A DNA stretch of 63,302 nucleotides, the filler included, from Octopus bimaculoides (Eukaryota), in NCBI RefSeq assembly GCF_001194135.2. It is 9 parts of 8 records of this genome, joined end to end, with 100 filler letters (N's around TTAATTAATTAA, not from the genome) between each part and the next. Parts side by side here need not be neighbours in the genome. Positions count along the whole stretch, not along the records: positions 11,386 to 21,272 come from NC_069003.1; 8 more parts are not named here. The stretch is one strand, 5' to 3'. Below the pieces are notes generated by a model. The model searched no databases and was not told the origin of the DNA. It saw nothing but the letters and a program-made list of their open reading frames with translations. The position numbers and the translations under genes are program-made. Of the stretch, positions 1 through 63,302 are shown in pieces. Numbering within the stretch: position 1 is the stretch's first letter; every line of letters starts with the position of its first letter.

Positions 1-14015: not shown

Positions 14016-14324
14016 CCGTGGCAGACTGGGTCTAGAAATATTGGTTGCCAGGAGACTAAGGGGGCCCACCCACAGCTACAAGGGGGCCCACCCGCAACTA
14101 CAATGCTATCATTTAATTTTTTTGGTTAAAAGTATTCTTTTCAACTGTCTACAAACACAGCCAGGCTGAAATAATGCATTCTTCCAAGAGTGAATAAGAA
14201 AATTCTGAAACTTGAGTGGATGGGCCTCTAGATACTAACATGGGGCCCTGTATATGGATTCTAATGGCGCAGCAGGGGCCCACTTGTCATCGGGAAAACC
14301 TGCAACCTGGCCAGTCTGCCACTG
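14016..14324. mobile_element. hAT-like MITE
   Basis: 14-bp TIRs C(C/A)GTGGCAGACTGG. 8-bp TSD AACATATT/CACATATT (7 of 8 match). Confidence 0.8.
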
Positions 14325-14773
14325 CACATATTAATGTCAATAATAAGACTTCCTGCGTTTTCTGGCCGGTGCTACTTTGGTGTGTGATCTACAACTTCAA
14401 GGGTGATTACTCTTCGTTAGTTTTAGTTTCTTTATGTTGCAAAACTCGTGGCTGCCAAACTTGTGTGATCTACATGCTTATTTCAAGTATCGCATTGTTT
14501 ATTCTTGGTTTGTTATTATTATTCGCTAAGAGATAAATGGAATATGGTTTCATTATTATTAAAATACTAACAGTTTTGAAAAAAATACATTTACAATGTT
14601 AAGTGTGTACCAAAGAATTTATTGTAAAAACATCTTTAGCCAACAGTTAAGGGTTTTTAGAAATTGGAAAGTAAACTAAAAAGTAACCTAAAGTAATCTC
14701 CCTTTAGGTTATAGATCACACGCCGAAATAGAGACTTACTTTCGGAAGCAATAAAACTGTTGGGAACCTTATT

Positions 14774-14983
14774 CTTTTCTACTCTAGGCACAAGGCCCGA
14801 AATTTGGGGTGCGGGGAGGGGCCAGTCGATTAGATCGACTCCCGTACGGAACTAGTACTTAATTTATCGACTGCGAAAGGCAAAGTCGACCTCGGCGGAA
14901 TTTGAACTCAGAACGTAAAGACAGACGAAATACCGCTAAGCATTTTGCCCGGCGTGCCAACGTTTCCACCAGCTCGCCGCCCT
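14774..14983 (-). mobile_element. tRNA-derived SINE family A, full length, with TSD
   Basis: Head GGCGGCGAGCTGGTGGAAACGTTGGCACGCCGGGC with B-box GAGTTCAAATTCC. TSD ACTGTTGGGA(A)CCTTATT at 14756-14773 and 14984-15000. Confidence 0.9.
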
Positions 14984-15538
14984 ACTGTTGGGACCTTATT
15001 GAGAATATTGTAGTTTTTCTGTGGATTTGGCCTCTTAAAATGTTGGGAATTCAATACTGGTAGTATTGAAGGTGCAGTCTTATGAGATAACATCTTTGAA
15101 AACTATATTCTTTGTTAAACATTTGACATCTGTTCTTCCTTGAGAGAGGTTTTCATAATTTACAATTATTTTAAATAATAATTGAATATCGAAAAGAATC
15201 TAAAACAAAACCCGTCTAATTTTTATTCTGTTACGGTAGGATCTCTTTGGTAAAGCTTTAACAAGTCTTATTTTTGTATTTTAGATTTTAATTTTTATAT
15301 CAGAGAAACGTTCTTGTGGTTCGATTTGAACCCATAGCAGACTAGCTGAACGTGCTTGTGGTTGGATTTGAACCCATAGCAGACTAGCTGTATCACTCAT
15401 CTGTAGGTTCTAGAAACATATAGGAAGTGTAGGAATGTTTGAGGGTTAAAGAGGTTCGTTTCACAATCAGTCGGCCATGTAAATATACACATATACACAC
15501 ACATCTAAACAAGAAAGGGAACCACTTCTAATACTTAC

Positions 15539-15656
15539 CAATTTAGCTTACAGGCAGAGCAAGACGATTTACAGTTTGTAAGCATGTAAACCGGATTTAT
15601 GTCACATTCGCCACTTTTGGCCCAGTGAGCACATTTAGCGTTATTATCAATGCAGG
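15539..15656 (-). CDS. ShKT-domain exon, most 3' copy: (P)CIDNNAKCAHWAKSGECDINPVYMLTNCKSSCSACKLN
   Basis: Acceptor cttctttatttgcag|CC and donor TG|gtaagt; 118 nt, phase 1 to 2. Cys spacing C-x6-C-x8-C-x10-C-x3-C-x2-C with WA..GEC..NP.YM, typical of ShKT. Not in the ORF track. Confidence 0.9.
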
Positions 15657-15745
15657 CTGCAAATAAAGAAGTGAACAGGAATTCTAATTTAGAAATAATA
15701 CATTTCTAAATCTCTCAGAGAGATTTATGCAGTTGTGATACGATG

Positions 15746-15952
15746 AAGTAGTTGTATGCTGTCAACTTAATGTGACAGTCCCCTGAAGGGAATAATACTA
15801 CTGGGTGGAGGTGCTTGTCTCCCCCTTGTAAACAAGGACACAGGAAATGTGTCAAGGCCGACAGGAAGCGGTGCAACTTCCTAGGTCTAACTAACAGTAA
15901 TATTATTCCCTTCAAGGGACTGCCACATTAAGTTGACAGCATACAACTACTT
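15746..15952. mobile_element. Hairpin MITE with approximately 58-bp TIRs
   Basis: AAGTAGTTGTATGCTGTCAACTTAATGTG..ACTG at 15746-15803 is the near-perfect reverse complement of 15895-15952. Confidence 0.8.
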
Positions 15953-16235
15953 TAGGAATTCTGTTTTGTTATAAATGTAAAATAAAGCATTTACTGGAGG
16001 GAGAAGGAGGTAAAGGAAGATAGAGAGAGAGAGAAAGAGTGTGTGTGTGTGTGTGTGTGTAAACAATTAGATGAACCCCATTACATACCTGGTAATATTT
16101 TATCGCCCTTAGAATTTTAAGAGAAGAGTTCAATAAACTACAACAAACAATTTTGCTTCAGTATTATCACCCACCACTGGCACCACCACAATCACAATCA
16201 CCACGCCAATTAAGATGGTAATAATAATAATAATA

Positions 16236-16630
16236 ATCCTGTTTACTGGAAGCACAAGACATCAAATTTGGGGGAAGGGATTAAGTCGATTACATCAAGA
16301 ATAGTGTGTAACTGGTATTTATTTAATCGACTTCGAAAGAATGAAATACTGCTTAGCATTTCGCCCAGCGTGTTACCGATTCTGCCAGCTCACCACCTTA
16401 ATAATAATAATAATAATCCTTTCTACAGTAGGCACAGGGCCTGGAATTTTGGGGAAGGGTATGAGTCAATTACATCGACCCCAATGTGTAACTGGTACTT
16501 ATTTAATCAACCCCGGAAGGATGAAAGGCAAAGTCGACCTCGGTGTAGTTTGAACTCGGAACTTAACGATGAAGGAAATGCCGTCAAGCCTTTTGCCTGG
16601 CGTGCTAATGATTCCGCCAATTCGTCGCCC
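16236..16630 (-). mobile_element. Two tandem family A SINE copies
   Basis: About 16236-16395 and 16420-16630, both similar to 14774-14983. Confidence 0.8.
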
Positions 16631-17044
16631 TACCACCATTCATATCATATTAAAGAGAGAATACCTGTGTGGTTTTGCACCTGTTGGCTTCTCCCCGAGG
16701 GCGTAGTGTGGAGATATTTTACCATAAGAGGACAATGAAATAAAACGGAATTTTGCCGTTCAAGTTTTACACACACACACACACACACACATTTAAGAGA
16801 ATGATGAATAACTTCACACTCGTGGCTTGCGGGTAACTCCGAGTATTGTACTCACCATTCCGAAATCAACACCAATCCTAACGCCCATTTCTTAAATTCC
16901 TTTCGCTATGAAATATTTGGAGGGTGTTTCTATTACATTTTGTTTTTAAAATCCTGTTAGTTTTCAAGAGAAACAACAGTAGGAAACGGGTGGAGCAGGA
17001 AAATTGAATAACAACCGGGTAGAAGAAGCCAAAGATAAACTTAC

Positions 17045-17185
17045 GTTCAACTACTCCTGGATTCAAAGGCTGAGAGTCACACAACTGACAAGAGTTTTTA
17101 CAGTAACTATGCATGTATATAGGATTCTTGTCACATTCCCCGTTATTGGCCCAATGAGAACACTTCTCATTTTGATCAAGACAAT
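17045..17185 (-). CDS. ShKT-domain exon: CLDQNEKCSHWANNGECDKNPIYMHSYCKNSCQLCDSQPLNPGVVE
   Basis: Acceptor ttattgtcgatttcag|AT and donor GAAC|gtaagt; 141 nt, phase 1-1; six Cys in ShKT spacing. Confidence 0.93.
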
Positions 17186-17339
17186 CTGAAATCGACAATA
17201 ATAATAATAACAACAATACCAATATATACCAATGGCCTACCAATGTATACAGTGAGTTTCTTTGTCCTAGGTGTTGGGAAGACACCCAGCAAAAAATTGA
17301 AACAAAATTGAAAGAAGTTAATAATAATAATGATGATAA

Positions 17340-17480
17340 TAATAGGCACAAGGCCTAACATTTGGCAGGAGGGGTAAGTCGATTGCATCAGCCCCAGTGT
17401 TTCACTGGTACTCATTTTATCGACCCCGAAAGGATGAAAAGCAAAGTCGACCTCGGCGTCGATTCTGCCAACTCATCGCC
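17340..17480 (-). mobile_element. Family A SINE, internally deleted
   Basis: Tail and head segments match 14774-14983. Confidence 0.7.
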
Positions 17481-17869
17481 CTATCACAATTCATATCATA
17501 TTCAAGAGAGAATACCTGTGTGGTTTCACACCTGTTGGCTTCTCCCTAAGGACGTAGCGTGAAGATATTTTTCCAGAAGAGGACAATGAAGGAAAATAGG
17601 ATTTTTGCCGTTTAAATTTCATATGCGCGCGCGCGCGCACACACATTTTGGAGAATGATGAGCAACTTCACACTCGTGGCTTGTGGGAAACTCCGAGTAC
17701 TGTACTCACCATTCCCAAATCAACACCAATCCTAACGTCCATTTGTTAAATTCCTTTCGCTATGAAATATTTGGAGGGTGTTTCTATTACATTTTGTTTT
17801 TAAAATCTCCTTACTTTTCAAAAGAAACAACAGTAGAAAACGGGTGGAGCAGGAAAAATGACAACTTAC

Positions 17870-18010
17870 GTTCAAATCCTACTAAATCTGAATTTGTGGA
17901 GCCGCACAACCAACAAGATTTCTTACAGTTACTATGCATATATATAGGGTTCTTGGCACATTCTCCGATAAAGGCCCAATAAGAACACTTCTCATTTTGA
18001 TCAAGACAAT
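17870..18010 (-). CDS. ShKT-domain exon: CLDQNEKCSYWAFIGECAKNPIYMHSNCKKSCWLCGSTNSDLVGFE
   Basis: Acceptor gtcgatttcag|AT and donor GAAC|gtaagt; 141 nt, phase 1-1. Confidence 0.93.
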
Positions 18011-18040
18011 CTGAAATCGACAATAATAATAATGATGATG

Positions 18041-18090
<50 letters not shown>

Positions 18091-18094
<4 letters not shown>

Positions 18095-18330
18095 TGTTGG
18101 TAGTGCACAGAGCCTTCCACCCTAAGAGTGATGCTGCTGTACTTGTTTGGAAGAAAGTTTGTAAGAAGTTTGATCAGTTGCCAGGATTGTATCGAAACAG
18201 ATGAAAACAGCTTATATAAGAATTACCGTGGAACCATTGTTGAAGCATTTGAAGAAGTCCGGCGTCATTAAAACTGATAATTGTGTAAAGAAAAGAAAAC
18301 TTAAAGAGGAAAAGAAAACACACACGTACA

Positions 18331-18366
<36 letters not shown>

Positions 18367-18650
18367 GAAACAGCATGGAAGGGGGAAAAATGTGCGGTCA
18401 GTTTGCAAGAGATACGGAAAATCGGTGGCAATGAATGCGGAGGAGTGATCTGTAGATGAGGACAGAAGCTCTTATATACGCAGCACAAGAACAAGCGTTA
18501 AGGACTAACTATGTGGAGTGCAGTATCGACAACACTACCGACAGCGACAAATGCAGAATGTGTGGTGAGATGGGTGAAACGATATGGCACATCGTTAGCG
18601 AATGTCCGAAATTGGCACAACGCGAATACGAAAAAAACGACATGACAACG
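18091..18650 (+). mobile_element. R4/Dong-like non-LTR retrotransposon fragment (RT thumb to CCHC knuckle)
   Basis: HRAFHPKSD.. followed by TEALIYAAQEQALRTNY..DKCRMCGEMGETIWHIVSECPKLAQREY. Disrupted by stops and a (CA)n tract; preceded by (AAT)n. Confidence 0.8.
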
Positions 18651-18850
18651 GCACAAAAGCCTGAAATTTGTGGGGAAAGGAATAGTCGATTACATCGACA
18701 CCAGTGTTTCACTGGCACTTAGTTTATGGACCCCGGAAAGATGAAAAGCAAATTCGACCTTAGCAGAATTTGAACTCAGAACTTAGCGATGGGCGAAATA
18801 AGTTAAGCTGTTTGCCCGGGATGCTAACGCTTCTGCCAGCTCGCCGCCTT
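18650..18850 (-). mobile_element. Family A SINE
   Basis: Head ..GGCGGCGAGCTGGCAGAAGCGTTAGC and matching tail. Confidence 0.8.
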
Positions 18851-19225
18851 GATGATGATAATGACGACGACGATGACGATGATGATTATGATGATAACAA
18901 TAACAACAACAACAATAATAATGGTTTCAAGTGTTGGTTCAAAGTCAACAAGACCACCCCACCCACAATCATTTTAGAGAATGATGAATTACTTCACACT
19001 CGTGGCATGCGGGTAACTCCGAGTACTGCACTCACCATTCCCAAATCAACACCAAGCCCCACCGGCCATTTGTAAAATTCCCTTCGCTATAAATTATTTG
19101 GAGGGTGTTTTTATTACATTTTGTTTTTAAAATCTCGTTAGCTTTCAAAAGAAATAACAGGAGAAAACGGGTGGAGCAGGAAAAGTGAAGGACAACCGGG
19201 TAGAAGAAGCCAAAGATAAACTTAC

Positions 19226-19366
19226 TTTCAGATACTCCTGGAACGTGAGTGTTAAAAGGACACATGTTACAAGATTTCTTACAGTTTGTATACATGTAGC
19301 TAGGGTTCTTGTCACATTCCCCGATAGTGGCCAAAAATGCGCAATCTTCATTTTGATCAAGACAAT
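19226..19366 (-). CDS. ShKT-domain exon: CLDQNEDCAFLATIGECDKNPSYMYTNCKKSCNMCPFNTHVPGVSE
   Basis: Acceptor gtcgatttcag|AT and donor GAAA|gtaagt; 141 nt, phase 1-1. The conserved Trp is replaced by Leu. Confidence 0.92.
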
Positions 19367-19427
19367 CTGAAATCGACAATGAAAATAATAATAATAGTAA
19401 TAATAATAATAATAATAATAATCATTA

Positions 19428-19665
19428 TTTCTACTCTAGGCACAAATTTTTTGGGAAAGGGGCTGATATCTATTTCATCGACTCGAAAGGGTGAAAGGCA
19501 AAGTCGACCTCGGCGGAATTTGAACTCGGTATGTAGCGGCTGACGAGATACCGCTAAGCATTTCGCATATCGACCTCGGCGTGGTTTGAACTCAGAACTT
19601 AAAATGAACGAAATGCCGCTAAGCTTTTTGCCTGTCGCGCTAACGATTCATCCAGCTTGCCGCCC
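19428..19665 (-). mobile_element. Family A SINE with partial internal duplication
   Basis: TCGACCTCGGCG..TTTGAACTC occurs twice (about 19505 and 19570). Confidence 0.75.
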
Positions 19666-19800
19666 TACAATCATTCATATCATATTAAAGAGAGAATACC
19701 TGTGTGGTTTTACACCTGTTGGCTTCTCTCTGAGGGCGTGGTGGGAAGATATTTTTCCATAAGAGGACACTGAGGGAAAACAGGACTTTTGCCGTTCAAG

Positions 19801-19867
<67 letters not shown>

Positions 19868-20241
19868 NNNNNNNNNNNNNNNNNNNNNNNNNNNNNNNNN
19901 NNNNNNNNNNNNNNNNNNNNNNNNNNNNNNNNNNNNNNNNNNNNNNNNNNNNNNNNNNNNNNNNNNNNNNNNNNNNNNNNNNNNNNNNNNNNNNNNNNNN
20001 NNNNNNNNNNNNNNNNNNNNNNNNNNNNNNNNNNNNNNNNNNNNNNNNNNNNNNNNNNNNNNNNNNNNNNNNNNNNNNNNNNNNNNNNNNNNNNNNNNNN
20101 NNNNNNNNNNNNNNNNNNNNNNNNNNNNNNNNNNNNNNNNNNNNNNNNNNNNNNNNNNNNNNNNNNNNNNNNNNNNNNNNNNNNNNNNNNNNNNNNNNNN
20201 NNNNNNNNNNNNNNNNNNNNNNNNNNNNNNNNNNNNNNNNN

Positions 20242-20296
<55 letters not shown>

Positions 20297-20318
20297 CAAT
20301 AACAACAACAACAACAAC

Positions 20319-20358
<40 letters not shown>

Positions 20359-20359
20359 G

Positions 20360-20590
20360 GTATAATAAAAAAATATTCAGACAAATACATAACAAAAACA
20401 CCAGGACTTACAAATATATATAACATACAGAAAATTGCACTACTGGGCACAGCACACATCCTACGCAAGACACTTGCAATACAGTAACCATAAGAGCACC
20501 ACAGCAAACTACAGCACATAGCCAAGGCACACAGAGCTGCGCTCGGTAGTGAAGTGAAAGTACGTTATGAAAATAAAACTACTGAATAAT
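20360..20590 (+). mobile_element. R4/Dong-like element 3' end
   Basis: ..YNIQKIALLGTAHILRKTLAIQ* followed by a short UTR and a (TAA)n tail. Confidence 0.8.
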
Positions 20591-20629
20591 AATAATAATA
20601 ATGATAATAATAATAATGAATAATATTAA

Positions 20630-21040
20630 TGTGGGGAGTAGAGAGAGGCAAGTCGTATGAGCATAAACTGCAGAGAAGGGTGGAGTCACAGACCTGAAAC
20701 ATCCTCTGCACTTTTCCAAGAGATTATTCACTTCACAGAAGACAGTATCAGAAATATGAATAAAAAGATAAGCAATAGAAAAGAAACAGGGCCTGGTAGT
20801 GTAGGGAGACGTTGGATAAAAGAAAGTTTAGCAGGTGCCATAAATTAATCGCAGATCAATTTAATGCATTGATTGATGGCGAAGAAGAAATGCTGGGCTG
20901 GTTGACAAAGGGACGAGTAGTGTTGTGTCTTAAGGATGAGTCTGAAGGAAATGCTGCCAATAATTACAGGTAAATTTCTTGCCTGTCATTAATGGAGAAG
21001 TTACTGTCAGGAGGAATTGCAGAAGAACTGTCTAGAACCC
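20630..21040 (+). mobile_element. R4/Dong-like RT N-terminal fragment
   Basis: GPGSVGRRWIK..QFNALIDGEEEMLGWLTKGRVVLCLKDESEGNAANNYR*ISCLSLMEKLLSG, a decayed version of the PG.D..W / NYRPITCL..WKLLT motifs. Confidence 0.75.
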
Positions 21041-21114
21041 TAAACATTTTGGTCGCTAAATCGTGTTGGCTGCTGCACCCACGCACCAGTTAAGATACCC
21101 AGAGAGAGAGAGAG

Positions 21115-21159
<45 letters not shown>

Positions 21160-21203
21160 GAAAAATGTAACAAAAAAACAAACAAACAAAACTGTATTCT
21201 TAC

Positions 21204-21255
21204 TGGAATTGGCGGCATCTGATATAACCTGATCGATGGCAGAGTCTGCAGACAC
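21204..21255 (-). CDS. Candidate upstream exon of the ShKT gene (VSADSAIDQVISDAANS if phase 0 to 1)
   Basis: Acceptor atttaatcacttttag|GT and donor TCCA|gtaaga; 52 nt. All three frames are open; phase 0 to 1 fits the ShKT acceptors. No recognisable homology. Confidence 0.35.
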
Positions 21256-21399
21256 CTAAAAGTGATTAAATANNNNNNNNNNNNNNNNNNNNNNNNNNNN
21301 NNNNNNNNNNNNNNNNTTAATTAATTAANNNNNNNNNNNNNNNNNNNNNNNNNNNNNNNNNNNNNNNNNNNNTATATATACATATATATATATATATAT

Positions 21400-21450
<51 letters not shown>

Positions 21451-21563
21451 TATGAATTGAAAGGGAAAACAGAAAGACGGTGGATAGAAAAGTGCGAGAT
21501 AGAGAAAGAGCGGGAAATAAAGTAAAAGAGAAAGAGACGAAGATGGAATAAGAGAAAAAGATA

Positions 21564-21970
21564 GAGTGGCTATGTGGTAAATAGCTTGCTTATGAACCAC
21601 ATGATTCCGGGTTCAATCCCACTGCGTGACACTTTGGGCAGGTGTCATCTACTATAGCCTTGGGCCGACCAAAGCCTTGTGAGTAGATTTGGTAGACGGA
21701 AACTGAAAAAAGCACGTCGAGTATATGTATATATATATATGTATGTGTGTGTATATGTTTGTGTGTCTATGTTTGTCCCGCCAACATCCTTTGATAACCG
21801 ATGCTGGTATGTTTACGTCCCCGTAACCTAGCGGTTCGGCAAAAGAGGCCGATAGAATAAGTATCTTGCTTGCAAAGAATAAGTCCTGCGGTCGATTTGC
21901 TCGACTAAAAGCGGTGCTCTAGCAAGGCCACATTCAAATGACTGAAACAAGTAAAAGAGTAAAAAAGAGA
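21564..21970 (+). mobile_element. tRNA-derived SINE family B, full length
   Basis: Head GAGTGGCTATGTGGTAA..GGGTTCAATCCCACTGCG, internal (TA/TG)n and tail ..GACTGAAACAAGTAAAAGAG. Confidence 0.9.
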
Positions 21971-22981
21971 GTAAAGGGACCGAAAGAGAGAAAGACCGAA
22001 ATAGAGAGAAAACCAAAAGCAGAGAGGGAGAAAGAGAGAAGAGAGAGAGAGACAGACAGACAGACAGTAGACAGGCAGACGAGCCACCTTACAGACAGAC
22101 AGACAAACAGATAAATTGACAATCAGACCAAGGGTCTCTGACCAGGTAGCTACCTTGAAACACGCGAATGTTCGAGCAATGACGCAAGCAGCGTGGTAGA
22201 AATATGTGTAATTACCCGATGCTCAGAAAATCCAATGGACGTGGAGGTGGCCATTTCTTGGTAAAGGGGAATTTTGAAGGTGTGAAACAGGTGTGATGAA
22301 AAACTTAGCTGGAAGACGTTCCGCTAATGAACATGCATTCTCTATTTAGTCATTACAGTTATATTATCTAACGTCCGTTACTTATTTCTAAGACATTAAG
22401 GCATGATTTTGGGGAAATTCTGAAAATTTCAGCTTGGAGAAGAATTGTGAGCGAGTTAGCAAATGGTAACATAAGAGAAATTAAGTGGATAAGATTTAAT
22501 GTCTTCATATGTACACGTATACATGCACATATGTAAGAACGTAAGTGTATGTATACATGTGTGTGTGTGTGAAAATACATATAAACATTGTGTATATATA
22601 TATATATATATATGTATGTATTATGTATGTATGTATGTATGTATGTATATTGTATCAGGATGACAGATTGTGTAATTGGACGGTAAAAACATGAAATCTG
22701 AAATAACTAATGAAAAGGAGAGAATTCTGAGAGAAAGAATGAGTTTGATAAGAAAGAGAAAAATTCTATGAAAGAGAGACAGAGGGGGAGAGGGAGAGAG
22801 AGAATTTGTGTGTGTGTATGTGTGTGTGCGTGTATGTGTGTGTGTGTGCGTGTTTGTGTGTGTGCGTGTGTACATGTTTTATATGCATCTATGTGTAAAA
22901 TATACATGCATAAATAGATAATTATATACATATATATATATATATTTATGTATATATACACGTGAAAGAGGAAAGAGCGCG

Positions 22982-23022
<41 letters not shown>

Positions 23023-23189
23023 GGGGGAGAGAGCATGAGAGAGCGAGAGCGTTGATACATGTGTACGTAGAGAGGAAGACAAAAAGGCGGCAATTACATA
23101 AGATATTGGCAGGTCAATTACAAATGCTGAAAGTGAGTATGCAACAATGCGCCACTTTAAGATCACCGACCTGATTCTATAAGCAAGTA

Positions 23190-23277
<88 letters not shown>

Positions 23278-24350
23278 NNNNNNNNNNNNNNNNNNNNNNN
23301 NNNNNNNNNNNNNNNNNNNNNNNNNNNNNNNNNNNNNNNNNNNNNNNNNNNNNNNNNNNNNNNNNNNNNNNNNNNNNNNNNNNNNNNNNNNNNNNNNNNN
23401 NNNNNNNNNNNNNNNNNNNNNNNNNNNNNNNNNNNNNNNNNNNNNNNNNNNNNNNNNNNNNNNNNNNNNNNNNNNNNNNNNNNNNNNNNNNNNNNNNNNN
23501 NNNNNNNNNNNNNNNNNNNNNNNNNNNNNNNNNNNNNNNNNNNNNNNNNNNNNNNNNNNNNNNNNNNNNNNNNNNNNNNAGAGAGAGAGAGAGGAAGAGA
23601 GAGAGAGAGGAAGAGAGAGAAGTGCTTGTTAGAGGCAAGAATGAAAGAGAAAATACGTATATTAGCTTGCTTTACCATATTCCTGTGAGCGACGCCAGAA
23701 AGAAACGATTCGTTGTTTCAAGTAAACACCTTATCAGATTTCTTATTCGTTTTCTTTCTGTAGAAATTAATCAAATTTAGGCGTTCAGTGCTCCATTTTT
23801 ATTAAGTGTCTTCAAGACGTTCGAGCGATTTATCAAACAAGGTTAGAACATTTAAGCGAAGAAGTAGGCATTAACTATTCGAAAATGAGTAAGAAAACAC
23901 CTAAAGATTGTTTAGATTTTGTTTAGTATTGCTTTATCGTGTGTTTTATTTCGTCTCTTTGTTTTGATTCTTTTCTTTTTTTGCTGAACGTCAAAGAAGA
24001 ATGGCAGGAAAGATGTAAGTGAAAATTGTACGAAATATTAGTTTCATAGCTCCCATTACGAATAATGAGTAATTGCTGAAAATTTCGCTTCTTTTTACAT
24101 CGTTAGTTGTAAATCATTGTCAGTAACACATGGAAATTTATTATTTTGGAAGTAGAAAGATAAATGGCAAAAATGTACCCTACATTCTGTCAAAATATAT
24201 TTGCTGACAGACACACTGGCTGATGGAAAGATAGACTGACGGTTAGACAGAAAGAACATGCAGATAAATAGGGAGATAGAAAGATAAATAGATAGATAGC
24301 TAGACAGATATATAGATAGATAGATAGAGAGAGAGAGAGAGTGTGTGTGA

Positions 24351-24413
<63 letters not shown>

Positions 24414-24503
24414 AGACAGAGAGGCAAAGATAAACAGATAGATAGATGGATAGACAGACAGATAAATTGACAGACAGATAGCTAGCTAGCTAGATAGATA
24501 GAT

Positions 24504-24583
<80 letters not shown>

Positions 24584-24814
24584 TCCTGGGTAAGCTGACA
24601 AATGTACACAGTGCATGATAGATGAAGCTACAATAAAGCATCAATCGAAAACCAAAAGTTAGAAACACATCTTTACAGTGCCTCCCAATCTTATTTTGTC
24701 CCATGCTTCACTTTCAAATCAAAACAAAAACAGAACAATCACAGTTAGTATAAGTGTGGCTGTGTGCTAAGAAGCTTGCTTCCCGCGCATGCATCGGTCT
24801 ATTCGCTGTGTTAA

Positions 24815-25600
24815 TTTTTGACGAGTCTGACGGAATTTTTGTGCTACCTGGCAGCGGATGTTATACCGGTAGAGACAATGTATTCAGACCTTAGCGAGTA
24901 CGAGCTGTCCTCAGCGGAGGAGGAGCTCGTTAAGGCAGTAAATAGAATGGGCGAGCATTTGGAAAGAGTAAAGTGTTTGCTGATAGAAAAAAGGGACAAG
25001 AAAAAACAAGGACGGGTCAATCGGAGTTTTCTTTTCTCAGTCGAGTTCTAGATTATCTTTGCAATTACTGGCCAGCTCCAAGGAAAAACTAAGGTAAGAG
25101 CACTAAATTCCTTGGAAAACACCAGCGAATGTATACGAAAATATGGACGGAGAAAACACGGAGAAATGGTACACAAAAACAAATGCAAATAACAGGACAG
25201 TAACAACAGAAGTGTTTCGACTAAGGACGAATTAAATTAAGCTGGCATGTGTAGAAATGAAGCCTTACGGCAGGGACATAGGAGATGACAGGCACGGAGA
25301 GGAATATAGATGTTGCACGGATGGTAGTCGAACCAAGAAAAAAAGGTCAGGCTTGGCCGAAAACCGGTCACATGGAGAGAGTAGAGAGGTAGAGAAAGAG
25401 GAATAGAAGAATTAGGGATAAAAGAATCAGGGAAGGGAAGAAAGATGGTTTAACGTTTCGAGTAGACGCTCTTCTTCGGAAACAGAGGAAAGTCCAATAG
25501 AAGGGAAGACGGAGGAAGAATATCGCCAACGATTCACATGTGGTTACATTTTGAAATGACCGGACGGGAATGGGTGACGAAAAAGTTATTTCTAAGACTG
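24815..25600 (-). mobile_element. Penelope-like element terminal region
   Basis: Purine/pyrimidine-skewed non-coding repeat carrying a hammerhead-like motif at 25447-25484. The family assignment is inferred. Confidence 0.45.
25447..25484 (-). ncRNA. Candidate minimal type I hammerhead ribozyme (CCGAAGA core variant)
   Basis: GTTT-CCGAAGA-A-GAG(CGTCTA)CTC-GAAAC-GTT-AAAC. Stems I and II can pair; position 4 is C instead of U. Confidence 0.45.
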
Positions 25601-26092
25601 GAGAGTGTAAGAGAAGGAAGTATGTGTGGGTGTGCGCGTGCACGCAAGTCTCTGTGTATGTGGGTGTGATTATGTGTGTATATGTGATATGAGTGTGTAT
25701 GTGGTTTTGGCTGTTTATATATGCATGTGTGAGTAAATTTTGCGTCGCTTAATGTTGCAGGAAGTGGCAGTCTTTTGTGTACTGTTTCTTCACATCTGCG
25801 TACGGGAATGGTCAGTAGAAAGGTGTTTAACTGACAGTTTGAAGTATGTGTGTGCGTGTGTATGTACGTGTGTGCGTGTATGTATATGTTGAGTGTGCGT
25901 GTTTTGTGTGTAGTGTGTAGTGTGTCCATGCATCTGTGTATGTGGGCGTGTGTATATATGTGTGTATGTGTGTGTGTATGTGCGTGTGTGTGTATGTGCG
26001 TGTGTGTGTATGTGTGTGAACGAGGGGTTGTGTGTGGAGGTATATGTATATATATATGTATATATGTATATATGTATATATACATGTATATG

Positions 26093-26129
<37 letters not shown>

Positions 26130-26229
26130 NNNNNNNNNNNNNNNNNNNNNNNNNNNNNNNNNNNNNNNNNNNNTTAATTAATTAANNNNNNNNNNNNNNN
26201 NNNNNNNNNNNNNNNNNNNNNNNNNNNNN

Positions 26230-26527
26230 AGGATTTTCAAGTGAGATCGTTGCCAGTGCCCCTGGACTGGCTCTTGTGCGGGTGGCACATAAAATACACC
26301 ATTTTGAGCGTGGCCGTTGCCAGTACCGCCTGATTAGCCTTCGTGCAGGTGACACGTAAAAGCACCCACTACACTTTCTGAGTGGTTGGCATTAGGAAGG
26401 GCGTCCAGCTGTAGAAACTCTGCCAAATCAGATTGGAGCCTGGTGTTGCCATCCAGTTTCACCAGTCCTCAGTTAAATCGTCCAACCCATGCTAGCATGG
26501 AAAGCGGACGTTAAACGATGATGATGG
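26230..26527 (+). mobile_element. SINE family C (RTE-like tail)
   Basis: ..GGAAGGGCGTCCAGCTGTAGAAACTCTGCC..CCCATGCTAGCATGGAAAGCGGACGTTAAACGATGATG. Related copies at about 26715-26850(+), 29620-29830(-), 30348-30535(-), 30880-31000(-), 31420-31730(+), 35080-35345(+) and 58287-58490(-). Confidence 0.85.
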
Positions 26528-27739
26528 ATGGCACATTAGGAAAGTGTCTTTTACTATAGCTTTGGGCTGATCATAGCCTTCTGAATGAATTTGACAGATG
26601 AAAGCTGAAAAAAAATCTATCATATTTGTTGGGTGGCAGTATTTGATTGAGTGCAAATTGTCTTGACATCACACAAGACCTTTTTTTTTTGGACTACTGT
26701 GAAAAAAATACCTGGCCATGGGGAAACATATTGCCTGGAAATAGGTGAGGGTTTGTGACAGGAAGGACAGCTGACCATAGAAAAATCTGCCTCAATAAAT
26801 TTCATCTGACCCATGCAAGCATGGTAAAGTGGACATTAGATGATGATGAAGATAACATCATAGCAGCATCTAGAAGATATTGGCTGCTTATTATGATATT
26901 ATCAGATAGTCAGAGTAATAAGGTAGAGTTATCTGCTAGAGTGAAGATACTGTAGCAAGTCGTAAAAGGCAGTAATGACGTAATGGTCATGTTGCCTGAA
27001 CATGTATAATTGTTAGTTTCCCATTGGTTAAAATTACTGCCCATATTTGAATTCTAAATTTTCGTCAAAGAGAAATCTTTCATGAAATACGGTTCTTAGA
27101 ATTCAGGTTTGAGCAGTTATAAAAACCCTGATTTTTGAGAAATTAATTCTAAATATACTGTAAATATTAAATGTATGTAAATAAACTAATGTAGTAAATA
27201 CGGATCTTTTCCTTTTGGCTGGCACATAGAAAAAATAATTTTTTGTAACTAAACACATTCAAATTTCGTATACTGGTAGAATGTGTCATTTAAAACATCA
27301 TTTACTCTTAGTGTTTTTAAGAAAATTCTATATTTTCGAAGTTATTTCGTGTTAAAGTTGTCGTATTTCGGTAATTTCAACCAATCAATGACGTCTATTA
27401 AGGTGAAAACAATTACTGCTGTGGTTTGTCAACAAGACGTTCTGGCGGTGTGAATGTACTTTGTCACTGTTATTTCTGATATATTTACATTTGAGATACA
27501 CGTGTATATAGTTTAATCAATTCAGTTAGTTATTTAAAAAATTTTTTCAGTTTATTTTGTTTGTGGAAGTATTTTCATTTTGTCTTAGCGTTTTCGAAAT
27601 TGCCTATTTTGGGATCTTTTCCCTTGAATAAAATTACTGCTGTTGTTTGTCAACAACAACTATCGGCAGTATATATTTCGTTTGTCACTGTTATTTATGA
27701 CAACGATCATGCGTTTGTACTGGTTTTAGCTTTAGCGTT

Positions 27740-27860
27740 TTAGGGTTAGGGTTAGGGTTTGGGTTTTAGAGTTAGGGTTAGGGTTTTAAAGTTAGGGTTA
27801 GGGTTTTAGAATTAGGGTTAGGGATAGGGTTTTAGAGTTAGGGTTAGGGTTAGCTTAGGG
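27740..27860 (+). repeat. Interstitial degenerate (TTAGGG)n array
   Basis: About a dozen TTAGGG-like units interspersed with TTTTAGAG/TTTTAAAG. Confidence 0.9.
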
Positions 27861-28230
27861 TGAAAAAAAACATGAACTTATTTATCTTCAACATATTTGT
27901 ACATTTCAACATATCTGTTTAAGCATCTTGATATATATATTTCATTACAGCATTTATGTAACCTGAGTTAAGATTTATATATAGTGACAAAGCTTATAAT
28001 TAAGTTCTAAGTGACAGGTTTATCAATATAGATTCCTACTCAAGAAATAAAATATATTTATTATCTATTTCAAGTTGAAACCATATGAATAAGATAAAAC
28101 ACCCATATAAAAGTGATAAAATAGGTAAACCACCACGTTATAAAAGTGGTGACCCCGACGTGATAAATATATAAAATTTTAAATAGAAAATAGATGACAG
28201 TTTCATTACACAAAATTTTATTAACAGAAA

Positions 28231-28632
28231 TAGGCACAGGAGTGTCTGTGTGGTAAGTAGCTTGCTTACCAACCACATGGTTCTGGGTTCAGTCCCACTG
28301 CGTGGCATCTTAGGCAAGTGTCTTCTACTATAGCCTTGGGCCAACCAAAGCCTTGTGAGTGGATTTGGTAGACGGAAACTAAAAGAAACCCGTTGTATAT
28401 ATGTATATGTATATATATATATATGTGTGTCTGCGTTTGTCCCCCTAGCATTGCTTGACAACCGATGCTGGTGTGTTTATGTCCCCGTCACTTAGCGGTT
28501 CAGCAAAAGAGACCAATAGAATAAGTACTAGGCTTACAAGGAATAAGTCCCAGGGTCAATTTGCTCGACTAAAGGTGGTGCTCCAGCATGGCCGAAGTCA
28601 AATGATTGAAACAAGTAAAAGAGTAAAGAGAG
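28231..28632 (+). mobile_element. SINE family B, full length
   Basis: Matches 21564-21970. Confidence 0.9.
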
Positions 28633-28884
28633 AGAGAGAAATATTTTATATTAAAGGTTGAAGGAAAGAAGAAAGCTGAAGAAATAAACAATAATAGTTG
28701 TAAAAAGTTTTAACTGCACTTTCTAGCAAGCTAAATTTATACTTCATAGCTGTTGAAAGCATTATTCCACTAAGTGAAACATTTTCTTGAAAATTATAAT
28801 ACATTTGAATGGAAGAAAATATTAAAGAGTTTGAAATGTCTCATTTCGATAGAGGATATATCCAAGCTTCTATGACAGTCTTGC

Positions 28885-28995
28885 CTCCTGCTTGGACGAG
28901 AGATACCAACCATTATCTGGTTTTCTCAGTTAGAAGCAAGTTTTGCAGCAAACAGAATAACAACAGAAGCACAAAAATATAACATTATAAAAGCG
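28885..28995 (+). mobile_element. Ty3/Gypsy gag N-terminal relic
   Basis: VLPPAWTRD..(frameshift)IWFSQLEASFAANRITTEAQKYNII resembles the LPPFW..WF.Q.EA.F...IT gag motif. Confidence 0.55.
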
Positions 28996-29019
28996 GTACC
29001 CAATCGCCACTAGAAGGCA

Positions 29020-29240
29020 TACTGATTTCAAAATTTGGCACAAGGCCAGCTGTTTGGGGGAAAGGGCCAAGTCAATTGCATTGACCCCAGAGCTCAACTG
29101 GTACTTATTTTGTTGACTCTGAAAAGATGAAAGGCAAAATCGACCTTGGTGACATTTGAACTCAGAACACAAAGACTGATGAAATGCCACTAAGCATTTT
29201 GCTCGGCATGCTAATGAGTCTGCCAGCTTGCTGCCTTTAT
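29020..29240 (-). mobile_element. Family A SINE
   Basis: Matches 14774-14983. Other family A pieces at about 12480-12600, 30140-30330, 38705-38850, 39150-39310, 39370-39460, 53606-53880 and 55470-55612. Confidence 0.85.
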
Positions 29241-30630
29241 AGCTAGAAAGCATATTAATTAAGAACAGGTATAGCAAAAACAAAGTTAATATAAAAGAAT
29301 CATCATGTCCAGCTGGATGTTACATCTTGTCTATTGATTTATATTTCATCTATTATTGATTAAATGCCCATGATATCAGATGTATCAACATTCACTCCAG
29401 TTTATTGATTTACTTAACATCTTTAATATCAGATGTCCCATACACCCACCAGTCTGTTCGTTTATTTGACTTCCAGGATATCAGATGTCTCCATTATTAA
29501 CTCAGGGTTTAGCAAGTTCATAAAGCTAATTCTACTCAAAAAGATAACCTACAATATTTCTAAACAAAGTGCATCCATTTTATTTGCTGAAGAAACAGAC
29601 TAAAACAGGTCTCATCATCAGCATCATCATCATCATTTAGCATTTGTTTTCCATTCTGGCATGGATTGGACAGTTTGACAGGAGCTGGCTAGCTGATGAG
29701 CTGCCTGGGCTTCATGCCTGTTCTGGCATTGTTTTCTATCACTGGATGTGCTTCCTAATACCAACCACTTTACAGAGTGTACTTGATACTTTTACGCAAC
29801 ACTGGCACAAACACTTTTACATGGCACCAGCACCCACAAACCTGCAAGAATAGAATTGCTCAAGTGAAGAGAGATGTAGGAGACAAGCCTGTTTGCAAGG
29901 ACAACCATGATTTTATTTAGCTTGATGTGTCTTCTCAAGCATGACAATCAGCCAATCCAAATTTACATCTGCATTGGGAAACCTACATTTGTGCCATTAA
30001 ACACCACATATACCATTTAGTACTTCAAATGCATTGGTAAGATAATTAATGTAACATATATTCATTAACATAATTAAGGAAAACTAAAGATAATAAACAA
30101 ACTATCATCACCATCTTCTACTTATTATTATTATCATTCTATTAGCATGCCGGGCAAAATGCTTAGTGGCATTTCATCTGTCTTCACGTTCTGAGTTCAA
30201 ATTCTGCCAAGGTCAACTTTGCCTTTCTTCCTTTTGGGGTTGATAAAATAAGTACCCGTTGAGCACTGGGGTTGATGTAATTGACTAGGCTCCTCCCACA
30301 AAATTTCAGGCCTTGTACTTATAATAGAAAGGATTATTATTACCATTATTCTTTTAACATCTGTCTTCCATGTTGGCATGGATTGGATAGTTTGACAAGA
30401 TTTTTCAGGTCAAGTGATTTGCATCATACTCCAATGTCAACTTTGGCATGGCTCCTACAGCTGGATGCTTTCCCTATGCCAACCATTTTACAGAGTATAT
30501 TGGGTGTTTTTTTATGGTACCATCATTAGTGAGGTCACCATGTGGCTTATGAGACTAAGATCCCCATCAACTGAGAGGGACTATAGTAAAGAAGGAGGCA
30601 GCTTTATGTTAGGTGATAAAAGGTTAAAAT

Positions 30631-30718
30631 AAGAAGGAAGGAAGAGGGAGGGAGGAAGGAAGGAGGAGGGAGGAAGGAAGGAGGAGGGAGGAAGGAAGGA
30701 GGAGGGAGGAAGGAAGGG
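30631..30718 (+). repeat. Purine-only minisatellite (GGAAGGAAGGAGGAGGGA)n
   Basis: Read directly; 18-bp unit. Confidence 0.9.
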
Positions 30719-31744
30719 TCTGGGACAAGTTTCTTGTAGAGAAAATACATGACAACTTATATAATACAAGAGTGGATTTCAATTAACTTAATATAAAAAT
30801 ATGTAACACTAAAGGAGCCTCAACAGTTCCATTTACCAAATCCACTCACAAGGCTTTGGTCGGTCCCAGACTATAGCAGAAGACACTGTCTGCTCTACTG
30901 TCTGCTTTGGCATGGTTTCTCTAGCTGGATCTTCTTCCTATCACCAACCACTTTACAGAGAGGACTGGGTGCTTTTTACAAGGTACCAGTAGCAATGAGG
31001 TCACCAAATAATTTACGCGACAAAACTCAAACCCACTCAACTGAGGTGGTGGTAGTATTGAAGAAGGTTACTTCATGACAGGTGATGAGAGGTCAGAGTA
31101 TGAAAAGTGGAACAAAAATAGGTGTCTTCCTGTGAAGGAGATATATGGTCACTTCAGTAGGAGAGAGAGATGCAACAGTGGGGTTTATACTGAAGTTACA
31201 GGAAGGTGTATACAAGTGGAACCAAGGATAGGACAGTGTGAGTAGATAGGTAAGTTCATGAGATTGTGAAAGGAGATTGGGAGACAAAGGGGAGGGAATG
31301 CAGTAAGTGGGCAAAAATAGAATGAGGAGGTGCTAGGAGGATATGTTGTGGGAACAGATTCAACAGGAGCATATTGTGTGCAGATAGGTTCATGTGAAAT
31401 AGAAGGGATAATGAACTTTATGGTGCTGGTGTCATGTAAAAAGTATTGGTGTTGGTGCCACATAAAAAACACTGGTGCTGGTGCCACGTAAAAAGCATGG
31501 GTGATGGTACCATATAAAAAACACTAGTGATGGTGCCACATAAAAGGTACTGGTGTTGATGTCATGTACAAAAAAAATATCCAGACACTCTGTAGTGTGG
31601 TTGGCATTAAGAACCAAGCCAAAACAGACTTTGAAACCCAGTGTGGCTCTTGGCCTTGTCAGCTCCTGTCAAACCAGCCAACCCATGCCAGCATGGAAAA
31701 TGGATGTTAAATGATGATGATGATGATGATTTAATAACAGCTTG

Positions 31745-32640
31745 ATTCAGCTCCACATGACTCAATGACCCGTGCGCCTGTGGGACACACTTATCCCATC
31801 TGATGACACAAGCAGAGTGAGAGAAACTCAAGATGGCTTCCAGGTTTCAGGCCTCCGTTGGTCAGCTCAGATCATGTTGTACAAATGCTATGAAAGTGAA
31901 ATAATCTATTGTGTTGTTTTACTTTTTGCAGGCCCATATGTTTGGACAGCACTTGGCTGCATGTTGGCCCCACCCTGTTAGTGGGCTTTTGTATAGCATA
32001 TTCAGGGACATCAATTCCTTGTATTGATTTCTGCACATAATATGTGGAATATTGATGTGAGTCAGTAGCTCAGCTGTCATTCAGTAGACTATGAGTACAT
32101 TAGCAGCCACAGTCTTTAGATGGGATCCACCAAAATTTGATGGTGTTGGGTTAGTAATGAGGTCACATGATTAATAAGGGTAAGATGTAGTCTATACATG
32201 TAACAAGGATCTAATACTCTACCCTTGTGTATGAGACAGGTAGGCTTCAGGAGCTATAACCAGATTGTTAATAGTCAATAGCTTGAAGTTCTTTAGCAGG
32301 ACATACCTCTGATATTAACAAGATAGTTCTATGACTAATGCTATATTTGTCATATTGCGCTTTACAAAAAGGCAGATAATGTCTATATTGATTATATCTA
32401 GTCTAATGACAAAATTAGTAGTACACCAGATATAATCAATTTAGATGCTATTTTTAAATTTCATAATGAGGTGTCTAATTGTTGCCTCATTTAATCAATT
32501 AATGTTAATTTTCTTGTTTATGACATTTGAAGTTCCTTGTTCTCCAAGCCTTTCCAATTCTAGATCTCCATAAGTGGTTCTGAAATGCTCAAATAAATGC
32601 CAGAATATCTCAGTTATTTTCTATTATGACCACTTACACA
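31745..32640 (-). mobile_element. Heavily decayed CR1/L2-like LINE fragment
   Basis: Only remnants resembling the RT D.IYLDF.KAFD and PQG.VLGP regions and a CR1-like 3' end. Confidence 0.3.
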
Positions 32641-33739
32641 GTCTTGCTATTTGATCTCTTAATCCTTTTGGTATCAACTTGTCTGAGAACACTTCTACTT
32701 CTAGGATACAAACTGCCTGTTTTAAAGTGACCTAAATTAAAACTTCCGTAAAAATTTCATGTTATGTTCCAAATGCCAGCTTAATAATAACAATGTTATT
32801 CTACTAAATTTACCATTATGATAAAAGTTATTGAAACCAAGGCAGCCTATTGAAAATAGAAGTATTGTAACAAAAGGGTTGATAATAAAAAGTTATTTTA
32901 CAAAAGTTTTCATCATTTTCAAAATTAATTGAAACGAAGACAGTGTATTTGAACAGAAATATGGGAACAGAATGGTTAATACTTTCTGTTTGTTCTTATC
33001 ATATGTCTAAACCACCTCTCTTATATCTAAAACTATTGATGTTAACTACACCAAAGACTTACAGTGCAGGTGTGAGCTGCTCCACTCCATTATAGCATTG
33101 GATTGTTTATGAAAGACATTATAAAGGAGGTGTGGTATTCTTTTATTTTGTTATTATGTACATTATTATTGGCTAAATCTCTTCATAACTCTCTATATAT
33201 ATGTGTGCATAATCTCTGTTAACTGATCAAGTAAACAAGATTTGACGATGTTCATCTCCATGCCTGTTGATATCACCTATCCATCTTCTCTGTCTACTAT
33301 CCTTGGGAGGGTTGTAGGAGTAAAGTACTCAGTCACTTCCTCCATAGAGTCATGTCAGAAGCAACTATCATTACACTTTCTGGAAGAATTCCCAAGTGTA
33401 GCCAACTGAGGCTATAGATATTATCCAACCATCTCATTCTTAGTCTACACCTAGGTCTCTAGCCGGTTGGTTTGGCTTGAAGAATTTGTCTTGTGAGTTT
33501 TCCCTGTGACATTCTAACCATAAGTGACCTCTCAATGTGGAGAAGTAGCAGCTTGACCTGGAGAAATTCCCTGATTCTGAGCTACACAACCTGTTGAGTA
33601 ACGTTACTCCAGACATTTTTAGAGGAACCCCATTTTAGCCACTTGTATTCACAATCATACTCTTTCAGTTATTACCCATTCATGAACGTAAGTGAGGATA
33701 GGCCTGAAAACTGAATTGAGTTTGGCTTTTTATTTATCA

Positions 33740-34000
33740 ACCTCTTCTCTCCTGAGTATTGAATGCTGGAGCTGCAATTCAGGTATCCAATTGGGCCTCC
33801 TGCTTCCTGTCACACATGAATACAGCCCTGAGATACTTAAACTTTCCCACATATCTTAGAAATGCTTCACTAACATGCAGAGCACATTGGGAAAACTTCC
33901 TTGAGAGGACCAATGTTTGTCTTTGGAACACTAATTTTTGTACCTGTTTTGCAGCACTCAACAATGAGCCCATTCAGTTTATGCTGATCACCTTCTGATA
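33740..34000 (-). mobile_element. RTE-like RT fragment
   Basis: ..YVGKFKYLRAVFMCDRKQEAQLDT*IAA resembles V.KFKYLG.F.SDGRQD.ELDTRI. Confidence 0.6.
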
Positions 34001-34099
34001 AGCCAAGTAGTACCATGTTATCTGCAAATATCAGCTGACTGATCATTCACCCATTGTGATACTACATCTACAACAGCAGTGCATATCAATCCAGTTCAT

Positions 34100-34850
34100 A
34101 AAAATTATGAAAATATGTGTAAATATGGGCCATAGAATAGGTTTTTGAAATGAAGAGGGAACAAGGCTACTGGAATTTTGTGATGCAAATAACCTATCGA
34201 TTTGTAACACCTACTTCAGAAAGGCAGGCAGCTTCCTGATAACCTATCAATCAGATGACCACGCTAGCCAGATCAACTACATACTCACAGACAATGAAAT
34301 ACATGGCTGCTCATAAATGCAAAGACCTTCTCTGGTGAAGAATGTACCCACCAGCATAAACTAGTCGTTAGCTCCTACCTCTGCTGGTAACAAAGGGCCT
34401 CTCTCTCAGAGTGAAAGGCAGATTGTTTGATACCTGTGTGCAAGCAGCTATGCTACATGGCAGTGAAACACAGGCTATAACAGACAAGGACATGCATAGA
34501 CTTGAGATAAATGAAGCCAGTATACTTCACTGGATGTGCAATGTCAGTGCACATGTTCGACAGAATCTTGCAAGAAACGTTAGGCATAAGAGGAATCAGA
34601 TGTGGTGTGCAAGAGAGACAACTGTACTGGTATGGTCACATGATGCATATGGACGAGGACAACTGTGTAAAAAAGTGCTGATCTCTAACTGTGGAGGGAA
34701 CCTGTGGTAGAGGTAGACCCAGGAATACATGGGACGAGGTGGTGAACCATGATCTTTGAACTTTGAGCCTCACAGAGGCAATGACTAGTGACCAAGACAT
34801 TTGGCAATGTGCTGTGCTTGAGAGGACTTGTGAAGTCTAGTGCACCCGTG
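34100..34850 (+). mobile_element. RTE LINE, internally deleted (APE C-terminus plus RT 3' end)
   Basis: NEEGTRLLEFCDANNLSICNTYFRK..LITYQS, then VKGRLFDTCVQAAMLHGSET..GRGRPRNTWDEVV. Confidence 0.85.
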
Positions 34851-35367
34851 CTGATGGCATATAAAAAACATCTTTGAATGTTGGGCCTCACGGAGGCAAA
34901 GTGGCTGATTCCTTTCAAGCATTGGACCTCACAGATGCAAAGTGGCTGAGTTCCTTTTGAGTGTTAGGCCTCACAGGGGCAATGACCAAGACTTTTGGCA
35001 TTATGTCGTGCTTGAGAAGAAGACCTATCAAGCCAAACAAAATCGCAGTTGTGGCAGATACAGTGTCACACGAATTGGCACCCGTGCTGGTGACAAGTAA
35101 ATGCACCCTAGTGTTATACAAATGGCACCCATGCAGGTGGCACGTAAAAGCATCCATGACCCTCTCAGAGTGGTTGGTGTTAGAAAGGGCATCCAGCCAT
35201 AGAAAACCATGCCAAATCAGATTGAAGTCTGGTGCAGCCTTCCAGCATGCCAGCCAAGTCAAACCATCCAACACATGCCAGCATGGACAATGGACATTAA
35301 ATGATGATGATGATGATGATGATGATGATCATGATCATGATGATATATACACTCACACATACATATG

Positions 35368-35409
<42 letters not shown>

Positions 35410-35885
35410 CATACACACATAAATATATATACATACATGTATATATACATACACACATACAGTTATGTAAGATTCAGGTAAAAAATCTTGTAGAATGTTG
35501 TGCAAAGCTCATCCACAGTTATTGACTATCTGATGTCATCATACAGTAGAGATGCACATGCTACTGGATATATTTCAGGAATTCCATAATGTCCATAGAA
35601 CTTATATAAATAGATCAAAGACAGAAAATGGAATTAAAGAGATTCTTTATTCAAAATCACTAAAACTGTTTCAACACATTTTTGTGTCTGTAGTTTATAG
35701 GTGAGATGTCATGCAGTCAATTATCTTACATCACAGGTGTACAATGCACATCCTCAGGTGACTGTTTAAACAAGTTCCAGACTATCATCTTGTCATTTCA
35801 CTATTAACCTGAGAGATTTATGAATATATTTCACTCATCTCAACAACAGACCATATTAGATATTATATTTTGACAGCTTCCATAC

Positions 35886-35985
35886 CCTAATAGATAACAA
35901 GTCCCACTCAGCAGCATTGATGTTATTGGCAAAGTCACAAAATATAAAACTGAGAATCTCTCAAAGTCAATGGAGACAGAGATTC
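35886..35985 (-). CDS. Candidate exon of unknown gene (ISVSIDFERFSVLYFVTLPITSMLLSGTCYLL)
   Basis: Acceptor attttactttgctgtgccag| and donor AGG|gtatgg; one open frame (phase 1 to 2). No homology recognised. Confidence 0.25.
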
Positions 35986-36371
35986 CTGGCACAGCAAAGT
36001 AAAATGCATCTCAGTTGTGGCCACTTGGAGAAGAATGACAGACAGTAAAAAAAAAAGCCTACTTTTTTTTTCATTTATCAGTAAATATTTCTTCTGATTA
36101 CATAAGATCTACTTGTTTATGACCTCTGTTCTCCATTCATTTTGTTATTAACACTCTGTTTGTTTTTCCATGTGTTTTACATCAAAATTTAGGTAATATC
36201 AAGTCATAAGTGCTGAAGTATCAAATATCAGAGTGTGAATTTATAAACTTTACATTTCACATGACAGGACCAATATCTTTAAACTCAAGAAGACATCAAT
36301 GAAACATAAAGTATTACACATTCAAAAATAATTTTCAAAAATATGAAGCACACTTACTCAATAAAAGTTAC

Positions 36372-36458
36372 CAAAGCATTTTCTTCCAGCTGGAAGATAA
36401 ATCCAGAAGCAGGCCAATCTAAAATCTCATAAAGGTTCTTTGTTAAATGCTGGACTTT
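36372..36458 (-). CDS. Candidate exon of unknown gene (KVQHLTKNLYEILDWPASGFIFQLEENAL)
   Basis: Acceptor aacttttgtgtttcag| and donor TTG|gtaact; 87 nt, phase 0-0, one open frame. No homology recognised. Confidence 0.3.
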
Positions 36459-36872
36459 CTGAAACACAAAAGTTAAACAGCACTCAACTTAATTCATAGA
36501 AATGAGATAGGAATGGAGACTTAACTAAAAGAAACTTGAAGTCAATTTTGGGGAAGTCATTTGTATTTATGTATGATATTTGTAGTTTAGTAAACAGCAT
36601 ACACAATAACTACAAACATGAATTCAGGTGTATACTATTAACAGACATGCACAGCATTTACAATTTATTTAATTATATATATGCAAGACACAATATATAC
36701 ATTACATACAATATTGCATATATAGGGTATTGTATATATACAATACACAATATTAAAAAAAACAGCATACAATATATACAATGCATGATATATATACAAG
36801 ATATAATACACAGTATTTACAATACACAATATATGACAGAGTGGGAGCACTAAGTAGTGATATGCATAAATA

Positions 36873-37346
36873 TCTATATATATATAAAATTGAGAATGTA
36901 TGTCTGTGTGTCTGTGTCTGTGTGAATCCCTAAAACTCCAGAACTACACAACCAATTTCATTCAAATTTTACACATGCCTTATTTAAGGTCCTGGTTGTG
37001 TTTTAGTCACAACAAAATTTTAACTTCTTGCATACTTCCAGCCCACAGCAACATCAATCTCCTCCACTATTTAAGTATTACGTGTCAAAAGTGAAACAAA
37101 AACACTCATGTCATTCGAACCGGAATCTCAAAAACATTGTTATTAAATTTATGCATTTCTAATCAATTTGGAGATATTTGCTATCAAGTTGCAGATTTTT
37201 AACAATGCATTTGGTGATTATTTGCTTTATTTCTTGGGCAAAATTTACAACTTAGAATAAAAGAATAAAATTATTATTTCATTCCAAAACTGATAAGCTT
37301 TGTTTTTAATGATGACTTGAAATGGTAAATATTTTTTCTAACTGTA
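36873..37346 (+). mobile_element. Non-autonomous Helitron-like element, 5' part
   Basis: Starts A|TCTATATATATATAAAATT, then a (TGTC)-type microrepeat and ..ACCAATTTCATTCAAATTTT, typical of Helitron-N 5' ends. The 3' end is lost in a gap. Confidence 0.55.
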
Positions 37347-37446
37347 NNNNNNNNNNNNNNNNNNNNNNNNNNNNNNNNNNNNNNNNNNNNTTAATTAATT
37401 AANNNNNNNNNNNNNNNNNNNNNNNNNNNNNNNNNNNNNNNNNNNN

Positions 37447-37480
<34 letters not shown>

Positions 37481-37625
37481 TATGTAGGCAGAATACGAAC
37501 AGATCTAAAGCCTGTTGATGAGATCAATACTGTCAGGCCTGTTCCTGGCTATCTCAGGCATGGACCAGCTAGAACTCAGGGTGTGTATGTATGAATGTAT
37601 GTATTATGTATTCTACTATTTTTTT

Positions 37626-37997
37626 TCTTCACTTGTTTCAGTCATTTGACTGCAGCCATGCTGAAGCAACGCCTTTAGTCGGACAAATCAATCCCAGGAC
37701 TTATTCACTGTATGCCTAGTACTTATTCTATCGGATCCTTTCGCCGAACCGCTATGTTACGGGGACGTAAACACACCAACATCGGTTGTCAAGCGATGGC
37801 GGGGGGACAAACACAAACACACAAATATATATATGTATATACGACGGGCTTCTTTTAGTTTTCGTCTACCAAATCGACTAACAAAGCTTTGGTCGGCCCG
37901 TGGCCATAGTAGGAGTCACTTGCCATAGTAGGAGAACTGACCGCGGAACCATGTGGTTGAGAAGCAAGCTTCTTACCACACAGCCACACCTGCGCCT
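37626..37997 (-). mobile_element. SINE family B, full length
   Basis: Reverse complement of the 28231-28632 type. Partial copies at about 42340-42535(+), 42940-43125(-), 51541-51885(-), 57215-57365(-), 62745-62808(-) and 63183-63302(+). Confidence 0.9.
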
Positions 37998-39036
37998 AAA
38001 TGTATAACTGGGATTCGAAACTAAAACTCATTTCATCGGAAATTTACCTCCTACTCTGCCACTTCAAGAACTTCATAAGCAAAAAAGTTCCGTTTGTTTT
38101 ATATAGATATACCAAACAAACTAATTATTTTATCTATAGTGTGACCTTTGCAAATATATGTTACGTATATCCTTCAAGTGTCACGTAGCTCCAAATGAAT
38201 ATATAAAGCATTGCAGCTCTTTGTAATCGAAATTAAATTGCGAGTAATTTATTCATTTATATATTTACTTATTTATTTCATTCTTTATTTATTGATAAAT
38301 ATTGAAATTCCTGCAAAGGAGCTGTAACTCTTAAAAACCGAACGGATGTCCTATTCACCTGTGTTTTGGTCATTTAATAGGAATATTAATACACAAAATG
38401 TTATCTTGGATTTTTTTTACTGTAACGTATGTAGGATGAGGTTTATTTTTATATTTATTTATTTGTGAATATCAGCTAGGTTTATAAATTGAAATTACGT
38501 CAAATCAGCGAACATTAAAGATTACTCTTTTCTAACCTTGCTGGTTTTATGTTTTTAACTAACAAGCAGTAGATAGGCTACAGCGACTACTCACTAGTGA
38601 ATTACAACGAAAGCATACGATTCATCAAAAGCTTTAGAATATTCACTTCTTCCCCTTTCTAATTTTCCTCCTTCACATCACTATTATTTTTGTTAGAATT
38701 ATAAGTGGTGGCGGAGTAAAGACTATACTGCTTCAAGCTAAATTGTATATAATATTTTATTTCAGCGCTCCACCTTTTGAATTCAGACGAGCATGTAGTT
38801 GACTTTGCTTTTCATTCTTCAGGATTCGATTAAATGTATACTAAGTAAGAAATGATGTTCAGGTAATAGAATAGAATCCCTTTATTACCAAATTGTGATT
38901 TAGTGAAAATTATTCCTTATAATTTTTTGTTCTTCATTTTTTTGCTACTATTATTAATACAACTGGCACCGCCAGTAACATTCATAGTTTTTAGCACGTA
39001 TAAATATTTAAATTGTTGCTTTCATTATTGCTGGTA

Positions 39037-39078
<42 letters not shown>

Positions 39079-39641
39079 CATAATAAAGTTGACGTACTTT
39101 CTATTCTTGCTTCTATTTTAATGGTGATGCTCTAAATAATAATAATAATAGTTTCAAATTTTGCCACAAGGGCGGCTTTTGGGGGAAGGGGATGAATCGA
39201 TTACATCGACTTCAGTGTTCAACTGGTAATTGTTTTATCAACCCCAAAAGGGTAAAAGGCAACGTCGACCTCGGTGAAATTTGAACTCAGAACGTAGCGA
39301 CGGAAGAAATACTAAATGATAACAATAAGGACAATTATTTTTATAATTATTATTTTTATATTTATTATTAAGGCGGCAAGCTGGCGCAATCGTTAGCACG
39401 CCGGACAGAATGCTGCGATGTGTTTCGTCTAACTTCACGTCCTGAGTTCAAATTCTGTTCTGAATTCAAAGTTATAGTAGCATCTGAGCAGAAATTTCTC
39501 CGGAACAGACCAACCAGTTGATTCTCGTCGAATTCTTGAGTTTTTGTTGTTTTTTTTTTGAGAATGTTTTCGCTCTTCTTTACCACTAAACTTCTGCAAA
39601 ATGCTGACGTGGAAGTTCCGCAAGCTGCACAAACACACACT

Positions 39642-40372
39642 TACGAAGTTGTATCAAAAAGTTCTCGGACTAGTTCTATAGCGCGCCAACAGATGGCAGC
39701 ACATGGTTACGTGCACAGTGATAGCTAACAGTGACCTTCATGAGGTAGTGTGCCGATTGACATCGACGTGTTTACCTTGCAAGTTGTCGAAATTTGTGCT
39801 TTGTAATTAGGTGTATACTGTAGTCTGCGATTTTGTCAAGGACAGGAACAAAGATCCAACGTAAGATTTTGCATTAAACTAGGGAAGTCTGCTACAGAGA
39901 CATTGAGCATGCTTCAGCAAGCTTATAGCGACGAGGCAATGGGTCGTACGCAATGTTTTGAGTGACACGGGCGCTTTAAAAGCGGAAAAGCGTCCCTGGA
40001 AGAGGATAAGCGATCTGACAGACATGTCACGAGCATCACCGCTGGAAATGTGGTATTGTGTATCCGTATCGAGAATTTGTTCCCGAGGGCCAAGACCGTC
40101 AAGTGCTACTGCGACGTTTTCAATAGTTTGAGGGAGAGTATTTCGGTGAAAGTGAGCGGATCTATGGAGCGCGAAGAATTAGATTCTTCACCGAGCTCTC
40201 TTTACTCGTGAGTTTCTCGTCAAAAATAACGTGGTATCGCTTTCGTATACGCCCTATTCGCAAGATTTAGCACCAGCGGACTTCCATCTCTTCCCCAAGA
40301 TAAAAATGTAGCTCGAAAGTCACCGTTTTAACACTATAGCCGAGATCCAGAGCGAATCACTGAAGGTGCTTG
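39642..40372 (+). mobile_element. Internally deleted mariner transposon relic
   Basis: TIR-like TACGAAGTTGTATCAAAAAGTTCTCGGACT. N-terminal EQRSNVRFCIKLGKSATETLSMLQQAYSDEAMGRTQCFE*HGRFKSG and C-terminal DLAPADFHLFPKIK..HRFNTIAEIQSES. Confidence 0.85.
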
Positions 40373-40389
40373 GCTTTGGATAATAGAAA

Positions 40390-41127
40390 CTACAGGGGGA
40401 ACAGTTAATGATGATTTTCTTCAACATATCCCCCTCTCAGGTTCATACACTTTTTGCAGCGGGTTTTCAGTTTTTCTAAGCCCTGTAAAAGAACTCGGAA
40501 GGTTGGGCNNNNNNNNNNNNNNNNNNNNNNNNNNNNNNNNNNNNNNNNNNNNNNNNNNNNNNNNNNNNNNNNNNNNNNNNNNNNNNNNNNNNNNNNNNNN
40601 NNNNNNNNNNNNNNNNNNNNNNNNNNNNNNNNNNNNNNNNNNNNNNNNNNNNNNNNNNNNNNNNNNNNNNNNNNNNNNNNNNNNNNNNNNNNNNNNNNNN
40701 NNNNNNNNNNNNNNNNNNNNNNNNNNNNNNNNNNNNNNNNNNNNNNNNNNNNNNNNNNNNNNNNNNNNNNNNNNNNNNNNNNNNNNNNNNNNNNNNNNNN
40801 NNNNNNNNNNNNNNNNNNNNNNNNNNNNNNNNNNNNNNNNNNNNNNNNNNNNNNNNNNNNNNNNNNNNNNNNNNNNNNNNNNNNNNNNNNNNNNNNNNNN
40901 NNNNNNNNNNNNNNNNNNNNNNNNNNNNNNNNNNNNNNNNNNNNNNNNNNNNNNNNNNNNNNNNNNNNNNNNNNNNNNNNNNNNNNNNNNNNNNNNNNNN
41001 NNNNNNNNNNNNNNNNNNNNNNNNNNNNNNNNNNNNNNNNNNNNNNNNNNNNNNNNNNATGTATTACACTTCTTAAAGTGTAATGTGCAGGAAAATATCT
41101 TTGCAAGATAAATGCAGGACCCTCGTT
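40390..41127 (-). mobile_element. Mariner-derived element spanning a gap
   Basis: ..LQGLEKLKTRCKKCMNLRGGYVE, a mariner C-terminal motif. ACGAGGGTCC end at about 41127. Confidence 0.6.
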
Positions 41128-41367
41128 CATTTTCTGAACAAAGCGTTTTCGCTTTGCTTTTACTGTTAATGACCTTGAACTTCACATTGCACTTCGCACA
41201 ATCCCAAAAATGTTGTAGGCACTCAGAAGGAATCAATATTTTGACGCAAATAAACGGCTTAATTACTTACGACCCGCTATAATATATCTCGTTTCTTTCT
41301 TTATTCTCGCACTTCTCCTCCTCTTCCTCCTCATCCTCCTCCTCCTTCTTCTTCTTCTTCTTCTTCT

Positions 41368-41434
<67 letters not shown>

Positions 41435-42004
41435 GTCGCTGCTGCTGTTGCTATCGTTATTAAAAATATAATAAAAGAAATCAGTATTATTATTATAGCT
41501 GTCGTCGTTGTTAATCTATTTTTCATTTGTTCTGTTCGCCTCGTTTCTACAGAGATTCATCACGAAAGCTGCAAAAGTAATTTCGACATCTGCGACTTTA
41601 CGAGAAGGATTGACTTATTATTTTAATAATACATTTGTCACAAGCAATAAATTCAAGACGCCATTACGTTTTAAACCTTGTCTCACCGTTATTCATATAT
41701 ATATGCTGATGTTTTCAATGCTATAATTTTGTCAACTTCCATGAACGTATGTAAATTCCTCTTACCTAATGTTTCGAATTTCCGTCTCGTATTCCCAAGA
41801 AAGAATATTTATGCATAATGAGTTTCATCCTAGATCAATGGATTTCTTTCAAATCTCTATTTTGTATCCTTAAAACACTGATTAAATAATAAATCATTGT
41901 AAATCCCAATTGCATTTTTCAACTTCAAAAACAATTCTCATACATGTATATACATACATACATACGCACGCACGCACACACACACACACACGCGCACACA
42001 CACA

Positions 42005-42052
<48 letters not shown>

Positions 42053-42062
42053 NNNNNNNNNN

Positions 42063-42136
<74 letters not shown>

Positions 42137-42139
<3 letters not shown>

Positions 42140-42325
42140 AGGGAGTGTCGAAAAGTTCCTGACTTTAAGGGTGTCGGTAAAGATCTGATTGGAAGCTTAC
42201 CTTTTACAAGGCTTAGAAAAACTGAGGGACCGCAGCAATAAGCGTGTGAATCTATGAGGGGAACATGATGAATAAAATCATAACTAACTGGTCTTCCTTT
42301 ATTTTCTTTTACCCATTTACGTATC
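42137..42325 (+). mobile_element. Short mariner-derived non-autonomous element
   Basis: Homologous to 5166-5364 in the opposite orientation. Confidence 0.55.
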
Positions 42326-43173
42326 TATGTGTGTCTTTGTGACTGTCTTTATTCCCCACCGCCGTTTGACAACCGATGTGTATACGTCCCCGTAACTTAG
42401 CGGCTCAGCAAAAGAGACCGCTAGAATAAGTACCAGGCTTTAAAAAAATAAATCATGGAGTCGGTTTGTTCGACTAAAAATCCCTCAAGCGATGCCCTAA
42501 CATGGCCGCAGTTAAATGACTGAAACAAGTAAGAGGATATGTAAGTATGAAAAATTAATTTATTTCGAATATTTCTCGAGAGCAAATAATATTTTGATGA
42601 CAGAAGTCAATGCTAAAATATTTAAAAGTTCGTGGTTCAATTTAATTTCCAAATATCCTTTACTCTTCAATAAGTCATAAGTTGATTGTTGAACTGAAAT
42701 ACCACAAACGTTGCAAACGTAGATAACGAAACGCATATGAGGTACGTATGCAACACTTCTTCACTATCATTAGTTACGATGTGATTAATAATGATAAGAA
42801 GACCCAATATTTCATAGAAAAAATATTATTAATTTGATACCTATCAACAAAGTGTTCAATGTGAAATATATAAAATGTGTGACGCATGTATTCAGCAAAA
42901 TGCTATTTTTTTTATATACTCTTTTGGATTCTGAAGAGTCATTTGAGTGAGGCCATGCTGGAGCACCGTCTTATAGGCGTTTTAGTCGAAGAAATCGACG
43001 CCAGAGCTTATTCTTTGCAAGCCTAGTACTTATTCTATCGGTCGATTTTGCCCAATCGCTAGGTTACGTGGACGTAAATACACTAACATCGGCTGTCAAG
43101 CGATGGCATGAGAGCAAACACAGGCACAAAGACACACACACATAAACATATATACATATATATATATATGTAT

Positions 43174-43206
<33 letters not shown>

Positions 43207-43779
43207 NNNNNNNNNNNNNNNNNNNNNNNNNNNNNNNNNNNNNNNNNNNNNNNNNNNNNNNNNNNNNNNNNNNNNNNNNNNNNNNNNNNNNNNNNNNNNN
43301 NNNNNNNNNNNNNNNNNNNNNNNNNNNNNNNNNNNNNNNNNNNNNNNNNNNNNNNNNNNNNNNNNNNNNNNNNNNNNNNNNNNNNNNNNNNNNNNNNNNN
43401 NNNNNNNNGAAGATACTTGCTCGAGGTATCACACAGTGGGACTGGTTCCTACCACACCACGCCTGCGCACCACACCACGCCTGCGCACCACACCACGCCT
43501 GCGCCTATATGCATATATACGCACACATAGACACACATATATGTATACACATACATGCACACACACACACACACACATCTTTGTATTTGATGCATTTTAT
43601 GCCATTTGTTCCCAACACGCGTTTTGGGATTGTGGCGATCTGCTTCCTCTGCACTGATCGTTCATAATGCAATTGGATGCAATTGGATGCAAATCCACAA
43701 CAGATTTTCAAGTGAACACTTTAATATATTATGCTGATACGCACTTTTTCTATGTTCATTTATATACATTTGTGAGTGT

Positions 43780-43842
<63 letters not shown>

Positions 43843-43999
43843 NNNNNNNNNNNNNNNNNNNNNNNNNNNNNNNNNNNNNNNNNNNNTTAATTAATTAANN
43901 NNNNNNNNNNNNNNNNNNNNNNNNNNNNNNNNNNNNNNNNNNCATCGGAGACAAAAAAATAAAGTAATCTTTTATTATATCTAAAGGCGGATATTTTTA

Positions 44000-46260
44000 G
44001 TATGAAGTGGTAAAGAGTCTGATGTGCTGAAAAAAAGAGAGAACAGTACTTGAAGTGTAGTTTCATTCAAGTGGTAAATATCCGTGTAGAAATTCGTACA
44101 AAATAATCCTTGTGTGAATAATCCGGAAATTTATGTTGGAACGAGAGTTGATATAGCATAGATAGCAGAGGTATATATATTCCATATTGCGATAGATTTT
44201 TGCTTGTTTACTTGAAGAATGTCCAAGTCAAGTGAAAAGTTAGCGGTAATTGGGTCAAGTCAAGAAGATAGAATGTGAAAGGGGATAGAGGAGATATAGA
44301 GGCGGAGGCTGGTAGCGATATATTTATAGTCAGTTGGCCTTAACAGGGTAGAGGGGAAGGGCATATAGAGTGAAGGAGGAATAGGTGGTGAGGTTAAAAG
44401 ATCTAGTGAGTAGGAAGGAATGCGTGTGTGTAGTATATAGATGGTGGGGTATGAGTGATAAACCGAGGACAGAGATAGAGGAGAGGGATAGGTGGGAAAG
44501 GTAGTTAGTAGTATCATATTTTACGATGCTGCCAAGCCCATTTATAGACGGTGGAAAGGGATTGAAAGAGGTGACGTAGTCTGTTTGTGTAGGTGGTGTT
44601 CTTGTGAAATTGAGAATATGAGAAATAGATTTGGTGGTACATGTGTGGTGAGATAATCGAAAGGAAATAATCCTATTCAAAAAGTTGGTGAAAGATGGAT
44701 GTTTTTGCCAGGTTGAATAGGTTGCCTGTGGGGGGTTGTGTTATTATGTTGCGTGATCATTTGTACAATTTTGTTTGTGATAGAACCTGAATGTGTGGAA
44801 AGAGCGGTGGTTGCAGTTGCTAAACGCTTCATTATATCGATTAAGTAGAGTGGGAGAATTGTATTTTAAAATATGGAACGCCTCTGTTAGGCAAAGCTTG
44901 CAATTGGAGCGCTGGCCCTGGTATGGAGTTCCAGAGTCTAAGATGGACCATTTTAAGGTGTATTGGGTATTTTTGTTTTTGAGGTGATGAATATGATTAG
45001 CTAATGTTGTAGATTTACNNNNNNNNNNNNNNNNNNNNNNNNNNNNNNNNNNNNNNNNNNNNNNNNNNNNNNNNNNNNNNNNNNNNNNNNNNNNNNNNNN
45101 NNNNNNNNNNNNNNNNNNNNNNNNNNNNNNNNNNNNNNNNNNNNNNNNNNNNNNNNNNNNNNNNNNNNNNNNNNNNNNNNNNNNNNNNNNNNNNNNNNNN
45201 NNNNNNNNNNNNNNNNNNNNNNNNNNNNNNNNNNNNNNNNNNNNNNNNNNNNNNNNNNNNNNNNNNNNNNNNNNNNNNNNNNNNNNNNNNNNNNNNNNNN
45301 NNNNNNNNNNNNNNNNNNNNNNNNNNNNNNNNNNNNNNNNNNNNNNNNNNNNNNNNNNNNNNNNNNNNNNNNNNNNNNNNNNNNNNNNNNNNNNNNNNNN
45401 NNNNNNNNNNNNNNNNNNNNNNNNNNNNNNNNNNNNNNNNNNNNNNNNNNNNNNNNNNNNNNNNNNNNNNNNNNNNNNNNNNNNNNNNNNNNNNNNNNNN
45501 NNNNNNNNNNNNNNNNNNNNNNNNNNNNNNNNNGGGAAGTTAGAATCTAGTATTTTAAAGAAAAATGTGGCTGGGTTCCTAGTGTTAAGAGAGAATGGGG
45601 TGGGGTGTACTACAGGATGGAGCGGCCACCGCTTTTTTGGGGGCTTCTGCGCATGTTGTAATTAAGGTGTTTGAGTGGAGGGCAGTTGTCTATACTTTTG
45701 GTAGGGCTAGCTGATTTAGACATCTTAGATTTAGCCCTAGTGTTATAGGTGTGATTGTGGGGTCTGTCTGGGTATGTGGGTGGTTGGTTATGGTTTTGAT
45801 TGGTGTGATGTCTTTGGGGTGCGATTTGTGATATAAATTGTTTAGGTCTGGTGTTATGTATGTATTTTATTTGTTGTGAGAAACCGCTAGCCGCTAGTGC
45901 TTGGTTGTAGTATGGAGCGTGATTGTTAAATATTTCTTCAGAAGAGGATAGATCAGATAAGCGGGTAGATATCCCTATGTCTATGTTGTCGAACGTAGAT
46001 CTGTGATGATTAGATTGAATATTGAGGTATTTAAGGTACTGGTTGGGTTTATGATAGGGGGGAGTGTTACGAGTTAGATAGGTTCAGAGAAACGTCCAAG
46101 AGGTTAGCCGTTTTGTATGCATTTTCAAATGTTATTGAAAAATGCATACCTGACAAAAATTTGTGCAGATCCTTTTTTGTTCTCTCAATGGAAGATTTGT
46201 TAGTAGTTTTGGTAATAAGTAAAGCGTCATCCCTCTATAGACCGCCGTGGATGTCAGGGA
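44000..46260 (-). mobile_element. Penelope-like retroelement (RT C-half, GIY-YIG tail and 3' region), interrupted by a gap
   Basis: GGLYRDDALLITK..NLLDVSLNL..YHKPNQYLKYLNIQSNH at about 46240-45900. TTLANHIHHLK..LKWSIL..CKLCLTEAFHILK..LLNR..CNH at about 45018-44790. Confidence 0.8.
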
Positions 46261-46335
46261 AGTGTGATTTTAATTGGTGGAGTATGTATAATCCAACTAA
46301 ACATATATGCGTATGTGTATATATATGTATGTATG

Positions 46336-46366
<31 letters not shown>

Positions 46367-47299
46367 NNNNNNNNNNNNNNNNNNNNNNNNNNNNNNNNNN
46401 NNNNNNNNNNNNNNNNNNNNNNNNNNNNNNNNNNNNNNNNNNNNNNNNNNNNNNNNNNNNNNNNNNNNNNNNNNNNNNNNNNNNNNNNNNNNNNNNNNNN
46501 NNNNNNNNNNNNNNNNNNNNNNNNNNNNNNNNNNTATATATGCATGTATATATGCGTATATGTCAGTGCGTATGTGCGTGTCTATGTTTATACATGACAA
46601 AATAGATATATAGACACTTACATACAAACATATATATATATGGGAGAGAGAGTTAGATGGATAGATAAATATTTAGCTAAAAAGAAAGTAAAAATGATAG
46701 ATACTTACAGTAGCTATATAGTGGAGGGAACAGTTGTCAACTTCTGTATTGGTAGGGTGCTGCACGAACCAATAAAGTTAAATCACAATTAGGTCGTAAG
46801 TGGCATGAAGAAATAAAGGTAAGCCTGTGGACAACTCTCAAAGAACCTGGAGCAGTAGACGAGATATCTATTATACTATGAACGCGCTTAATTTAACTTC
46901 ATGTGCAAACATTGTAAATATTCGAAGAGGCTCGCAGTAACATCAATTTAAATCGAGAAATTTGAAGCATCACATTTGAAGCCTTCATAACCTATAAATT
47001 TAATATATAATAGACATAATGTTAATATGCGGCAGTTGAATAATAAAAAATATGAAGTGTTTAGCCGATCATAGGAACTCATGCTTTATTTCAAAACCAT
47101 ATATCTCACACATAAAGCATCATATGAAGTGTAAAATATATTTTCATGAACTTAAAATTGTAAGATTTTCTAAATATTTGAAAGCTTTGTGCACCTCGTA
47201 ATATAATCGATCTACACATCTACGTGCACCATTCTGGGCATATGATACATGTGTATATGTTCATCTTTCTTTTGCTCTTTTGCGCTCTTTTAAAGCATA

Positions 47300-47520
47300 A
47301 CCAGGCTCATGGGCCCGGTTTCAATGGCGTATATGTTCCCCAGCTGGACGGGTCGCCAGTCCATCGCAGTGTTACTCATTGTTGCCAGGTGAGTGGACAG
47401 GAGCAACATGAAATGAAGTATTTTGCTCAAGAACACAACCGCATCGCCCGGTCCAGGAATTGAAACCACAGTCTTACGATCATGGCGCTGACACTCTAAC
47501 CACTAAGCCACGCGCCTACA
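47300..47520 (-). mobile_element. tRNA-derived SINE (family D-related head)
   Basis: GGCGCGTGGCTTAGTGGTTAGAGTG..GGTTTCAATTCC..TTCTTGAGCAAAATACTTCATTTCATGTTGCTCC..GCGATGGACTGGCGACCCGTCCAG. Confidence 0.8.
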
Positions 47521-47832
47521 CTATATGTTCATACAATGAAATAAAACTGCACTGGGAAACCGGCAATAAATGTTTCAAATTGCAGCAATCCTTCTAAAAG
47601 CAGGGTCAATGCATGTGAAGAAACTATCAAAGAACTCCCTACTCGAATTAAATTTGTGTAACTTCTCTGTCACCTTGTGCTATCAGACAACGTTTGAAAT
47701 TTCGTGTGAATATTTGTGTAAACTCAGGCAGCTTTCTTCAATATTTTACTGGAATACTAACATTCTTAATTGAATCGCTTGCCAATTACAATTGTTTTCG
47801 TACGTAACACTTGATAGCACTGGTAATCCACA

Positions 47833-47863
<31 letters not shown>

Positions 47864-48129
47864 NNNNNNNNNNNNNNNNNNNNNNNNNNNNNNNNNNNNN
47901 NNNNNNNNNNNNNNNNNNNNNNNNNNNNNNNNNNNNNNNNNNNNNNNNNNNNNNNNNNNNNNNNNNNNNNNNNNNNNNNNNNNNNNNNNNNNNNNNNNNN
48001 NNNNNNNNNNNNNNNNNNNNNNNNNNNNNNNNNNNNNNNNNNNNNNNNNNNNNNNNNNNNNNNNNNNNNNNNNNNNNNNNNNNNNNNNNNNNNNNNNNNN
48101 NNNNNNNNNNNNNNNNNNNNNNNNNNNNN

Positions 48130-48165
<36 letters not shown>

Positions 48166-48699
48166 ATGTATATGTATATATCTATATACCTGTATATATA
48201 CGTATGTATGAGTGCGTATGTGCGTATCTATGTATACACATAATATAAATATAGACACACACACACACATATATATATGTGTGTGTGCTTGCGTATGTGT
48301 ATAGACACATACACATACATACATAAATATATATGCGAGAGAGAGAGAGAGAGAGAGAGACCGAGAGAGTACGCAAACTACGAGAATAAGTGCAGTTTAT
48401 GTTGATAGTAGTGGCTGTGCTGATATAATAATTATACTGTGATACTGAGTTTCCGTTTTAATGATCCAACCTTGTGAGGATAATAGCACTGTACAACTGG
48501 GCGTTTTACAGCGCCAGACAGAAACATTCTATCGATGACTTCGGAATATAATAATGTCTGTCAGAGCGACAACCGTCGTCAAAGGACTGATAAAACAATG
48601 ACAAAAGACCGCTTTACAACTGTGCCGACGAAGATAATACGATTTACGTGGAGTTAATAGAAACTCGTAAAGGTGTTAAGAAACTCACAAAAAATAGGA

Positions 48700-48890
48700 A
48701 ACACCTGTGTGTAGGAAAAAATAATGTACCGTTTCCAGCAATGGACCAGATGAACAAATAACTGGAAAGACTGGAACGCCCTGGTATATTTGAAAAGAAT
48801 GACCATGGTGATTGGGCACACCCGACGGTTTGCGTGAAATTAAAAAATGACAAAGTAAGAGTTTGTACGATTTTTTTATCCCATTTGCTC
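48700..48890 (+). mobile_element. Ty3/Gypsy RT N-terminal relic
   Basis: NVPFPAMDQMNK*LERLERPGIFEKNDHGDWAHPTVCVKLKNDKVRVC resembles R.VPFA....ELERLE..G...S.WA.P.V.V.K.N.K.R.C.DF. Confidence 0.75.
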
Positions 48891-51800
48891 GCAGTGGTTT
48901 CAAATTAACGCACACCATGGCTTATAGTAAATGTAAGCGGTTTCCCTATGATGTGGAGATAAAGTGTGAATTTTTGCTGAAAAAAAAAACCACTACAAAA
49001 GGCAGGTGCAGAGAATAAATATATTATTGCTAAATTAAATAGCATTTCCTCAGAAAAACATAAAAGGGGTGATGTAATAGGGAATAAGTAATAAAGGTAC
49101 AACCGTCCCACGTGGCGAGTAGAATGGGGAGTCACTATAAGTAAGGTAACGTCGTTCTCAATTGAGGGAATACATAGAGTATGTGAGTACCTGTAGACTG
49201 TGTTTATAGTGCGTGCGAGTGAGACAGAGAGAGAGATAGAAAGAAAGAGAGCTTGCCTGCGCGAGTATTGACTACATCAAATTCGTTTATCCATTCCATA
49301 ATGTACCAATTAAGAATCTTTTGGAAAAACACTGTAAAAATATAAGAAAATAAGTTTTGAAATCTTCGGGATTCTTATTAATATATCACCTAATTCTATT
49401 GACGTCAGCTTACAGTAATTGCTTTCATATAACTACTGTTTTTCACAACTATTCGCAAGATATTAATTTACATGAGGCCTTATAAAATTTGTAGCGAATG
49501 AAAAAGAGATATTTATATTGTTGTTTCCACAATTGTCGGTAAGCCTCAGAAATTTTCTGAAACAGTAGGAATATTATGATACATATTGCAATCATTACTC
49601 TCATGTATTTTTGTTAAAACTACCATGTTTCACTCCATTAAATGTATACAATGTATTCTAAAGGAACGTGTTTTTGCTTCGGTGGCAATCGATCAGGGAT
49701 TAGTGTTCCATATCTCTTTGCCACGTATGGTTTTCTTAATGGTAGTACCGTTATCAAATAGGGCAAACTGGTATTGCAACGGTGATAAACATACATCGAT
49801 AATATTAATTTCCTTTTATATTTTATAGTGTTTAATAAATGCATTCCTGCAAAAGTAGTAAGACACATATATCTAGACCATGAATAGAAAATTAATAACA
49901 ATATTTCTCTATGGAAAATTCACAGGGAAATAATTCGTCAGAGCGATATATAAATTCGTCAGAACATGCATAGGTATTTACTCAAGGAATCTATCACGAA
50001 AGCAAACTAAAGCGTTAAGTATCTAATTAGATAATTACTAGCGTTAAGAAATAGATGAAATTGAAATCAATGCCAGTGAATCTTGTTTTTATGCGTGTAT
50101 GTGTAATAGAGTGTTTGTGGTTGCATATACAAATATTCATATCATACATACGTACATGCATATACATTTATATATATATATANNNNNNNNNNNNNNNNNN
50201 NNNNNNNNNNNNNNNNNNNNNNNNNNNNNNNNNNNNNNNNNNNNNNNNNNNNNNNNNNNNNNNNNNNNNNNNNNNNNNNNNNNNNNNNNNNNNNNNNNNN
50301 NNNNNNNNNNNNNNNNNNNNNNNNNNNNNNNNNNNNNNNNNNNNNNNNNNNNNNNNNNNNNNNNNNNNNNNNNNNNNNNNNNNNNNNNNNNNNNNNNNNN
50401 NNNNNNNNNNNNNNNNNNNNNNNNNNNNNNNNNNNNNNNNNNNNNNNNNNNNNNNNNNNNNNNNNNNNNNNNNNNNNNNNNNNNNNNNNNNNNNNNNNNN
50501 NNNNNNNNNNNNNNNNNNNNNNNNNNNNNNNNNNNNNNNNNNNNNNNNNNNNNNNNNNNNNNNNNNNNNNNNNNNNNNNNNNNNNNNNNNNNNNNNNNNN
50601 NNNNNNNNNNNNNNNNNNNNNNNNNNNNNNNNNNNNNNNNNNNNNNNNNNNNNNNNNNNNNGGAGCAAAAAAAATTGAATAGTGTTCAGTCAACGGTCAA
50701 TCATAATAATGGCCGATCATAACAATGGCTGACCGGAAGTTAGACATTCTTTTTTCAGGAGAGCTAAGAAAGGGGGAGATAACAAACGGTGATCGGGAAC
50801 GAGCGGCTGTGTGTGGGAGGTAGAATGCTGGTGATTTTGACGCATGTAGTGTGAAAATGGGGAAGGGAGTAAGGGAGAAAGTAGTTGGTCAGTTGTAGTG
50901 TGTGCGTGGTGTGATGCGAGGGTATTGGTGCGGTGTGATGAGAGGGTGTTGGGAGGTGGGGAAGGCATGGGTGGAGTGTGGGTCAGGCTGAGGGTTAGTA
51001 ACCCGTGCTCTTATCGACTATGCTATATGCTNNNNNNNNNNNNNNNNNNNNNNNNNNNNNNNNNNNNNNNNNNNNTTAATTAATTAANNNNNNNNNNNNN
51101 NNNNNNNNNNNNNNNNNNNNNNNNNNNNNNNATATATAAACTTGTTACGACTTCAAATTAGTTTGAGGCATATTCGAAACCGTAACAGTACCATTCACTC
51201 ATTTGCCATGGAGACGTTTTGTCTAAATCATATTTGAACTGGCAAAACGTTTGTATTAATACGCATTAATGCGTTGTGCTACGATTCGGTATATTGTGGT
51301 TGTTTGTTCCTTCTCGAGCCATGCCTGGTTCCTAATGGCCAGTTTCCTGACTTCATTGGCATATAGGTTCCCCACACGGACGGGATGCCGGTCCGTCGCA
51401 GCTGAGCTGCTAGAATGCAAGAGGAAAGAGGAAGTGAAAGTTGTAACGAAAGAGTCAGCGGAAGCTTGCGACTACTTTCTGCTGGAGCCGTGTGGAGCTT
51501 AGATGTTCCGTATACATTATATATATTCGTTTTTATCCTTTTGTTGTTTTACTTGTTTCAGTCATCTGACAGCGGCCATGCTGGAGCACCGACTTTAGTC
51601 GAACAAATCGACCCCAAGACTTATTCTTTGTAAGCCTAGTACTTATTCTATGCACCACTTTTGCTGAACCAGTAAGTTACGGGGCCGTAAACACACCAAC
51701 ATCGGTTGTCAAGCGATGGCGGAGAGACAAACACAGACACATAAATATATACTTACATACATACATACATCTATATGTGTGCGTGTGTGTGTGTGTGTGT

Positions 51801-52067
51801 GTTTGTGTATACGACGAGCTTCTTCCATTTCCGTCTACCAAATCCAGTCACAAATCTTTGGTCGGCCCGAGGCTATAGTAGTAGATATATATCTATATAT
51901 CTTTATATCTATATACACACACATACACATACACAGACACACGCTCAGATATATATATATATATATANNNNNNNNNNNNNNNNNNNNNNNNNNNNNNNNN
52001 NNNNNNNNNNNNNNNNNNNNNNNNNNNNNNNNNNNNNNNNNNNNNNNNNNNNNNNNNNNNNNNNNNN

Positions 52068-52191
<124 letters not shown>

Positions 52192-52769
52192 GTACGTAGA
52201 TCGATAGATACATGGACACACGCACATACGGTTGTACATATTCATACATACGTACATACGCAATACACAGGGGAATAGATATCAAGTAGAAAGAAAACCA
52301 ATGAGGTATGTATGCAGTAGTTGCGCATATAATCATATCTACAGACAAGTTTGACCAATGCAACTCTCCAATGAGTAGAATGACTTCGTGCAGTAGCAGT
52401 ACGTCCAATAGTTCGTAATAGGTTCTCTATAATTCCCTTTGCACAGTTAAAATTACGATAATAAATCGGTTTCTCTTGGAGAAAACCTTACCAGGTTAAT
52501 GGTATCAAGTTAGTGTGTTACTGCTTGTCTGTCATGTGCGCTCGCTCGCTCGCTCGTCCCAGAAATCACGCACATGAAATATAGTCGCGCATTTCTATTA
52601 CACCGCGGTAATAAACATATAATGACTGCGGGACAGGAATAATGAGGTGAATATAAACTTGGGTTATTGAGAAAATGCCAGTTTCCATTGGATGAAGTTG
52701 ATGTGTGCGTATGTGTGTGTATGTGTGTGTGTGTGTGTGTATACTTTTAAATTTATATATGGTTTGAAC

Positions 52770-53400
52770 TTCCACAAATATCTACTAGAAAACTGGAAAC
52801 ATTACTTAGGTGACTGCCTAATCTTATGGGCGTACACATTTGAACAAGTTATAGATTTTCAAAATCTAATCAACAGCATAAACAATAATATTAACTTCAC
52901 TATGAAATACATTAAAACTCATCTACCGTTACTGGACATACTAATCATCAAACGAGATAAAATCATTGAAACAGATATTCTCTGCAAATAAACAGATTCT
53001 AAACAATATTTACTGTTCTCGCGCCATTCGAAACACATGAAGAACAATATCCCTTTCAATCTAGAGAGAAGAATTTTCACAATTGACTCAAACCTTGAAA
53101 CTCACAATAAAAGACTCCAGGAACTAAAACAAGTACTACTTAAAGGACAATATCCATTAATGTTAATAGACAACGGAATAGAACATGCCAAAACAATAAA
53201 TATTGAAGAACGACGAAAAACGAAAAACGCTCAAGATACATTCTGCCCTTTATTACAACACATAACCCAAGAAACACAGAGACTTATAATATTGTCCACC
53301 AGAACATCCCACTACTAAAACAAGACCCAAGAATGAAACAAGCATTTGAAATGCACGAAATAATCAACGTTAAAAGACCCTAAGAAAATTCCTCACAAGT
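52770..53400 (+). mobile_element. Penelope-like RT C-terminal fragment
   Basis: INSINNNINFTM..LPLLDILIIK..TDSKQYLLF..KNNIPFNLERRIFTI..RLQELKQVLLK.QYP..I.NGI, with stops and frameshifts. Confidence 0.85.
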
Positions 53401-53475
53401 GCTAAATTTCGCTCCACAAATTCTACACGAACAGTCAAAAACTGTGGCCGCTCCAATTGCGGAACCTGCATGTAT

Positions 53476-53511
<36 letters not shown>

Positions 53512-53678
53512 AAATAAGCAACAAGGATATCCAAAGTTAATGCTGTACGATTGTTTCATGAAACTCCGTTTATTTAAGCAATGTAAACATTACATCACAT
53601 TTAAAATGCAGAGCAATTCTGCCAGCCTGCCGCCTTTATAACAACAACAGCAACAATACTACTACTACCACCACCACC

Positions 53679-53754
<76 letters not shown>

Positions 53755-54982
53755 GTGGTGGTCTCAAATTTACGTACAAGGCCAACAATTCTGGGGACCG
53801 GCATACATCGGTTACATCGACCCCAACCATGTAACTGGTACTCATTTTACCGATCCCGAAATGATGAAAGCAACACTGACCTCATAATAATAATAAGAAG
53901 AATGATGTAGTGTTTTATTTGTAAATAAATCGGATCATATGTGCAACAAACCGATCAACGACGAAGCGTTTCCATCATGGAGAGGTAGTTGCTATGTGTG
54001 TATGCCAATTGTTTACCAAGTATTTTAAAATAATATTATCAATTTGAGAAAGTAATTTTCTGCCACATCTTTATTCGTCTTCCGTTTTTAATCTTTGCGA
54101 GTCTCTACAAAGTTGCATGTCTTACTCTATATCAGTAGTTATACACATCACAAAACTGATTCCAACAAATAGAAACATTTTAAAGATTCAGCTAGTTAGA
54201 TCAAATGCTCTCCCGTGTGCTTATTATCTGGCCAATATGAGTGCTATACATTACAGTAAATCATACATATTTAATGGACGATTTGGGTTAATATCGATCA
54301 GTGAATAACATTTTTACTCTCCTTGAACGTGATCAATCCCCAACCACCTACAATATTCAAAAGACCACTAAAGAATTTGTAGAACAAGATATATGCTTCC
54401 GGCGGCAACTGACGTCAGTAGATTGTAAGCCGTAGAGATAGTTCACCTAATTTATGCACCTAAATTCCTCCTACCAAAACGTGTGCATTAACATTTTTCC
54501 TCATCACTTCGGCTATTTTATTGAACATTTGCAATTAGAATACGATTTTAAAGATATCTTTTGCATACTTTATGTTTGTGGTGTGCCAAGCTACAATAGG
54601 TAAGGGTCAGAATGATATAAAGTACATTATCTCGTTTCTCTACATTCTAACTTCAAATATAGCTTAGGGCAATTTATATATCAGTTGCTTCTGTTTTTGT
54701 TTGTGGCAATACATTACTATACATATGTACTAGTTTTCTAACAATGTCAGGTGTCGATGTTTACCAGACAAGTAGAAACTACTTTTCTTGTAACATTGCA
54801 ACCAGCTAGAAAATGATTATCTCTCTCCTTACTAGGCCTCAAATATCTTTAGCGAAAGATGAATTGTTGTGATGCACACATTTACACAAGTTGCTTGGCG
54901 CTCTACATGAATTCATGTTTGTATATGCTACAGGAGATTTCACTACAGCTAATAACCGGAGCAAACAAGGTTACTGCCAGGA

Positions 54983-54990
54983 ATCGAACC

Positions 54991-55066
<76 letters not shown>

Positions 55067-55170
55067 TAATAATAATAATAATAAAAATAACAATAATAAT
55101 AATAACAATAATAATAATAATAACAACAATAATAATAATGATAACAATAATAATGATAATAACAACAACA
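54983..55170 (+). repeat. (AAT/AAC)n microsatellite
   Basis: Read directly; it generates the poly-N and poly-I ORFs. Confidence 0.95.
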
Positions 55171-55216
55171 TCAAAAAATACCTTAGGAATGAGAACCCAA
55201 GTTCAAAATTTCCCCA

Positions 55217-55260
55217 AGGCACCTGATGAACGCTGGAGAGTATATCAGCCGAAACGTGTT
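55217..55260 (+). ncRNA. Degenerate hammerhead-like motif
   Basis: GGCAC-CTGATGA-A-cGCTG..CAGCc-GAAAC-GTGTT. The canonical core is present but no NUH triplet separates GAAAC from stem I, so it is probably inactive. Confidence 0.3.
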
Positions 55261-56300
55261 AACAACAAACAAGATGAGGATAAATATCCCTCAAATGTAA
55301 ATAATGTAAATAATGTACATAATTCCTAATCTCTTAAATATCGAACATATCCGGAAGGATTCTAAAACGCATTATTAGTATTATTAGTCGTTAATTAAGA
55401 TAATTATATTCTTAATGCGTATTTAATTTTTATCTAATGATTTTATGTATCAAGTATAAAATATTCTTTTCTATTCTAGGCACAGGGCCCAAAAGTTTTG
55501 TGGAAGTGGCCAGTCGATTAGATCAACCCCAGTGCGCAACTGCTACTTAATTTATCACCCCCACCCGAAAGGATGAAAGGCAAATTTGTCATCGGCGGAA
55601 TTTGAACTTAGAACTATCAAGTATAAAATATTGTCACGCCTACCGCTGCTTATAATTTTCAAGCACAGAAAGATAAAATGTGAATGCGATAACGGTTGGA
55701 TTTGAACCCAGATCTAAATATTGCGAGACATTTTCTTTTGCTCACTATCGATTATACATATCACTGTCATATCACAGGATAATGATCTGATATTTATAAA
55801 AATATTTAAATCACTCGGGGAAGAATGCAGAAGATTGTATCAACACAAATATGTTATTGGTACGTTCTCTTCAATGCTCAGGGGAGGGAATACCAAGTTA
55901 AGTGAAATGATATGAGTGAAGTAGATAAAAAGAGACGAAATATAAGCAAGGAGGGTGTTATGTCGAATACTCAATCATTTCCGCTACAGTTTCTTAAGAA
56001 CATGTTGATAGCAACTAAAATAAAATAACTTCCCCATCGACACAATATTATACATAATAAATGAATACCTGGCAAAAACTCATTCACAATAGGAACTAAA
56101 TTACTGCCATATAAAGTGCTGCTGATCATGTTTCCCTAGATATTATTCCAAACATTGAAATCTTGCCATCGAAATTTATTAATATACAGATATATAATCT
56201 ATTCCCAATGCAAATATTTTGTGTCATTCAATTTGGTTGCTGTTTCATACATTATATCTTCCCCTGCTCTCAGTTTCAATATATCTATGAAAATCCCCCT

Positions 56301-56354
<54 letters not shown>

Positions 56355-56357
<3 letters not shown>

Positions 56358-56950
56358 GGAAAATGTACATCAATGACTTACTTGACATTGCATACAATAA
56401 TACCCTAATTTATGCCGATGACGTAAACCTTGGATAAGCCTCATCTTCTTCGAATATCCACCATCAACACGAAACGTGGCATCACATGACAAACCTGATT
56501 CAATTCCACGAAGGCAAATCTTGGGAGCATCCTTCAGTAGTAAGTGAATATTCTCATTTCACAGCACATAAAAAAAAAATATCTCAACTCCACTTCAGCG
56601 GGGCCATGCCTATCTTGTCAATTTGAAAAGAAAAGCATCAACCAATCAAAAAGCAAAAAAATTAATCCTCTCACCAACTAAACATGAGAAGTATTCAACT
56701 AGAGCCGAGATGGAAGACTACAATATTTCCAAGATTCTCTCATGAAAAAAATCATGTCCTTTGGATACTTAGAACTGCAACACAAAGCCTGAAATTTCTC
56801 TTCAAGGCCAGAAAATATTTCAGCTAACAACTGAAATACTTTCAAGTATTTCTTGAAATATATTCATCCCATATTTGGGATGGTGCTAATGCTTTTCACG
56901 CAGAGATCGAGAATAACTTCCAGACGGTGGTCACTCATCAGATTGCAATT
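56355..56950 (+). mobile_element. CR1/L2-like RT relic
   Basis: MYINDLLDIAYNNTLIYADDVNL (YADD motif), followed by decayed sequence. Confidence 0.5.
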
Positions 56951-57404
56951 GAGTCACAACTAAGGCACAAAATTCGGTGTCAGGCACACAGGTGTCGTTT
57001 CTTCTCTTGCTGTATTTTCAGTTGCTATTTTATGATCCTTTATTCCTCAGTTTGATGAATCCACCTCTTACAGAAGATCCCAAAAGTATATTATATGTGT
57101 GCGTGTGTGTTATCATGTGTGTATGCATGTAAGTATGTGTGTATACTTATATATGTATTTGTATGTGTGTGTGCGCGTGTGTGTATCTGTCTGTCTGTAA
57201 GAGTGCAAGCATATACATATACGACAGGCTCCTTTCAATTTCGGTCTACCAGATCCATTCACATGGCTTATGTGGACCCAGAGATATAATAGAAGACACT
57301 CGGCCAACGTGCCACGCAGCAGGACAGAACACGAAACAAGGTGGTTGAGATGCAAACTATTTGCAATACATACATATTCCTGCATTTGTATATGTATATA
57401 TTTC

Positions 57405-57795
57405 TTTTATTCTTTTACTCGTTTCAGTCATTTGACTGCGACCATGCTGGAGCACCGCCTTTAGTCGAGCAAACCAACCCCAGGACTCATTTTTTGTAAG
57501 CCTAGCACTTATGCTATCGATCTCCTTTGCCGATCCGCTAATTTACAGAAACGTAAACACACCAGCATCGATTGTTAAGCAATGTTGGGAGGACAAACAC
57601 AGACACACAAACATATACACACACATATACGACGGGCTTCTTTTATTTTCCGTCTATCAAATCCAGTCGCAAGACTTTGGACGGCCCGAGGCTATAGTAG
57701 AAGACGCTTGCCCAGGGTGCCACAAAGTGGGAGTGAACCCGGGACCATGTGGTTGGTAAGCAAACTACTTACCACACAGCCACTCCTGCGCCTGT
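57405..57795 (-). mobile_element. SINE family B, full length
   Basis: Head AGGCGCAGGAGTGGCTGTGTGGTAAG and standard tail. Confidence 0.9.
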
Positions 57796-58097
57796 GTATA
57801 TATTTCTTATACATACGCATGAATAAATTTGCGGCAATTTTTACTATTACCAAAAGTGCTTCAAGCATAGTAGCAGGATATAAGTAGATTGATTTGAATA
57901 TTGCGTAAAACGAAAAGGTAAAAGAATATGTTATATTTTTCTTTTTCTATATTCATTTTTATTTTTGATCGATATGCTGAAGGCTGCAAAGAATTTGGTT
58001 ATTAAACCGTTGAAATATGAATAGTAATAAAGCTTGGAGGATATATATATGCAGAATGTATTATAATATGCTACAGACAAATACCTATAGAAGATAG

Positions 58098-58129
<32 letters not shown>

Positions 58130-58286
58130 NNNNNNNNNNNNNNNNNNNNNNNNNNNNNNNNNNNNNNNNNNNNTTAATTAATTAANNNNNNNNNNNNNNN
58201 NNNNNNNNNNNNNNNNNNNNNNNNNNNNNGAATGAATATGACAGACAGAAACTGGAAGAAGCCCATATATATATATATATATATAT

Positions 58287-58324
<38 letters not shown>

Positions 58325-59507
58325 TGTTTGACGTCCGTTTTCCATGCTAGCATGGTTTGGACGATTTCACTGAGGGCTGGCGAACCAGATGGCTACACCA
58401 GGCTCCAATCTGATTTGGCAGAGTTTCTACAGCTGGATGCCCTTCCTAACGCCAACCACTCCGAGAGTGTTGTGGATGCTTTTACGTGCACAAGTCAGGT
58501 TTGGCTGCTTTTCTAAATAATGGAACTGCTTTTTCCTACTATTTATATTATTTGATTCTGATTATTTCTCATGACTCTTTATTTTTTCTTGAGTCTCTTT
58601 TATTTGTCAAATGGGAAATTTTCCGTATGTTTATAAAAGCTAGAAAATTTCACTTTATACATTAATTACCATTTGGGTCCATTGGACCCTTGAATTAAAG
58701 TCAGACAATACTCGTGTCATTCTAAACAGAATAAAGGCAGTATAAAATATTATTTTCCTAGATATTTATCAGATATAAAATAGATAAAATTGTATTCTAA
58801 TTATCTGCTGAATTTTAGATAAAATAGGAAAAATTATGAAAATATTCCTGTAAGTTTGAAAAAATATATGAATAAATTCTTTCTCCAATTTGATTAAATT
58901 AAATCAAATTTGATTGAATTAGTATGTTTGGGGTCGTCTGTAAAATACAGGCGTGATTTCCGTAATTTTTAGAAAACCGTATTATGGGTTTCGCATGAAG
59001 GTAGGCTTGAGAATTGATAGCTCGTATGATATTGGCTCCTTTAGAGAACCACATGCATCACAGCGTTCCTTTCATCACTGCCAAACTTAACTCAAATTCT
59101 AGTGATGTAGGAAACAACTATTTGTTCAGTGTGTGTGATGTATTAGTTTTAAAAGTGCAAACATATGAACAAACGTTATGCCAAATTAAGCTATCAACAT
59201 GTTGTATGTATAATTACCTTGAGAGTTCATTGAAAATCATGATATTGTTAGGGAAATGGTTTGGCAACAGACACTGTAGCAGATATGATTTATTCTTCAA
59301 AACGAAAGTTTACAGCAATTGAATATGAATACACTAATACTGTTGCATCATAAAATGGTAAACATTTCACTCGGTCTTCTTTTAATTCTATTTCGATTTT
59401 CAATCTCAGGTTCTTGAGAGTAGTGGCTTCCAAACTTACTTTGTTGTGGAATCCTTATACAATATTCCAAAAATCGTGGAACCCATTGTTTTATTGAACT
59501 CTTTATT

Positions 59508-59898
59508 AGGCAGTGAGTAAAAAAGGGAAGACAACATGAGAGGGGCGATGTTGTTTTAGTTTAACGCTTAAAAAGTAGGGAAAGAGTCTTGACGTTTCGG
59601 ACGTTGATCCTTCATCGGAAAAAAAGGAATAAGAAAATATAAAGGAGAAAAATGGTTGGAAAACCAAAGAGAATGCGGTTCTATGGGAGACGTTGGAAAG
59701 GGTGAAGGAGGCGGGGTGGTATGTGCATGTGTAGTAGGGTATACAGATAGGCATAAGGGAGGTCTGTGTGTGTGTGGTGGTATGGAGTATATCCATACCT
59801 TCGGCTGCCGTCAAAATACTGAAATGTTTAAAAAAAGAAACAAGTGTTACTCTTATACTTTTACTGGCCATGCTAGGACTTTGCTTTCGGAGTTCTCT
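59508..59898 (-). mobile_element. Penelope-like short element
   Basis: Flanked by similar TTTTATTGAACT(C/TT)TTTATT sequences (59489-59507 and 59899-59918). It carries a hammerhead-like motif. Confidence 0.45.
59587..59622 (-). ncRNA. Candidate minimal type I hammerhead ribozyme (CCGATGA core variant)
   Basis: TTTT-CCGATGA-A-GGA(TCAACG)TCC-GAAAC-GTC-AAGA; GUC cleavage triplet. Confidence 0.45.
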
Positions 59899-61995
59899 TT
59901 TTATTGAACTTTTTTATTATCGAATGGTTAAGTTTTATTAGAGTTACTTCTCTACCTTTTCTGAACTTAAGCACAACAATAACCAAATAGACACTTCCAT
60001 GCTGTAGCAGTTTTCCCATTTTCTTAATCCTTGGTGCTTTGATGTTTCACAGCCGACTCAATCCTTGAACATAGTTTCTATATACTCAGCTGATAAAGTG
60101 AACTCGAACTTATGACCTTTAGTTTTTCAATCCGACATTGTACCACACTCACCATTTGCGTGCACCGTTCGGGAAATGACAGAAACTGTTGATTGCTAGC
60201 GAGAATTTATTTGTAGGTGATAATATGAAGTATTTCTGGACCTAATTGTGATTCTCTGTTTGTTTGCGAGTTAGTTACACAGACACACACTTACGCCCAT
60301 GCACATGCACACATATACAGGAGGTGATCGAAAATGTTATGATTCATTTCATTTCGTTTTCAACAGTAAGGCCTCTTTATTATATTAGTACATGATAGTG
60401 CCTCGGCTTTGATATTTAGACTCGAGTATCAGCAGAGGAGAAGAAGAGAAACGTATTATAAGGGAGAGTGAGCGGCAAATGAGAAAGACAAAAATGTCGG
60501 TTGTTGTTTTGGAAGGCAGTTGATAAGCGCATTGTTTTAAGATTAGTAGCATTGCTAGCTTGAAGTGTGTCGGGGGGAAAGTAATGCGTACGAGAAACAA
60601 CATTTGTAAACATCTAATGAGTAAATAATTGAGATAGAAATGGAGTGGAAGAATAATGAAAATAAATAAATTGAGAGTAAATTGTATTAACAAGAGTATA
60701 ATAATGATTTTCTGATGTTGGCACAATTGCATCTCTACTCTGACGAGAGTGTGGGAGTTGAAAAACATCGTTAAACAGAAATTATTTAAATTAGTAAACA
60801 AATGCTCCCTCTTGTGAGAGTATTTAAAATCTAAGAACAACAACCAGCGGAGATAACTAGAATAAAATTAGTTCATTGAAATGTTTGGATAATAGAGACA
60901 ATAAAAGAAAGTAACAGAGGAACTGTATTTTCAAGCATATAGAACGCAACCTTGTATAAGACTCCCTCCTGCTTTACGAATGTATTTGTGCAAAACACAG
61001 GAACTCAGTAAGCTTCAAACATTTATTAAAAGATATTTTTAAGTGATTTTTAGGTGAAACTGTATGGTTCTGTACATGCAAATACACTGCTGTGACAGTG
61101 TACTGGCATAAAATAAGAAGCCATGAATTTATCATAAATAAACTATGTTAAAGTAGTACCGTATTTCAACTTAATATTCTTTCAGATCAGCTATAGTATT
61201 GTTTTATATTTTGGTCGAAAGAATTGCCATACAGGATGTAAAACATATTTCTAGCTATGATGTTTTATGAAACTGCGATCATCCACCAGGGTGGTTCACC
61301 ACAGCTATGATTTTGTTGTCATCCACTCATTGCAAATGGCTGATGAAAGTTTGCTAACATTCCTTTCATCTTTCTAAGAAAATTCTTCTTTCAGACAAAT
61401 TTTTGTTTCAATGTTTCTTAAAGGTAACGAGTTATTAAATAATGTCAGACATTATCAAGTATGGATTATATATTCTAAGGAAGGAGATAGGATGAGATGG
61501 TGTGACCTCTCCACACAACTCCTGACGTACTGTAAGAAATTTTTCGTAAGGCTGTGCTAACAGACTAATATTTTGGCTTATGCTCAGCATTTTATTATTA
61601 ATAACAATTATTGTACCTTGCGGACTTCTGCTCATCTGACACTGTTCCGGTGATCGTGTCAGCAGGGACACTCGTCGTCAGAACCGACAGAGTGCTCTTT
61701 TTAGATACAGGATATATTTCCCCAGATGTTCATGTCTCATGAATGATACACGCGTGACATTTCCCTGACGCCAATGTATCATAAATTATAGTTACACCCT
61801 TTTTTTTTAACCAGCAGAATAACTTGGGAGTTATGAAAGAAAACTTTATATTAGTAAAAACGTACAAAACAAGGGTTAACTAAAAATCTGAGAACAAGCT
61901 TGGGTGCTTAGGACAAACTTATGAAAATGCTTTAGACAGACAAAGGGTTAAGAGAAAGAAGGCATTGCAGTTTACATGCAATAAGATGTTTATAT

Positions 61996-62057
<62 letters not shown>

Positions 62058-62684
62058 NNNNNNNNNNNNNNNNNNNNNNNNNNNNNNNNNNNNNNNNNNN
62101 NTTAATTAATTAANNNNNNNNNNNNNNNNNNNNNNNNNNNNNNNNNNNNNNNNNNNNATAATAACAACAACAATAATAATAACAAGCCGTATATGTCTTA
62201 ACCTATACTTCATGTGAAACCTAAAATTCGTCTAGCAAGAAACGAAAGGTCGACGAAGTGCGAAACATCAAGTGTATAGGCTCTGCCGAATTAAAATTCA
62301 AAGAAAAAACAAAAACATCGACAAACAAAAACTAACAACGAAAACAAGAAATCTATTAACCTATAAACTTAATACTAATGCCCTGATTCCCGAAAATATT
62401 TGCGGTTCTTGGTATCCGTTTTTGGTACTTTAACCCTATCGTCATTTACAATCTGCTCTGCAGGATTACTCGGAATATAAGATTACAAGTGATATTATGT
62501 AACATATCAGAGCAGCAGAATTTAAGAAAGGACAGCTTGTTAAAAAGAAACACATACTAAGAATGGTGTCTACCCACGGTATGGCCTTCGCTTACCCTCT
62601 CTGCAATGCCTGGGTCAGTATCTATTGTGTGTCCTCATGTATATGAATATATGTATATATATGTATATATAGATATGTGCGTGT

Positions 62685-62740
<56 letters not shown>

Positions 62741-63114
62741 ATTCTTTTACTCTTTTATTTGTTTCAGTCATTTGACTGCAGCCATGCTGGAGCACTACCT
62801 TTAGTCGAACAGAGGCTGAACGATCAAAGGTGTGGGGAATATAGAAATAAGTCTTTACATAAATTTATATGTTATGAATAAATCGTTACAGCTGTTTCGA
62901 AGTTTGTATAGTAGATATTACCGTGCACATCATACAATCGAACGCAATATTCTATCGATTTATTTAACCGAAGGGATATAAAACGGAAACTCCAATAAAT
63001 CAGCAGGTGATGTTTGCGTGCAAATACAAGGACAAAAGTACACAAACACACACACACACATAGACACACACATAAACGCATATGTGTATATATCCACGTA
63101 TGTACGTATGTATG

Positions 63115-63145
<31 letters not shown>

Positions 63146-63302
63146 TTGAATATGTACACATATAAACATATAGATATGTATAGGCGTCAGCGAGGTTGTG
63201 TCATAAGAAGGTGGCTTCCCAAAGACATGGTTCGGGTTCAATTCAAATCTCTTCTATTATAGCCTCATGCCGAAAAAAGCCTTCTGAGTGGATTTTATAA
63301 AC

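Follow-up and report, generated by a model that had tools for sequence, protein, structure and literature searches.

What does a row of small cysteine-rich exons on the minus strand of the Octopus bimaculoides genome encode: a secreted protein built of ShKT modules alone, a precursor of toxins, or the tail of an enzyme? We addressed this question in a window (the whole stretch of DNA analysed) of 63,302 nucleotides, which joins nine parts of eight records of the NCBI RefSeq assembly GCF_001194135.2. The exons lie in the piece that comes from NC_069003.1 (positions 11,386 to 21,272), and all positions given here count along the window. Overall, the analysis suggests that the piece probably holds the 3′ two-thirds of an O. 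bimaculoides gene, either that of the UniProt entry A0A0L8HE40 or a merged neighbour, and that this gene encodes a secreted ShKT-only protein.

Exon structure and splicing of the ShKT array

The four minus-strand exons with six-cysteine ShKT domains that an earlier note on this DNA had described are present (Table 1), and each passes Pfam ShK. A pyrimidine tract and AG stand upstream of each exon, and GTAAGT follows each downstream (the copy behind E4 matches the donor consensus perfectly). All four exons are entered in phase 1, and E1, E2 and E3 are also left in phase 1, each of these three holding one complete ShKT module between its phase 1 borders. The module has 35 residues and three disulfides, and its linker of 11-12 residues is encoded in the same exon. 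Splicing E1-E4 reproduced the junction residues reported earlier (GVSE-N-CLDQ, GFE-H-CLDQ, and VVE-P-CIDN), and joining the leader exon to E1-E4 gave a single open frame that ends in a stop. Because every exon is of phase 1-1, any combination of exons splices in frame, and either duplication or skipping keeps the frame. Class 1-1 symmetrical module exons, e.g., those of EGF and kringle modules, are the subject of Patthy's rule; among such exon-shuffled extracellular modules the octopus array is a textbook instance with nothing unusual about it.

At the 3′ end, the earlier account of in-frame splicing stood for E1-E3 and needs a correction for E4, where the supposed phase-2 donor coincides with TGG TAA. 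Read in frame, the end of E4 (…AAT TG/GTAAGT) is AAT TGG TAA, with the stop TAA at 15537-15535 overlapping the GTAAGT that had been taken for a donor, and the annotated A0A0L8HE40 ends there too (…CKLNW, then stop). Since TGG TAA falls exactly at the annotated protein end, E4 is most likely the last exon, ending the protein, and not spliced onward. Poly(A) signals lie 245-310 nt beyond this stop, within a putative 3′ UTR.

Table 1. Features of the ShKT locus in the piece of NC_069003.1, in the order of the gene strand (positions in the window)
Feature	Position	Strand	Remarks
Leader exon, 52 nt	21204..21255	(-)	encodes VSADSAIDQVISDAANS; acceptor TTTTAG, donor A/GTAAGA, phase 1 exit
Assembly gap, 374 N	19868..20241	(-)	predicted to hold 'exon 0' and its proximal intron
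Tail of another tandem unit ('unit 0')	19675..19827	(-)	91.5% identical to unit 3 over 153 nt
ShKT exon E1, 141 nt, phase 1-1	19226..19366	(-)	(N)CLDQNEDCAFLATIGECDKNPSYMYTNCKKSCNMC and linker PFNTHVPGVSE
Conserved proximal intron, unit 1	18960-19225	(-)	equivalent to the unit 3 segment
ShKT exon E2, 141 nt, phase 1-1	17870..18010	(-)	A0A0L8HE40 residues 177/178-224
Conserved proximal intron, unit 2	17640-17869	(-)	equivalent to the unit 3 segment
ShKT exon E3, 141 nt, phase 1-1	17045..17185	(-)	A0A0L8HE40 residues 225-270
Conserved proximal intron, unit 3	16800..17044	(-)	89-93% identical to units 1 and 2
ShKT exon E4, entry phase 1	15535..15656	(-)	(P)CIDNNAKC…CSACKLNW, then TAA; 15656..15539, 118 nt, if read only up to GTAAGT
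Putative 3′ UTR	15222..15534	(-)	poly(A) signals ATTAAA at 15292 and AATAAA at 15227

Domain identity and fold

A Pfam search of the assembled E1-E4 product, which the earlier note had named as a check, found ShK (PF01549) in four stretches with E=7e-27. Scored by exon, E1, E2, E3, and E4 reached 35.3, 29.9, 33.6, and 34.0 bits, respectively, all above the gathering cut-off of 20.9 bits; judged by these scores, the four ShKT matches are far beyond chance. The cysteine spacing C-x6-C-x8-C-x10-C-x3-C-x2-C is identical in E1-E4, and the six cysteine columns are invariant in an alignment of 28 sequences. In the ShKT family, the disulfides pair C1-C6, C2-C4, and C3-C5.

The AF2 model of E3 (core pLDDT 92-94) takes the short helical ShKT fold. 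Its best Foldseek matches were 2mcr (TM 0.88, rmsd 1.0 Å) and 2k72 (TM 0.78), and a profile search against the PDB returned the same two entries (2.5e-10 and 5e-9, respectively). These domains, BmK1 of a Brugia malayi metalloproteinase (2mcr) and the toxin-like domain of human MMP23 (2k72), have the same fold and identical cysteine spacing and align with the octopus module free of gaps, at an rmsd of 1.0-1.2 Å over 35 columns and with 46% and 40% identity, respectively. Each occurs as one module at the C-terminus of a metalloproteinase, whereas the octopus modules form a stand-alone array.

Relationship to the annotated protein A0A0L8HE40

A0A0L8HE40 is a 310-aa O. bimaculoides 'ShKT domain-containing protein' that was annotated automatically, and the translation of E2-E4 is 100% identical to its residues 178-310, including the C-terminal …CKLNW, in line with the earlier view of a cephalopod protein. 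Given this identity, the gene is already annotated and known in a public database; what the locus offers is no discovery but an ordinary, presumably secreted repeat protein, with some details that had gone unannotated. Pfam finds four ShK domains and no other domain in A0A0L8HE40. Its residues 1-177 (predicted signal peptide, a pro-region ending in RFRR, and the first ShKT) fall outside the piece; the hydrophobic N-terminus, ending in …VQVSA, reads by eye as a signal peptide, and in the linker of the first ShKT the 8-residue motif PNPxVxE is repeated five times in tandem. A tblastn match of part of this linker to intron DNA had suggested an exon extension and was rejected on account of that repeat. 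When the N-terminal 98 residues of A0A0L8HE40 served as the query, there were no matches and even A0A0L8HE40 itself was unrecovered, which makes this search uninformative.

The leader exon of the piece, which joins E1 in frame, is absent from the UniProt model. By tblastn it is 75% identical to A0A0L8HE40 residues 24-43, directly after the predicted signal peptide; the piece ends 17 nt upstream of this exon, and a signal-peptide exon is expected beyond that edge. The leader of A0A0L8HE40 (VSADSAIDEVILDAANS) differs from that of the piece (VSADSAIDQVISDAANS), the two being paralogous, and E1 is missing from A0A0L8HE40. Neither E1 nor the leader exon occurs in any protein of a collection of 5.8 billion sequences. 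The A0A0L8HE40 model may combine two tandem paralogues in a chimera, or else E1 and the leader may be relics.

We regard it as possible but doubtful that expression is limited to E2-E4, in keeping with the annotated model, and that E1, the leader, and any exon in the assembly gap are relics of a decayed tandem paralogue within a long intron. The skipping of E1, the other leader, and the lack of E1 from database proteins would fit such decay, as would the fact that E1 is the sole copy of the four without a near-invariant Trp (at least 90% conserved in the family alignment). However, E1 has the top Pfam score of the four, its frame is intact, with six cysteines and consensus splice sites, and its core gives a dN/dS of 0.34-0.44, rather than one near 1, when compared with E2 and E3. 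The leader exon likewise retains both splice sites and the right phase, and the UniProt model that leaves them out is an automatic prediction.

Tandem units, assembly gap, and divergence

E1-E3 lie in tandem units of ~0.8-1.4 kb. The units share an (ATT)n-GTCGATTTCAG region at the acceptor, and the ~250 nt of intron behind each exon are 89-93% identical between them, as would be expected from the growth by exon duplication that had been proposed for this gene. Identity among the exons themselves is lower (71-79% vs 89-93% in the introns). E4 is an older and more diverged copy, with unrelated introns and with synonymous sites saturated against E1-E3.

On the gene strand, the tail of a further unit lies directly 3′ of the assembly gap. 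The gap is flanked upstream by an (ATT)n run (20242-20358), as is found before every ShKT acceptor, and downstream by a (TG)n run and the unit tail; its size agrees with unit 3, in which ~394 nt separate the start of the exon from the (TG)n run. From this layout, a fifth ShKT exon is predicted to be hidden in the gap. We propose that the array grew via tandem duplication of an exon-plus-intron unit of ~0.8 kb, which would have left at least three young copies, and probably a fourth in the gap, ahead of the older terminal copy.

Measured against the divergence of the adjacent introns, that of the duplicated exons is ~2.4-fold for changes that alter an amino acid. Most of this excess falls in the linker; within the ShKT core it is weak, at a ratio of 1.4-1.9 (p=0.04-0.5). 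Nei-Gojobori dS among E1-E3 (0.4-0.65) also seemed far above the introns, and this observation was withdrawn after a conservative count restricted to same-amino-acid codons gave 15-20% vs 7-11% (p=0.04-0.5), for which reason elevated synonymous rates are not claimed. The total and nonsynonymous exon excess over introns stands, largely driven by the linker.

A probable ShKT-only architecture

The suggestion of an ShKT-only protein agrees with the Pfam content of A0A0L8HE40, with the leader that follows its signal peptide and joins E1, and with E4 running into a stop. A Pfam scan of all three minus-strand frames across the piece, including 4.1 kb downstream of E4, gave ShK alone and so matched the earlier statement that there is no catalytic domain in the sequence, although with limited sensitivity: the frames were X-joined and E4 itself was missed, so that small exons of another domain could be missed as well and the negatives are weak. 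Scans of the piece for tRNA and Rfam families gave no matches. Among the nearest relatives, proteins with several ShKT domains and nothing else occur frequently. Two distant matches, an ORF without introns from a metagenome contig of 1.16 Mb and a 1.1-kb Logan transcript, shed no light on the octopus gene structure.

Could the array instead be the C-terminal tail of an enzyme gene whose astacin, CAP, VWA or similar domain is encoded by upstream exons, or could the gene continue past E4 via GTAAGT? Astacin-ShKT and VWA-ShKT proteins are found among the close relatives, O. bimaculoides has astacins with up to four ShKT repeats (PMC6409789), and the piece stops just upstream of the leader exon; G/GTAAGT after E4 is also a consensus donor. 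We nevertheless consider this quite improbable. The leader matches the residues right after the predicted signal peptide of A0A0L8HE40, which leaves no room for an N-terminal enzyme, and that protein contains ShK alone and ends at TAA. Moreover, the Pfam scan of limited sensitivity detected no other domain in the 4.1 kb downstream or elsewhere on that strand, and poly(A) signals follow the stop.

Functional dyad, charge, and processing

The functional dyad of ShK is Lys22-Tyr23 (PMC6409789). We read the dyad position from the gap-free alignment to solved ShKT domains, among which 2mcr shows Lys-Tyr: the octopus modules have S (E1), I (E2), I (E3), and V (E4) at the Lys position, and Tyr in all four. 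The alignment thus upholds the earlier claim that the KY dyad is absent and the Tyr kept, with the order from E1 to E4 corrected from I/I/S/V to S/I/I/V. Net charge per domain ranges from -2 to +1 (neutral to acidic), and the product of the leader and E1-E4 is ~22 kDa and acidic, with a pI of 5.0 for the mature model. Because the modules are without both the pore-plugging Lys and the basic charge, classical ShK-type pore block of K+ channels appears unlikely.

No dibasic or other obvious cleavage site was found in the linkers PFNTHVPGVSEN, GSTNSDLVGFEH, and DSQPLNPGVVEP, and the product therefore most likely remains a single chain, with four or five ShKT knots, and is not split into separate toxin-like peptides. 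The only KK pairs of the product are inside the fold, Ser and Thr together make up 12% overall, and N-glycosylation sequons are absent. We hypothesize that the gene yields an uncleaved multi-ShKT chain, secreted by way of the signal peptide predicted beyond the piece, which may act as a multivalent extracellular binding protein, its modules keeping the helical core and the Tyr.

It seems unlikely that the locus encodes a venom or salivary toxin precursor whose modules act on prey ion channels, as in sea-anemone ShK, Nematostella NEP3, and the Cumia salivary ShKL. Some features do point that way: by PDB title, the closest folds are an ShK-like immunomodulatory peptide (2mcr) and a potassium-channel-blocking domain (2k72), the MMP23 domain modulates Kv1 without a Lys-Tyr dyad (PMC6409789), and secreted venom proteins with several ShKT domains have been described (PMC5832418, PMC6409789). 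The excess of amino-acid-changing exon divergence over introns is, in addition, a pattern of toxin and immune genes, but here it is mostly a matter of the linker. The dyad Lys is missing throughout, the modules are neutral to acidic, and processing sites between them were not found. A literature search returned nothing specific on octopus or cephalopod ShKT-only proteins or on the accession A0A0L8HE40, which appears in no paper, and no octopus ShKT-only protein tied to venom.

Significance and comparison with known ShKT systems

As it stands, the locus carries little weight, the domain family, the one-module-per-exon layout, and the protein all being in public databases. Its value for annotation lies in an ShKT exon and a leader that are unannotated, in a probable fifth exon within the gap, and in the possibility that two tandem paralogues are fused in the UniProt model. 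For the literature, it provides a counter-example to the claimed absence of ShKT-only genes in molluscs: Gerdol et al. 2019 reported such genes to be otherwise missing from mollusc genomes, bar one Biomphalaria protein (PMC6409789). A bolder and rather improbable reading is that the locus is part of a fast-diversifying, octopus-lineage cluster of ShKT-only secreted genes that could encode an unrecognised family of effectors in cephalopod saliva, venom, or mucosa. The signs cited for such a cluster are the duplication of exons and genes in tandem, phase-1 exons that can be mixed and matched, and the ~2.4-fold exon divergence; if real, the cluster would contradict the view that ShKT-only genes are essentially absent from molluscs (PMC6409789). 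If expression proved to be gland-specific, the fast divergence of its exons would make the locus a sensible candidate for a new family of secretory effectors in cephalopods.

Known ShKT-only proteins are secreted by glands or nematocytes (PMC5832418, PMC6409789, PMC2563036). Nematostella NEP3 (three ShKT), Cumia reticulata multiShKL, C. elegans PHAT, and the Toxocara SXC mucins consist of a signal peptide and several ShKT only, an architecture that the octopus protein, with its predicted signal peptide, would share; this likeness does not speak for common descent. NEP3 is cleaved between its domains, whereas the octopus product has no visible cleavage motif. PHAT and Tc-MUC have long Ser/Thr-rich mucin linkers, and the octopus linkers, in contrast, are short and Ser and Thr make up only 12% of the product, so that the array lacks the long Ser/Thr-rich tracts between modules that mark the mucin-type SXC proteins. 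In enzyme-ShKT fusions, the modules accompany astacin (M12A), CAP, tyrosinase, or VWA domains, and no such domain was found in A0A0L8HE40 or, within the limited sensitivity of the scan, in the piece. The match to the ShK structure entry 2k9e was marginal (E=0.82). Sea-anemone ShK toxins are single basic peptides of ~35 residues with the Lys-Tyr dyad, whereas the octopus array would combine at least four modules, without the Lys, in one acidic chain; what they have in common is the Pfam family PF01549, the six cysteines, and the conserved Tyr.

ShKT exons and the annotated gene

A six-frame scan of the NC_069003.1 piece (positions 11,386-21,272) for the six-cysteine ShKT pattern gave exactly four matches (19364-19260, 18008-17904, 17183-17079, and 15654-15550), which fall in four minus-strand exons, E1 to E4 in genomic order, each preceded by a pyrimidine-rich tract plus AG and followed by GTAAGT. 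Pfam ShK (PF01549) matched the spliced E1-E4 product in four stretches (E=7e-27), a check that an earlier note, made from the sequence alone, had proposed, and every exon singly exceeded the gathering score of 20.9 bits (E1 35.3, E2 29.9, E3 33.6, and E4 34.0 bits). The four-exon pattern is genuine and beyond chance: strand reading, scan, and Pfam agree with the exons that the note had described, and its spliced product (…GVSE-N-CLDQ…GFE-H-CLDQ…VVE-P-CIDN…CKLN) was reproduced from the exon borders.

Coordinates of the exons and of the SINE-like repeat copies, by window position
Feature	Position	Strand	Details
Leader exon	21255..21204	minus	52 nt, TTTTAG/GTG…TCC A/GTAAGA; encodes VSADSAIDQVISDAANS; top of piece
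E1 ShKT exon	19366..19226	minus	141 nt, phase 1-1
E2 ShKT exon	18010..17870	minus	141 nt, phase 1-1
E3 ShKT exon	17185..17045	minus	141 nt, phase 1-1
E4 ShKT exon	15656..15539	minus	118 nt, entry phase 1
SINE-like repeat copies	~14866-14995, 16284-16411, 16464-16643, 17377-17470, 18684-18862, 19484-19678	both

The top database match of the product was UniProt A0A0L8HE40 ("ShKT domain-containing protein", O. bimaculoides, 310 aa), in which Pfam finds four ShK domains and no other domain. E2+E3+E4 encode its residues 178-310 with 100% identity, which identifies the window as O. bimaculoides DNA and places all of the ShKT exons but E1 inside a gene already annotated. This protein ends in …CKLNW, where the DNA reads AAT TGG TAA GT, and the GTAAGT after E4 thus overlaps the stop codon TAA; of the phases previously assigned, 1-1 for E1-E3 and entry 1 for E4 stand, whereas the "phase-2 donor" of E4 is this overlap. 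Poly(A) signals (ATTAAA at 15292, AATAAA at 15227) follow 245-310 nt beyond TAA, and neither ShKT nor any other Pfam domain was found in the 4.1 kb downstream of E4 by six-cysteine scan and Pfam. E4 may be spliced onward to further exons, but the end of the annotated protein, the stop within the apparent donor, the poly(A) signals, and the lack of a downstream domain make it most likely the terminal coding exon. The putative 3' UTR also holds a 42-nt unit repeated twice with 95% identity (AACGTGCTTGTGGTTCGATTTGAACCCATAGCAGACTAGCTG, 15307-15390).

Leader exon and a possibly chimeric gene model

E1 is missing from A0A0L8HE40, and no collection protein contains it save the window's own ORF. The product of the leader exon is 75% identical to residues 24-43 of A0A0L8HE40, which directly follow the hydrophobic N-terminus MALVRACVSLLLIALFYNYATVQ-VSA. 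Because the leader exits in phase 1, leader + E1 + E2 + E3 + E4 form a single open frame of 198 codons that ends at TAA. Residues 1-177 of the annotated protein (signal peptide, pro-region ending RFRR, and a first ShKT with a five-fold PNPxVxE linker) were not found in the piece; they must derive from a paralogous upstream copy, and the UniProt model may therefore be a fusion of two tandem paralogues. Alternatively, E1 and the leader exon may be skipped or dead. The RFRR is a furin-like site, and the linker that follows the annotated protein's first ShKT module (residues 136-176, outside the window) consists of five tandem copies of the 8-residue motif PNPxVxE, which occurs once after E3, the five-fold form being a 24-nt coding microduplication.

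Tandem units and an assembly gap

The ShKT array grew via tandem duplication, in line with the exon duplication proposed in the earlier note: E1, E2, and E3 have a common acceptor context, (ATT)n-GTCGATTTCAG, and each unit continues with ~250 nt of matching intron, then with a (TG)n run and a tail of 150 nt. The start-to-start spacings are 1356 and 825 nt, with inserted repeats in the longer unit. The introns of E4 are unrelated to those of E1-E3, and its synonymous sites are saturated relative to theirs; E4 is, by sequence comparison, the older copy. A fourth (TG)n run and tail (19827-19675, 91.5% identical to unit 3) lies directly below a 374-N assembly gap (19868-20241), with an (ATT)39 run directly above. 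Given the ~394 nt from exon start to (TG)n run in unit 3 and these flanking repeats, the gap fits the size and place of one further ShKT exon, and it probably hides such an exon with its proximal intron.

Among pairs of E1-E3, exon identity was 71-79% vs 89-93% for adjacent introns (Fisher test, p = 2e-5 to 5e-4). Nonsynonymous differences per site over the whole exon were 0.18-0.26, ~2.4x intron (p = 4e-4 to 9e-3); for the ShKT core alone the ratio to intron was 1.4-1.9 (p = 0.04-0.5) and dN/dS was 0.27-0.44, while the 34-nt linkers were 47-56% identical. These contrasts may reflect diversifying change focused in linkers and loops, or instead gene conversion homogenising the introns; synonymous differences at same-amino-acid codons (15-20% vs intron 7-11%) were not clearly raised. 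The ~250 nt of intron right after each duplicated exon (16800-17044, 17640-17869, and 18960-19225) reaches 97-98% identity over some 30-nt windows; its conservation above that of the exons could stem from gene conversion, from an element for splicing or regulation, or just from faster exon change.

Microsatellites flank every exon, with (ATT)n just before each ShKT acceptor and (TG/AC)n ~250 nt after (19805-19867, 20242-20358, 18022-18092, 19384-19422, and 21101-21155); the assembly gap runs from one of these into the other, and beyond the leader exon comes an (AG)27 run. A SINE-like ~150-nt repeat (…GGCGAGCTGGCAGAA…GAGTTCAAATTC…GAGGTCGACTTTGCCTTTCATCC…), recognized by neither ARAGORN nor Rfam, fills the introns with at least six copies. 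An inverted repeat in intron 3 (15746-15803/15895-15952; 58-nt arms, 95% complementary, 91 nt apart), located ~90 nt before the acceptor of E4, resembles a MITE-type element. Intron 1 holds, on the strand opposite the gene, an 88-codon open frame (18456-18719, plus) whose match to zf-RVT is weak (PF13966, E=8e-4, 20.5 bits, under the cut-off of 27.5). This frame is probably what is left of the C-terminal end of ORF2 from a non-LTR retrotransposon; with one SINE copy, it explains why unit 1 is ~530 nt longer.

Structure and possible mode of action

The product is a chain of ShKT modules, one per phase-1 exon. The E3 module was modelled with AlphaFold2 from an alignment of 28 module sequences drawn from search matches. 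The model had pLDDT 92-94 across the 35-residue core, and its best PDB matches were 2mcr (ShKT domain from a metalloproteinase of Brugia malayi; TM 0.88, rmsd 1.0 Å, 46% identity) and 2k72 (toxin-like domain of human MMP23; TM 0.78), the same two entries found by a profile search of PDB sequences (2.5e-10 and 5e-9). The ShK dyad is defined as Lys22-Tyr23 (PMC6409789). Gap-free alignments place Lys-Tyr of 2mcr against S/I/I/V-Tyr in E1-E4, in accord with the earlier reading that the dyad is absent. Net charge ranges from -2 to +1 per module, the mature product as far as it can be read has a mass of ~21.7 kDa and a pI of 5.0, and the linkers between modules in the product sequence contain no dibasic site, Ser/Thr-rich tract, or N-glycosylation sequon.

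That the protein is secreted and ShKT-only, both also suggested previously, is indirectly supported by the annotated model, with its ShK domains only, and by leader-exon homology. We envisage that the chain would stay whole, not cut into single peptides, and might act as a multivalent extracellular binder instead of an ShK-type pore plug, as it has neither the dyad Lys nor the basic charge that classical blockers carry. MMP23 exemplifies channel modulation without the dyad (PMC6409789); since dyad loss does not alone preclude such modulation, a venom or salivary role stays a minority alternative to the binder.

Comparison with known ShKT proteins

At E<=1e-3 an exhaustive search matched 3851 representative proteins, 73 of them at E<=1e-30, every match via the ShKT region; the ten close relatives examined were ShKT-only (6/10), astacin-ShKT (2/10), or VWA-ShKT (2/10). 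The earlier note's interpretation is upheld in its essentials, and the gene is an ordinary, already annotated representative of a domain family of very large size. Accession A0A0L8HE40 was named in no paper in our literature search. That the locus belongs to a fast-diversifying cephalopod ShKT-only effector family seems unlikely. New here are the unannotated E1 and leader exon, the probable gap exon, the stop within the apparent last donor, the possibly chimeric UniProt model, and the faster divergence of exons than introns.

Secreted ShKT-only proteins are known from three groups: the Nematostella NEP3 family, with three ShKT domains and cleavage between them (PMC5832418), ShKL and multiShKL of the snail Cumia (PMC6409789), and nematode PHAT proteins and Toxocara mucins, whose linkers are rich in Ser/Thr (PMC2563036). 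Gerdol et al. 2019 reported ShKT-only genes missing in known mollusc genomes, one Biomphalaria protein excepted, and cited O. bimaculoides solely for astacins that carry as many as four ShKT repeats (PMC6409789); the octopus locus is a small counter-example to that statement.

Follow-up and report, generated by a model that had tools for sequence, protein, structure and literature searches.

Tandem ShKT exons of an Octopus bimaculoides gene are more diverged, silent sites included, than the intron block duplicated with them

Copies of an ShKT exon arranged in tandem in Octopus bimaculoides are two to three times more diverged from one another than the intron block that adjoins them. Diversifying selection on the exons, which an earlier sequence-only reading had proposed from this contrast, is not supported, as silent changes have accumulated in the exons at about 4 times the intron rate and omega is 0.73, not above 1. 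The intron looks unusually similar because silent sites are as inflated as amino-acid-changing sites, and the most likely explanation, tentatively preferred here and not proven, is that older exons adjoin a younger, homogenised intron block.

The locus lies on the minus strand of the window (the whole stretch of DNA analysed, 63,302 nt with filler) and consists of a tandem array of ShKT exon cassettes, about 0.8-1.4 kb apart, whose order on the gene strand is (ATT)n, a 141-nt phase 1-1 ShKT exon, intron block I, (TG)n, block U and a SINE-like repeat. This layout shows an array of exon cassettes within one gene for a secreted multi-ShKT protein, which grew by unequal crossing-over with the gain of one domain and linker per cassette. 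The features, by position in the window, are as follows.

15535-15656, minus strand: terminal ShKT exon D, an older paralogue without linker, ending ...CKLNW and the stop codon.
16405-16633, no strand assigned: SINE-like interspersed repeat of cassette A (copies in B 17319-17483, C 18659-18848, X 19407-19660).
16634-16765, minus strand: intron block U of cassette A (copies in B 17484-17620, X 19661-19804; none in cassette C).
16766-16791, no strand assigned: (CA/TG)n microsatellite of cassette A, between I and U (counterparts in B 17621-17645, X 19805-19867).
16792-17044, minus strand: intron block I of cassette A, 253 nt from the 5' splice site, the yardstick of the sequence-only reading.
16795-16865, minus strand: hairpin at the distal end of I, on the sense strand, about 65 nt (copies 17649-17719, 18975-19045).
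17045-17185, minus strand: ShKT exon A, 141 nt, phase 1-1, corresponding to A0A0L8HE40 residues 225-270.
17646-17869, minus strand: copy of intron block I in cassette B; 29 nt are deleted at +24 relative to the donor.
17870-18010, minus strand: ShKT exon B, 141 nt, phase 1-1, corresponding to A0A0L8HE40 residues 178-223.
18972-19225, minus strand: copy of intron block I in cassette C.
19226-19366, minus strand: ShKT exon C, 141 nt, phase 1-1, encoding CLDQNEDCAFLATIGECDKNPSYMYTNCKKSCNMC and the linker PFNTHVPGVSE, outside the UniProt model A0A0L8HE40.
19407-19867, minus strand: distal part of cassette X (SINE-like repeat, U and (AC)n), running into the assembly gap 19868-20241.

The I block and the exon of cassette X would fall within that gap. 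The TAA stop of exon D falls inside a GTAAGT donor-like sequence, and the block I hairpin carries a 5'-splice-site-like GGUGAGUAC.

Each of exons A, B and C, preceded by ...TTGTCGATTTCAG and followed by GTAAGTT, codes for a single six-Cys ShKT domain and an 11-codon linker. The three begin and end in phase 1 (the first 2 nt finish a codon and a single nt remains at the 3' end), and with one whole domain, symmetric 1-1 phase and a length that is a multiple of 3 they have the properties of an exon-shuffling module. Scores against the Pfam ShK profile (PF01549) were 33.6 bits for A, 29.9 for B, 35.4 for C and 34.0 for D, all above the gathering cut-off of 20.9 bits, and the cysteine pattern C-x6-C-x8-C-x10-C-x3-C-x2-C is constant in all four. 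These scores and the aligned copies bear out the earlier recognition of ShKT exons within duplicated exon-plus-intron cassettes, and its statement that neither cysteines nor exon length nor splice sites vary is correct for exons A-C, whose AG and GTAAGT splice sites are intact in 3/3 copies. Residues 178-310 of A0A0L8HE40 (O. bimaculoides, UniProt) correspond exactly to exons B, A and D. Exon C is missing from this gene model though spliceable; the model probably needs revision, because it omits exon C, because a cassette lies in the gap and because a paralogous copy of exon 2 is present. Four stretches of the protein model (P0001) match PF01549, and its N-terminus resembles a signal peptide by inspection. 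No CAP or astacin domain was found in the protein model by Pfam profile search, and the non-ShKT N-terminal half gave no matches as a protein-search query. An intronless ShKT gene (P0003) considered as a related locus was discarded as belonging to an unrelated metagenome contig.

Pairwise comparison of the exons gave 29 differences in 141 nt between A and B (20.6%), 38/141 between A and C (27.0%) and 41/141 between B and C (29.1%). For block I the corresponding values were 18/224 (8.0%) plus the 29-nt deletion in B, 26/253 (10.3%) plus 1 nt, and 24/224 (10.7%), so that the exon excess, which is thereby confirmed, was significant in every pair (Fisher's test; p = 6.9e-4 for A-B, 2.9e-5 for A-C and 1.8e-5 for B-C). 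The hand counts that had first suggested it (29/141 and 38/141 in the exon; about 8% and 11% in the intron) were reproduced. On the other hand, the description of the exon changes as mostly non-synonymous holds by count (about 70-79%) and not per site. Within the Cys core, differences are spread nearly evenly over the three codon positions ([4,4,6] for A-B, [7,6,10] for A-C and [6,7,10] for B-C), which would not be expected from a driver acting on the protein. At codons with an unchanged amino acid, silent differences amount to 6/28, 4/25 and 5/24, small counts of 4-6 per pair from three exon copies, set against 8-11% differences per site in block I, or 4.5-5.8% when transitions alone are considered. 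The tract of low divergence does not track the coding boundary, because the first 20 nt of the exon, together with the 13 nt preceding it, are also identical in all three copies.

Half of the exon excess is concentrated within a linker block of about 25 nt in which roughly 60% of positions mismatch. Indels have probably shifted the sequence there, and without gaps it aligns almost at random. The estimate of about 15 differences per comparison in the 11-codon linker proved accurate (15 for A-B, 14 for A-C and 17 for B-C). Only in this linker did omega exceed 1 (2.2; p = 0.23), and it did so by every estimator that ran except LWL85 for B-C (0.63).

Substitution rates were compared in a joint likelihood model combining HKY for the intron and MG94 for the exon, with shared branch lengths. 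When the neutral rate of the exon was forced to equal the intron rate, omega was 2.7 (p = 1.7e-5); when it was freed, the fit improved significantly (2dlnL 13.4, p = 2.5e-4), with an exon-to-intron neutral rate ratio, r, of 4.3 and an omega of 0.73 for the whole exon. The apparent signal of selection (omega 2.7, p ~1e-5) therefore vanishes, because silent sites are equally inflated. The Cys core alone gave r = 3.9-4.0 and omega 0.5, with r = 1 rejected (p = 0.003), and in a parametric bootstrap of r = 1 the observed value was reached in 1/567. Omega did not differ significantly from 1 for the whole exon (p = 0.40), the core or the linker, and pairwise dN/dS, which depended on the estimator, was 0.4-1.2 over the whole exon and 0.2-1.06 within the Cys core, with 0.2-1.24 as the full range of pairwise values outside the linker. 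The sequence-only reading had held that dN/dS well below 1, with exon dS far above intron divergence, would speak against selection. This is largely what was seen, the exon silent rate being about 4 times that of the intron, with the reservation that omega, while under 1, is not well below it. The alternative offered at that time, introns homogenised by conversion, agrees with an intron less diverged than the silent sites, but strong conversion tracts were not found among the three cassettes.

The size of the exon excess depends on which co-duplicated non-coding part serves as yardstick, and block I, the one chosen originally, is the most similar of the co-duplicated stretches. Block U is 11-15% diverged and the copies of the SINE-like repeat 19-26% (A-B 21%, or 19% at non-CpG sites, in a repeat that is CpG-rich). 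The excess is absent when the SINE-like repeat is the yardstick and, for the A-B core (13.3%), when U (13.6% for A-B) is. A SINE-like repeat/U junction is common to cassettes A, B and X, and co-duplication of the SINE-like copies rests only on it because the comparison of shared mutations was uninformative, private mutations common to copies A and B being no more numerous than between unrelated copies. For this reason, and because of its CpG content, the repeat is an imperfect yardstick. The label "SINE-like" refers to copy number and size only; ARAGORN detected no tRNA-like head in the repeat.

In the explanation that we favour, the silent sites, the replacement sites and the SINE-like repeat all point to an older divergence of about 0.25-0.35 substitutions per site (A-B), against only 0.085-0.16 for the contiguous I-(TG)n-U block. 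We infer that this block was homogenised between adjacent cassettes at some time later than the duplications that produced them; the likely mechanism is gene conversion or unequal exchange, with the microsatellites as plausible initiation sites. Selection against conversions that extended into the exons may have spared them, or they may by then have been too diverged for a heteroduplex to extend through them. Under this proposal the Cys core is under weak to moderate purifying selection (omega ~0.5), and the linker would be effectively unconstrained and indel-prone, leading to near-random mismatch. Counts of variable sites along I follow a Poisson distribution (per 20 nt, mean 2.8 and variance 2.6); change this even, with a 29-nt deletion tolerated in B, suggests neutral divergence from a more recent common ancestor and speaks against patchy constraint. 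Weak hints of conversion tracts are a stretch of 62 nt over which A and B are identical, their longest (p = 0.04), and a clustering of lineage labels along the cassette (p = 0.03-0.09). The genealogy counts against homogenisation: branch lengths of.042/.043/.071 in the intron and.143/.196/.333 in the exon (neutral-equivalent units) are proportional (p = 0.88) without discordance, a comparison of low power with three copies, and proportional branches are what a uniform rate difference predicts, not a haphazard history of conversion. Lineage-specific changes number C15/A6/B6 in the core, closely matched by C14/A8/B8 in block I.

The same proportionality fits a constant rate ratio, and hence an alternative that we consider possible but rather unlikely, in which the cassettes would be recent, with the neutral divergence of about 8-11% seen in I, and the exons would have changed 2-4 times faster at replacement and silent sites alike, under diversifying selection combined with exon-focused mutation or micro-conversion from diverged ShKT paralogues elsewhere. 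It draws further support from a dN of 0.21-0.32, which is 2.4-2.8 times the intron distance (omega 2.7 if the intron is neutral), from the linker, where nearly every estimator places omega above 1, from the clustering of lineage-specific changes (nine C-specific ones within about 25 nt) and from precedent in conotoxin (PMC3862624) and viper small-serum-protein (SSP) genes (PMC6609765). However, omega is nowhere significantly above 1 and is about 0.5 in the core, the excess at silent sites demands an unknown mutation mechanism targeted to exons, U and the SINE-like repeat likewise exceed I in divergence, the A-B core is not above U, and there is no evidence of the protein as a venom component. 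RNA-editing "hard-wiring" and cDNA-mediated conversion were rejected as exon-limited mutators, with no excess of sense-strand A<->G changes (A/G 4-7 versus C/T 8-12 per pair). In its stronger form, with young cassettes and ShKT exons diversified, silent sites included, 3-4 times faster than the nearby intron by an exon-focused process (positive selection together with local mutation or micro-conversion, a combination argued for the mature-peptide exons of conotoxins), we regard this account as unlikely; if true, it would be the first case for intragenic domain repeats in a cephalopod, and the choice of cassettes to be spliced in might further depend on the conserved sense-strand intronic hairpin.

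That hairpin is central to another rival, an improbable one, according to which block I with its hairpin is a cis-regulatory RNA element kept with every cassette, and purifying selection slows the intron; candidate roles would be to regulate the splicing of these exons, which are symmetric and potentially skippable, or to act as precursor of an intronic small RNA. In all three copies a hairpin of about 65 nt is predicted, confined to the gene strand (MFE -24 to -29 kcal/mol; z = -4.5, -4.7 and -3.1, antisense ~0), it supplied the two best of 590 windows in an unbiased scan of both strands, and its stem changes preserve pairing by inspection (A-U to G-U, G-U to G-C). It also has the size and stability of a miRNA precursor (about 60-70 nt, transcribed strand), proportional branch lengths fit constant constraint, and exon C is spliceable yet outside the gene model, so that cassette skipping is possible. 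Nevertheless, conservation is even across the 253 nt of I, as the Poisson distribution of its variable sites indicates, and the hairpin, differing at about 8% by eye, is not better kept than the remainder; 29 nt of the block were lost in B, the constraint on I would have to exceed that on the protein core, and U is also low without an obvious function. A structured RNA over the whole of I was rejected, the block folding no better than shuffled sequence (z = +1.05 and +0.34) and the Rfam search of hairpin and block giving no match, only sub-threshold noise. No string match to the hairpin appeared in the supplementary files searched from an octopus miRNA survey (PMC9699675). Coding potential in the intron was also discarded: a read-through ORF spans 64 open codons in C, the 29-nt deletion disrupts it in B and, by inspection, it meets an earlier stop in A. 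An artefact of assembly or sampling is very improbable; it would require near-identical intron repeats to be partly collapsed or chimeric in a gapped, apparently short-read scaffold, or three 141-nt exons to be too few to interpret. In its favour, the N gap at 19868-20241 breaks the array exactly where the next cassette should go on, and silent-site counts are only 4-6 per pair. But chimeric paths reshuffle variants between copies without lowering mean pairwise divergence, an independent gene model agrees exactly with exons B, A and D, and the exon/intron contrasts are statistically robust.

The array carries the caution that an adjacent intron taken as neutral yardstick in tandem repeats can mislead. 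If homogenisation is true, the locus shows in compact form how divergent coding islands can stay distinct within an array that undergoes conversion; if exon acceleration is true, cephalopod ShKT repeats would join cone-snail and snake toxins in showing a "hypervariable exon, conserved intron" pattern.

Homogenised flanks or introns beside divergent coding "islands" or old exon lineages are known from RHD/RHCE exon 7 and from MHC loci, and the gamma-globin conversion tract is bounded by a (TG)n run. Like these, the octopus array consists of tandem copies in which non-coding DNA looks younger than the silent sites of neighbouring exons and, as at the gamma-globin tract, a (TG)n microsatellite is present, here inside the low-divergence block. 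Unlike in these systems, neither significant conversion tracts nor a discordant genealogy was detected among the octopus cassettes.

Viper venom PLA2 genes form an "accelerated evolution" family with conserved introns. In the mature-peptide exon of conotoxin genes, Dn and Ds alike reach 2-8 times the values of the remaining exons, and introns are conserved (PMC3862624), and viper SSP genes combine KA/KS > 1 with a low intron KN (PMC6609765). The octopus locus shares with the Conus conotoxin, viper SSP and PLA2 genes a small secreted disulphide-rich coding module more diverged than the adjacent intron, an invariant framework of cysteines and exons, inflated silent sites, and indels that are common in the variable part. 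It differs from them in that the copies are exons (domain repeats) in one gene, three of which were compared, and not paralogous genes, and in that omega of the Cys core is not above 1.

With regard to the protein, Gerdol et al. (2019) described molluscan multi-ShKT proteins and proposed internal tandem duplication or exon shuffling as their origin (PMC6409789); that work dealt with transcripts, without comparing exon and intron divergence. The octopus protein resembles these in its canonical ShKT repeats behind a putative signal peptide and in the varying number of repeats, and the octopus protein model differs from them in lacking a CAP or astacin domain. The closest solved structures to its ShKT domains, PDB 2MCR ("probable zinc metalloproteinase"; E = 9e-5) and 2K72 (MMP-23; E = 1.4e-3), have the same six-Cys spacing. 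In both, the ShKT domain is appended to an enzyme, whereas in the octopus four or five such domains, predicted from sequence, make up the whole mature protein.

The piece at 11386-21272 is Octopus bimaculoides DNA and carries an already annotated gene, residues 178-310 of UniProt A0A0L8HE40 ("ShKT domain-containing protein") being identical to the products of exons B, A and D of the following list.

19366-19226, minus strand: ShKT exon C, 141 nt, one ShKT domain
18010-17870, minus strand: ShKT exon B, 141 nt, one ShKT domain
17185-17045, minus strand: ShKT exon A, 141 nt, one ShKT domain
15656-15535, minus strand: ShKT exon D, terminal, shorter, one ShKT domain
21204-21255, minus strand: 52-nt exon encoding VSADSAIDQVISDAANS; acceptor AG, donor GTAAGA in phase 1

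The four ShKT exons score 29.9-35.4 bits against Pfam ShK (cut-off 20.9), and the closest solved structures by sequence are two ShKT domains, 2MCR from a putative zinc metalloproteinase and 2K72 from MMP-23. By inspection, the A0A0L8HE40 model has four ShKT domains, a pro-region whose last residues are RFRR and an N-terminus resembling a signal peptide. This model lacks exon C, whose frame is open, whose acceptor (TTGTCGATTTCAG, up to the exon boundary) and donor (GTAAGTT, from the boundary) are intact and which scores 35.4 bits. Exon C may be a cassette skipped by alternative splicing, an exon missed in annotation or one in decay. The Trp conserved in A, B and D (xxWAx) is Leu in exon C (AFLAT). 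As exons A, B and C are in phase 1 at both ends, each can be added or skipped without a frame break. Exon D has no linker (the 11 codons after the last Cys) and ends in CKLNW and a TAA stop inside a donor-like GTAAGT (AAT TGG TAA GT), which looks like a one-time splice donor that is now read through. The 52-nt exon shares 75% identity, not 100%, with residues 24-43 of A0A0L8HE40; it is a paralogous copy of the gene's second exon and points to partial duplication of the gene or to a chimeric model.

Self-comparison showed that symmetric exon cassettes are arrayed in tandem at this locus. Read on the gene strand, the unit is (ATT)n, the exon, a 253-nt intron block that starts at the 5' splice site (I), (TG)n, a next intron block of ~130 nt (U) and a SINE-like interspersed repeat. 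Cassettes A and B have the full unit and C is without U; a further partial cassette, X, and the repeats are located as follows.

19407-19867: distal part of cassette X (SINE-like repeat, U, (AC)31), running into the assembly gap 19868-20241
14770-14985, 16219-16394, 16405-16633, 17319-17483, 18659-18848 and 19407-19660: SINE-like ~220-nt repeat, by sequence comparison
18100-18650, 20380-20490 and ~20640-21050, plus strand: retroelement fragments

At least one more ShKT exon and I block is probably hidden or collapsed in the N gap 19868-20241. Cassettes A, B and X share one junction between U and the SINE-like repeat, so at least this portion of the repeat already belonged to the ancestral unit. 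This ~220-nt repeat has at least seven copies, mutually 70-80% identical and mostly adjoining (AAT)n runs, in which ARAGORN found no tRNA-like head. A retroelement fragment (~550 nt) downstream of cassette C, between exons C and B, is peculiar to that cassette, its ORF having a CxxC...H...C zinc-knuckle and a weak Pfam zf-RVT match (E = 8e-4). Beyond the gap, an ORF ending in KIALLGTAHILRKTLAIQ and a stop, and a stretch containing KDESEGNAANNYR, resemble pieces of LINE ORF2 by eye. Two tandem copies of a 42-nt unit lie at 15307-15390, and the intron between exons A and D holds a 58-nt inverted repeat (15746-15803 / 15895-15952; 95% complementary, 91-nt spacer) that looks like a foldback or MITE-like element.

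A sequence-only reading had counted by hand more differences between the exons than between the copies of I, and had attributed the excess to diversifying selection. Its counts proved exact: for A-B, A-C and B-C, the exons differ at 29, 38 and 41 of 141 nt, and I at 18/224, 26/253 and 24/224 (8.0, 10.3 and 10.7%), besides 29 nt deleted in B and one base more in C. The exons are significantly more diverged in all pairs (Fisher p = 6.9e-4 to 1.8e-5), in a sample of three 141-nt copies on a gapped scaffold, with 4-6 silent differences per pair. The linker hot spot that it had described was also recovered, with 15, 14 and 17 of the exon differences. The Cys core that is left differs at 14, 23 and 23 per 105 nt (13.3, 21.9 and 21.9%), 1.7-2.1 times the divergence of I, the A-B core being not above U.

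In a two-breakpoint scan, the strongest high-divergence segment was a 23-29-nt linker block (A 17087-17051; 0/200 permutations), 58-66% mismatched, close to the 75% that unrelated sequence would give. The alignments suggest that the linker carries compensating in-frame indels: in a gapped A-C alignment, two 9-nt indels bring CCTTTGAA and CCTTTTAA into register. In the first ShKT domain of A0A0L8HE40 the linker is expanded into PNPVV-type repeats. These apparent indels and this expansion indicate that the linker evolves largely by slippage and indels, and counting its differences as point substitutions overstates the excess. Between A and B, the linker (17045-17087, minus strand, and its copies in B and C) looks shifted by 3 nt, yet exon length is exactly 141 nt.

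As a measure of DIVERSIFYING selection, pairwise dN/dS was estimator-dependent and not convincingly above 1: whole-exon values were 0.43-0.81 (NG86), 0.57-1.24 (LWL85) and 0.42-0.58 (ML), those of the core 0.2-1.06, and those of the linker alone above 1. For the comparison that the sequence-only reading had called for, we fitted intron (HKY) and exon (MG94-type codon model) jointly on a three-tip tree with shared branch lengths and kappa, estimating omega (dN/dS) and a multiplier, r, of the exon's underlying (silent) rate relative to the intron. With r fixed at 1, the implicit assumption of the sequence-only reading, omega was 2.7 (p = 1.7e-5). Freeing r gave a much better fit for the whole exon (2dlnL = 13.4, p = 2.5e-4), with r = 4.3 and an omega of 0.73 that did not differ significantly from 1 (p = 0.40). 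The core by itself gave r = 3.9-4.0 and omega 0.5, and r = 1 was rejected (p = 0.003) in a test well calibrated by parametric bootstrap, the observed value being attained in 1/567 simulations. The linker gave r = 4.4 and omega = 2.2, not significant against 1 (p = 0.23).

Among codons with an unchanged amino acid, 16-21% have a silent difference, against 8-11% per site in the intron (4.5-5.8% for transitions only), and core differences are spread near-evenly over the three codon positions. With its silent sites counted, the exon is thus 3-4 times more diverged than I, and no omega is significantly above 1. Since silent sites are also inflated ~3-4 fold, positive selection on the protein alone is insufficient, and the diversifying selection proposed earlier is not supported, the exon's silent sites standing at ~4 times the intron. 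The sequence-only reading had also named what would refute selection, in favour of conversion: exon dS far above intron divergence together with dN/dS well below 1. This is largely what we found, except that omega is below 1 but not well below.

The intron block chosen as yardstick is the most similar stretch available. Non-coding divergence is uneven along the cassette, at 8-11% in I, 11.4-14.6% in U and 19-26% in the SINE-like repeat (21% for A-B, and 19% with CpG sites excluded). Expressed in neutral-equivalent units, exons A and B are ~0.27-0.34 apart, which is near the value for the SINE-like repeat (JC ~0.25), an imperfect clock, and far from that for I (0.085). On the 5' side the low-divergence tract crosses the coding boundary, the three copies being identical from 13 nt before the exon to 20 nt into it. 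Taking the neighbouring intron as neutral is what produces the apparent omega of 2.7, and this is the main lesson of the locus, a methodological one.

We tentatively prefer, at somewhat less than an even chance, the reading that I-(TG)n-U was homogenised among neighbouring cassettes and the exons were not; once the original duplications had occurred, gene conversion or unequal exchange would have evened out this block while the exons escaped. It is favoured by the graded non-coding divergence across the cassette, by changes that are Poisson-uniform along I (per 20 nt, a mean of 2.8 and a variance of 2.6), by the 29-nt deletion that B tolerates in I, and by weak signs of tracts (A and B share an identical run of 62 nt, p = 0.04; labels cluster, p = 0.03). 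The main point against homogenisation is that branch lengths are proportional between exon (.143/.196/.333) and intron (.042/.043/.071; p = 0.88, with little power from three copies) and that lineage-specific changes are alike (core C15/A6/B6, I C14/A8/B8); both are expected from a constant rate ratio and not from independent conversion histories. This proportionality keeps two rivals alive. Real acceleration of the exons, for which a constant rate ratio fits the branch lengths, has precedent in conotoxin mature-peptide exons, where Dn and Ds are both 2-8 times those of other exons and introns are conserved (PMC3862624), and in viper small-serum-protein genes, with KA/KS >1 and low intron KN (PMC6609765). 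A hairpin predicted on the sense strand at the distal end of I, in all three copies, suggests constraint on this block.

16865-16795, minus strand (gene strand): ~65-nt hairpin of A, fold prediction
17719-17649, minus strand: the same, of B
19045-18975, minus strand: the same, of C

The MFE of the hairpin is -24 to -29 kcal/mol (z = -4.5, -4.7 and -3.1; antisense z ~0 to -1.5), and in an unbiased scan of 16380-19400, both strands, in 70-nt windows, copies A and B rank 1st and 2nd of 590 (z = -4.0). The hairpin includes a 5'-splice-site-like GGUGAGUAC, matches no Rfam family and has no string match in the supplements searched of an octopus miRNA survey (PMC9699675). Its conservation is no higher than elsewhere in I, and I taken whole shows no unusual folding; the hairpin therefore does not explain why the whole block is conserved.

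Exons that carry a domain in phase 1-1 are the classical unit of exon shuffling, exons more diverged than their introns are a known pattern in toxin families, and other duplicated loci have divergent exons within conversion-homogenised flanks. Tandem duplication of the ShKT domain is common in molluscs (PMC6409789). The O. bimaculoides ShKT exons share with toxin gene families the greater divergence of exon than of intron, and the locus, in a gene annotated before, is a further example of an already known pattern.
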